Notes: generated by a model from the sequence alone, not told the origin. DNA of 62,495 bases, filler included, from Rhabdomonas costata (GCA_019059605.1; 40 parts of 40 records of this genome joined end to end with filler, not necessarily neighbours in it), one strand, 5' to 3'; positions 1 through 62,495 are shown, numbered from the whole stretch's first letter. Translations and numbers: made by a program.

Positions 1-1310
1 TGTGTGCTGGCATGTAGCACTGCTGGGCTGTAACCTGCAGTAGTGCCAATCCAGCCCCAGCCGAAAGCTTGGGCTCAGTATGAAGACCCCCAATGGTCTA
101 AAGGAGGCCTTCCCAGGCCCTCAGAAATGCAACAGAATCGGCAATGCCCTTAAAATGCTAAAATACTTCCTCTACCTCCTCTAGGTCAGGGTCAGGGTCA
201 GGGTCGGAGCTCGGCACAGAGCAGTCGAAGGGCCAAGCGGCAAACGTGCTCATTTCAGGAGTGTTGCCATCCAACCAGAGATGAGCCTTAACCCGCCTAA
301 CCAGCTCAAGTCATGAGGCATCCGATAAGGATGGTACCGGTTAGGTCTCCGGTATGGCTTCGGTCCGGTCCTGTTCACTCCACTTCCTCCACTTCAAACA
401 AGTGTTCTTGAGAGAAACCAGACGTCTGGCAAGTTGGGGGAAACAGGGATCACCGTAGGGCTGAGTGCGAGGATCTTTGATTACTGGTCCAAAAAAAAAA
501 GGGTAAGGGCGGCGGAGAAAGGGAGGATAGCAGGGGAGGAGTCAGAACCAGACTGACGTGTTGTGAGGTCACAGCGGACGATTCTTCCACTGCAGGGGGC
601 ATCATCATCGCAGCGGCCTAAAAAAAAGGTTGCAGGCGCATGTTACAAATCACTTTACAATCAAAGCACGACAACCCGTAAAGCAAAGTATGACTTATCG
701 GCGCTCTGTTCTCCACTTACTCCAGACCTCGCGACCTGCGCCCCTTTGATGACACAGACCATTTCCCTCTCTGGAGTACTTGACAACAGCAGCACTTCAT
801 CTGCCCCGCCCCGTGTGACAAGGGTAGTTGTGGTGCCTGACAAACAGCAGACAAGAGTCATGCGAGGCGCGGTAAAAAAAATTTGTGGTGCAGAGCAAAG
901 CTCGAAACCGTGGAGGATGTTGGCTGCTCCGGTGGTAAAGAGGTGCCGAAGCTTGGTGGAGGGATAAGATCGAGAACCTCGTCCACAGGGAGGCCTGAAT
1001 CCCAAAGAGACGGAAATTAGAAGGCCCCTAGTGAAAGAAAACCCCACGACAAAAAAGACCCTTAGGAGGCTGGGTGTTTATGCCTTGACCAAAAGAAGTC
1101 AACACTTAAACAATTAATACTCCTGCTCGCAGTGGACATCGTCTCGTCGCTTCTCCCTGCTGGCCTCTCTGCCACACGCCATTCTTGGTATTGCAGCTGA
1201 ATGAGATGATGAGGGCTGCAATTTCGCAAGGTGTTTTGAATGCTTTTCTCCAGAAAAGAAAAGAATTCAGGGGAATTCTTCGCGCTGGCAACGCGCGATG
1301 AGAGCTCTGC

Positions 1311-1390
1311 AAATCACGCCAAATCACCAATATCACGCTAAATAACGCTAAATCACCCAATCACGCTAAAAATCATCAAAATCACGAACC
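1311..1390. repeat. Degenerate tandem repeat, unit about AAATCACGC(T)
   Basis: aaatcacgcc-aaatcacc-aatatcacgct-aaataacgct-aaatcaccc-aatcacgct-aaaaatcatc-aaaatcacg. Confidence 0.75.
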
Positions 1391-1465
1391 AGCGGTGGTT
1401 TCAGAGGACGACCCGTTGTCGTAATGCACGGGTAATTGAAACGCAGTTCTCTCGGACAAACACAA

Positions 1466-1565
1466 NNNNNNNNNNNNNNNNNNNNNNNNNNNNNNNNNNN
1501 NNNNNNNNNTTAATTAATTAANNNNNNNNNNNNNNNNNNNNNNNNNNNNNNNNNNNNNNNNNNNN
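1466..1565. other. Artificial contig-joining spacer (N-run, TTAATTAATTAA, N-run); the first of 39 recurring about every 1.56 kb
   Basis: Same 100-bp structure recurs throughout; TTAATTAATTAA places stops in all six frames; flanking sequences are unrelated. Confidence 0.99.
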
Positions 1566-1741
1566 GGTTGGGTGTGTTGGGTAATACTCGGATGTCGAGA
1601 AAGAGGAAGGGGGCTCGGTTGAAAATGAGTTTCCTGGTATTGCACTCCTTTAATCTCCATAAACATTGGGCACCACACACGCCACCTCACGAATGGGAAG
1701 GGTGGGGGAAGGACCATGGTAGTCTGGCACAGAGCCCACGC

Positions 1742-2986
1742 CTGCCTCCAAGGCTGCGGCAGACCAGAGCTGGTAGCACGCCCGCCAGTCCACGCGCCGA
1801 GCCATCTCCCGCAACTGCCGCTCTGCCGCCTCCGCGTCAGAACTCAGGCCTCGCGCACCGATCACCACGACGTGCAACCCTGAGGCAGACGACAACCCCC
1901 CGCTCCAAAATCAACCACACACATGCCGGCAAAAGAAGAGGTGGTGGTGTCTCTACAAACTTTTTTATAACAATAATATTACATGGAACAAAAAAGGCCA
2001 TGTCCGGAGGTCCACATGTAAAAACAGGCAGACAAGGCGGAAACGAAAAGCAAAGAGGTGTGTGAGTGAGTGAAAATGGACATGGACAAAAGGGACGAAG
2101 GAGGGAGGATATATACCCTTGCACATACACAGCAACCACTGCAGAGTCTTGAACAAAGACCACCACCGCAACAGCAACAGCACAGCCACCTTCGCCAGAG
2201 CGTACTCTGAGTAGCCTCCGCAGCACCTCGGCCTGTGCCTCGGGGTTGGACGCTCCAGTGGCCACCACGGCGAAGGCCTTCCCGTGCACCACTCCTCCGG
2301 AGGACCACAACCCCCTCAAACGGTGCTGCATCTCATCCTGCGAGGCCCCCCGCGCGGAATCTGGCAGTTCTGCGGGATTGGGTGACATTATTCCCACAAA
2401 AGGTTTAATCGACGATTACAAGGCGGCCTCATAAAGATCCAAGCAAAGAGCACATCAATCCGAGTTAGGTAGGCAAACAGCAAACGAAAGTTAGTGAATC
2501 GAGCACAGGCATCCAGCATCCACATGGCTTTGGTGTGGGGATTGGCGAAACCCACTTTGGAGCAGCGCTTTCGAGCGATTGAGGGATGTCAATCTCCGGA
2601 AAAATTACTCATCGACTCCCTCAGCAAAAATCAAGGAAGGTCCGGCATCCATTCCTGAGAGCGCACAAGGACGACAGTCTTCCAACTACAGGAGGTAGAG
2701 GATAAGAGATTCTGCACACCCTTCCTCCCCAAAGGAAATGCCCAGAGGGTTGGAGCACTTGTGCATTCGAATTCTGAGCCCAACACGGACAGCATGAGCG
2801 CGACCCACCCTCTTCTAGCTCCCACACTCACAAGGAAACCTGCACGACCAGCTCAAAGCCCCGCGTGGCGGTGGCAAAGAAGCAGCCCTGGCCGCTTTCC
2901 CGAAACGGCGACGTGCTCTGTTCAAGAGCATCCGGGGAGCCCACGAGAAGGGCGTCGTGAAGGATTGCCTCCGGGCATAGCGTCTC
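1742..2986 (-). CDS. Multi-exon hypothetical protein fragment (exons about 2986-2840, about 2370-2190, about 1879-1742)
   Basis: GC-rich open segments bounded by AG and GT/GC; ETLCPEAILHDALLVGSPDAL..., GLHVVVIGARGLSSDAEAAERQLREM...; family not recognised. Confidence 0.45.
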
Positions 2987-3757
2987 CTGCAGGAAACACC
3001 GCAGGAGCTCACCCACGAGACGACGATGAANNNNNNNNNNNNNNNNNNNNNNNNNNNNNNNNNNNNNNNNNNNNTTAATTAATTAANNNNNNNNNNNNNN
3101 NNNNNNNNNNNNNNNNNNNNNNNNNNNNNNGTTTGTTGGGGAGAGAAGAGAAGCACACAGACAGAAGGAGTGCAGGCAATGGCATCCGTGAGTATTGCAC
3201 AATTGCACACTGAGGCCGGACCCAGGCTTACGTCAAGGCGTAAGGGGGACCTGCAGGCCAACTGGGGTGTACGCGCGGAGGGTAGGGCGCCCGTGAAGAG
3301 TACTCAAAACGCGCCAGTCGGGGTTCCCAAGACCCCGCGTACACCCACGTTCATACGTCCCGAGGTCCCGAGGGGGACACGAACCCTGTGAGGCAGGAGA
3401 GAGTAACGTGAGGTAGCATGGCGAGAAGGTGGTGAGGCCCGATGGGCCCATGCCCCATCGGGTGGGGAGCCCGGGGGTGAAGAGAAACGCGAGTCTTCCC
3501 CAGAAAAAAGTCGTTCCGGCCAAGTGCACAAAGTGTGTGTGTCCTTTCAAACAGATTACGGTTGCTAGTGTCTTTCGCGTTTCACAAAAAGGACCACAGA
3601 GACCTGGAATTCTCTCCTCTGCACCTGAAACCCTGTTTGCTTAGAGTGACGGCATAATTTTGAACCCGCCCGCATAAGTCCTCGATGTTCATTGCTTGCA
3701 GAATATTTTATACAATTTTGGGCTGGGTTTAATTTCCACCTTCCGGCGATGGGGCAG

Positions 3758-4377
3758 GTACCTCACCCTGGCTGTGCTGCTGGCCAATCTGGCTGTGCTG
3801 ATGCGGTTGACCACGGTGCTCACTGCGGAGCGCCGGATCCCTGTGGAGCTGGAATGGGTGGAGCGGGGTTTTGTTGTTGTGTACGTGGTGGAGCTGGGTC
3901 TGCACCTGCTTGCGCAGGTTTTTTGTGCCTCAGCCCCCAACCCACGCATTCATACCGGAGTTGCGGGTCGGGTGGAGCAAGTTGTGCAAGGTAGGCATCC
4001 TTTGCGTTGAGATGCATCGGCAAGCATCTAGAATGCTGCGATCGGACTGTGCCGCAGGCGCCAAGGATGCGGCTGTTGTGGCTCTGGTCATTGAAAGTGC
4101 TTAAGATTTGTAAACAGGAAGGGGGGGGGCGATATCGAGAACCTCCAGAAAGAGGATCCAGGTCTCGCACGGGGGAGGCCTCCGCTGCGCTGCCGTGGCC
4201 CTGGGAGTGAACTCGGTTGCGCACTGTGTTCCCTGTCAGGGGTGGCGAATGGTTGTGCACCCCAAAGTCTCGGTGGTTGTGGAGGGCTTTGCTGTGGTGT
4301 GCGCCGTGATCTCCACGGTGGTGTGCTGCTTCCAGCTCACCCTGCGGACGTTCACCTTGGTGCAGATCTTTCGGGCG
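3758..4377 (+). CDS. Voltage-gated ion channel (Ion_trans) voltage-sensor fragment; exons 3758-3917 and 4240-4377
   Basis: S1/S2-like YLTLAVLLANLAVL...VERGFVVVYVVELGLHLLAQ joins in phase 0 over a GT-AG intron to GWRM...LRTFTLVQIFR (S3/S4-like). Confidence 0.7.
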
Positions 4378-4748
4378 GTAGGGCGTGCCCCCTTCCCCTT
4401 CCTGACGTCGTTATAACTGCAAGGAGTGTTCCATGCGGGCTTCTGCTTTCCTCTCTCTCTCTCTCTCTCTTACTCTCGCACATAACCCCCCACCTCAACC
4501 CCAGCCCAGTGCATCCATCATCCCGTCACACAGTACCGCGCACATCCAGAGCCCAACCCATCCTCCGATTTCAGATGCGAAGCATCCCACAATAAGANNN
4601 NNNNNNNNNNNNNNNNNNNNNNNNNNNNNNNNNNNNNNNNNTTAATTAATTAANNNNNNNNNNNNNNNNNNNNNNNNNNNNNNNNNNNNNNNNNNNNGAA
4701 GTTGGGGGGCAAGCTCGAGCCCAAGCACGAGCACAGAAGCAAGCCCAC

Positions 4749-5615
4749 TTATGGGTTTCAGCCACGACCTGCATGGATTGAGCCAGCACGTGCACCACGG
4801 CGCCGGGGTAGTGGGTGCGAATGTACCGAGCCGCGGCCTCGGCCACGCGGTGCTTGTCGCTGCCCGGCACTCCGCTCAAAAGGTGCACCGAGACAACCCT
4901 TTTAGGGAGGTTGTTGAATGTTTAGCGTGAGTTGCCCATTCGCGCAAGTGTACAGACTCATTGCTCCAAGATCAGCCACTCATCACCTCATGTCCAGGTG
5001 AGGCGAACGAAAAAGACAAATCAATGCAACAGTGGAAGCTATTTTTTCGCGAGGCAGGGAAGAAGGAGGCACACTCATATTCAACAACGCTTGCCCATTA
5101 CCCAATGCAACATTGATCCTTTGGCGAAGTGAGGAAAAGCGTTCGCTGAAATCGCAATGTTAGCCCCCCGCCCCAAGCCCTCAGCGTCAGGACCGCGTGA
5201 GAACCGGTGGGACTTCGAACGAGGCCTCTCTCACACTCATTCACATTCACTATATCACACCGCTGAACTGTAAATCGACTGGCTTCATTGGAGAGGACAA
5301 GCTTCCCGCGCGGAGCAGTTGAAGAGCACTCCCGAATGGTTACCGTTACCGTTAAGAAGGGTCAAACAGCATCATTTTGAAATTCCAGACCAGGCGCACA
5401 CACTCGTTGTTTCGGCAGTCGTTGCTAGGCCGGGGCTCGGAGGGCTGCCACTGCGCAGGCTCTTTTGGGCCGACCGAGGTGGCCACCAGCCGCCGGAGTG
5501 TGCCGCAGATCAGCTGCAGCTCCGGGAACTGCCCCCGCAGCCGAACCACGGAGGACCTTGCGGTGCTCTCGACGGAGGCCGAGCCCCCGACAGCCCCCAG
5601 CTCGGAGAAGGTGTC
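4749..5615 (-). CDS. Hypothetical protein fragment with a degenerate P-loop-like motif (exons about 5615-5404 and about 4899-4749)
   Basis: AG/GT-bounded GC-rich exons; VHLLSGVPGSDKHRVAEAAA resembles a Walker A motif with G>D. Confidence 0.45.
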
Positions 5616-6395
5616 CTGCGAGGGAAGAAACGCAGCGCACTAGGACGTTGAGGGGGACAGCACGACGGGTGAACACGAAGTTCTAATTTTGGCTCTCCAC
5701 AACAGCCAAATGGAGTCCAAGATGTTGCAGGCGCTTTAAGACTTCTTGACTGACTTTTGGGTGTTTCTTACGCCTTAAGTCAAAAGCTCATTCAAATTGC
5801 GCAGTGTAGTCAAGTGGGTTACTGGCCAGCCAATGTTCCCATTATTTCGAGAAAGCAGAACTCACTCAAAACTGAGTTTCTTTTCTTCCCCCTTACATTT
5901 TTCTTTCCAAAATGTTGGATATTGTCCACTTCTGAAAAGAAAGCAGCCTTACTTTAAACCTCAACAATAACGTCGACAAAATGTCTGCACTTGAGAGTGC
6001 CACGGTGTCATTCAATGGTAGCCAAGTTGCCTGACCTAGCTCGGAGAGAAAAAAGAAACAGAAAAGGGTCCCCATGAACATCAAAATGCAAGCGGAACCT
6101 CTCGCACAGCCACCCGGCGAGAAAGCTCCGCGTTGTGCTCCAAGATGCACACGCAGTCCTGANNNNNNNNNNNNNNNNNNNNNNNNNNNNNNNNNNNNNN
6201 NNNNNNTTAATTAATTAANNNNNNNNNNNNNNNNNNNNNNNNNNNNNNNNNNNNNNNNNNNNGTTTTGTTGGCGTCCTTCCTGGAAGACTTTCCTCGCCG
6301 CGTGTTTTGCTTCTATGTCACTGGTTTTTTGCTTTGCAATGTTGAACACCGGAAAATACCATTCACACACGATGTGCTCAAAATTCATTCACACG

Positions 6396-6695
6396 GACCA
6401 TCTTTTGACGGCTCTTCCTCCGCCCCCTGGGGGGAAGGATCTGAGCTCGAGCCCGCTGCCTGCTCCCGAGAGGGCCTGTTCTCTTCGCCGTCGCCATCCT
6501 CACCCGCGTCCGCGGTGATGGGCCCCGCGACAACGGGCGCGGGCCGTGGCTCGTCAAACTGGGTGGCAATCCACAGCGAGCGCTCCGAGCGGGGTTTGTT
6601 GGGCTGCTTGGCGGCCTTCTTGGTGAAGGACTCCGGCAGCGTGGACTGCACTAAGGGGCGCTGCTTCTTCTCTTTCCTGGAGGCCAGGTTGAACC
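6396..6695 (-). CDS. Low-complexity hypothetical exon
   Basis: gcag|ggttcaac acceptor and gtgtga donor; GC-rich hydrophilic reading frame (FNLASRKEKKQRPL...). Confidence 0.4.
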
Positions 6696-6728
6696 CTGCC
6701 CCTGCATGGAAAGGAGCCGATGTTGGAA

Positions 6729-6936
6729 TCTCAAAGTTCAATGTGGATTCAATTCAAATCCAGTTCACCCACTTCAAACTTCAGTGTATTTCCCTCGGGC
6801 GAAGCTGTTAAAAATCCTCAAAGCTCAATTCAGTGTCAGCCAAAAGTTTTCAGAACCCCCCAAAATCTCAAAGTTCAAAGTGTGAGACACTTCGAAGTTC
6901 AATCTCACAACAAAAGTTCAAAGCTCAAAGCTCAAT
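6729..6936. repeat. Dispersed degenerate heptamer repeats TCAAAG(T/C)
   Basis: Repeated ctcaaagttcaa / ctcaaagctcaa / aaagttcaaagctcaaagctcaa. Confidence 0.6.
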
Positions 6937-8076
6937 ATAAGCTGAGCCAAGATTAATAACGTGCTTTCAATCTCTACAATCGAATAGCTTTTTCTGGTGC
7001 TGGTTCTTGAAGCGGTTGGGAGCTCCGCCAGACAGGGTACCTGGATTGGAGGATGTGGACGAGGGAATTGGGGATTAACCTTGCAGGACTTGCAGCAAAG
7101 CTGCTAAGAACCGCAAGAAGTATTGGCAGGGCGTCGTCCACGCAAGCTCGACAATCCCCTCACCCATTCCTTCCTATCAACCGGTGAAGGCATCTTGTGG
7201 CCCGCCTGAGTCCCTCTAATCCGTCAAAAGATAAAAAGGCGAAACAACGTAAGTGAGTGAAGGGTGCAGCAGTCAGAACCTGGGGTAAAGTCGTCCCCCA
7301 CCTTGAACACGACGTGATCGCCATCTCTGAGATTCAGGGGATTCCTCGTGATTCCGGCCCAATGGTAATCATCCACAGTGGCGAATGTGCCTGCGTTGTG
7401 TGTGTGCATGTCCCCGAAAATGGGGCGCGCATGTATTAACTGTTGAACGCACTGCGCACAGCGTGCTTGCTGATAACGGCATGCTCTGGAAGTCCCTTGC
7501 CTTGTGAGCATCGGGTGTGCCATGTGCCTGATGAACGGACTGCAGACCTCAAAAACGTCAGAAACAGCAAACCCCATGATGGACCATGGGCAATTCCCTT
7601 CGCAGCATAATCAGAGAGCAAAGCATAATTCGAATGTGTTGCCAATATGAGGCAAATGACGTTTTGGTTCTGCAGGCCGTAAAGCAGAAGAAGAGCACAC
7701 GCATCCACCACCAACCAAACACACCCACNNNNNNNNNNNNNNNNNNNNNNNNNNNNNNNNNNNNNNNNNNNNTTAATTAATTAANNNNNNNNNNNNNNNN
7801 NNNNNNNNNNNNNNNNNNNNNNNNNNNNGTGGGTTGGTGAACTTGTGCAAGTGGGATTGGGTAAAAAGGCTCCATGTTTGAGGGAATTTTTCTGCTTTCT
7901 AGTGTTTTTTCTAACATCATTTGAAGGTAAACTTGTGGACGTTCCTCAAAGTTTTGCTGTGATGGTGTGATGTTTGCGTCAGAAATTCTCGCGCAACATG
8001 TTGCCTGCACGTGCACGTGGACACAAAGACACGCACCGGGTGATGAGGCGCCGGAGAGGGAAGGTCTTTTCGAGAC

Positions 8077-9207
8077 CTGGGTCTCCACAATGGCATCCCT
8101 GCACTGTGCCGAGCTGGGCCTGATCCGGACACAAGAAGCCTTCATATCCTGGAACTTCGCGTCGTCCCAGCCCATCCGGAACCAAGGTGTGGCAATGATG
8201 CCGTCCAGCGTGATCCTCTTTGCGGGGTCCACAACAAGGATCTACACACCACAACGGAGGCAAAATGGAAGCCCGGGGCACATGCTCCTGGACTTCATGA
8301 AGCCTCTGCAACCCACGAAACGTACAAGACTGCTGTTTTTCCATCTCGTTCTGGATTCACTTTTGTTTGTGTGGCACGTGCCCGCCCGCTCGCCCGCCCA
8401 CCTGCTTAGAAATTTTGTTCGTGCTCCCCTCTGCCTCTGCGCAACTGTTTCCCGTGGACTCACGTGTTTGTTTTGGCCGTTGTTGCTTCCATTCCCACCC
8501 TGAAAAACAAAAGTGTCCGCTAGGAAAGTGATTTTTTTGTGTTCAAGTTGAACCAGTTCTGTACAGGACTTGTGTCCACCCACCAAAACCGGTCGTTCAA
8601 AGCTACCACTATCTCGTACTTGCCACACAGGATAAAAGGCGAACTTTAAAGCAGCATCTTTATTTTACCCTTTTCTTTTTTTTTTACCTTCACGGTAGCA
8701 TTTGCGGACCTCCGATAGCCTATGCCACCGTCGGCGAGTAATCAAATGGGAATTTTCGTGCCGCTCCCCACTTAAATCTGGCGCGGCAGTGCAAGCGCTG
8801 CTGGAACACCCGCCCACCCCCAAAGCACTGTGGTTCTGTGAATGGAATCGTGAATGCACGTTTGGGTGTGTGCGCGCTCAGTCAATCTGATGAAGGATGA
8901 TTCCCAGCCGGAATTTTTGCAAGCATGCAAATCGCGAGAATATTTTAGGGGTGGGGAAGTCAACGAACATCGAGCCTCCCACTTAAAAGCACGCAATCCT
9001 TTCCTGAAAAAGCGCTTCGCCGACCTGAGCAATGAGTTCCTTTACTTCTGGCGAGAAGTGCTGGGCCATTCGGTAGTCCCCACGCTGAATCTTCACGAAG
9101 AGAGCCTTGATGCTGGAGTCATTGAAGGGCTGATGACCCGCCAGCATGACAAACAGAATCACTCCGCAAGACCAGACGTCAGCAGTAAAGCCGCTGTAAC
9201 CTTTGTC
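8077..9207 (-). CDS. SNF1/AMPK/CIPK-like Ser/Thr kinase, subdomains IX-XI; exons 9207-9025 and 8241-8077
   Basis: KGYSGFTADVWSCGVILFVMLAGHQPF and ILVVDPAKRITLDGIIATPWF; phase-0 GT-AG junction. Confidence 0.92.
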
Positions 9208-9836
9208 CTGGAAAGTGATCAATACCCGAACGCAGTGCAAAAAGAAAGGTAATGGAAAACACTGGCGCTGAATTTCCTTTTCCACCACCCCCNNNNNNNN
9301 NNNNNNNNNNNNNNNNNNNNNNNNNNNNNNNNNNNNTTAATTAATTAANNNNNNNNNNNNNNNNNNNNNNNNNNNNNNNNNNNNNNNNNNNNCGCCCCCC
9401 CTGGAAACCTCTGCTCTCTGTATCACTCATCACCGTTATATTTATTCCCGTAATCACTATCAAGTGAGTTCATCAAACAAACTAAACATCGAAGGTTCAA
9501 GAGACTCTTTCAAACCTGCTTGCGGGAAAGTTTCCGCGATAGGGAGAACATAAATGCAGGGAAATAGTACGGACAATACTTCCGGAAGGATTAAAAACAA
9601 ACCTTGTGGGACAAGACATGCAGTCGAACTTGGATAGAATGACATGGGAACCCAACCGGCAACTGTTCAGAGTGTCTGGTGTTCATGGAAAGCCACGCAA
9701 AAGGGATGATTGGAACTTGCCTTCAAGGAAGCTTTCCAGAGGGCCGGCCAGAGTGAGGGTGGAAATTGAATATTGAGAACTAGGGGGCGGGCAGGAGGAC
9801 GAGAAAAGGAGCAGGTCGAAGAGAAAGTGCGCATTC

Positions 9837-10565
9837 CCAAAAAGGCCGCTGTGGCGGCTGCCCCAGTGAAGGCCATGGGAAGGAACCGAACCTCCCTCCC
9901 CACCAGCATGACCACCAGCACTGGGGCTAGCAGCACCGCGACGTCAAACCGGAACACCACAATTGCCGCGGTGAACGCCATCAGAGAAGGCACCACGCGG
10001 GTGCCCGAGATCCACGCTGCCACCGCCGCCTGAACTGCAGACCCCCACGCCAGACGAAACGACACCTCACCAAGAAGGCAGGATGTGAACCAGTTCGCCT
10101 GCTAACCATCTGCGAATTACTATTTAAGAATTCCAGGGGACACGCGCATCGCATCCTAACCCCCTGCACTCTGAGGAAGGGGCCATAAAAGCACTAATTC
10201 ACAGCTCACATGCAGTGGCCCTACCCCACTGAGGGGACGAGGCACAACTGCACTTGATAGTTCGGGGGCAGATGAGAGATGAGATCGGTGGGGAACAGTA
10301 CTCGTAGTAGAGGTCCCAAGGGGTGAGAGCCATTCCGCAGGGAGAGGAGAGGGGGACAATGGGGTCATGGTCACGGCAACGGCAGACAGACCCAGGCACA
10401 GGGCAAAGGTGTTGGGGAGCATCCGGGTGGCGTAGAACAGGAGGTGGAACTGGGTCCCAGTCAGAAGCACTAGCACCGTGGCCGCAGGGCGCCCGAACCG
10501 CCCCTGCACCGCCCGGCACAACCAGGCAAAGCTCAGGCACCACAACGCACCCAGGACCGCCCGGG
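9837..10565 (-). CDS. ALG12: Dol-P-Man alpha-1,6-mannosyltransferase (GT22), fragment; exons 10565-10392 and 10034-about 9837
   Basis: QFHLLFYATRMLPNTFAL matches the ALG12 signature QFHxxFYxxRxLPN; the second exon has AAIVVFRFDVAVLL; phase-1 junction is in frame. Confidence 0.85.
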
Positions 10566-12076
10566 CTGTGCGAGCCAGGCGCCCGCACCCCCAAACCAAA
10601 CGCATACACGCACATATGCACCGTGTAAAAGGCATTGCTTTGGCTGAGGTCTTTTCAGCCTACAGGGAACATGGGGCTTATTCCAATGTACTTCTGCTGT
10701 CTGCTGCTGGCGGAGGGAAACCTCACTGTCGCATTCACCTGCGGTTCTAGGGATACATACGACGGCCCCAAGGCCCCTTCAATGCAAAACTGCTCCCCAC
10801 CTCTCCAACAGATAAAACCTGTGCAACCTCACAGCATATTTGCTTTCACAAAACCCCNNNNNNNNNNNNNNNNNNNNNNNNNNNNNNNNNNNNNNNNNNN
10901 NTTAATTAATTAANNNNNNNNNNNNNNNNNNNNNNNNNNNNNNNNNNNNNNNNNNNNTGTTGTAGGTGAACCTAGAACACTAGCGAGGTGCTGTGATGGA
11001 TCCAAGTTTCCATGTGCTTCCATAGGTTTCCATATTGCTTGGCATGTTCCTTGTGTTGATGCGTTGATGTCAGAGTGCCATGCTAAATTCGCCTGATGCC
11101 GACAAGTCTCTCCTCTTCAACCCAATTTTTGGGAAGGCGGCACATCCCTGTTTCCCAAAAGAGCAGTTATGAAGAGGGAGATAGGTGAAGAAATGATCGA
11201 GCCCTAGGTTGTTTGTCACATTTCATCCCCCACATCCCTTCCGTTTCCGCTCTCGGGACGCGTCATCCTTCTCCGCGGGGTCCACCACCTCTCCCACCGC
11301 GAAGGCACCGCGGGCGGGACCGTGGCGAACACGGCCGCCTTGCTAGCTCTAGCCGGTTACCTCCATCCCGTGGCTCTTCTCACAGCCGTCCTGGACGAGC
11401 TTTCCCACTGCAATGCTGGGGAACGCACTGCGTGCAACCTGGAGATGCCCCCTATTGTTGGTGTGGTGGGGCTGACCTCGGAGTTATCCAGGTAACTTCC
11501 TGCTAGACCAGGGCGATCACGCTGTGATACCGGAAACGCCCCCTCCCTCCCAATAACAATAACAACAAGTGCACCGGACCAGGAACGTTTTAGGGGACAT
11601 AACTGACTCAACGAAAATTGCGTGTCTCAATTTCAGAAAATAACGATAATCACTGCTGCGGCACAACGTAACGGCAACAAATGCAAAGAGTGGGCTTGGG
11701 ACTCTGTTTTTTCTTTTTGTTTTTGCGAAGAATTTAACGCTATGGCGACCTTTTTTTATTGTTCAACGGACGTTTTTACACCCCAAAACTTAACTTGAAA
11801 GCCATTGTCATATCGGAGGCGAAATTAAACTGTCGTTATAGAGTTCTTCCAGCCTTTCGCGGCTGTATTATTTCGATGAAAAAAAGGTAGGAGGCCATTG
11901 CGCTTCTTGAATCTGAACTGTTTTGTTGTCTGCATTTTTTCAACGACGAATAATATTATTCAGTCCCACAGGTGCCGATACAAATCAAGTCAAACAGATG
12001 GCCACTTTGAACCGGCGATGAACAGCTCGTTGGTTTTGGAACAAAGTGCGTGTTTTGCTTCGCAGCGTTCCTGCAG

Positions 12077-12298
12077 CTCTCCGCAGAGCAGGGCGGCTGG
12101 ACACGACTGTGGAGATGCCCTCCCCTTCAGCTGAGCAGCGGCTGCAGATACTGCGGCAGCTCCTTGGACGCCATGAAAGCAGGGGTTGCGGCCTGGCTCC
12201 CAGTCGGCAGCTGGAAAGCTGTCACACGAGTGCGGAGCAGGAGACTGTGGAGGAAGCGGACCTACGGGCTTTGGGTCAGGAGACTGTTGGATTTGTCG
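12077..12298 (+). CDS. AAA+ ATPase exon (CDC48/AFG2-like; second region of homology and lid)
   Basis: ALRRAGRLDTTVEMPSPSAEQRLQIL...LGQETVGFVG; AG/GT bounded. Confidence 0.85.
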
Positions 12299-14592
12299 GT
12301 GTGTGAGCGCACTGGCAACCGAGAGCAACGCAATGAGGGGGGGGGGACTTTAAACGTATGGTTTTGGTTGAGTGGAACTTTGAAAAATGTTTTTACGTGT
12401 TTGTGTATACGTGCAACAAAAAANNNNNNNNNNNNNNNNNNNNNNNNNNNNNNNNNNNNNNNNNNNNTTAATTAATTAANNNNNNNNNNNNNNNNNNNNN
12501 NNNNNNNNNNNNNNNNNNNNNNNGTGGTGGGGGTGGGCGCTTGGCCGCTTCCGAGAAGCTTCTCGAGGATTGGCGGAGCCAAGCCGAAGTATTTGCAATC
12601 AGAGCTGAGAGCTACTCGCTCGAGGCGCCATCTGGGCGAAGTACTCGACGCCGCAGGCCCCCATGCAGCAGCGAAGCAACTGCAACCCCTCGGGCGGGCC
12701 GCTGTCAGTGTTCTGCTCGCGAACCGAGCACGGGTGAGTGCCGCATTCAGCGGGGGGCTACTGGTCGCCCCAGACAATTAATTGCCCAGGTAGAACCAGA
12801 GCGACCCGGTACACGTTTCGGAGTCGAACTGCTCCTCTCGCCTCAATGCCGCCGCCGCCGCCAAAAATCGGCGCAATGCTGTAATTTGTGAGGATGCAGG
12901 GTGGGGGTGTCAGGAATTTCCGTCGATACCTTCAGGGCCCTCCACTACTACTGCCGCCGCTTCCTCAGCAGGCTAATAGCGCTGGCTACCAAGGCAAATC
13001 CGTTTGGCGGCCCGAGCTCCCATGTGACGGGCCGTATCTGCTACAGCAGTTGGTGGGGCAGCAAAACAGCTTGCCGCCATGGCCGAGCACGACTCGCGAC
13101 TGGGACTGAATCACCGCATTCTTGACACTGATTCCCGCTGCCCGCCGCTCGGAGGTTTTTACGAGAGCAGGCACTGACGCTGCCGACGAGGGACGAGATC
13201 ATGGTCACTTCACCTCTCCCACGCCTAGCTCTGTCCTGTCCGCGGCTGCGCCCCAGTTGGGCTCCCCCTCCCCCGGACACTGCAGAGATGGGCAGCGTGC
13301 CGTGCGGATGAGCCGCAGGAGAGGGGACCGTCAGGACAATAATCCAGCTGCACATGTGCCTAGGAACGACGCAAAGGTGGGTGAAGCGAAGTGTAGAGAG
13401 TAGAGGGAGAATCGGAAGTGCGGAAACCCCCCTACCGATTCTCCCTGTCTCCCTTGCCTTCGATTCCTCCTGTACATTGGTTGATTGTCTTCCTCGTCAG
13501 CTCCCCCCAGTCTCGGTCCTGTGTATTTTCCCCTGGCTTCTTGCTCCTGGGTTGATCCGCCCTGTGTTGGTTCCTTGATGGCTTCTCCGCGATTTGCAGC
13601 GAGTGTCTCTTCTGTGACCTTGTTTGCTGAACTGTTGCGGTTTGGCGGGCATCCCCTTCGACATGAATTGAATCGCTAAAAAGTGCAAAATTTGGAGTCG
13701 TTTCGGAATGCCTCCAGATGTGTGTGGTCTTGGGACCTGAGAAATATATATGGCTGGTGGCGAGCGATTCACGAAAAAAGGGTTCCACAGTTCCTCGGAT
13801 GCATCACGGTTTGGATTTTAGATTTGCGGTGTTTCGGTCACACTTTTCGGAATATGCTTCCTTCCTCCATCCTGTAAATCCTCCAGTATCATGGGGACGG
13901 AGATGTACAACATCGATGCCACCACCTACATGCCCGTCTTTGACAAACTGGTGTCGTTCGATTCCAAAGGCGATGCCATGACCAACGCANNNNNNNNNNN
14001 NNNNNNNNNNNNNNNNNNNNNNNNNNNNNNNNNTTAATTAATTAANNNNNNNNNNNNNNNNNNNNNNNNNNNNNNNNNNNNNNNNNNNNCGGGGGGGGGG
14101 CGGAGCCGAATCCTATGCTTTTCTGGTGTCAGCTGTCGTCGCCATCTCATCCAGCCTGCGTGCCACAGACACCCTCCCTCTCTTTACAGAGTGTTTGGTG
14201 AGGAGGGGGGGTGTCTTTGGATCTACCCGCGGTCGCCGTCTTCCTCACCCCTGCTGCTTAGTTAAAACAGTTCAAATGACGTTGATGGTGTATAGAATCC
14301 CAGGAATTACGTTGAAATTGTACCTGTATTAGCAAATTCATTTCAATTTTTTTTCGCTCATTTTATAGTTATGACGAGGAGCATAAAATCAATAGATATA
14401 CACTATAGCCGTATTTGCCCTCGGCGTCGCTTCTCTCCGTGCTTACCGCCTGCAGTTGAAAATGAGTCAAACGTAAGTAAACTTCGTGCCATCGCAGGTG
14501 CTCAAGCAAACCCCCAGCTCCCACTCAGCCGGTCGACCCGGCGTCAAACTCCTTAGTTTCTTGGGCCGCTCTCTCACCTCACTCACTTCCAG

Positions 14593-14836
14593 GTGCAAGC
14601 CCCCGACGATGCTTGCGCTGCTCTCCGGGCGGGCCGCGGGTCGGGTCCACGTGCACATCCGCCGCGTCCCCATCACGGAGGTCCCCCCGGCATCCGACGA
14701 GCCCAAGCTTACGGAGTGGCTGTACGAGCAGTGGCGACAGAAGGACGAGCTCCTGGCCCACCTGGCGCAACATGACTGCTTCCCCAACGAGACCGGCCCC
14801 CTGTCCTACCTCCACCTCCCCATGAAGCTCGACTAG
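14593..14836 (+). CDS. Lysophospholipid acyltransferase (LCLAT1/AGPAT-like, Acyltransf_C), terminal exon
   Basis: VHVHIRRVPITEVP...LTEWLYEQWRQKDELL...FP; acceptor ccag at 14592; TAG stop. Confidence 0.88.
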
Positions 14837-15655
14837 CCACGCTCACCGCATGAACCTTCTTGGCAATCTCCCACACTTCCCGCCACTGACCCAAAAGTTC
14901 TTCCACGGACCTTCTCATTCTTTTTTTGCCTCAGGACATTGCTTTTCAGCACAGACTTATGCAATTGAACCCCAGCACGTTACCCCAGATCTCTTTTTCT
15001 ATGCGGTTCTTTCTGATCTCTTTTTTTATGCGGTGTCGTCACGGCTTCGCTGATTCTTATTCTTTCTTATTTTTTTGGTGGGCCGCTATGTGAATGCGCT
15101 CTCACCGCTTTCCTCTCAGTGGGCAAAAAAACTCAAAAACTCAAAAAACTCATCCAAGGGTATCGCTCAGTTAAGGCGGTGCATACGCGGCAGCATTGCT
15201 ATAGGATATAACCTCTTGACTGCTATCCTTTGGCAGGTGTACAAAGTGTCCACTTGTTCACAGAATTTCACAATCCTTGTGATGCAAGTCCTAACAGTGG
15301 TTATGAAATCCAGAAGGCCAACATTCGCCTCTTAATAACCCTTTTGCAGAAAAAAAAGAATCATCAAAACCGCGGAAAATTGGGGAGTGTATCGGAATCT
15401 CGCCGTATGTGTGTAAGAGACCATTTTCCGGTCAGGTTGCTTTTTGATACCCTAACCCAGTGGCAGCTTTTCGTGCTTCAGATGGACTTCAGATGGTCCA
15501 TGCTGTGTCGTTTTCCACGCCGCTTTCTGTTTGCGCTCTGGATCCCCCCCAACAANNNNNNNNNNNNNNNNNNNNNNNNNNNNNNNNNNNNNNNNNNNNT
15601 TAATTAATTAANNNNNNNNNNNNNNNNNNNNNNNNNNNNNNNNNNNNNNNNNNNN

Positions 15656-15803
15656 CCTTGCTGCGGGCCTCCGCGCGGCGGGCCTTGCCGATCTCCACGA
15701 GCATCTGACTGAGCTCCTTGTGACCACTCTTCGTGGCGTAGGTCATCGCCATCATTCCGTCACGGTCTGCCGCATTCAGCTCCGCACCCTTGTCCAGAAG
15801 CAG
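15656..15803 (-). CDS. Ankyrin-repeat protein exon
   Basis: LLLDKGAELNAADRDGMMAMTYATKSGHKELSQML fits the ankyrin consensus. Confidence 0.85.
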
Positions 15804-17221
15804 CTGTGGTAGTGATGGGTGTTCGCAAATACACGAGGTGTGACACCTTGAAAGTTGCAAAGACACCTGAACCACATCCTCAACTCCTGGGAATTGTGAG
15901 CCTGTGGACGAATTAAAAAGCGAGGCTCCCTGAAGGGCCAGAAGCCCGCCAATCCGACTTCAACTTCACAGCAGAGAGGAACACTCAGATCAACTTTTCT
16001 GCGGCTCTGACATCGTTGCGGCTCACCTTGCTTTTTCAGAATGGTAAGTTAGGTGGTGGTGAGTGACGACATTCCATGTCAGAGAGTAAATGCCGACCAA
16101 CCTCCTACTGTTACATTCAAACTCCATTTTCCCGTAAATATTGCATATTTCGTTCGCATTCCCCCCCCCCCCCGCCCCCGATTCGACTTTTTACTGCGTT
16201 ACTCTTCGCATCTGCAAGAAGACAAGAGCAGCCTTTCTCTCGGCCTTCGGCTATTGGCTGAACTGGCCTGGTTTTCCACAACCCTCTGTACCATAAACCA
16301 GACCACAGATTAAAACACGACATCATGAAAGAGAATTTTCGCACTATCTGCGGGTTCTCGAATTCGAATTGGCAAATGGGGCAAGAGGTTGAAGACCTCA
16401 AGTCTAAACGTGGCAAACAAACAAACGAAGGGGAGGTTCAGAAAGGAGGGGACGGAGGGTAACCTGTGCGACATCTTTCAGCCCGCACTTCGCGGCGAGC
16501 ATCAGTGGGGTACACCCCGTGTGTGACGTGGCGTTGACGTTGGCACCTGACGACCATCCCCATCACATTCGCATCAGCCACTCACCTCTCCATGTAAAAG
16601 GGGACGACCCAACAACTGACAGTACACAGTACACAGAGACCTATCATGTTGACCCATCGACACCAAGCACAAACAGTGTGAAAAATCGAAAGATTGAAAT
16701 ACATCCGAGAGACTGATACAGCAATCTCGCTCGGCATGGGCAGAGTAGGCACCTTTCACAAGGGGAAGGTTGGCTGAGTCTGAGGGCGCAGGGGTTAACT
16801 CGATCTCAAATTTATTTCCGCTGCAAAGGCTCTCACCGGACCAACGGTAACACGATTCTCACGTCGACACAAAGTTTACAGAGGGAAAAGTTCGAAGTCG
16901 AGGTGCACGAGCAATCAGTCTCTGAGCCGCTGTCACAGTGTGTCGGTGTTCTTCCCTTTTATCAAGACAAAAGCTACGGACGGAACCTCCCGGGTCTCTG
17001 GCGCCGCCTCTAACCTGACCGGCACACTCGCAGTGCACACACATCGGCTGGTACGTGGCCTTGGGTGAGCAGCCTCCTTCTCCCATGATCCCTCCAAACT
17101 CTCCCTCTCCCACCCAAACTCNNNNNNNNNNNNNNNNNNNNNNNNNNNNNNNNNNNNNNNNNNNNTTAATTAATTAANNNNNNNNNNNNNNNNNNNNNNN
17201 NNNNNNNNNNNNNNNNNNNNN

Positions 17222-18460
17222 GGTGTGTGGGAAAAATAGCTGGAGAAAGGGTCTGCGGAGTTGTGTGAGGATGGGGTGAGAGCAAGCTGCACTTGGAGGC
17301 CATGCGCGAGGAAGAGCCGGTTAATGCGGTGGAGAAGGCGCACACGTTCATACACACACCCTGAGGCTTTTACTGTTCGCACCGTATGGTACGCCGCCGA
17401 GTTGTCACCAACAACACAAACGTTGGAAAGAACTGAGAGAGATGCCTGACGCAGAGAGCAGAAAATTATATACAACTCGGCGGTCTGTTGAGACTCGATC
17501 CAGGGTGTGGTGGGCACAGCTAGAGCAAGGGAGAAGTGGCAAACACACGCGGCCATAAACCCAAAACCCACGGGTGCCGAGTAGCAAAACATCAGGGGCA
17601 TGCAGGAAGGCTGGGGAAGACGGCGACAGGTGAAGGAGAAGATACAACAAATGAGAAGAGAGCACCAGTGGCGGCGGTGGAGGATTGGCGGTATGTTTGG
17701 TTGTAGTAGAAGTTGGTAACTGGAAGCCAGAAAGTGTGCGGACAGGAGGGTGGAAACCAACCACTGGAAGAATCCAAGGAGTCGCTGCAGAGAACGGAAC
17801 GTCAGTGCGCGGGTGCTGAGATACCACAGGTGTTGGAGTGCATACGCAACACGAGAGGGCATTTTGGAGACAGTCCCGTGTGAAATGTGTTTACCGAGCC
17901 AGACGATGGATTTGGTGGAGATTAATTTGGCCTTGGGGCTCATACAGAGACCCGCGGATGTGATGAGGTGAGCGCAGTAATAAGTAGCGAAGGAAATGTA
18001 ATAGGGGTCGGGAGAGGCAAGAAGTATGTCATCGAGATATTGAAAAAAGATAAGAGAGCCTAGAGACGAAAAAGGATGCAGGATGCGGCTGAGGGTGTGT
18101 TGTGCGAGTAGTGTAGACCAAAACCAACCGAAATGGAGGCGTAGGAGTCCAAAAGTTTGCTACCCAGCGGACAGTGCGAAGCGTACATGTACTGTGTGAT
18201 GAAGACACAAAACACCAAAACAAACAGACACATCCAGTTTGGTGAAGAACAAGGCCGAAGCATGGGAGGATTCCAAAATGCTGGAGAGCGTAGGAAGTGG
18301 AAAGCGAGGAGGTTTTGGCCTGTGCCTATTAGTGCCTATTTAGCATTCGCAGGTCCAGAAACAGGCGGGCTTTTTCCGGGGTTTTTGCAGTCACAAAGAC
18401 GGGGGACGCGGGCTGCTTTGTAAGCGGGAAGATGAGCCTCTGAGTTGCCAGCGTGTACAG
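17222..18460 (-). mobile_element. Decayed retroelement RT + RNase H (DIRS/VIPER/TATE-like tyrosine-recombinase class)
   Basis: KTPEKARLFLDLRMLN; LRLHFGWFWS..AQ; FQYLDDILL (YLDD at 18039-18028); IVWLGK; LQRLLGFFQW; RNase H motifs QQTAEL, VGDNSA, NSADPFS; in-frame TAG near 18161 and frameshifts; no introns. Confidence 0.85.
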
Positions 18461-18786
18461 CATGATGTCAGCTTCGGAGGAGGGCCAAGGAGAAATTGCG
18501 TGGTGAAGGTGGAGTGTCAACGGTAGCCCGAAACCCGTCCATAGGTCAGCGGGGACTGCGGCGCTTCCGACCGGTCCCAGTCCTTGGTGAAGACTCGCTG
18601 GAGTGGTGGAAGCCGCCGCAGTGCTGGTGGAGATGGAGTCCTGATGAACTGAGGAGGGGCGCGGGAGCTCGGCCAGTACCAAAACCNNNNNNNNNNNNNN
18701 NNNNNNNNNNNNNNNNNNNNNNNNNNNNNNTTAATTAATTAANNNNNNNNNNNNNNNNNNNNNNNNNNNNNNNNNNNNNNNNNNNN

Positions 18787-18919
18787 CAGTAATCAGCTGC
18801 TGGAAGTACTTCCTTCCAACGGCCTCGTCAAATCGCTTTGCAGCAACGATCCGGTCAAAAAGCTCCCCGCCGGTGATGAGGTCCAAAACAATGTAGATGT
18901 GCTTCGCGGTTTGAAGAAC
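18787..18919 (-). CDS. SNF1/CIPK-like kinase exon, subdomains IV-VIa (absent from the ORF track)
   Basis: Manual translation after the ttttag acceptor: VLQTAKHIYIVLDLITGGELFDRIVAAKRFDEAVGRKYFQQLIT. Confidence 0.92.
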
Positions 18920-19661
18920 CTAAAACATATTTTTCAAGACATGAACAACATTATTCTGTAGTTCAGTGGTCCACCATGCTCGCGACCGCTTGGAAAAAGA
19001 AACGTTGAGGGCCTGGGGTGCGACGACCCAAAGCAAGGTGGCTGTTCAAAAGAAAAAAAAAGAAAGTCTAAGTAAATCTGACTAAATTTGATCTAAATAT
19101 GGACTGAAAACTTGGATCAGTCAGCTTGGTCTTCTTTGAGAGGGGGGAGGGCGAAATATGCAAACCGCAGACCGCAGACACAAAATTCCGTTGCAAAGCG
19201 CAAGAAAAAAAAACAGCATTTCAAACCGAAATCTCACCGGGGTCGATTTTGTGAACATCAACTTTCCATTTTTACAAGGCAGCCGACGAGGAACCTTCAA
19301 AGCTACCACCATTACCCCAGCACAGCACTTTGGCCTGCGTCTGCAAAAGCCGAAGCAGAGCATTTTGAAGTAAAAGTCAGTGAGCCAGAAACGCGTTTTT
19401 TGACCACCAAAAACCATAGCGTGAACCACTAGCCGCTTGGGAACGGCCAAGGAAGCAGATCACTTGCCAGCTGATACCTCAGCTGACGGGGGAACGAGGG
19501 TCAGGCAAAAAAGCAACTTAAGCTTTTTTCGAGTGCATTTTTACTACTTATTCCCTCCCGAAAGGTGAAAAAGGCAAAAAAAAACGCGATTGAAGGAGAT
19601 AATGCGACCTCAAAAAATATTTGCTTGCTTTGCCTCTTTCGCTCCTTTTCAACTTGGGCTT

Positions 19662-20141
19662 AGGTTGAAACTCAACCCCCCCCCCCTCCGTGAACCACAC
19701 TTTTGGTTCACGCTCGTGAACCAAACTATCTGGGCGGGACGGGGACGGAAGTTGGAAATGTAGCAAAATGTGGGTTGTGGGTACAACTCGGAAGTGGGGT
19801 AGCTCCGGCCGCACCGCGTCTGCCCTTTGCGTCCAAAATCAATTCCTCCCGGGGAGTTAAGTCAGCGGAATACAGACTGCTCGGGGCCAGCGTCAGCATT
19901 GGGTTTGGGGCTTAGTTTCGGCTTTTGTTTCAGCAACAAGTTTGCAACACAGCATCGCCCATCGCGAAACAGAAGGCCAACAGAAGAGAGAAACGCAGCA
20001 AGGCTTGGGAGCCAGAAGACAAACAGACGGGAGGGCGACAGGAGAGAAAGGACAGTCTTGAGCTGTGGTTCACGTTGTGAACCAGCCAGTTCACCGCGTG
20101 AACCAAACGCGGTTCACGGGGGGGGGGTCAAGTTTCAGCCT
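19662..20141. mobile_element. MITE-like element with imperfect terminal inverted repeats of about 55-60 bp
   Basis: Left aggttgaaactcaacccc(C)ntccgtgaaccacacttttggttcacgctcgtgaac matches the reverse complement of right gttcaccgcgtgaaccaaacgcggttcacg(G)ntcaagtttcagcct; no target-site duplication seen. Confidence 0.6.
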
Positions 20142-20870
20142 CACACCTTCAATTTTCGCTTGCGTGCTGCTCCCTTTCCTGAACAACTCTTTGAAATCGG
20201 ATGCGCCAGCCCCTCCTCAATCACCTGAATTTTCATCAGCTCTGCAAGCCCANNNNNNNNNNNNNNNNNNNNNNNNNNNNNNNNNNNNNNNNNNNNTTAA
20301 TTAATTAANNNNNNNNNNNNNNNNNNNNNNNNNNNNNNNNNNNNNNNNNNNNGGTGTTGTGGTTTTCATTCGCGATTTTCTGTGGTCACCCTGCTGCGTT
20401 TGACTGTCCCTCAGGTCGCCAGATCTGCTTCACTTCAATTAAAGTTGCTTTTTAAGGGCGAAAGCAAACGACAATAGAGGAAAAATTCAAGTCTCATCTG
20501 AAATGTTTTTGCTTTGTTGTCTCCTGTGTCTTCATTAGAGGTCGAAAAATTTCTCACCTTGCATGTGCAATGGACCATTTTACTTCATCTTGTTGTTTAG
20601 CGGCTACAACTGCGTTCACCTCATTTGCGCCATACCGCGCAGTTCTGTGAGCTTTCCCGTTTTTTCTTCGTGCGAGCAGCGCTCCCTCCTCTTTCCCTCG
20701 CTGGCTCTCAGGCTGGATGCATCCTTCACACCCGTACCTTTTACCATCCATATGCTCAGCTGATACACGGGCGGCCTCAGAGGCAGATCTTACCGTGCGC
20801 ACGCGAACTCTTTCGAGACCTTTGGTGCCCCAAAGCTTTGGTTAGTTGTGTTTCTCTCTCTGTCTCTCAG

Positions 20871-21016
20871 GAGATCGTGGACCACTTGAAGATCTACCTC
20901 CCGTACCTCCCCGAGTCGCTGCTGGCGCTGGTGCGCGGGGAGGAGACCGATGCCCAAGGCGAGGGCGATGCCGAACACGGGGCTGTCGTACTGAAAGTGG
21001 TCTGCTCGACTCCCAG
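20871..21016 (+). CDS. Probable adenylate/guanylate cyclase pre-catalytic linker exon
   Basis: EIVDHLKIYLPYLPESLLA resembles the LxxYxPYLPxSLL segment that precedes class III cyclase domains in discoban protists; AG/GT bounded. Confidence 0.5.
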
Positions 21017-22176
21017 GTGTGTGTGACTTGCGGCCGTGGAGGAGGGAAGGGTTTATGATGGGGTGGAACTGCAAAACCGCCCGCCTACTTGCCGTTAATT
21101 CCTTTTTGCAGCGATGGCAACAGTGCTGAAGGGCTGGTAACGCCCCTGGAAGGACCGATCACCCGCGTGGGAGCACCGCTGGCTTCAGACTGCGGGGTGG
21201 GAAAGGTGTGTCCCACGTCTTGCCCCTACCCTGGCCACTATATGCTTTGGGTTTGCAGTTTGGTTTTGCCCCGCGAACAGCCAGCGGGATGCCACGAGCG
21301 TCTTTTTGTTCTTTGTGTGTGAGTATATCACACCAGCGTGAATCGACATACCCCTTCTATAACCATCCGCCCCCAGCGCCGAATTGACATTGTTTGCTTT
21401 AGCACTCTTTCTCGTCAGGTGGAGTCCATGGCGTCGGAGTCATGCACCAATGCCCTGTGTCGCCCCCAAGCCTGGGGGGAAGTGGGCCGAAAAGCCTCCG
21501 CAACGAGCCAATACTCTCTTGTCTCCTCGAGATCTTGCGGGGCCACAGCCACAGGTCTGCGACTTGTTCGTGTGCACCTGTGAATGGCTTGTTCGGGCTT
21601 GTTTCCCACCAGCCTACACCCCAAATTGCAGCAGAATCAAATGCTGGAACCACAACCACCGCAAAGTGTGGGATAGGACGAAACGGCCGCCGTTTAGTCG
21701 AGGAATTGGGAAGGTGAGTCTTTCAATCTTTTCGGAGGTCGCTGTTGTTAGCGATGAAATTTGTATTCAGACCTGCAAGTCACCAAGGAATCTCAAAGTC
21801 CGCGCCCCCCCCCCCCCNNNNNNNNNNNNNNNNNNNNNNNNNNNNNNNNNNNNNNNNNNNNTTAATTAATTAANNNNNNNNNNNNNNNNNNNNNNNNNNN
21901 NNNNNNNNNNNNNNNNNGTTTTTTGGTGGCATCATTCCAGCAACTGCAAGCGACAACAAGTGTAGTGTGATCTTATGGATCTCTGAAGAAGGCACGGGGG
22001 CCTGCGATCGGGTTTTCGGGATCATATGCTAACCTCCAATAAAAAAGCATTTCTGGTGCTGAAAATTGACAATGATTGTAAAAACAACAACAAAGAGAAC
22101 AGGAAAAGAACGCCGGAAGGAGCGGCTGGACGAAAAGCACGGGAAAAGCAGCGAGCGAGTCAGCGAGCAAGAACAC

Positions 22177-23089
22177 CTGGGTCTGCAATTCGAGGAAGCT
22201 CTGGATTCGCTCCAGCTTCTCCACGTGCTTCCTTAGCTCGTCGTTCTCATGCCAGCACTCGTGGATGATGTCGCAGAGGTCGTTGATGTGGTCGATGGAG
22301 TGCTTTTCCCGAAGCTCCTGCAGAAACCTGCACCATTCACACAAGAAAACAATCTGCACCATCCACACCCCAACAAGAAAAACCTCCCACAAGCTTTCCA
22401 AAAAAGCTGACTTGACCTGATAAATTTTCAGCCCTCAACTGTGGTGTTTGCTTTGATGTAGTGGTTTGTTTCGCTGAAGAAGTTCCCCTTACTTTTTTTT
22501 TCGTTTTCGCGCGCGCTTGCGTGCGTGTGTGGAAACAGAAAACCAACCACACAATGCAGAAAGGGCGCTATGAGACCAAACCGGTCCCTTGTAAAAGCAA
22601 ACAACGGGTATCGAAACACAGTGCAGACGATCCCCCAGGCTGCATTTGAACATTTACAAAAATTTTCGGCTAAAAAGAAACTGAGAAGAAACAAAAAACC
22701 GCCCGTGTATGTTGCTACTTTGCTTCATCTGCAGGTTTGCTGATTCGCTTAGAATGTTTATTTTTTTGGCGGGTTGAGGCCTCGATTTCCTGGAGATAAC
22801 CAGAGCAGAAAAGGAGGGCATGGGAAACTGAATGCGGGGGCTGGGGGCTTCAACGTGTTGAATGCTTCCTCTGGAGTTGGAGGCAGCTTTATCGTGGAGC
22901 GGCGACGGAAGGTGTGGGGGAGGCTCTCCTCCTCCACCCCGGCGGGGGCGATGGACTTCCGGCGGGTGATGGCCTTCTTGGTCTCCTCCGCCTTGGTGCG
23001 CTTCTTAAGCTTCCGGTTGTAGTCGTCCACAAACACGTTCTGGAAGCGGTTCCACTCGGGCCTGGGAGTCAGTAGCTTCCGGGCATCCC
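22177..23089 (-). CDS. Hypothetical coiled-coil protein fragment (exons 23089-about 22840 and 22317-22177)
   Basis: ELREKHSIDHINDLCDIIHECWHENDELRKHVEKLE, bounded by AG/GT; GC-rich upstream exon. Confidence 0.55.
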
Positions 23090-25297
23090 CTGTGCAGGTC
23101 CACACATTCATAAAGACTCTCGAGATAATCACACAGAAGGCCGCATTTCCATGAGGAGCAAAGAAAAACAAGGGCAGCTTTGGCAAATAGCAACCGGAGG
23201 ATCTAACGCCCCAGACTCCACTGAAAGCAGAAAAAAAAAGCAGAAAAAGAAGCGCCCCTTTCAGTGAATTGGAATAGAAAATGAGTAGGCTGCTGACTCC
23301 CACTACTCCATATGCAGCTAACGGAACGTTGCGATGCGAAAAGGAAAGAATCCCGACAATGAATTCAAAAGAAACCACAACCCNNNNNNNNNNNNNNNNN
23401 NNNNNNNNNNNNNNNNNNNNNNNNNNNTTAATTAATTAANNNNNNNNNNNNNNNNNNNNNNNNNNNNNNNNNNNNNNNNNNNNGTGGTTGTGGGGTTGGG
23501 CTCAAATTCTTTAGCGCTCTTCCAGTGCACGAAAAAGCAAAAATGAATGGCGATAGAATACCAGCGAAGCGTTCAGAAGTGTAATCACCAAGGAAGAGAG
23601 AGAGAGAGCACGAGAGTTCTTGTATCGCATTGTGTGGGCACTGATGCCAAGAGAGAAAGAGAGTGGTGGGGGTAAGAGGGGGCGCCGCTATCCCATACAA
23701 GCCGAGGGCCTTGGCAGCCACACGGATGGCCCGGCACATTTGAATTCGCTTTGAGAGCTCCTCCTCCGCAGTCACGCCATCTGTGCATGTATCACCATGC
23801 GTTCCAAAAATAGAGCCCGAAGCGTATTTTGGCTCCGTTCTTACTGCTTGCCTGACAGTGATACGGCAAGTGATCTACAGATAGAGAACATGGATGCTGG
23901 CTCTTGCAAACTTGTGCGTGGTTGTGCCTGTGATGGGGTGGCTCGCACTGCCTATCCAAAACATCTGCGGACTGGAGCCCCTCCCGTATGTCCTGCACCT
24001 GTTCTTTTGAATGCAGCTTCGGCTCGCTCGAAGGGAACGCACGATCCAAGGGAACACATCTGAGAATACATGTCCTCAAGTGAGTGCAACCCATGCCATC
24101 ACACAGCATCGTTTTGTCTGAGCAGTTTAACCGCACCTCTTTCAACGGGGACGATTTGCCAAGAAATGATTTTCGTGAAATCGTGGAAGCACGAGGGAAA
24201 AGGCTGCTGCCGTACCCACATAAATGAGCCATATAAGTACGGAAGGGAAGAAGAAGACCTCGGCTAGAAGGAGTGCAGCTTTGCAGCTCATCAGGAAGCT
24301 TCCAGTTGAGGTCCATTTACACGTTTACAGAAGGCAGCCACTGCCTTCTCATATTGAAAGAGACGAGGTCCAATACGAACCTCAAAAATCACAAGAGCCT
24401 GGGCAAGTGCAACCGAGCGAGAGAGGATACAAAAATGTTCGAAGTGTTCCTATGGATCCGAAGCCAACCGACTCGTCACGACGTCAACAAGCACAACGAT
24501 CCAAATCCACATCACCCCGGGTCCCGGTTGGGAGCGGAGGGTTAGAAGAAGAATTGCGCAGGCGTCGGCTCGAAGACAACACAACGGGACCGTTATACTG
24601 GTTATACTGGACTGTACTCGTCGTACTTTCCGTAGAATCGTTACGGAGTGGGGGAAAACGTATATGGGGGGGCATATGCGTACAGACAAAATCAGCTGCA
24701 CGGTGTGGATACATAGGTGCTTTTCCGCTACGAAGGCACGAGTGCAGCTTGACACAAACATAGTGCGCCACCGCTGCGACAAAATGCGGCTCATGTTCCC
24801 GTCCGCTTCGGGCGGCTTGTCTGGATGTCGTCCCCACACAACTTTCCTTGAGCGTGTGGCCCGATCTCCCATGGCACGGGGGCAGAAACCTCACAGACAC
24901 TTGCCAGAGGGTCTCTGGCAGTCCCTGTCTTATGCATTCTTGTGATTGNNNNNNNNNNNNNNNNNNNNNNNNNNNNNNNNNNNNNNNNNNNNTTAATTAA
25001 TTAANNNNNNNNNNNNNNNNNNNNNNNNNNNNNNNNNNNNNNNNNNNNGGGTTGTTGGTTCTGGCTGGAAAGGGATTCTGCCCCTTATGGGCCAAGCACG
25101 TCACATGTCTTCTTGCTTCTTCTGAGAACAATATGGTGACTTGTGCTGATCTTCGTATGGGCTTTTGTCCGAGCGTGCAGGTGCAGGTGTCCAGTGCAGA
25201 AGAAGAAGGAGGAGCTTCCAGAGGTCGGAGACCGCGGCCCCGTCACTAGTTTGTGGCTTTCTGTGTTCTTGAGTGTGTGGCGGCGGGTTTGGGGCAG

Positions 25298-26084
25298 GTA
25301 GGGTACATCCTGGGCCTGGGAGACCGGCACCCCAGCAACATCATGCTGGACAGGCTGACCAACAAAGTGATCCACATCGACTTCGGGGACTGCTTTGAGG
25401 TGGCGCAGCAGCGCGAAAAGTTCCCCGAGAAAGTCCCCTTCCGCCTCACCCGGTGTGTGTGCGTACCGGAGAGGGATTGGAGGTGTTTAGTGCGTGGCTA
25501 GTTGTTCTCGCGGTTCGCCCGGATGCCTCTTGGTGATTCCCACTTGAGTGACCTCCCAGAAAGGAAAGTACAATGATATGGTGGTCTGTTTGACAAGAAA
25601 ACCGTCCGCGAGTGGCATCTGGCGCTGGGTCCTATATCCGTCAGAAGGAGAAGGAGAAGGAGAAGGAGAGGGGGAATGTCTCGCTCGATCCTTGTTCAGG
25701 ATGCTCGTAAACTGCATGGAGGCCAGCGGGATCCACGGCACCTTCCGCACGACCTGTGAGAAGGTGATGCGGGTTCTGCGGAAGAACAAGGACAGCCTGA
25801 TCGCCATGCTGGAGGTGCCTGTGTAAGATGGCCTTCGATTCATCTGAGTGCATGTGTGTTTTGGTAATTCCAAAGATGTCTGGTACATGTGGGGATCTGC
25901 ACACCCTGGTGATTTTAGGCCTTCGTGCACGACCCCTTGATCGCCTGGAGGCTAGCTGGGGCCGCGGGGATCGCCAGAGAGGCAGCTGCGGCAGCAGCCG
26001 CGGCGGCTGCCGGGGCCGTGGGCCCTACCGGACCGCCGCTCCCCGGGAAGATCCCCAAGGAGTACGACTTCAACCTTGCCGCAG
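25298..26084 (+). CDS. TOR: Target of rapamycin kinase (PIKK domain); exons 25298-25452, 25700-25814, 25919-about 26084
   Basis: [54 protein letters not shown]...[29 protein letters not shown]; junctions in frame. Confidence 0.96.
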
Positions 26085-26725
26085 GTTCCCGCTCACAATC
26101 ACACTCACACGGACGCCGTCACGTAACTCCTGACCCTGTGCCCAATACCCCTTCTAAGCGAAGGAGGGGGAAAAGGGAAGTGATACATAGCTCCCCCACC
26201 CATAGTCGATCATCAAGCGCGCCAATACGCATGTGCACAGGGAGTGTTTTTTCGCCTATTTTTTGCACTTTTCAAAAGTGTCGTTTTCGCAGAACCCCTC
26301 TGTCTCTTCTCTGGATGCCTCTCCTGAGGGGATAACGGGATGACGACTGAGTCTCTGAGGGCTGGGGGTCACTTGCAGCCCCTGACATGGGTCGCAGGCG
26401 TTAGCACAGGAATCGGACGAGCGGGAGAGAGAGAACCGTTGAAAAAAAAAGTGGAGGTCGAGTAACCATTGACCTCCAACTCCGATGCACACACATGCAC
26501 GAACACACCCACCNNNNNNNNNNNNNNNNNNNNNNNNNNNNNNNNNNNNNNNNNNNNTTAATTAATTAANNNNNNNNNNNNNNNNNNNNNNNNNNNNNNN
26601 NNNNNNNNNNNNNGGGCCAGCACCAACTCTCACGAAACCAACACTAGCCCCAAGAGTAACAAGCACTGGCACCAGCGACAACAAGCACAGAGGAAGGCGT
26701 AAACTCAAAAACAAGGCGGAGATAC

Positions 26726-27019
26726 CTGCGCAGATTGACCGCATCAACGGATCCCCAGAATAAGAACTTCCATCGAATAAAAAGGCCCAGCTGCCGATAG
26801 CCAGGTCAGCGGTGGGAACGCATAAGCTGTTATGGGCCAAGCAAGAGTTAAGGTAGTTCAGAGCTTGGCAAACATACCACCCGTCGGAATGAAACCACAG
26901 TACAAGCTTCGCGATGGTGTGGCAATATACCGGGCGCCAGTTCTCCAGACCACAGGGGACGTACAGGCCATTAATTTCAGAGTGCAGCCCTCTCCACCCG
27001 TAGATCGTGATGTTGCACA
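26726..27019 (-). CDS. Exon encoding an aromatic-rich small domain (NGxY...NxRPVY...LW...W)
   Basis: Open frame EINGLYVPCGLENWRPVYCH...LVLWFHSDGWYV; AG and GT boundaries. Confidence 0.45.
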
Positions 27020-28512
27020 CTGACAAACGAAGAATGCGCGGTGAGCGGAAAAGACGGTGTGTGGTGTTGTTCATACTCGAAAAAAGAACGGTCCCGACTA
27101 ATCTCAGTTTCAAGAAAATCCTCCTTTTGATCGATAAGGAAAAGGAAGAAGCATCACCGACATCCTCGAAAACGCAGTCATCACTATGGTAGAATAAAAA
27201 ATCTCATAGAGCAACACCTACTTTCACGATCACAAAAGAATCAGTGCTGGCACATTGGCGTGTGAGCCCTTGAATGGCCTCTGGGCCTGGGCGCTGTAAA
27301 CCATCCCAACAAATATGAGCCACAACCATCCGTGCTGCCGGGACTGACCATGGAGTATGCCACCCAGCAAATAGGGTGAAGATAGGACGGAAATAAGTGG
27401 TCCTAACCCCCCTCCCATTTCCGATGAGGCCCGCGACGATTGCCAGGTTCCGGGGGCCGGCCAAGATCAACGAAAACGAGAAAAAGAAGGCAAAAGAATA
27501 AAGAGCACCTTTCATGCAACACTCGTCTGCAGCGGTGCAGGGATTCTGCGGACAAACCTTCAAGGTATTTGGAAACGAGGAGGGCACAGCACAGCTGGCG
27601 AAGGCGCAGGACTGATCTGTGAGAGAAGTAGCAAGACCTTTCTTATGGCTGTGCAGCTACCAAACTCACAATTGCCGCCGTCGATGCGAGGTTGCTCAAG
27701 CACAGACTCGCTTGCGAATCGAGATCCGGAGGTGCAGCTAAACTGTTCTTCTGGAGAACGGAAGCGCTTTAGCTCCTCTGCTTTTCTTCTGGGCTGACCC
27801 ATTCCCGACATGTGCGTCCTTCCTAAGCCCATCTGCCCCCATCAAGTGGCATCTATGAACATCTCAAATGCATGAGAGATAATGCTCGGACGCTTTATTC
27901 TGCTTCTTGGAATCTGCTTCTTCGTTTTTGCTAATGATCCTGCCTCATACAAAGCATAGAATAAAAGGGAGAAGTTTCTGGAATCGCCATTGCGGGCAAT
28001 AACGCTAAGCGCTAAGTACAACCTCTTGTATCTGAAAGAGATTTTTATAAAGAGGGAATTAACCCCTAACCACCCCCCNNNNNNNNNNNNNNNNNNNNNN
28101 NNNNNNNNNNNNNNNNNNNNNNTTAATTAATTAANNNNNNNNNNNNNNNNNNNNNNNNNNNNNNNNNNNNNNNNNNNNTGTGTGGGGGCCCAGGAAAAGT
28201 GTTTGCTACTCACTGGGATGAATATCGGGGAGGCCCCACCTGTGAGAATTTTCCTCCGAAAACGTCAGTCTTTTAGTTATGCCTTGGAACAAAAATTATT
28301 TAGCATTTAGCATCGCAACCAAAGAGGGTACTCCCTTTCGGTATTCGTTGTGCCCAATTCCTTTGTTTAGGATGAAACCTTACATTCACGTGGTTTGGTG
28401 AGGGTCCCGCCCCAAGCACACGTGGGGAAGGAGATATTGCTGTTTGCGGCTTCTGACGACGCAGACCTTCTTCTGAGTGTGTGGATGGTGGTGGTGGTGG
28501 TTCTTCCCACAG

Positions 28513-29585
28513 GTACACCACGTGGCTGATGAGGCAGGCTGCACCAGACGCCGCGCTGTTCTGCCTGGACCCCTTGGCGGACAGGGTGCGTATCTGGGAC
28601 TCCAGGGCGGCGTACTTCCTGGGCGACGGAGTGGCCCCGCGGCATCCTAGCGGCGACAAGGTCGGTTGGTGATGCGTGCCGCATTTGTCGTTGTTCATTG
28701 TTCTCTTGTGTCACCCATCAATGCGAGGGACATCAATATGCCCGGCAATGGGTGATGAGACTTTTGGGAGGGGGAGGGAGGGGGTCAACAAACCTGCGGG
28801 TAGACTTATCAGATCCCGCGAAATCCCAAGTGGTAAACCGGCACCTCGTGGATGAGGTTAAATTATCATGAGCGCCATTGCAGCAGTATGCTCGGGGCTT
28901 CGGATTACTTCTCTGTCCTCCAATTCCGGGCACATACGTAGAAGGCAAGCTTCCAGAGGACCGATATATCAACGCCGTTGCAGCCAGCTTGCCTTAACAT
29001 GTACATACTCGCAGACTAGGTGACTGCCGAGTAACCCACTGCCGAACTACGCTTGTCCAGAGTGAGGCCTTCTGATGACTTTGGATTACGAAGCATCCTC
29101 ACGTGCAACACGCTTTCTTTGTGGGCAGGCATCCGCTGTGAAGGCCTTTGTGGACTTCCAAGATATGCCGTGGGAGAAGCTCGGGGTGGTGCCCAATGAT
29201 ACCCTTGTACTGTTCGACGACCAAACGGACCATTGGGAGCGGTATCCTTGAGCACTGCGTGGGATGGAGAAAGAACTGTTTTCCGGGTTGTGTGGTGGTA
29301 GAGAAGTAGTAGAGAAGTCATGTGTCTTCTTAGTAAATGGGGAATCGACAAAGTAGTAGTAGTAGCAGTAGTAGCAAGTCACTAAATATTCTTTTTCATT
29401 TAAAAAAATATAAACGTATCGCTCAGATTTCGATTTGGCTTCCTCACCTCACTTTCAACGCGTACTCATCACCGTGCGTGTGCTGAACACTCAGGGTGGT
29501 GCAAATGCGCCGCTTAGGCTTTCGCTACGCCCTGTTTGACGACAATTGGTTTCCTCTTCAAGGGGATGCCTACTCTCTGAAGCAG
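28513..29585 (+). CDS. Uncharacterised class I SAM-methyltransferase-like protein; exons 28513-28660, 29144-29241, 29495-29585
   Basis: YTTWLMRQAAPDAALFCLDP | AFVDFQDMPWEKLGVVPNDTLVLFDDQTDHWER | VVQMRRLGFRYALFDDNWFPLQGDAYSLKQ; all phases join. Confidence 0.7.
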
Positions 29586-31560
29586 GTGCCCTTTCCACCC
29601 TTCCCCCCATTTTTCCATTTTTCCGGAGCACACACACACACACNNNNNNNNNNNNNNNNNNNNNNNNNNNNNNNNNNNNNNNNNNNNTTAATTAATTAAN
29701 NNNNNNNNNNNNNNNNNNNNNNNNNNNNNNNNNNNNNNNNNNNGTTTTTTGTTTCCCACAACATCCACACCGCCCACGTCAACCCCGCTACACATCGCAC
29801 CCCATTGAAGCTTTCATCCAACATCCCGTGCACACACCGGTTTTCGCTGCAGTCCCCTTCCAGTTACTCCTCAACCTTACACCCTCCAGGAGTCCTGCCG
29901 TTTGAGCTCTCTACCCGTTGGTGTACCCGGCTTCTTTTTCGCTCTCCTTCCTCGCCGTAGAGGAGAGTTTCCAGTCGGGTCTGGGCGCTTCCTTCGTCGA
30001 ATCTCTCGTCTGTGTCTTGCTCATGGCCTATAAATTCAGCTCGCCCTCCCTCCTTCCGCTTCTAATCCCGCAGATGCTTTCTCTCGTTACCCTTCTCTCC
30101 CACCCTCTTCCCCACCTGTTCTGGCGCTACCTCACTCTCTCAATTCTGTCCTGAAGCGCCCTACCTCCGCGAGAGAGGGCCCCACCTGCTGACAACCACC
30201 TCAGGGTTAAGGCTCTTAGGGGCAACGGTGACAGTGGGGCCCCCAATGCAATCTAGCCGCTCATGGTCTCGAGTGCCTTGAACCCATTCGCTAGATGTCC
30301 CAGGGGTATAATGCATGCTAGGGTATGACATAGTACGGTGTCTGCTGCGCTCGTGATATTGCCTCAACTCGGCAAACTCACTCGATAGATGTCCAAGAAT
30401 GCATAACCCATGCTAGAGTATGACCTGCCAGTAAAGCATGATGAGGGTTGGGGGGGTTCCTGCGTTCGTGATCCCGGCTTGCAACCGGACTTGCTCACTC
30501 CAATACGCTAATACATTGAAGGTTGATCGCCAGAAAGGAAAGACCCGGTGAGGGATCCAAAGCACCCATACTTATAGAAGCCATGATCCAACGCATAGGC
30601 CAAGAATACCAACTGAGGGAGTCAGACCCATACCTGCTACGCTACCTTCTCACCCCACTGCATATCCCAGATACCACTATGAGTATGAGTGCTGACTAAG
30701 GTTACGCCCATCCTACCACGTGACCACCATCTGCTCCTTCCCGATGGGGTGTCCCGATGGGGTGCAAAAGCCCGCCACCAGGATGTCGCTGCTCAAATCA
30801 TCCACATACGACGGGAAACTACCGGAAACGCGCCGTAAACTCAGCGGTCGCCGTTATATTTCAGCCAATCCAGCCGGCTGCGACCTGGCGAAGGAGCTTC
30901 GAGCCGCATGGATGCAACTGAGCACAAATGACGTGAAGTGGGGGACGCGTTGCCTCTTTCCGTCCGTCCATGTATTTTCAATACGACGGCAGGATGGAAA
31001 CTGACCACCACACAAAATCCAAAAAATTTCGCAGCAATGAGAAGACGAGGAAGCGGAGAGACTAAAGTCATTGAAGGGGTGGGGCTTACCCAGGAACATC
31101 ACAGTCTCCTCCTGCTCCCATCTTGGCTCAAGCTGAGACGCCAGAACGACCAGATCGGATGGCCCCTCGTTCCCATGTCCCGAGGCATCCGAAAGAATAC
31201 CCACAGGCNNNNNNNNNNNNNNNNNNNNNNNNNNNNNNNNNNNNNNNNNNNNTTAATTAATTAANNNNNNNNNNNNNNNNNNNNNNNNNNNNNNNNNNNN
31301 NNNNNNNNGGTGGGGGGTGTAAGCCGTCAATAATCAAAATGACACACACCCATATTTCTTTTATGGCATTTTGATTATTGACGGCTTGCACGCCCAACTG
31401 TCCCGGGTGCTGGAAAGTAATGCCTTGCGCCACTTTGTGCCGATTGCGAGTTCACTGCGTACTGGTGTGCCAGACTAAAGTGAAGGCATCCTCGACAACC
31501 GGACAACCGGGGCGTCCAGATATTCCTTCACACCTGACCCTCGTACATGTGTATGCACAG

Positions 31561-32770
31561 GTGCAGCCTAAGATGCACATCGTGACGGACTCTCTGGTGG
31601 TGAAGGGCAAGGCCGACCTGGCGCTGAAGTCTGTCCTGGCCCCGCTGTCCAAGGGTCCCCTGGCGCCGCGGCGGCTGACCGCGGAGATGGACCGATTGCT
31701 GGACTGGGAGACCACCGCCTGGGTGGACAACTCCACGCCCAGCCTAATGCGCGACATGAGCCTGTGCGTGGGGTGCACGAGGTGCGTGCGGGCGTGCTCC
31801 GACCTGCAGGGCATGGGGATCCTGGAGCCTAGCGTGGAGGAGCTCAACCAGATTGTCACCACGACCAACGGAGAGACGCTGAAGGACACGGACTGCATCC
31901 TGTGCGGGCAGTGCTCGGTATGCACCCGAACGGCAGTGGCCCGCTGTTCTGCGGCTACGGCCGCATAACGATAAACTTTTGGAGGAGGGGGGGGGCGAGC
32001 CCTTTGTCTGATGTTTAGAGAACTGAGAAGCTCTGAAATGTGACAGCGAGCAACTTTGCATGCACGACCCCAAGCGCTTCGCTGCGCCGTGAATCTGAAG
32101 CGGGGAGCCCTGGTGGCCGGTGATTCTAAGCCGCGCAATCTGTGATCTGTTCAGATCTGACACTGTGCTTGGATGCGCAACTGAGCATTCTTTCCAACCA
32201 GGTTGTCGACATGTTGTGGTTGTGATGTTTTTTGTTATTCTTGCAACCCGAAAGCCATCCTTGCAATCCAAAAAGCGTATGTGTATGTGTTTATGTTCGA
32301 ATATGCGAGTGAGTTGACGGGAAGGCATGCCTGTGTTGTGTTAGGTTAAACGTCTGTGGGCATGGTGCATTGTTTTGCCTTTCACAGGTGTTCTGCCCCA
32401 CTGGCGCGATTGTGGAGAAGGACGATGTCCAGGCAGTTATCAGTGCGATGGAGGTGATTTTTTTCGTGTCAATGCACATTTGCTTTTGGTTCACCCCGTA
32501 CACTGTCCTCATTCGCCTGCATCGTCTCGCATTTCCAAAAACTCCCCATTTGTTATCCCTCCTCCTCACCGCCCATATCAATCGCCATTTTCGAACTCAG
32601 CACTGCCCGTGAAAATAGTGAAATATCATTCCCATCAGGACATAAATAGTGCACACGATGTTTCTATTGGGCTGTGTGGTCACCTCTCCCGTCTCATGCT
32701 TTCTTCTCTCTTTCTTGCCTTGGTGTCTGCACACAGGCCGGAATGGTGGTTACCCTGCAAACTGCCCCAG
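31561..32770 (+). CDS. hydA: [FeFe]-hydrogenase fragment: 2[4Fe-4S] F-domain and start of the H-domain; exons 31561-31917, 32388-32453, 32737-contig end
   Basis: DNSTPSLMRDMSLCVGCTRCVRAC..QGMGIL..LKDTDCILCGQCS|VFCPTGAIVEKDD|AGMVVTLQTAP; two CxxCxxCxxxC motifs followed by QTAP; GT-AG introns, phase 0. Confidence 0.88.
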
Positions 32771-33127
32771 GAANNNNNNNNNNNNNNNNNNNNNNNNNNN
32801 NNNNNNNNNNNNNNNNNTTAATTAATTAANNNNNNNNNNNNNNNNNNNNNNNNNNNNNNNNNNNNNNNNNNNNCAGGTATACAACAGAGCCTTCCCTTTA
32901 TGGCTGTGCTGTCATTACTTCCGATTTTTGAAGGCACTGCGTATATTTCGCCTTCGGAAGCTGACGAGGATAACGACGCCTCCGAAACACATGAATGATG
33001 CGACTGCTGGCAGTGCGTTTAACAGGATCAGCTTAACAGTTCAGATGTGAACTGACCACCTGTCCACCACTGAGCTGATTTCCGGTGGAGTTCTGCTGAC
33101 AAGGCAAACATTTCTCATCACCGGGGC

Positions 33128-33815
33128 TCACGGCCCGGACTTCTTGCGTCTTCCCACGCCCCAGTGGATGCGGTGGGAGGTAATATCCAGGATGTCCTCC
33201 AGACGCCCGAGGAAGGCCTGAGCCCGATGGTGAGGCACCACACTGTGCCTCAAGAGGGAGGAGTACCGCGACAGTAGCACCCGGGTAAACTGCATCACAG
33301 ACTCCGGCTGTAGCATCGCACAAGCGTAGGCGCGGCGCCGTGCAACCTGCCGCTGTGCCTCCAAAGGGTTTTGCACGACCCATGAGATAGCTTCAGTGAG
33401 GTTGCCCCAGGAACGATCCACAGGTACAAAGTGCTCCCATGGCCGCAGTCCAAGCCCGTACCATTCGTCACACCTGTGCCCACCCAACTCATTCCCAACA
33501 AGCCAGTTTACAGGTTTTTGTGGGACTCAAGACTTTCAAATAGCATGGGGTGAAAGGGCAGAAACGCCACTAATGCTTGTTACTGCTGGAAATCCAATAA
33601 GGAAGCTCGGGAAATCAAATGCACTGAGTCCAAAGGTGGAAGGAAAGAACATCAAAATCACAGACCTATAAAGGGGTCGTATCATTGCGGTCCCCATTAC
33701 CAGCTCAAACTTCAGGCGGCGGCTCCATTCCCAATTCCCAGCAACGTACACACACGCGGCAAATTGCTCCTGCTGCGCCCTGTGTACACCCACCATCTCC
33801 CCTTTCGCCTCCAAG
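33128..33815 (-). CDS. Glycosyltransferase family 90 (CAP10/POGLUT-like), C-terminal exons (about 33815-33666 and 33473-33128)
   Basis: VYVAGNWEWSRRLKFEL and EWYGLGLRPWEHFVPVDRSWGNLTEAISWV; phase-2 junction in frame; TGA stop. Confidence 0.85.
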
Positions 33816-36800
33816 GTTAGCACCAGTTGCTGAGCTGATGAGTTTCGGGTCTCTGGTTGAGCATTATAGTAAGCACAACAAAAGGAACAGTTTCATTTCT
33901 AAAGCCGAGTTTCCGTGATAAACTTGACTTGATAATTCTCAACATTAAGGCGCTCAGACAAGCACTTTATAGAACAATAGGTACCATAACTGTGGTGAAA
34001 GCGAACGAAAACGACATCTGCGTTTGTTGCAGACGTCGATGAGAAAACGCACACTAGTGCCGTCTTAAGGCTTTAATTACTTGGTTACTGCTATGCGCAA
34101 CAAGAGCTGGACGTCATTCACCCCGAACAAAACAGGACTTAACGTACAATCACTTGCGAGGAGAGAATATCAGGTGTGTGTGTGGGGGGGGGGAGATGGA
34201 AGCAGACACCGGTTCAGGTGATCGGACCTCCTTAAACTGACGTTGAGCAGCGCAGCCCCAGGGAAGCTGCGATTTTCCGCCATCCTGCCAAGAATACCCC
34301 ACAGCATCTGAACCCTAACACCTCGCGAAAAAAACCCNNNNNNNNNNNNNNNNNNNNNNNNNNNNNNNNNNNNNNNNNNNNTTAATTAATTAANNNNNNN
34401 NNNNNNNNNNNNNNNNNNNNNNNNNNNNNNNNNNNNNGGGGGTGTGTTGTGCTAAATTAACTGCGAATTTGTTTCCCATGCAAATAATGAAACTGAGTTA
34501 GCCTAGTTACACCACAAAATCGAGATCTTTGTCCAAAACGCTTCGAAATGAAGTCTTTTTGGAGTGTTTTGTGCCGCTAGCTTTAGTGGCATATGCTGCC
34601 TTTTGGCGAATGTTCAAGGTTGTAAACTCTCGATTCACGGCGTAGTCTGCTAGCCATTAGTCCGTGACGATTTTGCTGTATGCGAACCCTCGCTTGTTTT
34701 GAGCATTTTTTATACACTTCTGGAGGGCTCTAAACGTTGCTTTGCTAGCCGCTTTTCGAACCATGATGTAAAACCAAAGTTGTGGCAGGGGCAGTCATAC
34801 CTATTTGTGGAAAAGCGTTCGGTCCAACACGCAAACCTAGTTACACCACGAAAGGTAGAATTTAGACCGGAGCGTTTTACACTCTTGCCGTTGTGTATCT
34901 AGAGCCGTTTGCTATGGAGGCTAATTGAAACAAAACACCTGGAACATATTCATCCCCTTTGTGCCTTCGAATCATGGCGTGATGTTGGGCTCTCTTACCT
35001 TGAAACTGGACCAATAGTTCGACACGAGCGCGATGAAGAATACCGCCATCCCGCCATACCGCCTAACAGACAGAAGAACATGTGTGTCATATTTCAACCT
35101 GGAAACAGCAGGCCCTATAGCAGAATCTCGCGACTCCATCTGCCATCAATGAAAGGTCTTGTTTTTTTGTGTCGCTGGCGCACCGCGGGCGCGACAAAAA
35201 TGTCGATTTTTGCCCCAGCGGGATTGTTTCCACATCATGTGGGGATTTGGTCCTGACACGGCTACGTTTCTGCCTAGTAACAGCTGAAAAAAGAAGAATT
35301 CTTTGGTTTTGAGTTTCAGGCGTAACGGACCCTATATTTTAAACCCTACCCTAAAACTTCCCAAAAAAAAAGAGCCGTTTCAAATACGAGAAACCACCAT
35401 AACCACATGCCCGCAAGTTTGTTCTTAAGTTTTTGCGCATCCACTTCAAGTGTATCTAAAACGGAATCCTTTGCACGAAGCCACAGCGCTAACAGAGTCC
35501 ATTACCCTTTGTTGCACGTCACAAGGTTCCGCGATTAAAAAGTGAACACTAACACATCAGGATGCGGGCGCGCTGTTTCGAACATCCTCTTAATCCATTT
35601 AATCATTAAGGCTGTCTGGTGTTTTGTCGGGGTCGCTTCGTCGCACTCACTTCGTCTCACGGGTAGGACGTCTACCCGGCAAGCACGACTGTCGTTTGAC
35701 CCTCTGAACCGCTCGAGGGCAGAATGGCCACAGAAATGAAAGATTTCTATCTGTCAGTGAAAATGAAAATTGACTGGTATCAGCCATCAAACATCTCTCC
35801 AAGCGGCCAATAAAGCTTTATCGCCCGACTGAAGACCACCAAATTAGCGGTGTGCCGCCGTTCCGCAAACGAAACTGTACAGCAGTGGTCCCACACACCN
35901 NNNNNNNNNNNNNNNNNNNNNNNNNNNNNNNNNNNNNNNNNNNTTAATTAATTAANNNNNNNNNNNNNNNNNNNNNNNNNNNNNNNNNNNNNNNNNNNNG
36001 GGGTTTGGTGACTGGGGTGTCGCGTGGCCGTTTGTAGCGCCGCGGACTGGCGACGGTTTGTAGAAACAGGTTGCCTGAGGACGCCTCTGGGCGATAGTAA
36101 GCGCAGGGTCAGAACACGTCAACTCCCACCACCACCACCCCTTCAGAGGCAGAAAAGCTGTCGTAGCATAACTCCGGAAGGAGGATGCGAAGTGATGGGT
36201 TTTGATAGCTGCGCAAACCTTTCCAAGTCAGGGATCCTTGACTTGCACGCGAACTTTTTCTACGAGTTCTTGAAACCCCGAAAAACACGAATTTTTACGA
36301 CGTTTAGCAAACAAAAGGGCAAAAAAAATACGAATATATAGGATCCCTGCCAAAGGAAGGATGATGGATGGATTTGGGACTGTAATGAGGGGTCTTTTTC
36401 TGGAATCTGCCCACAGTATCCCCACCTTCTCTCTGCTTGCGGCGAAGATATGGGTATGGTGTGATTCTCCTCCTGAGGTGAGGTGAGGCCTTCTTCGAAT
36501 TTGAAATGGAACGTTTTTGCATATGATTGTACTGTGCACTTCGATGGCACTGCTTCAGATGTGTGTACTTGTCGTGTGACCGTGGCGCATGTGGATGCAC
36601 TCCGTGGTACTCTCGACGTTTCCTGGAGAAAAGAGCTGTGGAGAAGGGGGGGGGTCGCAGTTTGTTTAACCCGCGCATTTTCCTAATTTGAGTATAATGA
36701 CGTGATTAGCAGATAACCCCCCCCCACCGTATACACGACGACCAGCTCACCTTTGCGTGGAGAACCTCTTGTGGTGTTTGTCTGCTACGGCCTTCATTAA

Positions 36801-37907
36801 TGTTCCCCAGAAAGTCCCGGGACTGGTTGTCAAGAAAGAAATGAAATTGAAGAGGCCAAAACACGCCCCTCACCCTCTGACACCCTGAAAATCTTTCCAG
36901 CGGAACATGAAAAATCGCATGTGCCCTCTCTGCGGCGGGTATACGAAACGGTGTATGGGGATGTTTTGGTGCTTCCGCCCAGACTTGTGCACGGACGCTG
37001 CCATTGCTTCTTTTGTGCCTCTCACGTCAGAGTTGTACTGCCTTCCCACTTTTTGTCCCCTTTCCCCACCTACAATGGTGGCCCCTCGATACTCTCACTA
37101 TCCTTACGGTGTTGGAGGTGCTCCATGTCTGTGTGCGTGTGTGTTTGTGTTGGACAACGAGAAAATCGGTGGGTGTTTGGTTCTTTCTGTTATTTTTTTT
37201 TGCTTGCACCATGACGTCCGCCAAAGGCCTTGGAATCCAGCAGGAAACGTGATTCGTCGGCAGCTTAAGCGTTGCAGTTTGGAAACGCGTGCCCACGTCA
37301 ACAGGTCACATCTACCCGCGCGCGCACATGTGCACTTCAGCAAGCCTGCCCCTGCCTATTTGCTTGGGGACAACCAGAACACCAGCACTTCAATAGGCAC
37401 AGCAATCAGCAAAATGGTGAGATAGAGAAGGACAGGAGCAAACCTACACCAAAACCCAAACACANNNNNNNNNNNNNNNNNNNNNNNNNNNNNNNNNNNN
37501 NNNNNNNNTTAATTAATTAANNNNNNNNNNNNNNNNNNNNNNNNNNNNNNNNNNNNNNNNNNNNGGGGGGGTGGGGGCGAGGCATTTACACTCACAGGAG
37601 TTTGGAGGTTTCAGAGGGGCTCATTCCGTGGTTTTGGGTGAAAACATGTCACGTTTTGGTCCAGTTGACACAGTTGTGGCAGGGGTTTTCTGAGAAAGGG
37701 TTTTTGACGTTGCGAGCCGTGAGGTACAAGTTTTCAACGATTTGCCGTGGTCAAGCTCAATCATACTCCTTTGAGTGGAGACATTGTGTGCGTTGACTGT
37801 GGTTCTGACCCCAACCTGTCTCATCCATGCCAGCGTTGGCTGTCATGGCTCCAATTCAATCATCCATTCAAATCATTTCAGCTCAGCCTCTCTTTCCTTC
37901 CCCTCAG

Positions 37908-38960
37908 AGCCTGGTGTCGATCTTCATCTCCACGCGGCACTCCAGCAAGGGCTACGGCAGCCAGGCCCTGCTGTGTGCCTGCCTGGCGTACTTCACGGAC
38001 CTCCACGCTGGGGACCCCGACGCCACCCTGCGCGCCAGCATCTGGGCCCACAACCGCCGCAGCATGCGGTTCTTTGAGGCCAATGGGTTTCAATTCGAGA
38101 GGGTTCAGCCCCCCCCCCTCCTCTTTTTGGCGGTATCGTGTCTACTGGGCTTGTGAGTACGCATGTGGGGTCGGCGTAGGGTCTGCTTTGGTTTTACGGT
38201 GCCGGAAGAGGTTAAAAAGAGACTTTTACCGATCAATCCGTGGGCAAAGGCGACTTTTTTGCAGGCTATTGGGTTTTGGCTTTTGGCGGTGAGAGGGGAG
38301 TTCGGTGCTTCATTGGGGGAGTGGGGTGGCCATGAGTGGAGAGGTTGTCTGTGATGGAGATTGACGGACGTGCTGGATTTTCCTTTCTGCCATCTTACAT
38401 CAGATACTGTGGTAGTGGAGCGAGTGAGTTGGGGGGATTCCGCAGTTCCAGCCGGCCAGGTTTGGGGTGGACTATCTTCCCCACTGCCACCGCCAGACGA
38501 GAGCGCAGCCATTGACACTCGGCATTTGGGTGCTATACTGTCATTTGCCATTTTGGGGGATGTGACAAAAATGATCAAAATGACTGGTCCACCCTTACCG
38601 AATGTTTTTTCTTTGCCTGCGAGCTAGTATCCTAGGGCCTTCCGTGCACCCTTGAACGGGGGCCCGGCCCAGCCCAGACGCTAGGCCAGCAGAGGAGCTG
38701 GACGGAAGAGGAGCTGCATGCTTCCGCAGCGATACTGCCTCCATGTGACGATTCGGCGCCCATAGTTTGCGTGTCTGTGTTTCAAAAAAAAACAGGAGTT
38801 GCTGTGCTACGACAAAGCGGTACAGGTGTACGTGCTGAGCCCCTCCGCGGAACGGTTCCAGGAGCGACTGGCGCAGTGCCAGGCCCGCCTCGCAGCCACA
38901 GTGGTGGTGCACCCCATGGCCGCCTCTCCTGCGGACACCAGCACGCTGCTTCGTGAGTCA
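37908..38960 (+). CDS. GNAT-family acetyltransferase fragment; exons 37908-38102 and 38796 onward
   Basis: SIFISTRHSSKGYGSQAL (motif A) and NRRSMRFFEANGF (motif B). Confidence 0.78.
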
Positions 38961-39228
38961 ATCCTCGAGGTCACTGAAGTCTTCCCCCTGCACACCTCGG
39001 CGGGCGCCATCATGGCTTCACCACCACANNNNNNNNNNNNNNNNNNNNNNNNNNNNNNNNNNNNNNNNNNNNTTAATTAATTAANNNNNNNNNNNNNNNN
39101 NNNNNNNNNNNNNNNNNNNNNNNNNNNNCCCGCTTTCGAGCCTTCTTTGTCACATCCCAAACACAGCCTTGTGTGTGTAGGTGGGCGGGTGGGGGTGCAC
39201 ACACAGAAGGCAATACTGCCTGACAGCA

Positions 39229-39290
39229 CACACATACGCGCACACGCACACGCACGCGCACACGCACACGCACACGCACACGCACACGAA
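39229..39290. repeat. (GCACAC)n microsatellite in an intron
   Basis: cacacgcacacgcacgcgcacacgcacacgcacacg... Confidence 0.9.
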
Positions 39291-39301
39291 CACTCACTCA
39301 C

Positions 39302-40113
39302 CGCTGGGTGGCGCTAGTTCCTCCTCCCTCAGAGGCCCTGGCACCCACGGTGCGCTCGCGGCGCTGCAGCACGTCCTCCACTACGGAGCTGTCCTCCAGC
39401 AGGCGAAGCACAAAGTGGGCCAGATTGACGGTCAGCTCGTGCACCACCCCATCCGGGGGGCATGCCGCCTCGCTGTGCTGAACCTCCTGCGAGCAATGTG
39501 GGCGAAGGTCATCTTTATTGTCAATGGGCGCGTGTACGAGTGGGACGCAAGAGACGCGTGGGACCCGTGGCACAGGACACACATACGACACGTGGGAATG
39601 GCGGAACATGCGGGATGTGTGGGACTGTTGGGTGAAGAAAAGTAGGTAAAGGTAGGTGCGAGAGAAAGGTTCACAGTAACAGTACGCAGAATCCAGAGAG
39701 TGTTTTTCCCTCTACGAGGATTTGCGAGTCCCCAGAGTCCCCGGAGAATTGCGGCTTAAACTGGGACACGGACAGCTATGGTGCTCGAAAACTGCACTGC
39801 GTCAGTTTCAGAAGATCATGAAAACAAGTAGAACACTTCTGCGCCTGTTGCAGAGTCTGAGCTTCCGTGCGGGCAACCGGGGCTTCGGTCAAAAGGGTGG
39901 ACCCAGACGAGGCAGAGCATCGGGCAGAGACCTTGCAGTAGTTCTCCAGCATTCCCGCCACCTTGGGGCGCAAGGCCTCGGCAAGGGAGTTCAGCTCGGG
40001 CAGCACCCCAAGGTCGGCCAGGGTCATCGAGCGCAGGCCCAGCATGTCCAGCACGTCCAAAATGATAAAAATGGCGTTGGCGCGGGTGGGTCGCTCCGGA
40101 GCAACAGCGTTCC
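39302..40113 (-). CDS. EXO70: Exocyst subunit Exo70 fragment; exons 40113-39932 and 39486-39302
   Basis: PPDGVVHELTVNLAHFVLRLLE matches the Exo70 PxDGxVHELT motif; the preceding exon AIFIILDVLDML..L..L joins in phase 0. Confidence 0.75.
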
Positions 40114-41362
40114 CTTTTGGAATGGGAAAGGGGCGTGGCTGGCTTGTCGTTTTTGCGGCAGTTAGGCTTCCTACAGGTGAAGGTCAGAGCCTGTGGATCT
40201 GGCATCTGGCCATTGCAATGCGGGCTGGCATTCAGCGGCTGTCAACAAAGCAATGTCCCGGCCTCAGAGCGGGTGTGTGTGTTAGTGCATATGCGTGCGT
40301 GCGTGCGAGACTCAACGGGGAACAATAACGGACTGCGTATGACGCTCATGACCACCAGCCTTCCCATCGACCTGCTGCCGCTGCCAAACTCACCGTCCTA
40401 AGAAGGACATATTCATCGACAGTTTGTTACTTCGATCATGAACCCAAACACGGAAGATGTCTCGTATCGTTGTTTCCTCCTTTCCCACCAAGGAAACGAA
40501 ATACATGATATAACACGCTCAGGCCAGCTCAGAGGCTCAGTTCAGCAAAGAGGCCAGAGGCAAAATTCGACCACAACCCCCAACACACCCACACNNNNNN
40601 NNNNNNNNNNNNNNNNNNNNNNNNNNNNNNNNNNNNNNTTAATTAATTAANNNNNNNNNNNNNNNNNNNNNNNNNNNNNNNNNNNNNNNNNNNNGGTTTT
40701 TTGTTGAGACAACTCGGAGTAACGCTCTTCGAGTAACCGCGTGTGTCCTTTTCACCAGTGCTGTTTTTGTTTGTACCCGCTTGTGTTGGGGTTCGGGTTT
40801 TCTGCCTGTGTTTAGTGTGTTCTGTGACTTGTCCGTTGGTTCCGCCGTTACTTCGAGTTTCTGGGGAAAGCGACCAGAGAGAGAAGATTACATCCTACAA
40901 AAGCATCGCAGCCAAGTAGGGAATGGAGTTCTCTGAGGTGTCCTTCCTGGCGGACTGCACTCGCCCCGGGCCAAGTTCAGCAACTGAGCTGGGGCGATAC
41001 TTTCCCAGGTAAATGGCAGAGATGGTTGCCTACACCTTTAATTTATCCAGATGGGATAGCGACCAACTTCATAACGCTCAAGCGCCCACTTCGGGCGTTG
41101 TCGGTTGCCCTTGAAAATGCTTCGACAGTCATGTTGACTTTTGGTGATATCGCTTCAGGAAGTTGTTGCAGGAAGATTCAGAGTTGAAGGAAGCGGGGCT
41201 GCGCTGTATGCCTGTATGCCTTTCGCTGAAAAATACCCCTTCTGGACAGGAGGGATGAGAACATAAGGATGTTGAGTTTGTCTCCTGTATGCAGACTTTT
41301 TGTTTTCGTCTTGCAGTCTACCGTGAAAGATTTGGCCGCTCACAGACCCACTCCGCCCACAG

Positions 41363-41727
41363 GGCACCGCGCAAGGTTGACCTGGTACTGTTCCAGAAGG
41401 CAGACTTCAACAGGCTGCAGCAAGCCACCAACATCGTCGCCTTTCTCCTCACCACTCATCTCCGGCAGTACCACAAGTTCTCCTTCGCACTGGAGGTACG
41501 TGTGAGGTTCTCAGCAGCCCTTTTCGAGTGGACGGACTCCTTGGATGAATGTTGCATGGTGGGCTGCGGTTGTCCTTTGTTTTGGCGCCCCATGATTTCA
41601 GATGCGGCGGTACGCCTACAGTGTCAACGCAGCAGTTGTTATCCAGAGAGCTTACCGGGCGTACGTGCTGCAGCGGAATGCCGCTCTGCTCCGGTGGTTT
41701 CAGCAATGGAAGGCGTTTGCGGCCCAG
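41363..41727 (+). CDS. IQ-motif protein fragment; exons about 41363-41495 and 41602-41727
   Basis: AAVVIQRAYRAYV IQ motif; in-frame GT-AG junction. Confidence 0.65.
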
Positions 41728-42259
41728 GTTCCCCTCCTTCAGTCTGAATCCCTCACCGCCTCTCTCTCTCTATCCTTTCTCATCTTTCTTCTTTCTTCTT
41801 TCTCCTTCTTCCCATGTGCCCCTTCTGTCCCTGTTCCTATGTGGTTCCTGAGCGTGACCAAATTTGCCCTGCTCCCCTCCCGCTTTGGCCCTAACCCATG
41901 GGGCAACCGGCAAGTTGCCCTCAAACGCCTTGCAATTCTGATGGTGAAAATTATTATAGCACAAAGCGTCGCTTCTCCTCACAATCTTCTCAGAATTCAT
42001 AATAGGAGCTCAAGGGTGGCAACAAGGGGAGAGAGCACACGAAAACGTGGAATGGAAGCCGGGGTGCTTGCAATGGTGTACGTGCCTGGTGGAACATATC
42101 TCAGGCCATTGGTTGATGAAAAGGACTTTTCATCAACCAATGGCCTGAGATATGTTCCANNNNNNNNNNNNNNNNNNNNNNNNNNNNNNNNNNNNNNNNN
42201 NNNTTAATTAATTAANNNNNNNNNNNNNNNNNNNNNNNNNNNNNNNNNNNNNNNNNNNN

Positions 42260-42988
42260 GGTTTGTGGTATACGATTCTTTTCCTCATGGTCTAGTCTTT
42301 CGTGAAGTGCGGCGATGGTTTGCTCAAGCTTGACTATGTCGTTGTCTTTGAGTTTTATCATGGTGGACAACCTGGCTGCTTCCCGGCTTGCAACTTCGCT
42401 GTCTGCCAGACCCCTTTTTACGCATGCCAACTCGTGCAGTATCTCTGCATCACGAGCTTGACGAACGGCATTGGCGCTCTCCTCGAATTTTAGCATGGTT
42501 AAGCGCGACTGACATTCGCGGTGCATGTTCTCCTCTTCTTTGAGTGTCTGTAACGTTTCTGTCAGCTTTATCTGGAGATCTTGTATGGTTCGGTGTAACT
42601 TCTGATGTTCTTCATTGAAATGGTAACAGAGATCAATGATTCCGTCGGTTGCCTCCAGCTCCAGCTTGAAATGCGAAACATACCCTTCCAACTCGATCCT
42701 TGTGCATTCCAGAACACTGGCCTTTTCGCAAGCCTGGCCAAGTTCCCGAAGCACCTCCATCAACAAGGCAACCACTTGGCGCGGTAGTTGACCAAAAGAA
42801 CCTGGTTCAGGCTGCCTCCCAGTGAGTTGCTCAAACATGCTTTGAAGGGCTTCTCCAGAAGAAATGTAGTGCTGAAGATGCTCGATGAGCGGCTCATGTT
42901 CGACATGAAGGTGCTGAGCCGTCACACCACCTCCAGCTTCCGAGGAGGAGGAGGAGGGTAAAATCGTCACGTGGTTGCCAAGGTGCAA
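42260..42988 (-). CDS. Long coiled-coil protein exon
   Basis: Uninterrupted frame of more than 240 codons, E/L/Q/K-rich heptads. Confidence 0.7.
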
Positions 42989-43840
42989 GGCACTGAGAGA
43001 GTGACATCGTAATACATAACATCACACGCACCGTTTACCAACAAACGTGGTGTACACAAGGCAATGCTCTGAAGGAGGTTTTTCTGCCTTCAGCGGGATT
43101 TCGAATTTTTTTTTTCCGAAAAAGTAGGTTTAAGGCCTTCATACAGAACCATAAGCATTACCATAGATTTATTTGCACCGAACCAACGTTCCAAATTGGT
43201 TTCGAAAAGCGCTTCGCAGCTCATTTTGTCGTTATAAGAGCGCCTGGTCCGCCCAGTTACTGGGGTTCTGCTGTTGATCTCCAGCCATCTTAGGTGCAGA
43301 AGTCCTTTGTCAATGCTCGCGGATGCCACTCACCAATTTAATTCAGACGACCTAAAAATGGAGCTACTCGTCGTAAAGTCAGTTCCGAAGGCGTTTTGCA
43401 CAAGCACAAAAACCTGCAAATCAACTTCAGCACATTGTCTCGCTCACGCAGAAGCTCCAGCAAGGCGAGGGATTTCGTTGGGGTGACATCAGACTGACCG
43501 AAAAACAAAACACAACGCAAGCCAGGAACAGCTGCCGAACTCGAGAAGTCAGAAGACGTAAAGGGGCATAAGGACGTAAGAGGACATAGCGTCTCCCTAC
43601 TTGTCGCGCATTTCCCCAGACCTAAACCTAGCAACAGAGCATGCCTGATTCTATTGCTATGAAAAAAGAATACAAAGGTCATCGGAGGCTGCAAAATCAA
43701 ATGGACGAAAACCAACACCCCACANNNNNNNNNNNNNNNNNNNNNNNNNNNNNNNNNNNNNNNNNNNNTTAATTAATTAANNNNNNNNNNNNNNNNNNNN
43801 NNNNNNNNNNNNNNNNNNNNNNNNTTTTGTTGTTGTGCAG

Positions 43841-45130
43841 GCGATGATGAGGACTCCCTTCGGCCGCGTATGGGAGGTGTTGCAGATCTCCTTGGCCATC
43901 CTTGCCGTGGGCGTGTACGTGGCCGAGGCGTACGCCGATGACGGCTGGATGGACTCTGCCGCCAGCAATAGCCTCATGGTCTGTGGCGGGAAATGGTGTC
44001 CAAGTGGTGGAAAATTGCAGCCATGGGACAGGGAAAGGGAGAAATTCGGGATGAAAGGGCGAGTTTGGTATTATTTTTGCCCTGTCCTTCCCGTCGGCTT
44101 GGGTTCTTTTTTTTGGCAGAGTTGGGTTTAAATCACTTGAATAGTTTCTTCCTGTGGACCTCGTGACTCCCACCCACTTAAGTTTCGATAAGGGGGACAA
44201 GGGGACGAGTTTGACGACGCGTTCCAGTTCGATTCCCTGTCTTCCCTTTGGACCGGTGGGCGCCCATAATTTGCAGGCTCGCAGGCTCGGCTGTCCAAGC
44301 GCTGCCCAGAATATCGCTATGGGGCATTGCTTTGCACCGTCTGTCGCACTCTGCCGTGAGCACGGAGTTCCCACCAATCGATCGATGGACTTTCGACGAG
44401 TAGTCCAATTCTGTAGCTGACTGTTCACAAGAGACAGCGCGATGGTGTGAAGGTCGCGTCTGGGTGAGGATGTCCAGCGTCGTGATGGGTGCGTGGGATT
44501 AGATCGTGGATGCCACAATGAGCATGCTGTTCTTGCTGGACCTGTGCCTGGTGTTGCTGCAGTGCCTCAGCCTGAGGCAGTGCCTGCTCAGCGCCTACAC
44601 CTGGATCGACATCCTTTCCATCATCCCCTTTGTCACAGTGTTCCTTCCCTCGGTCCCTCATGCTTTTTAAAACCGCCCCTTTAAGGCCCTCCCTTCCCTC
44701 ACTCCCGCCCACTTCTTCTTCTTCTTCTTCTTCTCGCTCTTTCGTGAGGATCACTGTTTGTGTGAAGTAATATCTTCTAGAGTGCTGTCGCTGGCATCAG
44801 TCTTCAGCTGTGGTTAACAGTGATGCAGACGTTTTTTCCGTTCATAAACACCTTGCAACTTTTGGGATGGCAGGGCCACATACAGCACCAATTCGAATCC
44901 TAGCGAAGTCTGGAACCCCAGCTGCGAAGGAGGCGGTTTGGCCCAGCGCATATGATTGAGCTTGACCCTCGGGTCGGGGTGGGGCAGGGGGGGTGGCGCC
45001 AAAATCAAACTGACTTCCCTTTCTGCTTCAGAACGTGGCTCCGATGAATGTGCTGCGGATTCTTCGGCTGTTTCGTCTGCTACGTGTGGCTCGGACCTAC
45101 CGCTTGGTCTACCTCACCAGCACGGGAACG
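43841..45130 (+). CDS. Voltage-gated K+ channel (Slo/BK-like) S1-S4; exons 43841-43978, 44503-about 44640, 45032-45130
   Basis: GRVWEVLQISLAILAVGVYVAE; IVDATMSMLFLLD..WIDILSIIP; S4 VLRILRLFRLLRVAR. Confidence 0.85.
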
Positions 45131-45963
45131 GTTCCGTGCACGCACGCACGCACGCTGCGCTTTGCCCCGCCCTTCTCCGCCTCCTGCAGCTTGTGTCCTC
45201 TCTTTGATGGACGTGTCTGTGGACATCCACATTGCCGTACATCTCGGCGCGGCTTAGTCTCTTGTTTCTCTCATCCATTTCTCTCCTCCNNNNNNNNNNN
45301 NNNNNNNNNNNNNNNNNNNNNNNNNNNNNNNNNTTAATTAATTAANNNNNNNNNNNNNNNNNNNNNNNNNNNNNNNNNNNNNNNNNNNNGGGGGTGTTTT
45401 GCACAGAGATGTTCGTGTGCGTACGTGCGTGTGCAATGAGTGTGGCTGCTCCATAGAAGATGGCTAACGGTGACAATTCACTCTGCTGAGAGTCAAGTTG
45501 CCAATCAGGACAATCAGGTTAGCGGGCGGGGGCATAATGCTAAGACATACGGCGTAGCCCCACATCTGGACAGAGAGAATTCACTGAAATTTCATCCTCA
45601 GAGCACAATTCTTGCAAGTCAAAAAGAGTAGTCATAGCTGCAAAAAGAGACACCGGCAACGCATCCTAACCCCCCGGTAAGTTGTGGGGCACCGCTCCCT
45701 AACCTAACCCCCTTCGAGAAAAATAGTCCATCCTAAAAGTGTGCCCGTTCTGTGGAGCACCACCAGATAAACCCTAAAATATGCGGCGGACTGGGACCTG
45801 AACTAAAGGACGCACTGAAAAATCCATTATCACCACAAGCAATGAAGGCAAGCTGGATTCAGTTACTCCTCTCCTCATAATGCAGACAGCTATTCATGAG
45901 GGGTGAATTGGAATTACACCTGACAAAACAGGGAATATTTGCAATAAAAATCGTAACGCACAC

Positions 45964-46055
45964 CACATCGCCGCGGTTGTCCACGGCGTAGTCCTGCAGG
46001 GCGGCCAGAAACCCACTAAACAGCCGCTCGACGTTGGCCTTGCACACGCACTTCC
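45964..46055 (-). CDS. TBCD: Tubulin-folding cofactor D exon
   Basis: FLAALQDYAVDNRGDV matches the TBCD motif LxDYxxDxRGDVG; AG/GT bounded. Confidence 0.72.
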
Positions 46056-47048
46056 CTGAAACAACCAACACACCACCCAGTGCGAGAGCGTGAGGAAGAG
46101 AGTGAGAAGGAAAATGATGGCGACGCACAATAATGAGAGGAGCCAAGCGGCAAAATGCTACACCGATGCCTTATCCTGAAGAGCGTATCGTAAATGAGCT
46201 AAGAGGACTCAGGCTCCGGCGAATGCTTGAGGTTGGCAGCTACAACGGAGACGCTATGTGACACCAGCATGTGCAACACCGGGAAAAAAACAAAATCTGA
46301 CATGAACGTGTGTGCTTGTAGAGACTCTCCCAAAAAAAAATGTTGAAACCCACATTGGCGACAAATACATATGTCAATGTGTTCGGGCCACCACCACTGA
46401 TAAAATCAAAAGATACCAGTAACAACAATGAATGCAGAAAAAAGCTCATCGAAGCAATTCATTTATGGAGCACAGCCAAAGAAGATGTACTGACCTGCAG
46501 GAACTCATTCCTCGACGGAGGGGTCTGTGCAGGTGCTGCAGCAAAACAGGCAGGGTCCGAAGTGCCCTCACCAGACACCCCGACTGTGCCTGGCCTCCCA
46601 TTGTCGTCCTGCAAGAGATGATCAATCGAGAGAAAATAGGCCCAAGCTGGAGCCTTCAGGAGGACACTGACCGAAAATAAAGCTGGCCGAGCTGACTACA
46701 ACCGAGGAGGTCTTCAAAACTCCGTTGAAAAATTAAACAAACAAATGTGGAACGAACAGCCCATAGTCGCACTGAATTCTACTCGCGCCCTGTCAGAACA
46801 GAGTGCTCACCCAGAACAGACCCGATAGACAAAAGCAAAACACAACAAAAACAANNNNNNNNNNNNNNNNNNNNNNNNNNNNNNNNNNNNNNNNNNNNTT
46901 AATTAATTAANNNNNNNNNNNNNNNNNNNNNNNNNNNNNNNNNNNNNNNNNNNNGTTTCGTGCTCAGCTAATGAAGTGCATCACAATGCTAACCACATGC
47001 TGGCAAATGAAATCCGAACAATGAAAAGCTGAAAAAGCTGGTGCGCAC

Positions 47049-47989
47049 CGCAGGAGATGAAGATCTTCTCTCCGGTGATTCTGTAAGTACCGTCACCTGC
47101 CGGAATAGCCTTGGTCTTCACTTGGTTCAGGTCCGTCCCGGCCTGCGACTCCGTCAGGTCCATCACTCCCGTCCACTCCCCGGAGGTCAGCTTGGGCAGG
47201 TAGGTGTCCTTCAGCTGAAAGACAATCATTTGACGGATGTTGCACTGATGGTGGTGCTGCATCGGCCACACTGCCGGGAGAGAAGATCAACTTAGCCCAC
47301 CCGAAGAAAAGCAAGAAGGCAATTATCAAAGTATGTGTCGCTGGCTGATGCAATTAATCGGCAATCCGAACACGTCCAATCAGGAAAAAGGAAAAAAGAA
47401 AACGCAGGGAGGACAAAACACGCCATACGTAGTCAGTCCCGTGAAGCAGAATGGTTTCCATGCAACCCATCGACAGCCCGGGGTACATACCCCAGGGTGA
47501 GTTCGCCGCCCCGCAGAGCTGAGAAAATGTGTAAACAAGAAAATATGAAATGACACAGCGCACCGGGAAAGTGCATGGTCCCAATACATGCTAACAGACC
47601 TCGGAGCGAACCAGCCCCAGAGATGCCGGCATCCCCTGGCCTCCGTACTTCTGAGGCATCGAGAGCCCAGCCCATCCCGCCTCGCGGTACGCCAGGTAGG
47701 CCTCCTTCCAGCCCTTCGGGGTGGTCACCTCCCCATCCTTGAAGACACAGCCCTCATCCCCGGCCTGGTAGATCGGGATCAGCGCCGTCTCCATGAACTT
47801 CGCAGCCTCCGTGATGATGCTTTGCACGGTGTCCGGGGTGGCATCCTCGTTGCCCAGCTTGGCGTAGTGCGCCGGGAAGTTCTGCACGTCGTTCAGCACG
47901 AAGAACAGGTCCCTCAGGCGGGCCTTGTAGGTCAGGCCGCGGGCCTGGGCGGCCAGCCTGGGGCTTGCGGCGATGGTGCGGCGCATCAT
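47049..47989 (-). CDS. Mitochondrial-targeted acyl-CoA dehydrogenase (bacterial-type N-terminus), 5' part; exons 47989-47600, 47518-47429, 47214-47049
   Basis: MMRRTIAASPRL presequence; YKARLRDLFFVL, YGGQGMP, WGMYPGLSMG, YLPKLTSGEWTGVMDLTESQAGTDL, GEKIFISC; junctions in frame. Confidence 0.95.
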
Positions 47990-48519
47990 TATTCTCTTTT
48001 AAAGAAGGCGGTGACGCAGGTCACGGCGGGGGAAGATAAAGGCAGTGCTGAGGCAAACGTAAACCGCATGAAAACCCTCAAATATTATTGCTCCCGTGGG
48101 AAGGGTGGTTTTCCAGAGGTCTTGGTTTGCCGAGACTCGAAGGCACACCGAACCCATAAAATAGATCCTTCCGTCCGTCCATCCATCCATCCCCCCAAAA
48201 AGCCATTTCAAGAGTGTGTGACAACTACCCCATAATACTCCTTTTATAAATGTCACACATGCCTGTGTCACACAAGTGCACAGACCACCTGCGAACCTCA
48301 GGGTTTCGAGCTGGGATCGTACGGTTTTCAAAGTCCAGAAGACATTGGGGCGTAAAGAGTTGGAACAGGAGGGTCATCCAATCTCCGCGGTTATTTACCT
48401 GGGCCACCAATTTTCTTGCNNNNNNNNNNNNNNNNNNNNNNNNNNNNNNNNNNNNNNNNNNNNTTAATTAATTAANNNNNNNNNNNNNNNNNNNNNNNNN
48501 NNNNNNNNNNNNNNNNNNN

Positions 48520-49886
48520 GGTTGTGGGGTCGGCGGCGAGCAGCGCACTCCTGTCCCGATCATAAGGTTCCACATCTTCCAGACTGTGGAGACCAGACAT
48601 GTGTGAGAGCGGATCCTCTATCATTGATCTGGACAGGATTACAGCATGTGGTGTGGGTGCTGGATGAGGAAGCAGAGGCGAATCAGCCGCCTTGCAATCC
48701 CAAAAGGTTAGCTGATACATTTACAGTGGCAACACAAAATTCATTAAAGGGCAACCTGTGGTACACATGGAGAAGCATTTTCCAATTCATAGCGGCAGAA
48801 ATGGAAGATGCCTTCTGCCGTTCGTCCAACTGCCGTGTGACGTCGGCTTCGGGGTCAATCACTTCTGTAGTTGGATGCTATGAAACACCAGGATCTGGAT
48901 TCTCTGTGGTTCCGAACCTGAACCAACTCCAGAGGATCCGAACCCACCTTTACATCGCACACTCCGCGGCAGTTGTGGGACAATGCAACACCCTCCGTGA
49001 ACGTTGTTTTCTAACAGCAATTGCGCCGCACGATCACCCTTCACGTGGTAGCCACTAATTTAGTAGTTGAACAGCAAGAACTTCACTTTCCTTTGGTACT
49101 CCCGCTCCAACCGATATGTGGTGCTTCCAGTCCAAGCCACTGCGCGTGGCAATGCGCCCATACATGCCGGTATGTATGGCAAATGCCACGTCTGTGGAAA
49201 TGAGAGCATTGTCTCCAGCTGCAATGACAACATCTTTTGCACTGGCCAGGTCAAGACCTGCGGCACGTGTGGTGCATCGGCGCGGAAAAACAGCCTTGCT
49301 GCTGATACATTTTGCCAACAGATGTTCCAGCTTTCTCCGGAGCAGCCGTGTGTGTTTCGAGCAAGAGAGGGTTTGACTCAGGCTCCACAACCCGTTGCTT
49401 AGCGGCGGGATTGGGTGTGGGCACAATGGCATTCAGTTGTTGGTTACAAAATCTTCAGTATGAGGAATGGAGGATGGAAGGGATCCCAATTGCTTTCACA
49501 ACAGGAACACGAGTAAGCTTCTTTCACATCTTAATCTGCACTGTCCTCTCCACTCAGTTAATTAGAGTGTTGAACTGATTAAGGAAAGGATATCCCAACA
49601 CAATGGGTAGATTAGTTTCAATCACACGCAAGAAAACCTCACCTGCAACTCCACTATCTTCACTTGCAAGCAAACATAGTGCGTCATTGTCAGGGTATTC
49701 CCATTCGCGACCTTCACATGAATCTGTCAGTTCAAAGGAAACAATTTGTAGCGGTGCATCCTCCGCACATATGAACCAGTCCGAAGCTCCAGAGTCCAGC
49801 AAAGCAAAGTGTGTTGTTGCCACAACTGTCACATGCAGAAAGAGCAAAGTTGGCTGGGACCAGTCCTCGTCAAATGTGGAGGCCAC
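48520..49886 (-). mobile_element. Decayed LTR-type (Ty3/gypsy-like) pol fragment: aspartic protease followed by dUTPase
   Basis: Protease ALLDSGAS...IVLGYPFL; dUTPase AAGLDL, GMYGRIATRSGL, VGAGV, KGDRAAQL, GGFGSSG; stops and frameshifts; no introns. Confidence 0.82.
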
Positions 49887-50469
49887 GTCCCATTGTTACG
49901 GTAACAGTGGCGTGACTGATGTTACCTAGGCGCAAGGTTCTATTGCTAGAGTTGATTTCTCTTGTTCTTTGTGAATTTGGTGTNNNNNNNNNNNNNNNNN
50001 NNNNNNNNNNNNNNNNNNNNNNNNNNNTTAATTAATTAANNNNNNNNNNNNNNNNNNNNNNNNNNNNNNNNNNNNNNNNNNNNGGTTTTTTGTAGCATTC
50101 ATGTGTTCCTTCCGTTGAATCGCTGGAGATGGAAAGAAGTGGATTGGTGCTGATCGAAGCAGTTGGTTTGATGATGGGATTCGGTCCCTAGCTTACTTGG
50201 GTCTTCGATTTGATGACAACAGCCTGCGTATGGATCCAGATGGTTCCGGATGGCTTCCTTTTTGCTGCTGCACTTGGTGATTCACGTCTGTATCGTGTGT
50301 TTGGGTGGTCCCTCATCTTATCCCGAATTTACGAATACATTGAATTCACAAGTCATTGAACTCTTGGACCCACCGGTGCCCCATCCATACGAATATCATT
50401 CATATGCGTCCGGCAGGGAGAATTTTGCACATCCCGCCTCTCTTTCGCTGTCTTTTTTTTTTCATAAAG

Positions 50470-50717
50470 GGGGCCTGTACTGCCGCGTTGCGGCAGGCGT
50501 TCTGGAGGTTGAAGGCTGGTTCACCGAGGGCAAGGTGCAGCCCCAGTTCTTTGCCACCGTGGCCACCCCGCACCTTGGGCTGCGGGAGTCCTCCCCAGGG
50601 ATCAAGATGCTCAGTCTGCTGTGCCCCTCGGGGTGGGACATGAATGGCCTCACTCCGCTGTTCACGAAGCTCTGCCAGGGGCCCTACCTGGAGGCCCTGC
50701 GGAAGTTCACCCGACGG
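50470..50717 (+). CDS. DUF676 putative serine esterase/lipase exon
   Basis: GLYCRVAAGVL...FATVATPHLG...YLEALRKFTRR. Confidence 0.8.
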
Positions 50718-51865
50718 GTTGTGCCTGCATTCCACTCTGGTCTGGAAAATGAGTTTGGTGGTGGAGGTGGCATGATGTGCTTGGCGGCATTCGGACTACG
50801 TGACGCTATTTGTTGTGCACATACGGAGCTTCAGTGGACGATGCATGGTTACTGATCGCGAATATGTGGCTACTTTCCCCTCCCCACCCCTCCGGGCTGT
50901 GCCTTACTACTACTACGGCTACTACTGCACTTGTGATACCTTTGATGATTATGATTGTGTTGAATTTTTCGCGATGAATGGTCAGGAGGGGTCAATATTC
51001 CAAACAGGGGGCCTTTCTGTCCTTTACGTTGCCATGGGAATATTGTAAATTGCAATGCGTATACACACCTCAGTGTCCAAAGTAGTTCCGGTGACCCTTC
51101 CGGGGGGAGGTTGGGAACCTCACAACGACGCCAGCGCCACTCTCTTCGCCCATGCGCTGCATCCAAAGACTAATGTTTTGCCCTATTCCACAATTAAATA
51201 CGCATCCGCAGAGCCTTGGCCGAGGTCCTGGACAGGGCGGGCCGGCGGCCACAGCTCAGTAGCTTCTATGAGAAGCGCTCTGCGAGAATATGGAGCCGCC
51301 GTCTTGCAGAATATTGTAAACAACTCTGCCCCCCACACTGCACGCCCACACCCCCTCGATTCCTTGCGCATATGTCCGCACCCATGTGGTATCTCTCATG
51401 TGTTGTGCTGTTTCAGTGTCAGTGAACCGCGGGCACCCCGCCTATGCCTGCAGTGACACAAATAGAAGGAAGAGCCGTCAAGGGCCACGGATGGGTACCT
51501 GATTGTAGGGGCCGACCCCGCATCGTTTCGAGAGGTCCCAACACCAACNNNNNNNNNNNNNNNNNNNNNNNNNNNNNNNNNNNNNNNNNNNNTTAATTAA
51601 TTAANNNNNNNNNNNNNNNNNNNNNNNNNNNNNNNNNNNNNNNNNNNNTTTGTTTGATTCTCGTTGCAGGTCTGCGAGTTCCAGCTCCGCTGCACAAGTG
51701 AGTGTTGCAGGACCCTGCCGTCAACCTGGGATACCAAACAGACACCGCACAGATACCAAACTGCACTCATACAGTAGAGGGGTCTGAATTGGAATGTCGC
51801 ACTGACGCGTCCGATTGTTCTGCGATAGTGGCCGGAATGCATTGGCGGCGGGGTGGGGGGCTCAG

Positions 51866-52920
51866 GATCCCGTGATTCCATCTTCTTTGGGGACCTCGTG
51901 GAGTACCGCCTGGACTCCGAAATGTGGCAACAGGTGGCCTGCCGGACCCGGACGGTGCCGCGGAAACGGTTTGGGCACTCCAGCGTGCTCTCCTCGGAGG
52001 CGATGTATCTCTTCGGGGGCTCCCACAAGAACGGCTACCTCAACGACATGTGGACCTTCGACTTCACTGGTGAGGCAGTGGGGCTTGTTGCATGCCTATT
52101 CCCGGTTGACACCGGGGATTGTGTGCGGCCGTAAAGGGAACAACTGCGCTTGTTTCAATTTTCTGGAGTCTTGGTGGGCATGATGTGCACTTGCCTTTTC
52201 TTTACCCCTTTTATCATTTTTGGGGCGTATAATCATGTTCTGTTGCGAAGGCTGCACTCCTGAGTGATGGGGTCGCCAACTGAGGGGAACCATGCGATGC
52301 TTGTGGTTTGACTGTTTTGGCTGGTTCGCTTAGCATACCGGTGACTTGCCGTGGAGCTATCACCTTAATGTTAATCAAGGCTGTGGTGACGGTACTTTTC
52401 TTCTCGTATTCCTGTTTTTCTATGGCATCCATGCGTATCTGCATGCAAAACCACACTTGAGCACCCTTTTGGCTGTCACAGCTCGGAGCTGGAGAGAGGT
52501 GGTTGCGGACGCTGGGGACGAGGACGTTCCTGAGGCTCGAGCCTTTCACTCCTTGGCCTCCCACAGGGGAAAGGTGCTCCCCTTATCTCTGTCTCTCTTC
52601 TTCTGCCTTTTCTTCTCTGCAAGCTTAGATCGAGCTCGGGGTTGGTGGCCCTACGCAAGCCAGTCAGAGTCAACTGTTCGGCAAAGTTCGACCCTTCGCT
52701 CTCCTTCCTGGCCAACTTTCTGCTGTGCAGCTCTTCCTTTTCGGGGGTTTCAACGGGATGCGCTGCCTGTCTGACCTGTGGATGTACACGGAGGTGGGCG
52801 AGGTGCTTGGGTTTGGGGATTGGCGGAGGGTTGCCATCCCCATGGATGCGCCCCACCCGGGGCCTCGGATGAACCATGGCAGCTGCGCGCTTAGCGACGG
52901 CCGGGTGCTCATCTTTGGAG
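51866..52920 (+). CDS. Kelch-repeat protein; exons 51866-52069, 52482-52573, 52731-52920
   Basis: PRKRFGHSS..MYLFGG..YLNDMW; PEARAFHS; LFLFGGFNG..LSDLW; PGPRMNHG..VLIFGG; phases join. Confidence 0.92.
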
Positions 52921-54166
52921 GTCCGCCGTGTGCATTTGTGTGACTGTGTGTATTTGTGATGCCGCGGACGTGGCGAATGTGTTAGGCTTAGGGTTTGGGA
53001 TTGTTGTTACCCCTTTGCAGTAACGAGTAAAATTGTTTCCCTGTTTTCTCAGTGCAAATAGAACATCACAATTCTCAATTAAGGAAAAAGGCCAAAGCAA
53101 TTTGCACAACAGNNNNNNNNNNNNNNNNNNNNNNNNNNNNNNNNNNNNNNNNNNNNTTAATTAATTAANNNNNNNNNNNNNNNNNNNNNNNNNNNNNNNN
53201 NNNNNNNNNNNNCGTCTTCGTAGCGATCTTCTACTGGATGGTGCGCAGGCATCCCTTGGGTGTTTCTGAAGGGCTGGAGCGTGCCTGCGTGCTCGCTCCT
53301 ATGATCCGTCGGGCTGTGAAGTACCATGGGGATGAGACCCCCTGGTGAGTGATGATGGTGGCTCTCCTGAGGATCTTTTAGACGAATCAAGGGGACTCCG
53401 ATAAGATGTGTGTGGTCTCTTTTGCCAAACTCTACTCAGTCATCGAATGTCTGGTGCGCCATGAACGCCTGGTGTCAGTAAGGTATGTGTGCTTCTGTCC
53501 GAAATTGTAATGCGATTGAGGGCCCAACCCCAGTAGGGTACCCAGAAAGATATGTCGTATTGCGCCAGTCAGGTGTGTAATGTGGGTCATGAGGAAGGCC
53601 AGAATTGCGTGACAAGAGAGATAGTACCACGGACTGCAAATTGATGAGACCCGATGAGCCCAATCTCCATCAAGGGTTTGTAGTTGAGGGGGCAAGTGGA
53701 TCTCGATTCCTCCCTGCGCGTTCATGTGCGTATTTGTAGCAGTGGATCTCAAGCGGAAGAATAATCGAAGAGAGGCCTCCAAGCCGTCTACCCACTTAGG
53801 GCCAGAGTGGGCGCAGAGTTGGCGCTTCTAAGAACCGCAGCTTTCCCATTGAGGTTTCTTAACGACCCCCGCCCAGATGGACTTTGACCATTGCACCAAT
53901 GCTCAGGGCCGTTTCGGTGCAAGACCCTTTGCCACAATTTAAACACAATTATGCCTTTTAATTTAATTGCCTTTCCCTTTCGTACAATCTGTGAAAATTG
54001 TTGACCGGTACCCGCGTATGGGATTCACCTTGGATATTGATCTGTATGCAACTGGATTGTGACCGATATCTTCTCCAAGGGGTCTGCGTGTGAGGAACGG
54101 ATCTGAAACATTCACTCCGAACACGTACCCCACCCCACCCCACTGCTCCTCATCAAACAACATCAG

Positions 54167-54378
54167 GTGGGCCTGCGCCAAGGCGCGGAGTCGTTCCTGT
54201 TCTGGTTGTTGGTGTTCTTCCTCTCCACGGGCCTGGACACGTATGTCGGAGTGATGCTCACGGTGCTGCTTCCCACGGAGCAGACCGCGCACGTATTTGG
54301 TAGCGTGTACAATCTGGCCGCGAACATGTTCTGTGGGTTTATGGTTCCCATTACCGCCATGCCGGGGATGTGGCAATG
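54167..54378 (+). CDS. ABCG/PDR transporter ABC2 membrane-domain exon
   Basis: FLFWLLVFFL..YVGVMLTVLLPTEQTA..NMFCGFMVPITAMPGMWQW. Confidence 0.88.
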
Positions 54379-56394
54379 GTGTGCCTTCGTTGTATCACAT
54401 CCCCCGTGGGTGTGTGACGGCCTTTCTTTCCTCTCTTTTTTTTGATCCGCCACGGCGTCGCTTTCCTGTCTACGCTATTGGTTTCGCTTCACGCCCGCTT
54501 CTGATACCGCCCACTCTTGGCCACCCATACCCCCTTTCTCCCCTTGCTCCCCTTTCCTCCAGAGCGAAAGCGTGAGAGCTTAGTTTTTCTCCTAGCCAAG
54601 GCGCACATGTAGTGAAAGCGACGTTTCGTAAACTCGAAGGCCGAACTAGACTGCAGCTCTGATGCCACCACCCAACCNNNNNNNNNNNNNNNNNNNNNNN
54701 NNNNNNNNNNNNNNNNNNNNNTTAATTAATTAANNNNNNNNNNNNNNNNNNNNNNNNNNNNNNNNNNNNNNNNNNNNGTTTTGTGTGTTGGGAAACCTAA
54801 GGCTGCTGGGCAGAAAAAGTGAACGCGAGTCGGCCATAAGGGTTGCGTGCTTCATGGTCAGCTACACAGAGCGATTATCCCGTGGCTTGCAGATTGCGTG
54901 TGGGTGTGAAAACCGCCCCCGGCATACTTTACTTGCTCCTCCTGCCTGCGCTGAGTGATCACGCGGTCCGGGGCCAAGTTCTTCACCATTTTAACCTCTT
55001 AATCTCTCTTACTCACACAGGGTATGAACACCTCAGCAATCAGCCGAGAGAGCGACGGGGTGCAGGCAAAAGGTTCCGATGAACAAAACTTTCGTGAGCG
55101 CAAGAGGGTCAAAGTGAAACCGTCAAAAAACACACAATAAAAGGAGACTGGGAGCGAAGCCACGGCCAGGATGCTCCAATGTACAGCAGTCACTACAACT
55201 GACGGTTGCCACGAATCAAATCTGGCCCTGGACTTCCCTTCTGGCACTCCTCGCCCGATGGCTCTTTTGGACCCTAAGTTCTGATACAAAGGCATACCTT
55301 CCCTTGCTCGCTTGTGGAACCTCCAGGAGGCTCCAAAAGGTCAAATTTAACCTAAAATCAACCAGAAAAGGCTTCAAAAAAAAGCCAAATCAGGCAAAAA
55401 TACCCAAAAATAAGAAAAAAAATGGTATGCGGCATCTGCTCAGTTTTGTCCCAACATTGAACCACGAGGTGAAGAGGGGAAAAGATACAGAATTGTTGCC
55501 TTTTTTATTGATCCTCTTTAATTTTGAGTTATGTGATTCAGAAACCCCAAGTCCCCGTCTCTATCTCCACCACACTGGGTCTGTGTCACCTTTCAACCTT
55601 GCATTGACCGCGCATCTTTCGCGCAAAAAAAGTAACATGTCCATCAGGTTTGCCTTTGAAAGAGGTGGTACATCTCAGAGAGAAGGGAGTGAAATAACGC
55701 GCCGAAGGAAGGCAAGAGAGCGGCATTGTGTGGAAACCACCCCATATGCCGTTGCCCCAGCTTCCTTCAAAAAACCTCACCTTTTGTACACACACACAAA
55801 TCAAAAACGGACCCGCTGCGCGTGTGTGACGACGAAATCGAGCCCTTCCCTTAAAGTACAAGAGGCCCAAGTTGCATTTTTGCCTCTTTCCTCCTTCCTG
55901 ATGTGTTCACCCAACTCGTATTATGGATAAAATTGGCATGAATAAAAATTCTGGGTTGTTGCAAAATGCAAGCCAGCCTGCATTATGTGGATGGGATGCA
56001 ACGGGGACTGGGGAGGTGAGCGACACCCGAAGCGGTTCCTAACAATGCTCTGGAGGGAGGAACGTCTATATATGTGCTCGCGCTCCGCTTCCCTCATTCT
56101 GCAGTCCTCCGGTACTTCCGCACCTTTTTACAGTTTACTGAAGAATGGAAAATGGGGGCGGGCTGCAGGTATGGGAACCTTTAAGTACGCTGTGCTGCAC
56201 GCCTGGCTGGACTACTTCAACAACGGGTGGATTGACCTGGNNNNNNNNNNNNNNNNNNNNNNNNNNNNNNNNNNNNNNNNNNNNTTAATTAATTAANNNN
56301 NNNNNNNNNNNNNNNNNNNNNNNNNNNNNNNNNNNNNNNNTGTGTTGTTGACCGCGGGTGCCTATTTCGGCTTCGGTCCATTCATTTCCATTCT

Positions 56395-56490
56395 TTTTAT
56401 ACATTTATAATTTTTATACATTTATACTAATTATTAATTACAAAAAAAAATTAATTACATTTATATTAATTTTTATACATTTATCATTCC
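56395..56490. repeat. AT-rich degenerate repeat, unit TTTTTATACATTTAT
   Basis: Three to four copies of (t)ttttatacatttat. Confidence 0.7.
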
Positions 56491-58594
56491 ATTCATTTTT
56501 TGTGTCATAACTTCTAATGACATCCTGAATTTTTTATCTTCCACGCGCTATTTTGTGATTGGTGACGACATGGGTCATCCCCGATGCGGCGGGAGCTTGA
56601 ATTGGTGGGGGAAGGTTTATGTGCGGTGGTGCCCCTGGGATGCCAACTGCTGATTTGCTCGTGAGGCTTTCATGTTTGGCGGATGTGTTTTTTCTGGAAG
56701 TCAAGGACCAATGGTGTTGAATGTTCTCAAGAATTGTTTACGAGGTCTTTTGAGTGTTCGCAAAACACCGCAAAGTGGGAATGTTGCCCAGGCGTGCTTT
56801 CAAGCAATTCCCTGATAAACGTTTTGATATCAATTGGTTCCCGTTTTCGATTTCACAAATGCCAGGGATAATACGACGGGCGGCAATTGGTCTCTTTGCA
56901 GCAGCAGCAAACATTGCGGCGTCGACATTTTTCGGGAAAAAATTGCGCAATTTTTCTGGAAGCAAAACCTTTTCCATTTGTTGTGCATCATCATTCTTGG
57001 CAATTTCCCCAAGCCTCAAACAACCAATGGCTGACAGTATTTCAGTTGAAGCATTGGCATTCGTCTTCATTTTTCGTTTTTGAGCACCACGTTTGCTGGT
57101 TCTGACGTTCACCGCCACCTAACCCCCTGTTAAACTGAGAACTTCACTCGGGGGGGGGGTATGTCTCGATACAGCACAACGTACTGATGAATGAATCAGC
57201 AAGCTTTTCTCCCGTCTTCTGATAGCCAGTGGTTCACATCTTTGAAATGAAAGTGTCTCTTTTCTTGCTGTCGATTCCGTTCTGGTTCCCTTTTCTGTGT
57301 CCCTTTTGTTTTTCTTCACCAGAGTTCATCGAGTTGGTCCAAATATTATCATCCTATCCACATCCTTACGGGATGGCGGTGATGTGTATACGGGGCAACA
57401 TTTCCCACTATGCAACAGTGCAACGGTGCAACAATTCCCAGAATAATTTCCGTAATAATGCCATTTTGGGGGGTGGGAGGAGGCGTTTGTGTGGCTTTTT
57501 TGTAGGGGGAGTCAGACGTGCTGAGCAGCTCCGTGTATCACTGCCGGCACCGCAGTCTGCTCTCACAGCTGCGGCAGTGGTGGGGCCCACGGCTCTTCTT
57601 CCTGTACACCGTCATTGCTGGGGTCCACCTCGGGTTAGAGTGCTGCAGTGTGTGTGTGTGAGGCCTCACAGCAAATTTTTTTTCGGTTTGGTTGTGTACA
57701 AGTTTGTGTTTGTGGGCGAAAAAATGACAGAGGAGAAGGGGAAAAGCGGGAAAGAAAAGGAAAAGAAAAGAAAACGTGTTCTCGTCAAAGACGCGACCCA
57801 AAACCNNNNNNNNNNNNNNNNNNNNNNNNNNNNNNNNNNNNNNNNNNNNTTAATTAATTAANNNNNNNNNNNNNNNNNNNNNNNNNNNNNNNNNNNNNNN
57901 NNNNNGTGTGTGGGTTCCGTGAAATCATAGGGTGCTTGTTGCAATATTACATATAATACTAGTACAATGAGCCCTTGGTATGACAATCTCTTGCGCATGG
58001 ACTTCATCACTGAGCAGTTAGACGGACAGCCGAGTTGATCTTAATGGCTCACATTTGTTCACTGTGGAAGCATAGTTAATTAGAGATGTTTGTCTCAAAA
58101 TATCTCCACAGACATTATTGTTGTGTTCAAACTGAGCCATTCTTACGCAGTAATGGAAGACAGACGATGGAAAACACGAGAATATTCGGGAGAATTCATG
58201 GGATCAAAAGACAAACTCATAATACACTCATTCTTTTTTTTTGGGTGGGGGGACCTTGGGCCAGGCGTCGTGATACACACAGTTGATGAAAACCGCTGCG
58301 CAAAAGCCCAGGGACTTTCTTCCTACCCACAGAGCAAGAGCAAAGTACCGGTAAAGTACAGTGGACCGAAGAGTCACAATGTAATAGTGAGAGAGTAACG
58401 GCTTCGAAAAGCACGCCACGCAACCCTTCCTCTGCACGGTTTAAACAAGCTCTTCCACCAGGAAGGGCCACTGGCACAATGAGTCAACACCCGTTCCTAC
58501 CACGCTACCAAGGGGGGTCTTTATCGCAACCGGACGAAAAACGTTTCATTGCGCATGCGGACTGTGCTGATAAAATCACAAAAGAACTGCAAAA

Positions 58595-59370
58595 TCAGCT
58601 TTTCGCCTTCTTCCGCGATTCGTAGCGGGCCTTCGCACGCTCCCAGGCCTGCTGCTGCCCGGGAGTCTTGGGCACCACGGGGGGAACAGGCAGCGTGCGG
58701 CGGGTGCTTGGGTCTATCGCGACGAAGGAGAACGCTCCGCGACTGACTTGCAGCCTCTGGCCCATGCACTTCAGACTCACCCGCTCCACCTCCACAGATA
58801 CAGCGACCTCGAGGGACTTGTTCGAAGCGAACACAGGCGTGGCGTGTATGTAGACCTGCCGAAGACGGGATTAAGGAGATTCACTCCGTGCTCTGTGTTG
58901 GGCAGTCGCTGCACCGCTCGACCCAGATGGGCTCGGCTGGCATCAGCCCCAACCCCCCAAACCAGGGCGAGACACTACCTCGTAAAGTGAAACCGCACTT
59001 CCGAGCGGAAACCAGCTGAAACCACTGGAACCCAGGTGGAACCCCAAGCAGCAAAGTCTTTCTAACTTTTTAATCAAGAGCCGGTTTAAGGTACACTAGC
59101 ATCCGTTTCCGTCAACTGTACGGGTTTCAAAATAGGAATGGGTTTCAGACGCACCCACCTCCCCCCACCTCTCGACATAGGGAGGAAGGGTCGTGCGGAG
59201 ACGAGGGAACAAGGTACACAACACCCACTATTTGTCATCCGAGCGTGAAACCGGAAACCGGATGGAAGGTGAGGCTAAAACACCATGTCCCCGAGAAGCA
59301 CATTGTGTACGAAGTTGACGGCGTCCATCCTCGCCGTCACCACCAACCCCCCGCAGTGCTTTATCGCTGC
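58595..59370 (-). CDS. HotDog-fold acyl-CoA thioesterase (ACOT7/YciA-like), 3' part; exons 59370-59284 and 58855-58595
   Basis: AAIKHCGGLVVTARMDAVNFVHNVLLGDM|VYIHATPVFASNKSLEVAVSV...FSFVAID...PVPPVVP; in frame; TGA stop. Confidence 0.88.
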
Positions 59371-59470
59371 NNNNNNNNNNNNNNNNNNNNNNNNNNNNNN
59401 NNNNNNNNNNNNNNTTAATTAATTAANNNNNNNNNNNNNNNNNNNNNNNNNNNNNNNNNNNNNNNNNNNN

Positions 59471-60746
59471 GGTGGAGGGGCCCGCGGCGGAGGGAGAGGG
59501 GGGAGCCGTGGATGTCAGCAGCAGCGCCTGCCCAGAGCTGAGGGTTCCGCTTGCAGAGCCGCTGCGGCGCGCCCTGTCGCTGTTGTTCCAGATCGATAAG
59601 CACGCCTGCATTGGTGAGGCCCGCTACAGCTTTCGTCGACTCGCACGCTGTTATCTTCATACACGTGCACCGACGCGCTGTCTTAAGACCCTGAAACCTG
59701 ATTGCGCTTCATAACACCTACAGTCTCGCGGATACCTGTCATCCCTGCTCACCACACCACACACTCACCACACAAATATCGTCCGCAAATCTGTCCGCAA
59801 AAATGTGTCCGAGTTTGTTCGCGTTCCAGTTGCGAGCTCCAGGGCTTTGCTGCTGTGCCTTGCGCGGCAACGAAGCAGCCGGAAGGTTTCCAGGTTAAAG
59901 ACCATACCACACGAAGTAGATGGAAGGGGTCGCTGACACTTGTGGGAAAAAAGTGTGTGTGCGAGTGTGGAGAGGAGAGTTTGTCTTTCCGTGTATTTCT
60001 AACAAAACCGCTTTCTGTGTGGCCGGAAATGGTCGCTTTGTGCGCAGAGAAGCTTCGCACGGTGTTCTCGCTGTCCTACCCCTTGCACCCCCAGCCCTGC
60101 TACGTGGTCCGGACAGAAGGCGAAGTGTTCACCTTGCTGTGCCCTGTGGCCCGAGGTGTGTGCCCACTCAACCCCATCATTGGGCTTCTGTACTGCACTT
60201 GCACGAGGATGCTTTCCCGGAAAATTTTGCACGCATCATCATGCACTTCCACCAGCTCCGTCTGGCCCACTGTATTTATTACTTGTCTTTTTTTTCAAAA
60301 AAAATTTGTTCGTTTTCGGGGTGATGGTATAATGCCCTTTTGTGAACGTTTTCCTGTGTGCCGTGTGTGTGCTCCGTGACTCACCGGAACCAAAACTCTG
60401 CTGTGGTTGTACTTTCACACCTCAGACCTGCTACTTTTTTGATGGCTTGCTTGGAAACAACCAGAACCACACCGCATCTTCCTTGTATGCCCACAACTCT
60501 GTTCTTCCCGATCAGGTACGGAGCTATACTGCATCTCCCCCGTCGTGACTGCTCAGAGGACGATGGTCATGCTGGCCATACTGTATGTACTCGCTCGCAC
60601 GAATTTGCTGTCGGCATGGGGAGGGGGGACAGTAACATTTTGAACCGTGCAAGGTAATGTTGCAGCAGCGTTTATCTTCACTGGCTCCTTATTGCTGCTT
60701 TTGTTTCAGGTATGCCCTCATCGCATTCAACCCGACGTCGTTGAAG
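59471..60746 (+). CDS. Four-exon hypothetical protein fragment (about 59471-59613, 60047-60154, 60516-60582, 60710-60746)
   Basis: Splicing at GT-AG sites gives a continuous frame: ...QIDKHACI|EKLRTVFSL...PVAR|GTELYCISPVV...MLAIL|YALIAFNPTSLK. Confidence 0.6.
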
Positions 60747-60805
60747 GTCTCTGCCCTGCACACATGTTGTAGTACGCTCTGATTTGAACCTTTGGGACTA
60801 GTGTG

Positions 60806-60931
60806 AATTCCGCTTCCCTCGTCCACCTGGAACTCCCAGCCATGTTTTCAGTGCCGTAGCAGATATCGCGATATCTGCTACGGCACTGAAAACATGGCTG
60901 GGAGTTCCAGGTGGACGAGGGAAGCGGAATT
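60806..60931. repeat. Perfect 126-bp palindrome at a contig end (probable fold-back chimera)
   Basis: Exact dyad centred between 60868 and 60869 (gatatcg|cgatatc), running to the contig end. Confidence 0.9.
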
Positions 60932-61268
60932 NNNNNNNNNNNNNNNNNNNNNNNNNNNNNNNNNNNNNNNNNNNNTTAATTAATTAANNNNNNNNNNNNN
61001 NNNNNNNNNNNNNNNNNNNNNNNNNNNNNNNGGAGTTTGGGAATTGGAGGGAGTGACACAGACGTCGAGTTTTCATGGCTTCACGATACCTCCGAATGTT
61101 CCCTCTCCTCGGTAACGCACCATGAGTTGTTCCTGAATTGCCTCACTTTCCTCGCCAGATTTCTTCTTGTGGCCTATTCCTTGTGATGTCTACTTCTCTT
61201 TTTGTTCTCTGCTTTCAGGATGTACTGGGTGTGGCGCTTCTTTTTGCTTTATCGTCCCACTGCCTCAG

Positions 61269-62237
61269 GGCTTCGGGTGAGGATGGGTATGCAAGTCGGG
61301 GAGCCCGAGGTAGTGGTGGACCACTCCACGATCCGGGTGGACTACCTTGGGTCCATGGTGAACGAGGCGGCGCGGGTGGGGTCGCGGGCGCACGGCGGGG
61401 AGATCTGCCTGACCCAGGACGTGATGAACATAATCGGTAGGGCTCGAAACTGTGAGCAGTGGGTGGTGAAGCTCCTGGGCGAACAATATTTTCAGGTGCT
61501 TCTGAGAGTTGGCGCTGGTTGCGCGTTGCGAAGCGACATTTTCCGACTTTCCTTTGGGAAGACGGCAAGTTGAGGTCAGTCTGGATCCATGTGCGCAATT
61601 TATATACGTACCTTCTGAGTTCATTGGAGGCTACCTTCTGGACATGTGTATTTGATCGGAAGCCAACTCGATGGAGTTCTGAACACCGGTCAGCCTGCTT
61701 CGGTTGGCTTCCTCGGTCCTCGCAAAAAAAGTTTTTAGATATCCTGTGCGATCCTCATGCCCTTGTTTCTCTTGTGGTCGGTTGAGACCAAGCTGCTACC
61801 GCACCGGCATTCGATGATGATCTATCACTCATAGGATGAGCAAAGGATTTGGCTGTCATGGAGCACATTTTTTTGGTGTGACCTTAGAGTTCCCTCCCGG
61901 CTCCGATGGCTTCGTATCACGTTTGGAATCCCATTGCGCGACTTTGCTTCTTCTCCGAAGATGGTCTCATTTGTTGCCACAGTGCTAGGCCTCCTGTTAT
62001 CCCCCCACCTCATGGTGTTCCTTGAACAGTTTTTCCCTGCTGCTGCTATGCCACAGGGGGTCGGGCACGCCATCGCGGTGTACTCCCTGCATCACCGCTC
62101 CTTGGCCGAGCGCACGTACCCTCCGGAGAAGCCGTTGGCGTGCGACCACTGCCAGGAGCCTCTGGAATGCCCTCGGTGCGACGGCTGCGCTGGCTCCTTC
62201 TCACTGGAACGAAAGGTCACATTCAGGAGGCCTCCAG
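61269..62237 (+). CDS. Class III adenylate cyclase C-terminal half followed by a Cys-rich motif; exons 61269-61495 and 62057-62237
   Basis: GLRVRMGMQVGEP...VDYLGSMVNEAARVGSRAHGGEICLT...LGEQYFQ|GVGHAIAVY..LAERTYP; then CDHC-x5-CPRC. Confidence 0.92.
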
Positions 62238-62495
62238 GTATACTTCTCAGCTCCTCGGTCAGCAGGCTTTTAGTTTTTCGCCTTGCTGGTGTGGTGTGGT
62301 GCGGTTTGGTTCCAAGAAAATCATTTGCCGACTGCGGAGGCACACTAACTCATTCGCATCGGTGCTCCGCAAAAAACGCATCGCAAGACAGTTAGAATCG
62401 AGGGCAGTGGTGGGCAGAAGAAGGTTCCAACGTGGACACCGATAGAATTTTACTTTGGGCCACCAATCGCACCCAATTCGTACCGACCACCCAAC

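Follow-up and report, generated by a model that had tools for sequence, protein, structure and literature searches.

With a probability of roughly 80%, contig 21 of the DNA analyzed here carries a piece of an intron-bearing nuclear gene from a microbial eukaryote, and the predicted product of this gene is a long [FeFe]-hydrogenase of group A, in the fused class described as "NuoG-like N-terminus / HydA / CysJ C-terminus." The fragment is a further member of an already known enzyme class. Although real, it is not long enough to demonstrate catalytic competence, cofactor coupling, location, or host.

The stretch of DNA under study (the window) is 62,495 bases long and consists of 40 contigs of 1461–1467 bp each (~1465 bp), which were artificially concatenated through 39 linkers of 100 bp with the form N44-TTAATTAATTAA-N44. 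Because the contigs are unlinked, inference from the neighborhood of one contig to another is invalid. The hydrogenase fragment lies wholly on contig 21 (31309–32773, GC 0.544), where we identified the following features.

31309–31560, plus strand: 3′ part of the upstream intron, read from the sequence, with the acceptor AG at 31559–31560
31561–31917, plus strand: exon A, 119 amino acids; AG before (31559–31560), GTATGC after (31918)
31918–32387, plus strand: intron 1, 470 nt, GTATGC...TTTCACAG
32388–32453, plus strand: exon B, 22 amino acids, VFCPTGAIVEKDDVQAVISAME; CACAG before, GTGATT after
32454–32736, plus strand: intron 2, 283 nt, GTGATT...CACACAG
32737–32773, plus strand: exon C, 12 amino acids, AGMVVTLQTAPG, plus one base; CACAG before, cut by the contig end

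Exon structure and identity of the contig 21 fragment

Reading and translation of the sequence confirmed the original prediction of three exons, separated by GT-AG introns, that join in frame to give two CxxCxxCxxxC motifs and the start of the H-domain. In exon A, a linker stands where the His-ligated FS4C cluster would be, and the first 4Fe-4S motif (CVGCTRCVRAC) is complete. The second motif straddles the exon A/B junction, with CILCGQCS provided by exon A and VFCP by exon B; exon B completes it and makes the F/H linker. Exon C represents the first strand of the H-domain (its first 12 residues) and aligns with AGMTVILQTAPG of P0003, an environmental protein described below. On read-through of the exon A donor, an in-frame stop is reached 16 codons into intron 1.

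The spliced peptide comprises 153 amino acids and is 78% identical to P0003 across 152 columns. Beyond the part matched by exon A, P0003 follows exons B and C (...CGQCSVFCPTGAIVEKDDV.AVI.AMEAGM.V.LQTAPG), and neither junction shows an indel in the alignment with intronless homologues. This gap-free collinearity with P0003 validates both inferred splice junctions. In a tblastn search of the window with P0003, exon A was recovered at E=1.5e-49, and the three-exon signal as a whole is far beyond chance. The homologues P0003, P0006, and P0007 align with the window from 31555–31558 onward only (tblastn), and an exon 5′ of 31309, expected to encode the 2Fe-2S domain and the N terminus, would lie off contig 21. 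When we looked for the remainder of the gene by tblastn with P0003, P0006, P0007, and P0008, contig 21 alone was matched among the 40 contigs. The GT-AG introns indicate a eukaryotic nuclear gene and bear out the earlier argument that spliceosomal introns exclude a bacterial contaminant.

Searches with exon A were consistent with the proposed enzyme class. The best match in the PDB was Thermotoga HydA (7p5h_A, E=3.5e-11, with 115 distinct sequences at E≤1), and CpI-type chains were found at ~5e-5. Pfam Fer4 scored 23 bits against a cut-off of 21.1. In a collection of 5.8 billion proteins, the same exon drew 117 candidates, three of which reached E≤0.001; P0003 ranked first, with 74% identity over 100% of the exon, and no protein in this collection was ≥90% identical to the hydrogenase exon. 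The two ferredoxin-type [4Fe-4S] motifs stand directly N-terminal to the H-domain and run collinearly into its first strand, as seen from exon C and the ...ILQTAPG of the homologues. These data uphold the earlier assignment: the fragment spans the point at which the F-domain of a group A [FeFe]-hydrogenase passes into the H-domain.

We also considered whether the exons might instead code for an Fe-S domain from NuoG/NDUFS1 or from the alpha subunit of a formate dehydrogenase. Exon A has a weak Fer4_Nqo3 match (E=0.0003, under its cut-off), and two of the relatives are labelled by their source as "NADH-quinone oxidoreductase subunit G," both of which would fit such an origin. The hydrogenase match at 3.5e-11, however, compares with 6.8e-5 for the formate dehydrogenase alpha subunit 6tg9_A and with 0.12–0.2 for NDUFS1, exon C aligns to the start of the H-domain, and the relatives labelled as NuoG carry Pfam Fe_hyd_lg_C. 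We give this reading next to no credence. Hydrogenases were the best matches both by PDB E-value and by the presence of Pfam PF02906 in the close relatives listed, and together with the exon C alignment these results led us to reject NuoG, formate dehydrogenase, and Nar1 as identities of the fragment.

Exon A is free of Cys over its first 67 residues. This part covers the FS4C position, so the loss of the FS4C cluster is directly visible in the window.

Full-length relatives and the fused architecture

P0003 is an environmental protein of 1169 amino acids encoded on a 4108-nt contig (L001). It matches Pfam Fer2_4, Fer4, Fe_hyd_lg_C, Fe_hyd_SSU, Flavodoxin_1, FAD_binding_1, and NAD_binding_1, in an order that starts with 2Fe-2S and two 4Fe-4S sites, continues with an H-domain containing all three H-cluster motifs, and ends with flavodoxin/FAD/NAD(P). 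In group A [FeFe]-hydrogenases these motifs are L1 (TSCCPxW), L2 (MPCxxKxxE), and L3 (ExMxCxxGCxxGGGQP). A second search, in which the hydrogenase part of P0003 was the query, scored 8000 candidates and gave 4360 proteins at E≤1e-10, the best 120 of which were listed. The nearest among the matches listed were P0006 (Logan, 1201 amino acids), P0007 (EukProt RCo029411, 1175 amino acids), and Fe-hydrogenase 2 of Stygiella incarcerata, followed by the fused hydrogenases of Paratrimastix, Trimastix, Carpediemonas ("CysJ-fused"), Pelomyxa, Tritrichomonas, Histomonas, and a diatom. Every close relative among the matches listed carries PF02906. A search of the ESM Atlas with P0003 returned no usable match.

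The three nearest proteins, P0003, P0006, and P0007, are uniform in their layout. All three contain TSCCPAW, MPCVAKKDE, and EMMACPSGCIGGGGQ, one 2Fe-2S motif followed by two CxxCxxCxxxC motifs, and the flavodoxin (PF00258) and FAD_binding_1 (PF00667) domains within 1169–1201 amino acids; NAD_binding_1 (PF00175) is listed for P0003 and P0007. L1 was found in all 11 fused proteins that we examined, and the exact L2 and L3 patterns in 10 of 11 each. The His-ligated FS4C motif HxxxCxxCxxxxxC occurs in none of these 11 and is absent from exon A too. Likewise, among the matches listed, the FS4C family PF10588 is not in the Pfam lists of the closest fused relatives (e.g. P0003, P0006, and P0007) and is present in bacterial matches. 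Since the window holds nothing of the gene past H-domain residue 12, its H-cluster ligands, CysJ module, and intactness are predicted from relatives that are 58–78% identical.

It is improbable, although less so than some of the other alternatives, that the gene encodes a long [FeFe]-hydrogenase with no full CysJ module, that is, HydA alone or with a flavodoxin domain only, which would depend on ferredoxin or flavodoxin and not on NAD(P)H. The C terminus of the fragment's gene lies outside the window, and two shorter close relatives among the matches listed, P0019 (704 amino acids) and P0021 (810 amino acids, Carpediemonas), have Flavodoxin_1 and lack FAD_binding_1 and NAD_binding_1. Against this stands the uniform flavodoxin and FAD content of the three full-length proteins described above, which are the full-length members of the fragment's own 100/100 clade (see below). 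The CysJ-fused architecture is the preferred reading.

A second alternative is a decayed or noncatalytic relative, either a pseudogene or a Nar1/NARF-like Fe-S assembly factor. A Nar1/NARF-like protein would be expected to have one Fe-S cluster site, at the N terminus, and to lack a full pair of ferredoxin motifs. The fragment contains two complete CxxCxxCxxxC motifs, its three exons are open and have a strong codon bias (GC3 0.86), and at 78% identity it resembles P0003, in which all H-cluster motifs are present. No Nar1-named protein was found among the matches listed (best 120 of 4360). Although the catalytic region falls outside the window and the sole hydrogenase-like transcript reported in Euglena gracilis is NAR-like, according to the text available from PMC10407231, we regard decay or a Nar1-type function as highly improbable.

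CysJ-fused [FeFe]-hydrogenases are known from Trichomonas vaginalis, Pygsuia biforma, Stygiella incarcerata, Pelomyxa schiedti, Paratrimastix pyriformis, and Trimastix marina, as described in portions of PMC4989108 and PMC10703272. Like the fragment, these enzymes, for example Stygiella Fe-hydrogenase 2 (UniRef A0A192ZIW2, P0008; 46% identity with exon A by tblastn), lack FS4C and have two 4Fe-4S sites followed by the H-domain, and the relatives have a 2Fe-2S site in addition. Bacterial M3-type group A enzymes such as Thermotoga maritima HydA (7p5h) and Clostridium pasteurianum CpI (e.g. 1feh and 3c8y) share the two ferredoxin-type clusters directly before the H-domain. In contrast, they possess the His-ligated FS4C cluster (PF10588) that is absent in the fragment and its relatives, and they have neither a CysJ module nor introns. 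CysJ-fused hydrogenases also occur, among the matches listed, in a diatom, Amphora coffeiformis (1346 amino acids), and in its environmental relatives, which together comprise P0046, P0118, P0042, and P0099; this indicates that the fused class is not limited to obligate anaerobes.

Phylogenetic placement and the Rhabdomonas costata protein

For phylogenetic analysis, the spliced peptide was aligned with 52 proteins chosen from the searches (top-ranked sequences, named eukaryotes, and four bacteria), with residues 1–570 of P0003 as columns. A quick tree was computed under LG+G4 from all 53 rows and 570 columns, and a careful tree under LG+C20 from 30 of those 53 rows and 568 columns; the fragment occupies only 27% of the tree columns. 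In the quick tree, the fragment joined P0003 (90), then P0006 (98), and then RCo029411 (SH-aLRT 100). In the careful tree, the pair of the window sequence and P0003 received 99/85, and the group of these two with P0006 and RCo029411 received 100/100. The fragment was nested within the fused-hydrogenase assemblage in both trees. The careful tree gave no resolution deeper than this four-member clade, including the place of the clade among the other fused hydrogenases, and portions of PMC4989108 describe trees of the hydrogenase family as poorly resolved, with no clear donor lineage.

Identifiers of the form RCo0xxxxx denote transcripts of Rhabdomonas costata in the text available from PMC8219788, and hence the only named member of the clade comes from a euglenid. 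RCo029411 (P0007) is a predicted protein that has all H-cluster motifs and the flavodoxin/FAD/NAD module. It is 58% identical to the fragment across exon A, and because identity is only this high, the two genes would have to come from different species or be paralogues. The source of RCo029411 is the transcriptome of a non-axenic culture. Based on the trees and motifs, the fragment, RCo029411, and the two environmental relatives form a distinct, fully supported clade of predicted CysJ-fused hydrogenases, whose full-length members have intact H-cluster motifs. The fragment's clade is thus set apart from the other CysJ-fused hydrogenases, with the fragment's own CysJ part assigned from its relatives. 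Its named member, R. costata, has cristate, facultatively anaerobic mitochondria and is not an obligate anaerobe, in contrast to the anaerobic protists named above.

In the main text of the R. costata paper (PMC8219788), the word-start "hydrogen" occurs 0 times and hydrogenase is never mentioned. Our literature searches found no work linking Rhabdomonas with hydrogenase and none joining Euglenozoa, FeFe hydrogenase, and HydE; the works retrieved for Euglenozoa with hydrogenase and hydrogenosome included, as judged by title, none about a euglenozoan hydrogenase. E. gracilis is described in the available text of PMC10407231 as having no HYDA, only a NAR-like hydrogenase-like transcript, and barely detectable H2. 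The same source reports that T. pseudonana has HYDA but neither HYDEF nor HYDG and that its H2 is barely detectable; the three maturases HydE, HydF, and HydG are required for active H2 metabolism. The original prediction had called hydrogen-producing mitochondria or anaerobic H2 metabolism unusual for Euglenozoa. The reported lack of HYDA in E. gracilis (PMC10407231, as far as its available text goes) agrees with that part of the claim, whereas the presence of a full-length homologue, RCo029411, in public R. costata data takes away from it. Taken together, the comparisons point to a previously unremarked clade that appears to be euglenid-associated.

Host, location, and proposed function

We compared the composition of contig 21 with the rest of the window. 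Its trinucleotide profile is ordinary (r=0.822, rank 17 of 40), and the GC3 of the hydrogenase exons is 0.86, close to the 0.89 of an acyl-CoA dehydrogenase exon on another contig and distant from the 0.47 of the P0003 gene. These values are weakly consistent with one organism across the contigs. They also bear on the alternative that the gene comes from a eukaryote present as a contaminant or in co-culture and not from the main source of the assembly, in which case it would be silent on the metabolism of the main host. The window comprises 40 short unlinked contigs and the closest relatives of the fragment are environmental sequences, both of which are compatible with such a foreign source, but trinucleotide rank and GC3, weak evidence from 1.5 kb, speak against it. 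We consider a contaminating source unlikely. A euglenid-related host, suggested on the basis of this one gene by its clade with RCo029411, is slightly more probable than not. The host would be neither R. costata itself, given the 58% identity, nor E. gracilis: the lack in the 5.8-billion-protein collection of any protein ≥90% identical to the hydrogenase exon or the acyl-CoA dehydrogenase exon argues against a species with abundant transcriptome data.

The other contigs hold eukaryotic gene fragments that match RVT_1, Guanylate_cyc, Glyco_transf_22, DUF676, Acyltransf_C, Glyco_transf_90, and ABC2_membrane. An open frame of 312 amino acids on the minus strand (17224–18159) has a weak RVT_1 match (E=1.7e-4, under the cut-off) and a YLDD motif and is probably a retroelement fragment, judging from these sequence features. 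An exon on the plus strand (61187–61570) gives a match to Guanylate_cyc, the catalytic domain of adenylate/guanylate cyclases (E=2.3e-6). Rfam gave 0 matches over the whole window, and hence no rRNA or spliced-leader RNA.

Contig 21 begins, from its second base, with a fold-back inverted repeat (31310–31344 and 31364–31398; 35 nt, 89% complementary, 19-nt loop). Similar fold-backs occur on contigs 27 and 39, starting at base 1 of their 3′ ends. We rejected the contig 21 repeat as a mobile-element terminus in favor of an assembly (or amplification) artifact because 3 of the 40 contigs have terminal fold-backs, two of which start at base 1.

The acyl-CoA dehydrogenase gene, which had been proposed to bear on the hydrogenase, was located as follows.

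47020–47989, minus strand: acyl-CoA dehydrogenase gene on contig 31 (46955–48419), with at least three exons and GT-AG introns

The encoded protein is of the ~600-amino-acid bacterial FadE-like type, and its start, MMRRTIAASPRLAAQARG, is presequence-like. Of the 597 candidates found with its exon, 65 reached E≤1e-5. The best match was an environmental protein (68%) with a likewise basic N terminus, and the other named matches were bacterial (39–60%); there was no named eukaryote among the 65, and no protein in the collection was ≥90% identical. As this gene lies on contig 31 and the hydrogenase on contig 21, the two are unlinked, and the proposed connection fell away.

The suggestion of hydrogen-producing mitochondria was not supported either. 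In addition to the unlinked dehydrogenase, the N terminus of the hydrogenase is off the contig, and the class to which its relatives belong is hypothesized to be NAD(P)H-dependent and predicted to be cytosolic or of unknown location, as stated in portions of PMC4989108 and PMC10703272. Specifically, the fused hydrogenases of Stygiella, Trichomonas, and Pygsuia are predicted to be cytosolic in the available text of PMC4989108, and that of PMC10703272 gives the fused hydrogenases as not found in the organelle proteome of Paratrimastix. The clade relatives differ in their N-terminal extensions, which measure ~43 amino acids in P0006, ~22 in P0007, and ~5 in P0003. The P0006 extension is basic and acid-free, and this N terminus is presequence-like with an RxY|T motif.

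We also inspected L001 for a euglenid spliced leader. The sequence TTTTTTCG, given in part of PMC8219788 as the 3′ end of a partial euglenid spliced leader, occurs once on L001 (268–275) and ends 18 nt upstream of the P0003 ATG. We rejected it as evidence because 49 of 200 shuffles match at least once in the contig and because 267 nt of unrelated, loosely repetitive sequence lie upstream. Its occurrence is ambiguous between chimeric transcript assembly through a leader and coincidence.

The fragment encodes two accessory [4Fe-4S] sites, a Cys-free linker at the position of FS4C, and the entry to the H-domain. Going by the three full-length relatives in the clade, the complete protein would consist of a 2Fe-2S site, two 4Fe-4S sites, the H-cluster domain, a small-subunit-like tail, and flavodoxin (FMN), FAD, and NAD(P)-binding domains. 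Electrons would then pass from NAD(P)H through FAD and FMN to the F-clusters and on to the H-cluster, where protons would be reduced to H2, or the whole chain may run in reverse; in either case the path would operate without soluble ferredoxin. NAD(P)H-dependent H2 formation by the fused class has been hypothesized (PMC10703272, in part). A similar design logic may underlie pyruvate:NADP+ oxidoreductase (PNO) of E. gracilis mitochondria, which also appears as a CysJ fusion, with PFO and not HydA as the catalytic domain. PNO is described in excerpts of PMC6732389 as the PFO-CysJ fusion of Euglena mitochondria. Portions of PMC8219788 report that R. costata has PNO and survives one month of anoxia.

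We offer, as a speculative proposal to which we assign a low likelihood, that euglenids ancestrally had a HydA-CysJ hydrogenase that was active and NADPH-linked. The enzyme might, in some species at least, be imported into the facultatively anaerobic mitochondrion, where it would re-oxidize the NADPH made by PNO. Pyruvate would then lead to H2 by way of NADPH, bypassing ferredoxin. In E. gracilis the enzyme would have been lost secondarily. Euglenids are the textbook example of H2-free wax-ester fermentation.

[FeFe]-hydrogenases mark anaerobic energy metabolism in eukaryotes, and their patchy spread feeds the debate on vertical descent versus lateral transfer. In the literature searched, Euglenozoa are treated as being without [FeFe]-hydrogenases. 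The fragment by itself proves neither a consequence for euglenids nor the formation of H2 from NAD(P)H. Should the clade prove to be euglenid, the fused class would reach a lineage that also uses PNO and whose mitochondria are cristate and facultatively anaerobic, and the long-standing hypothesis of H2 formation from NAD(P)H by these fusions would become directly testable.
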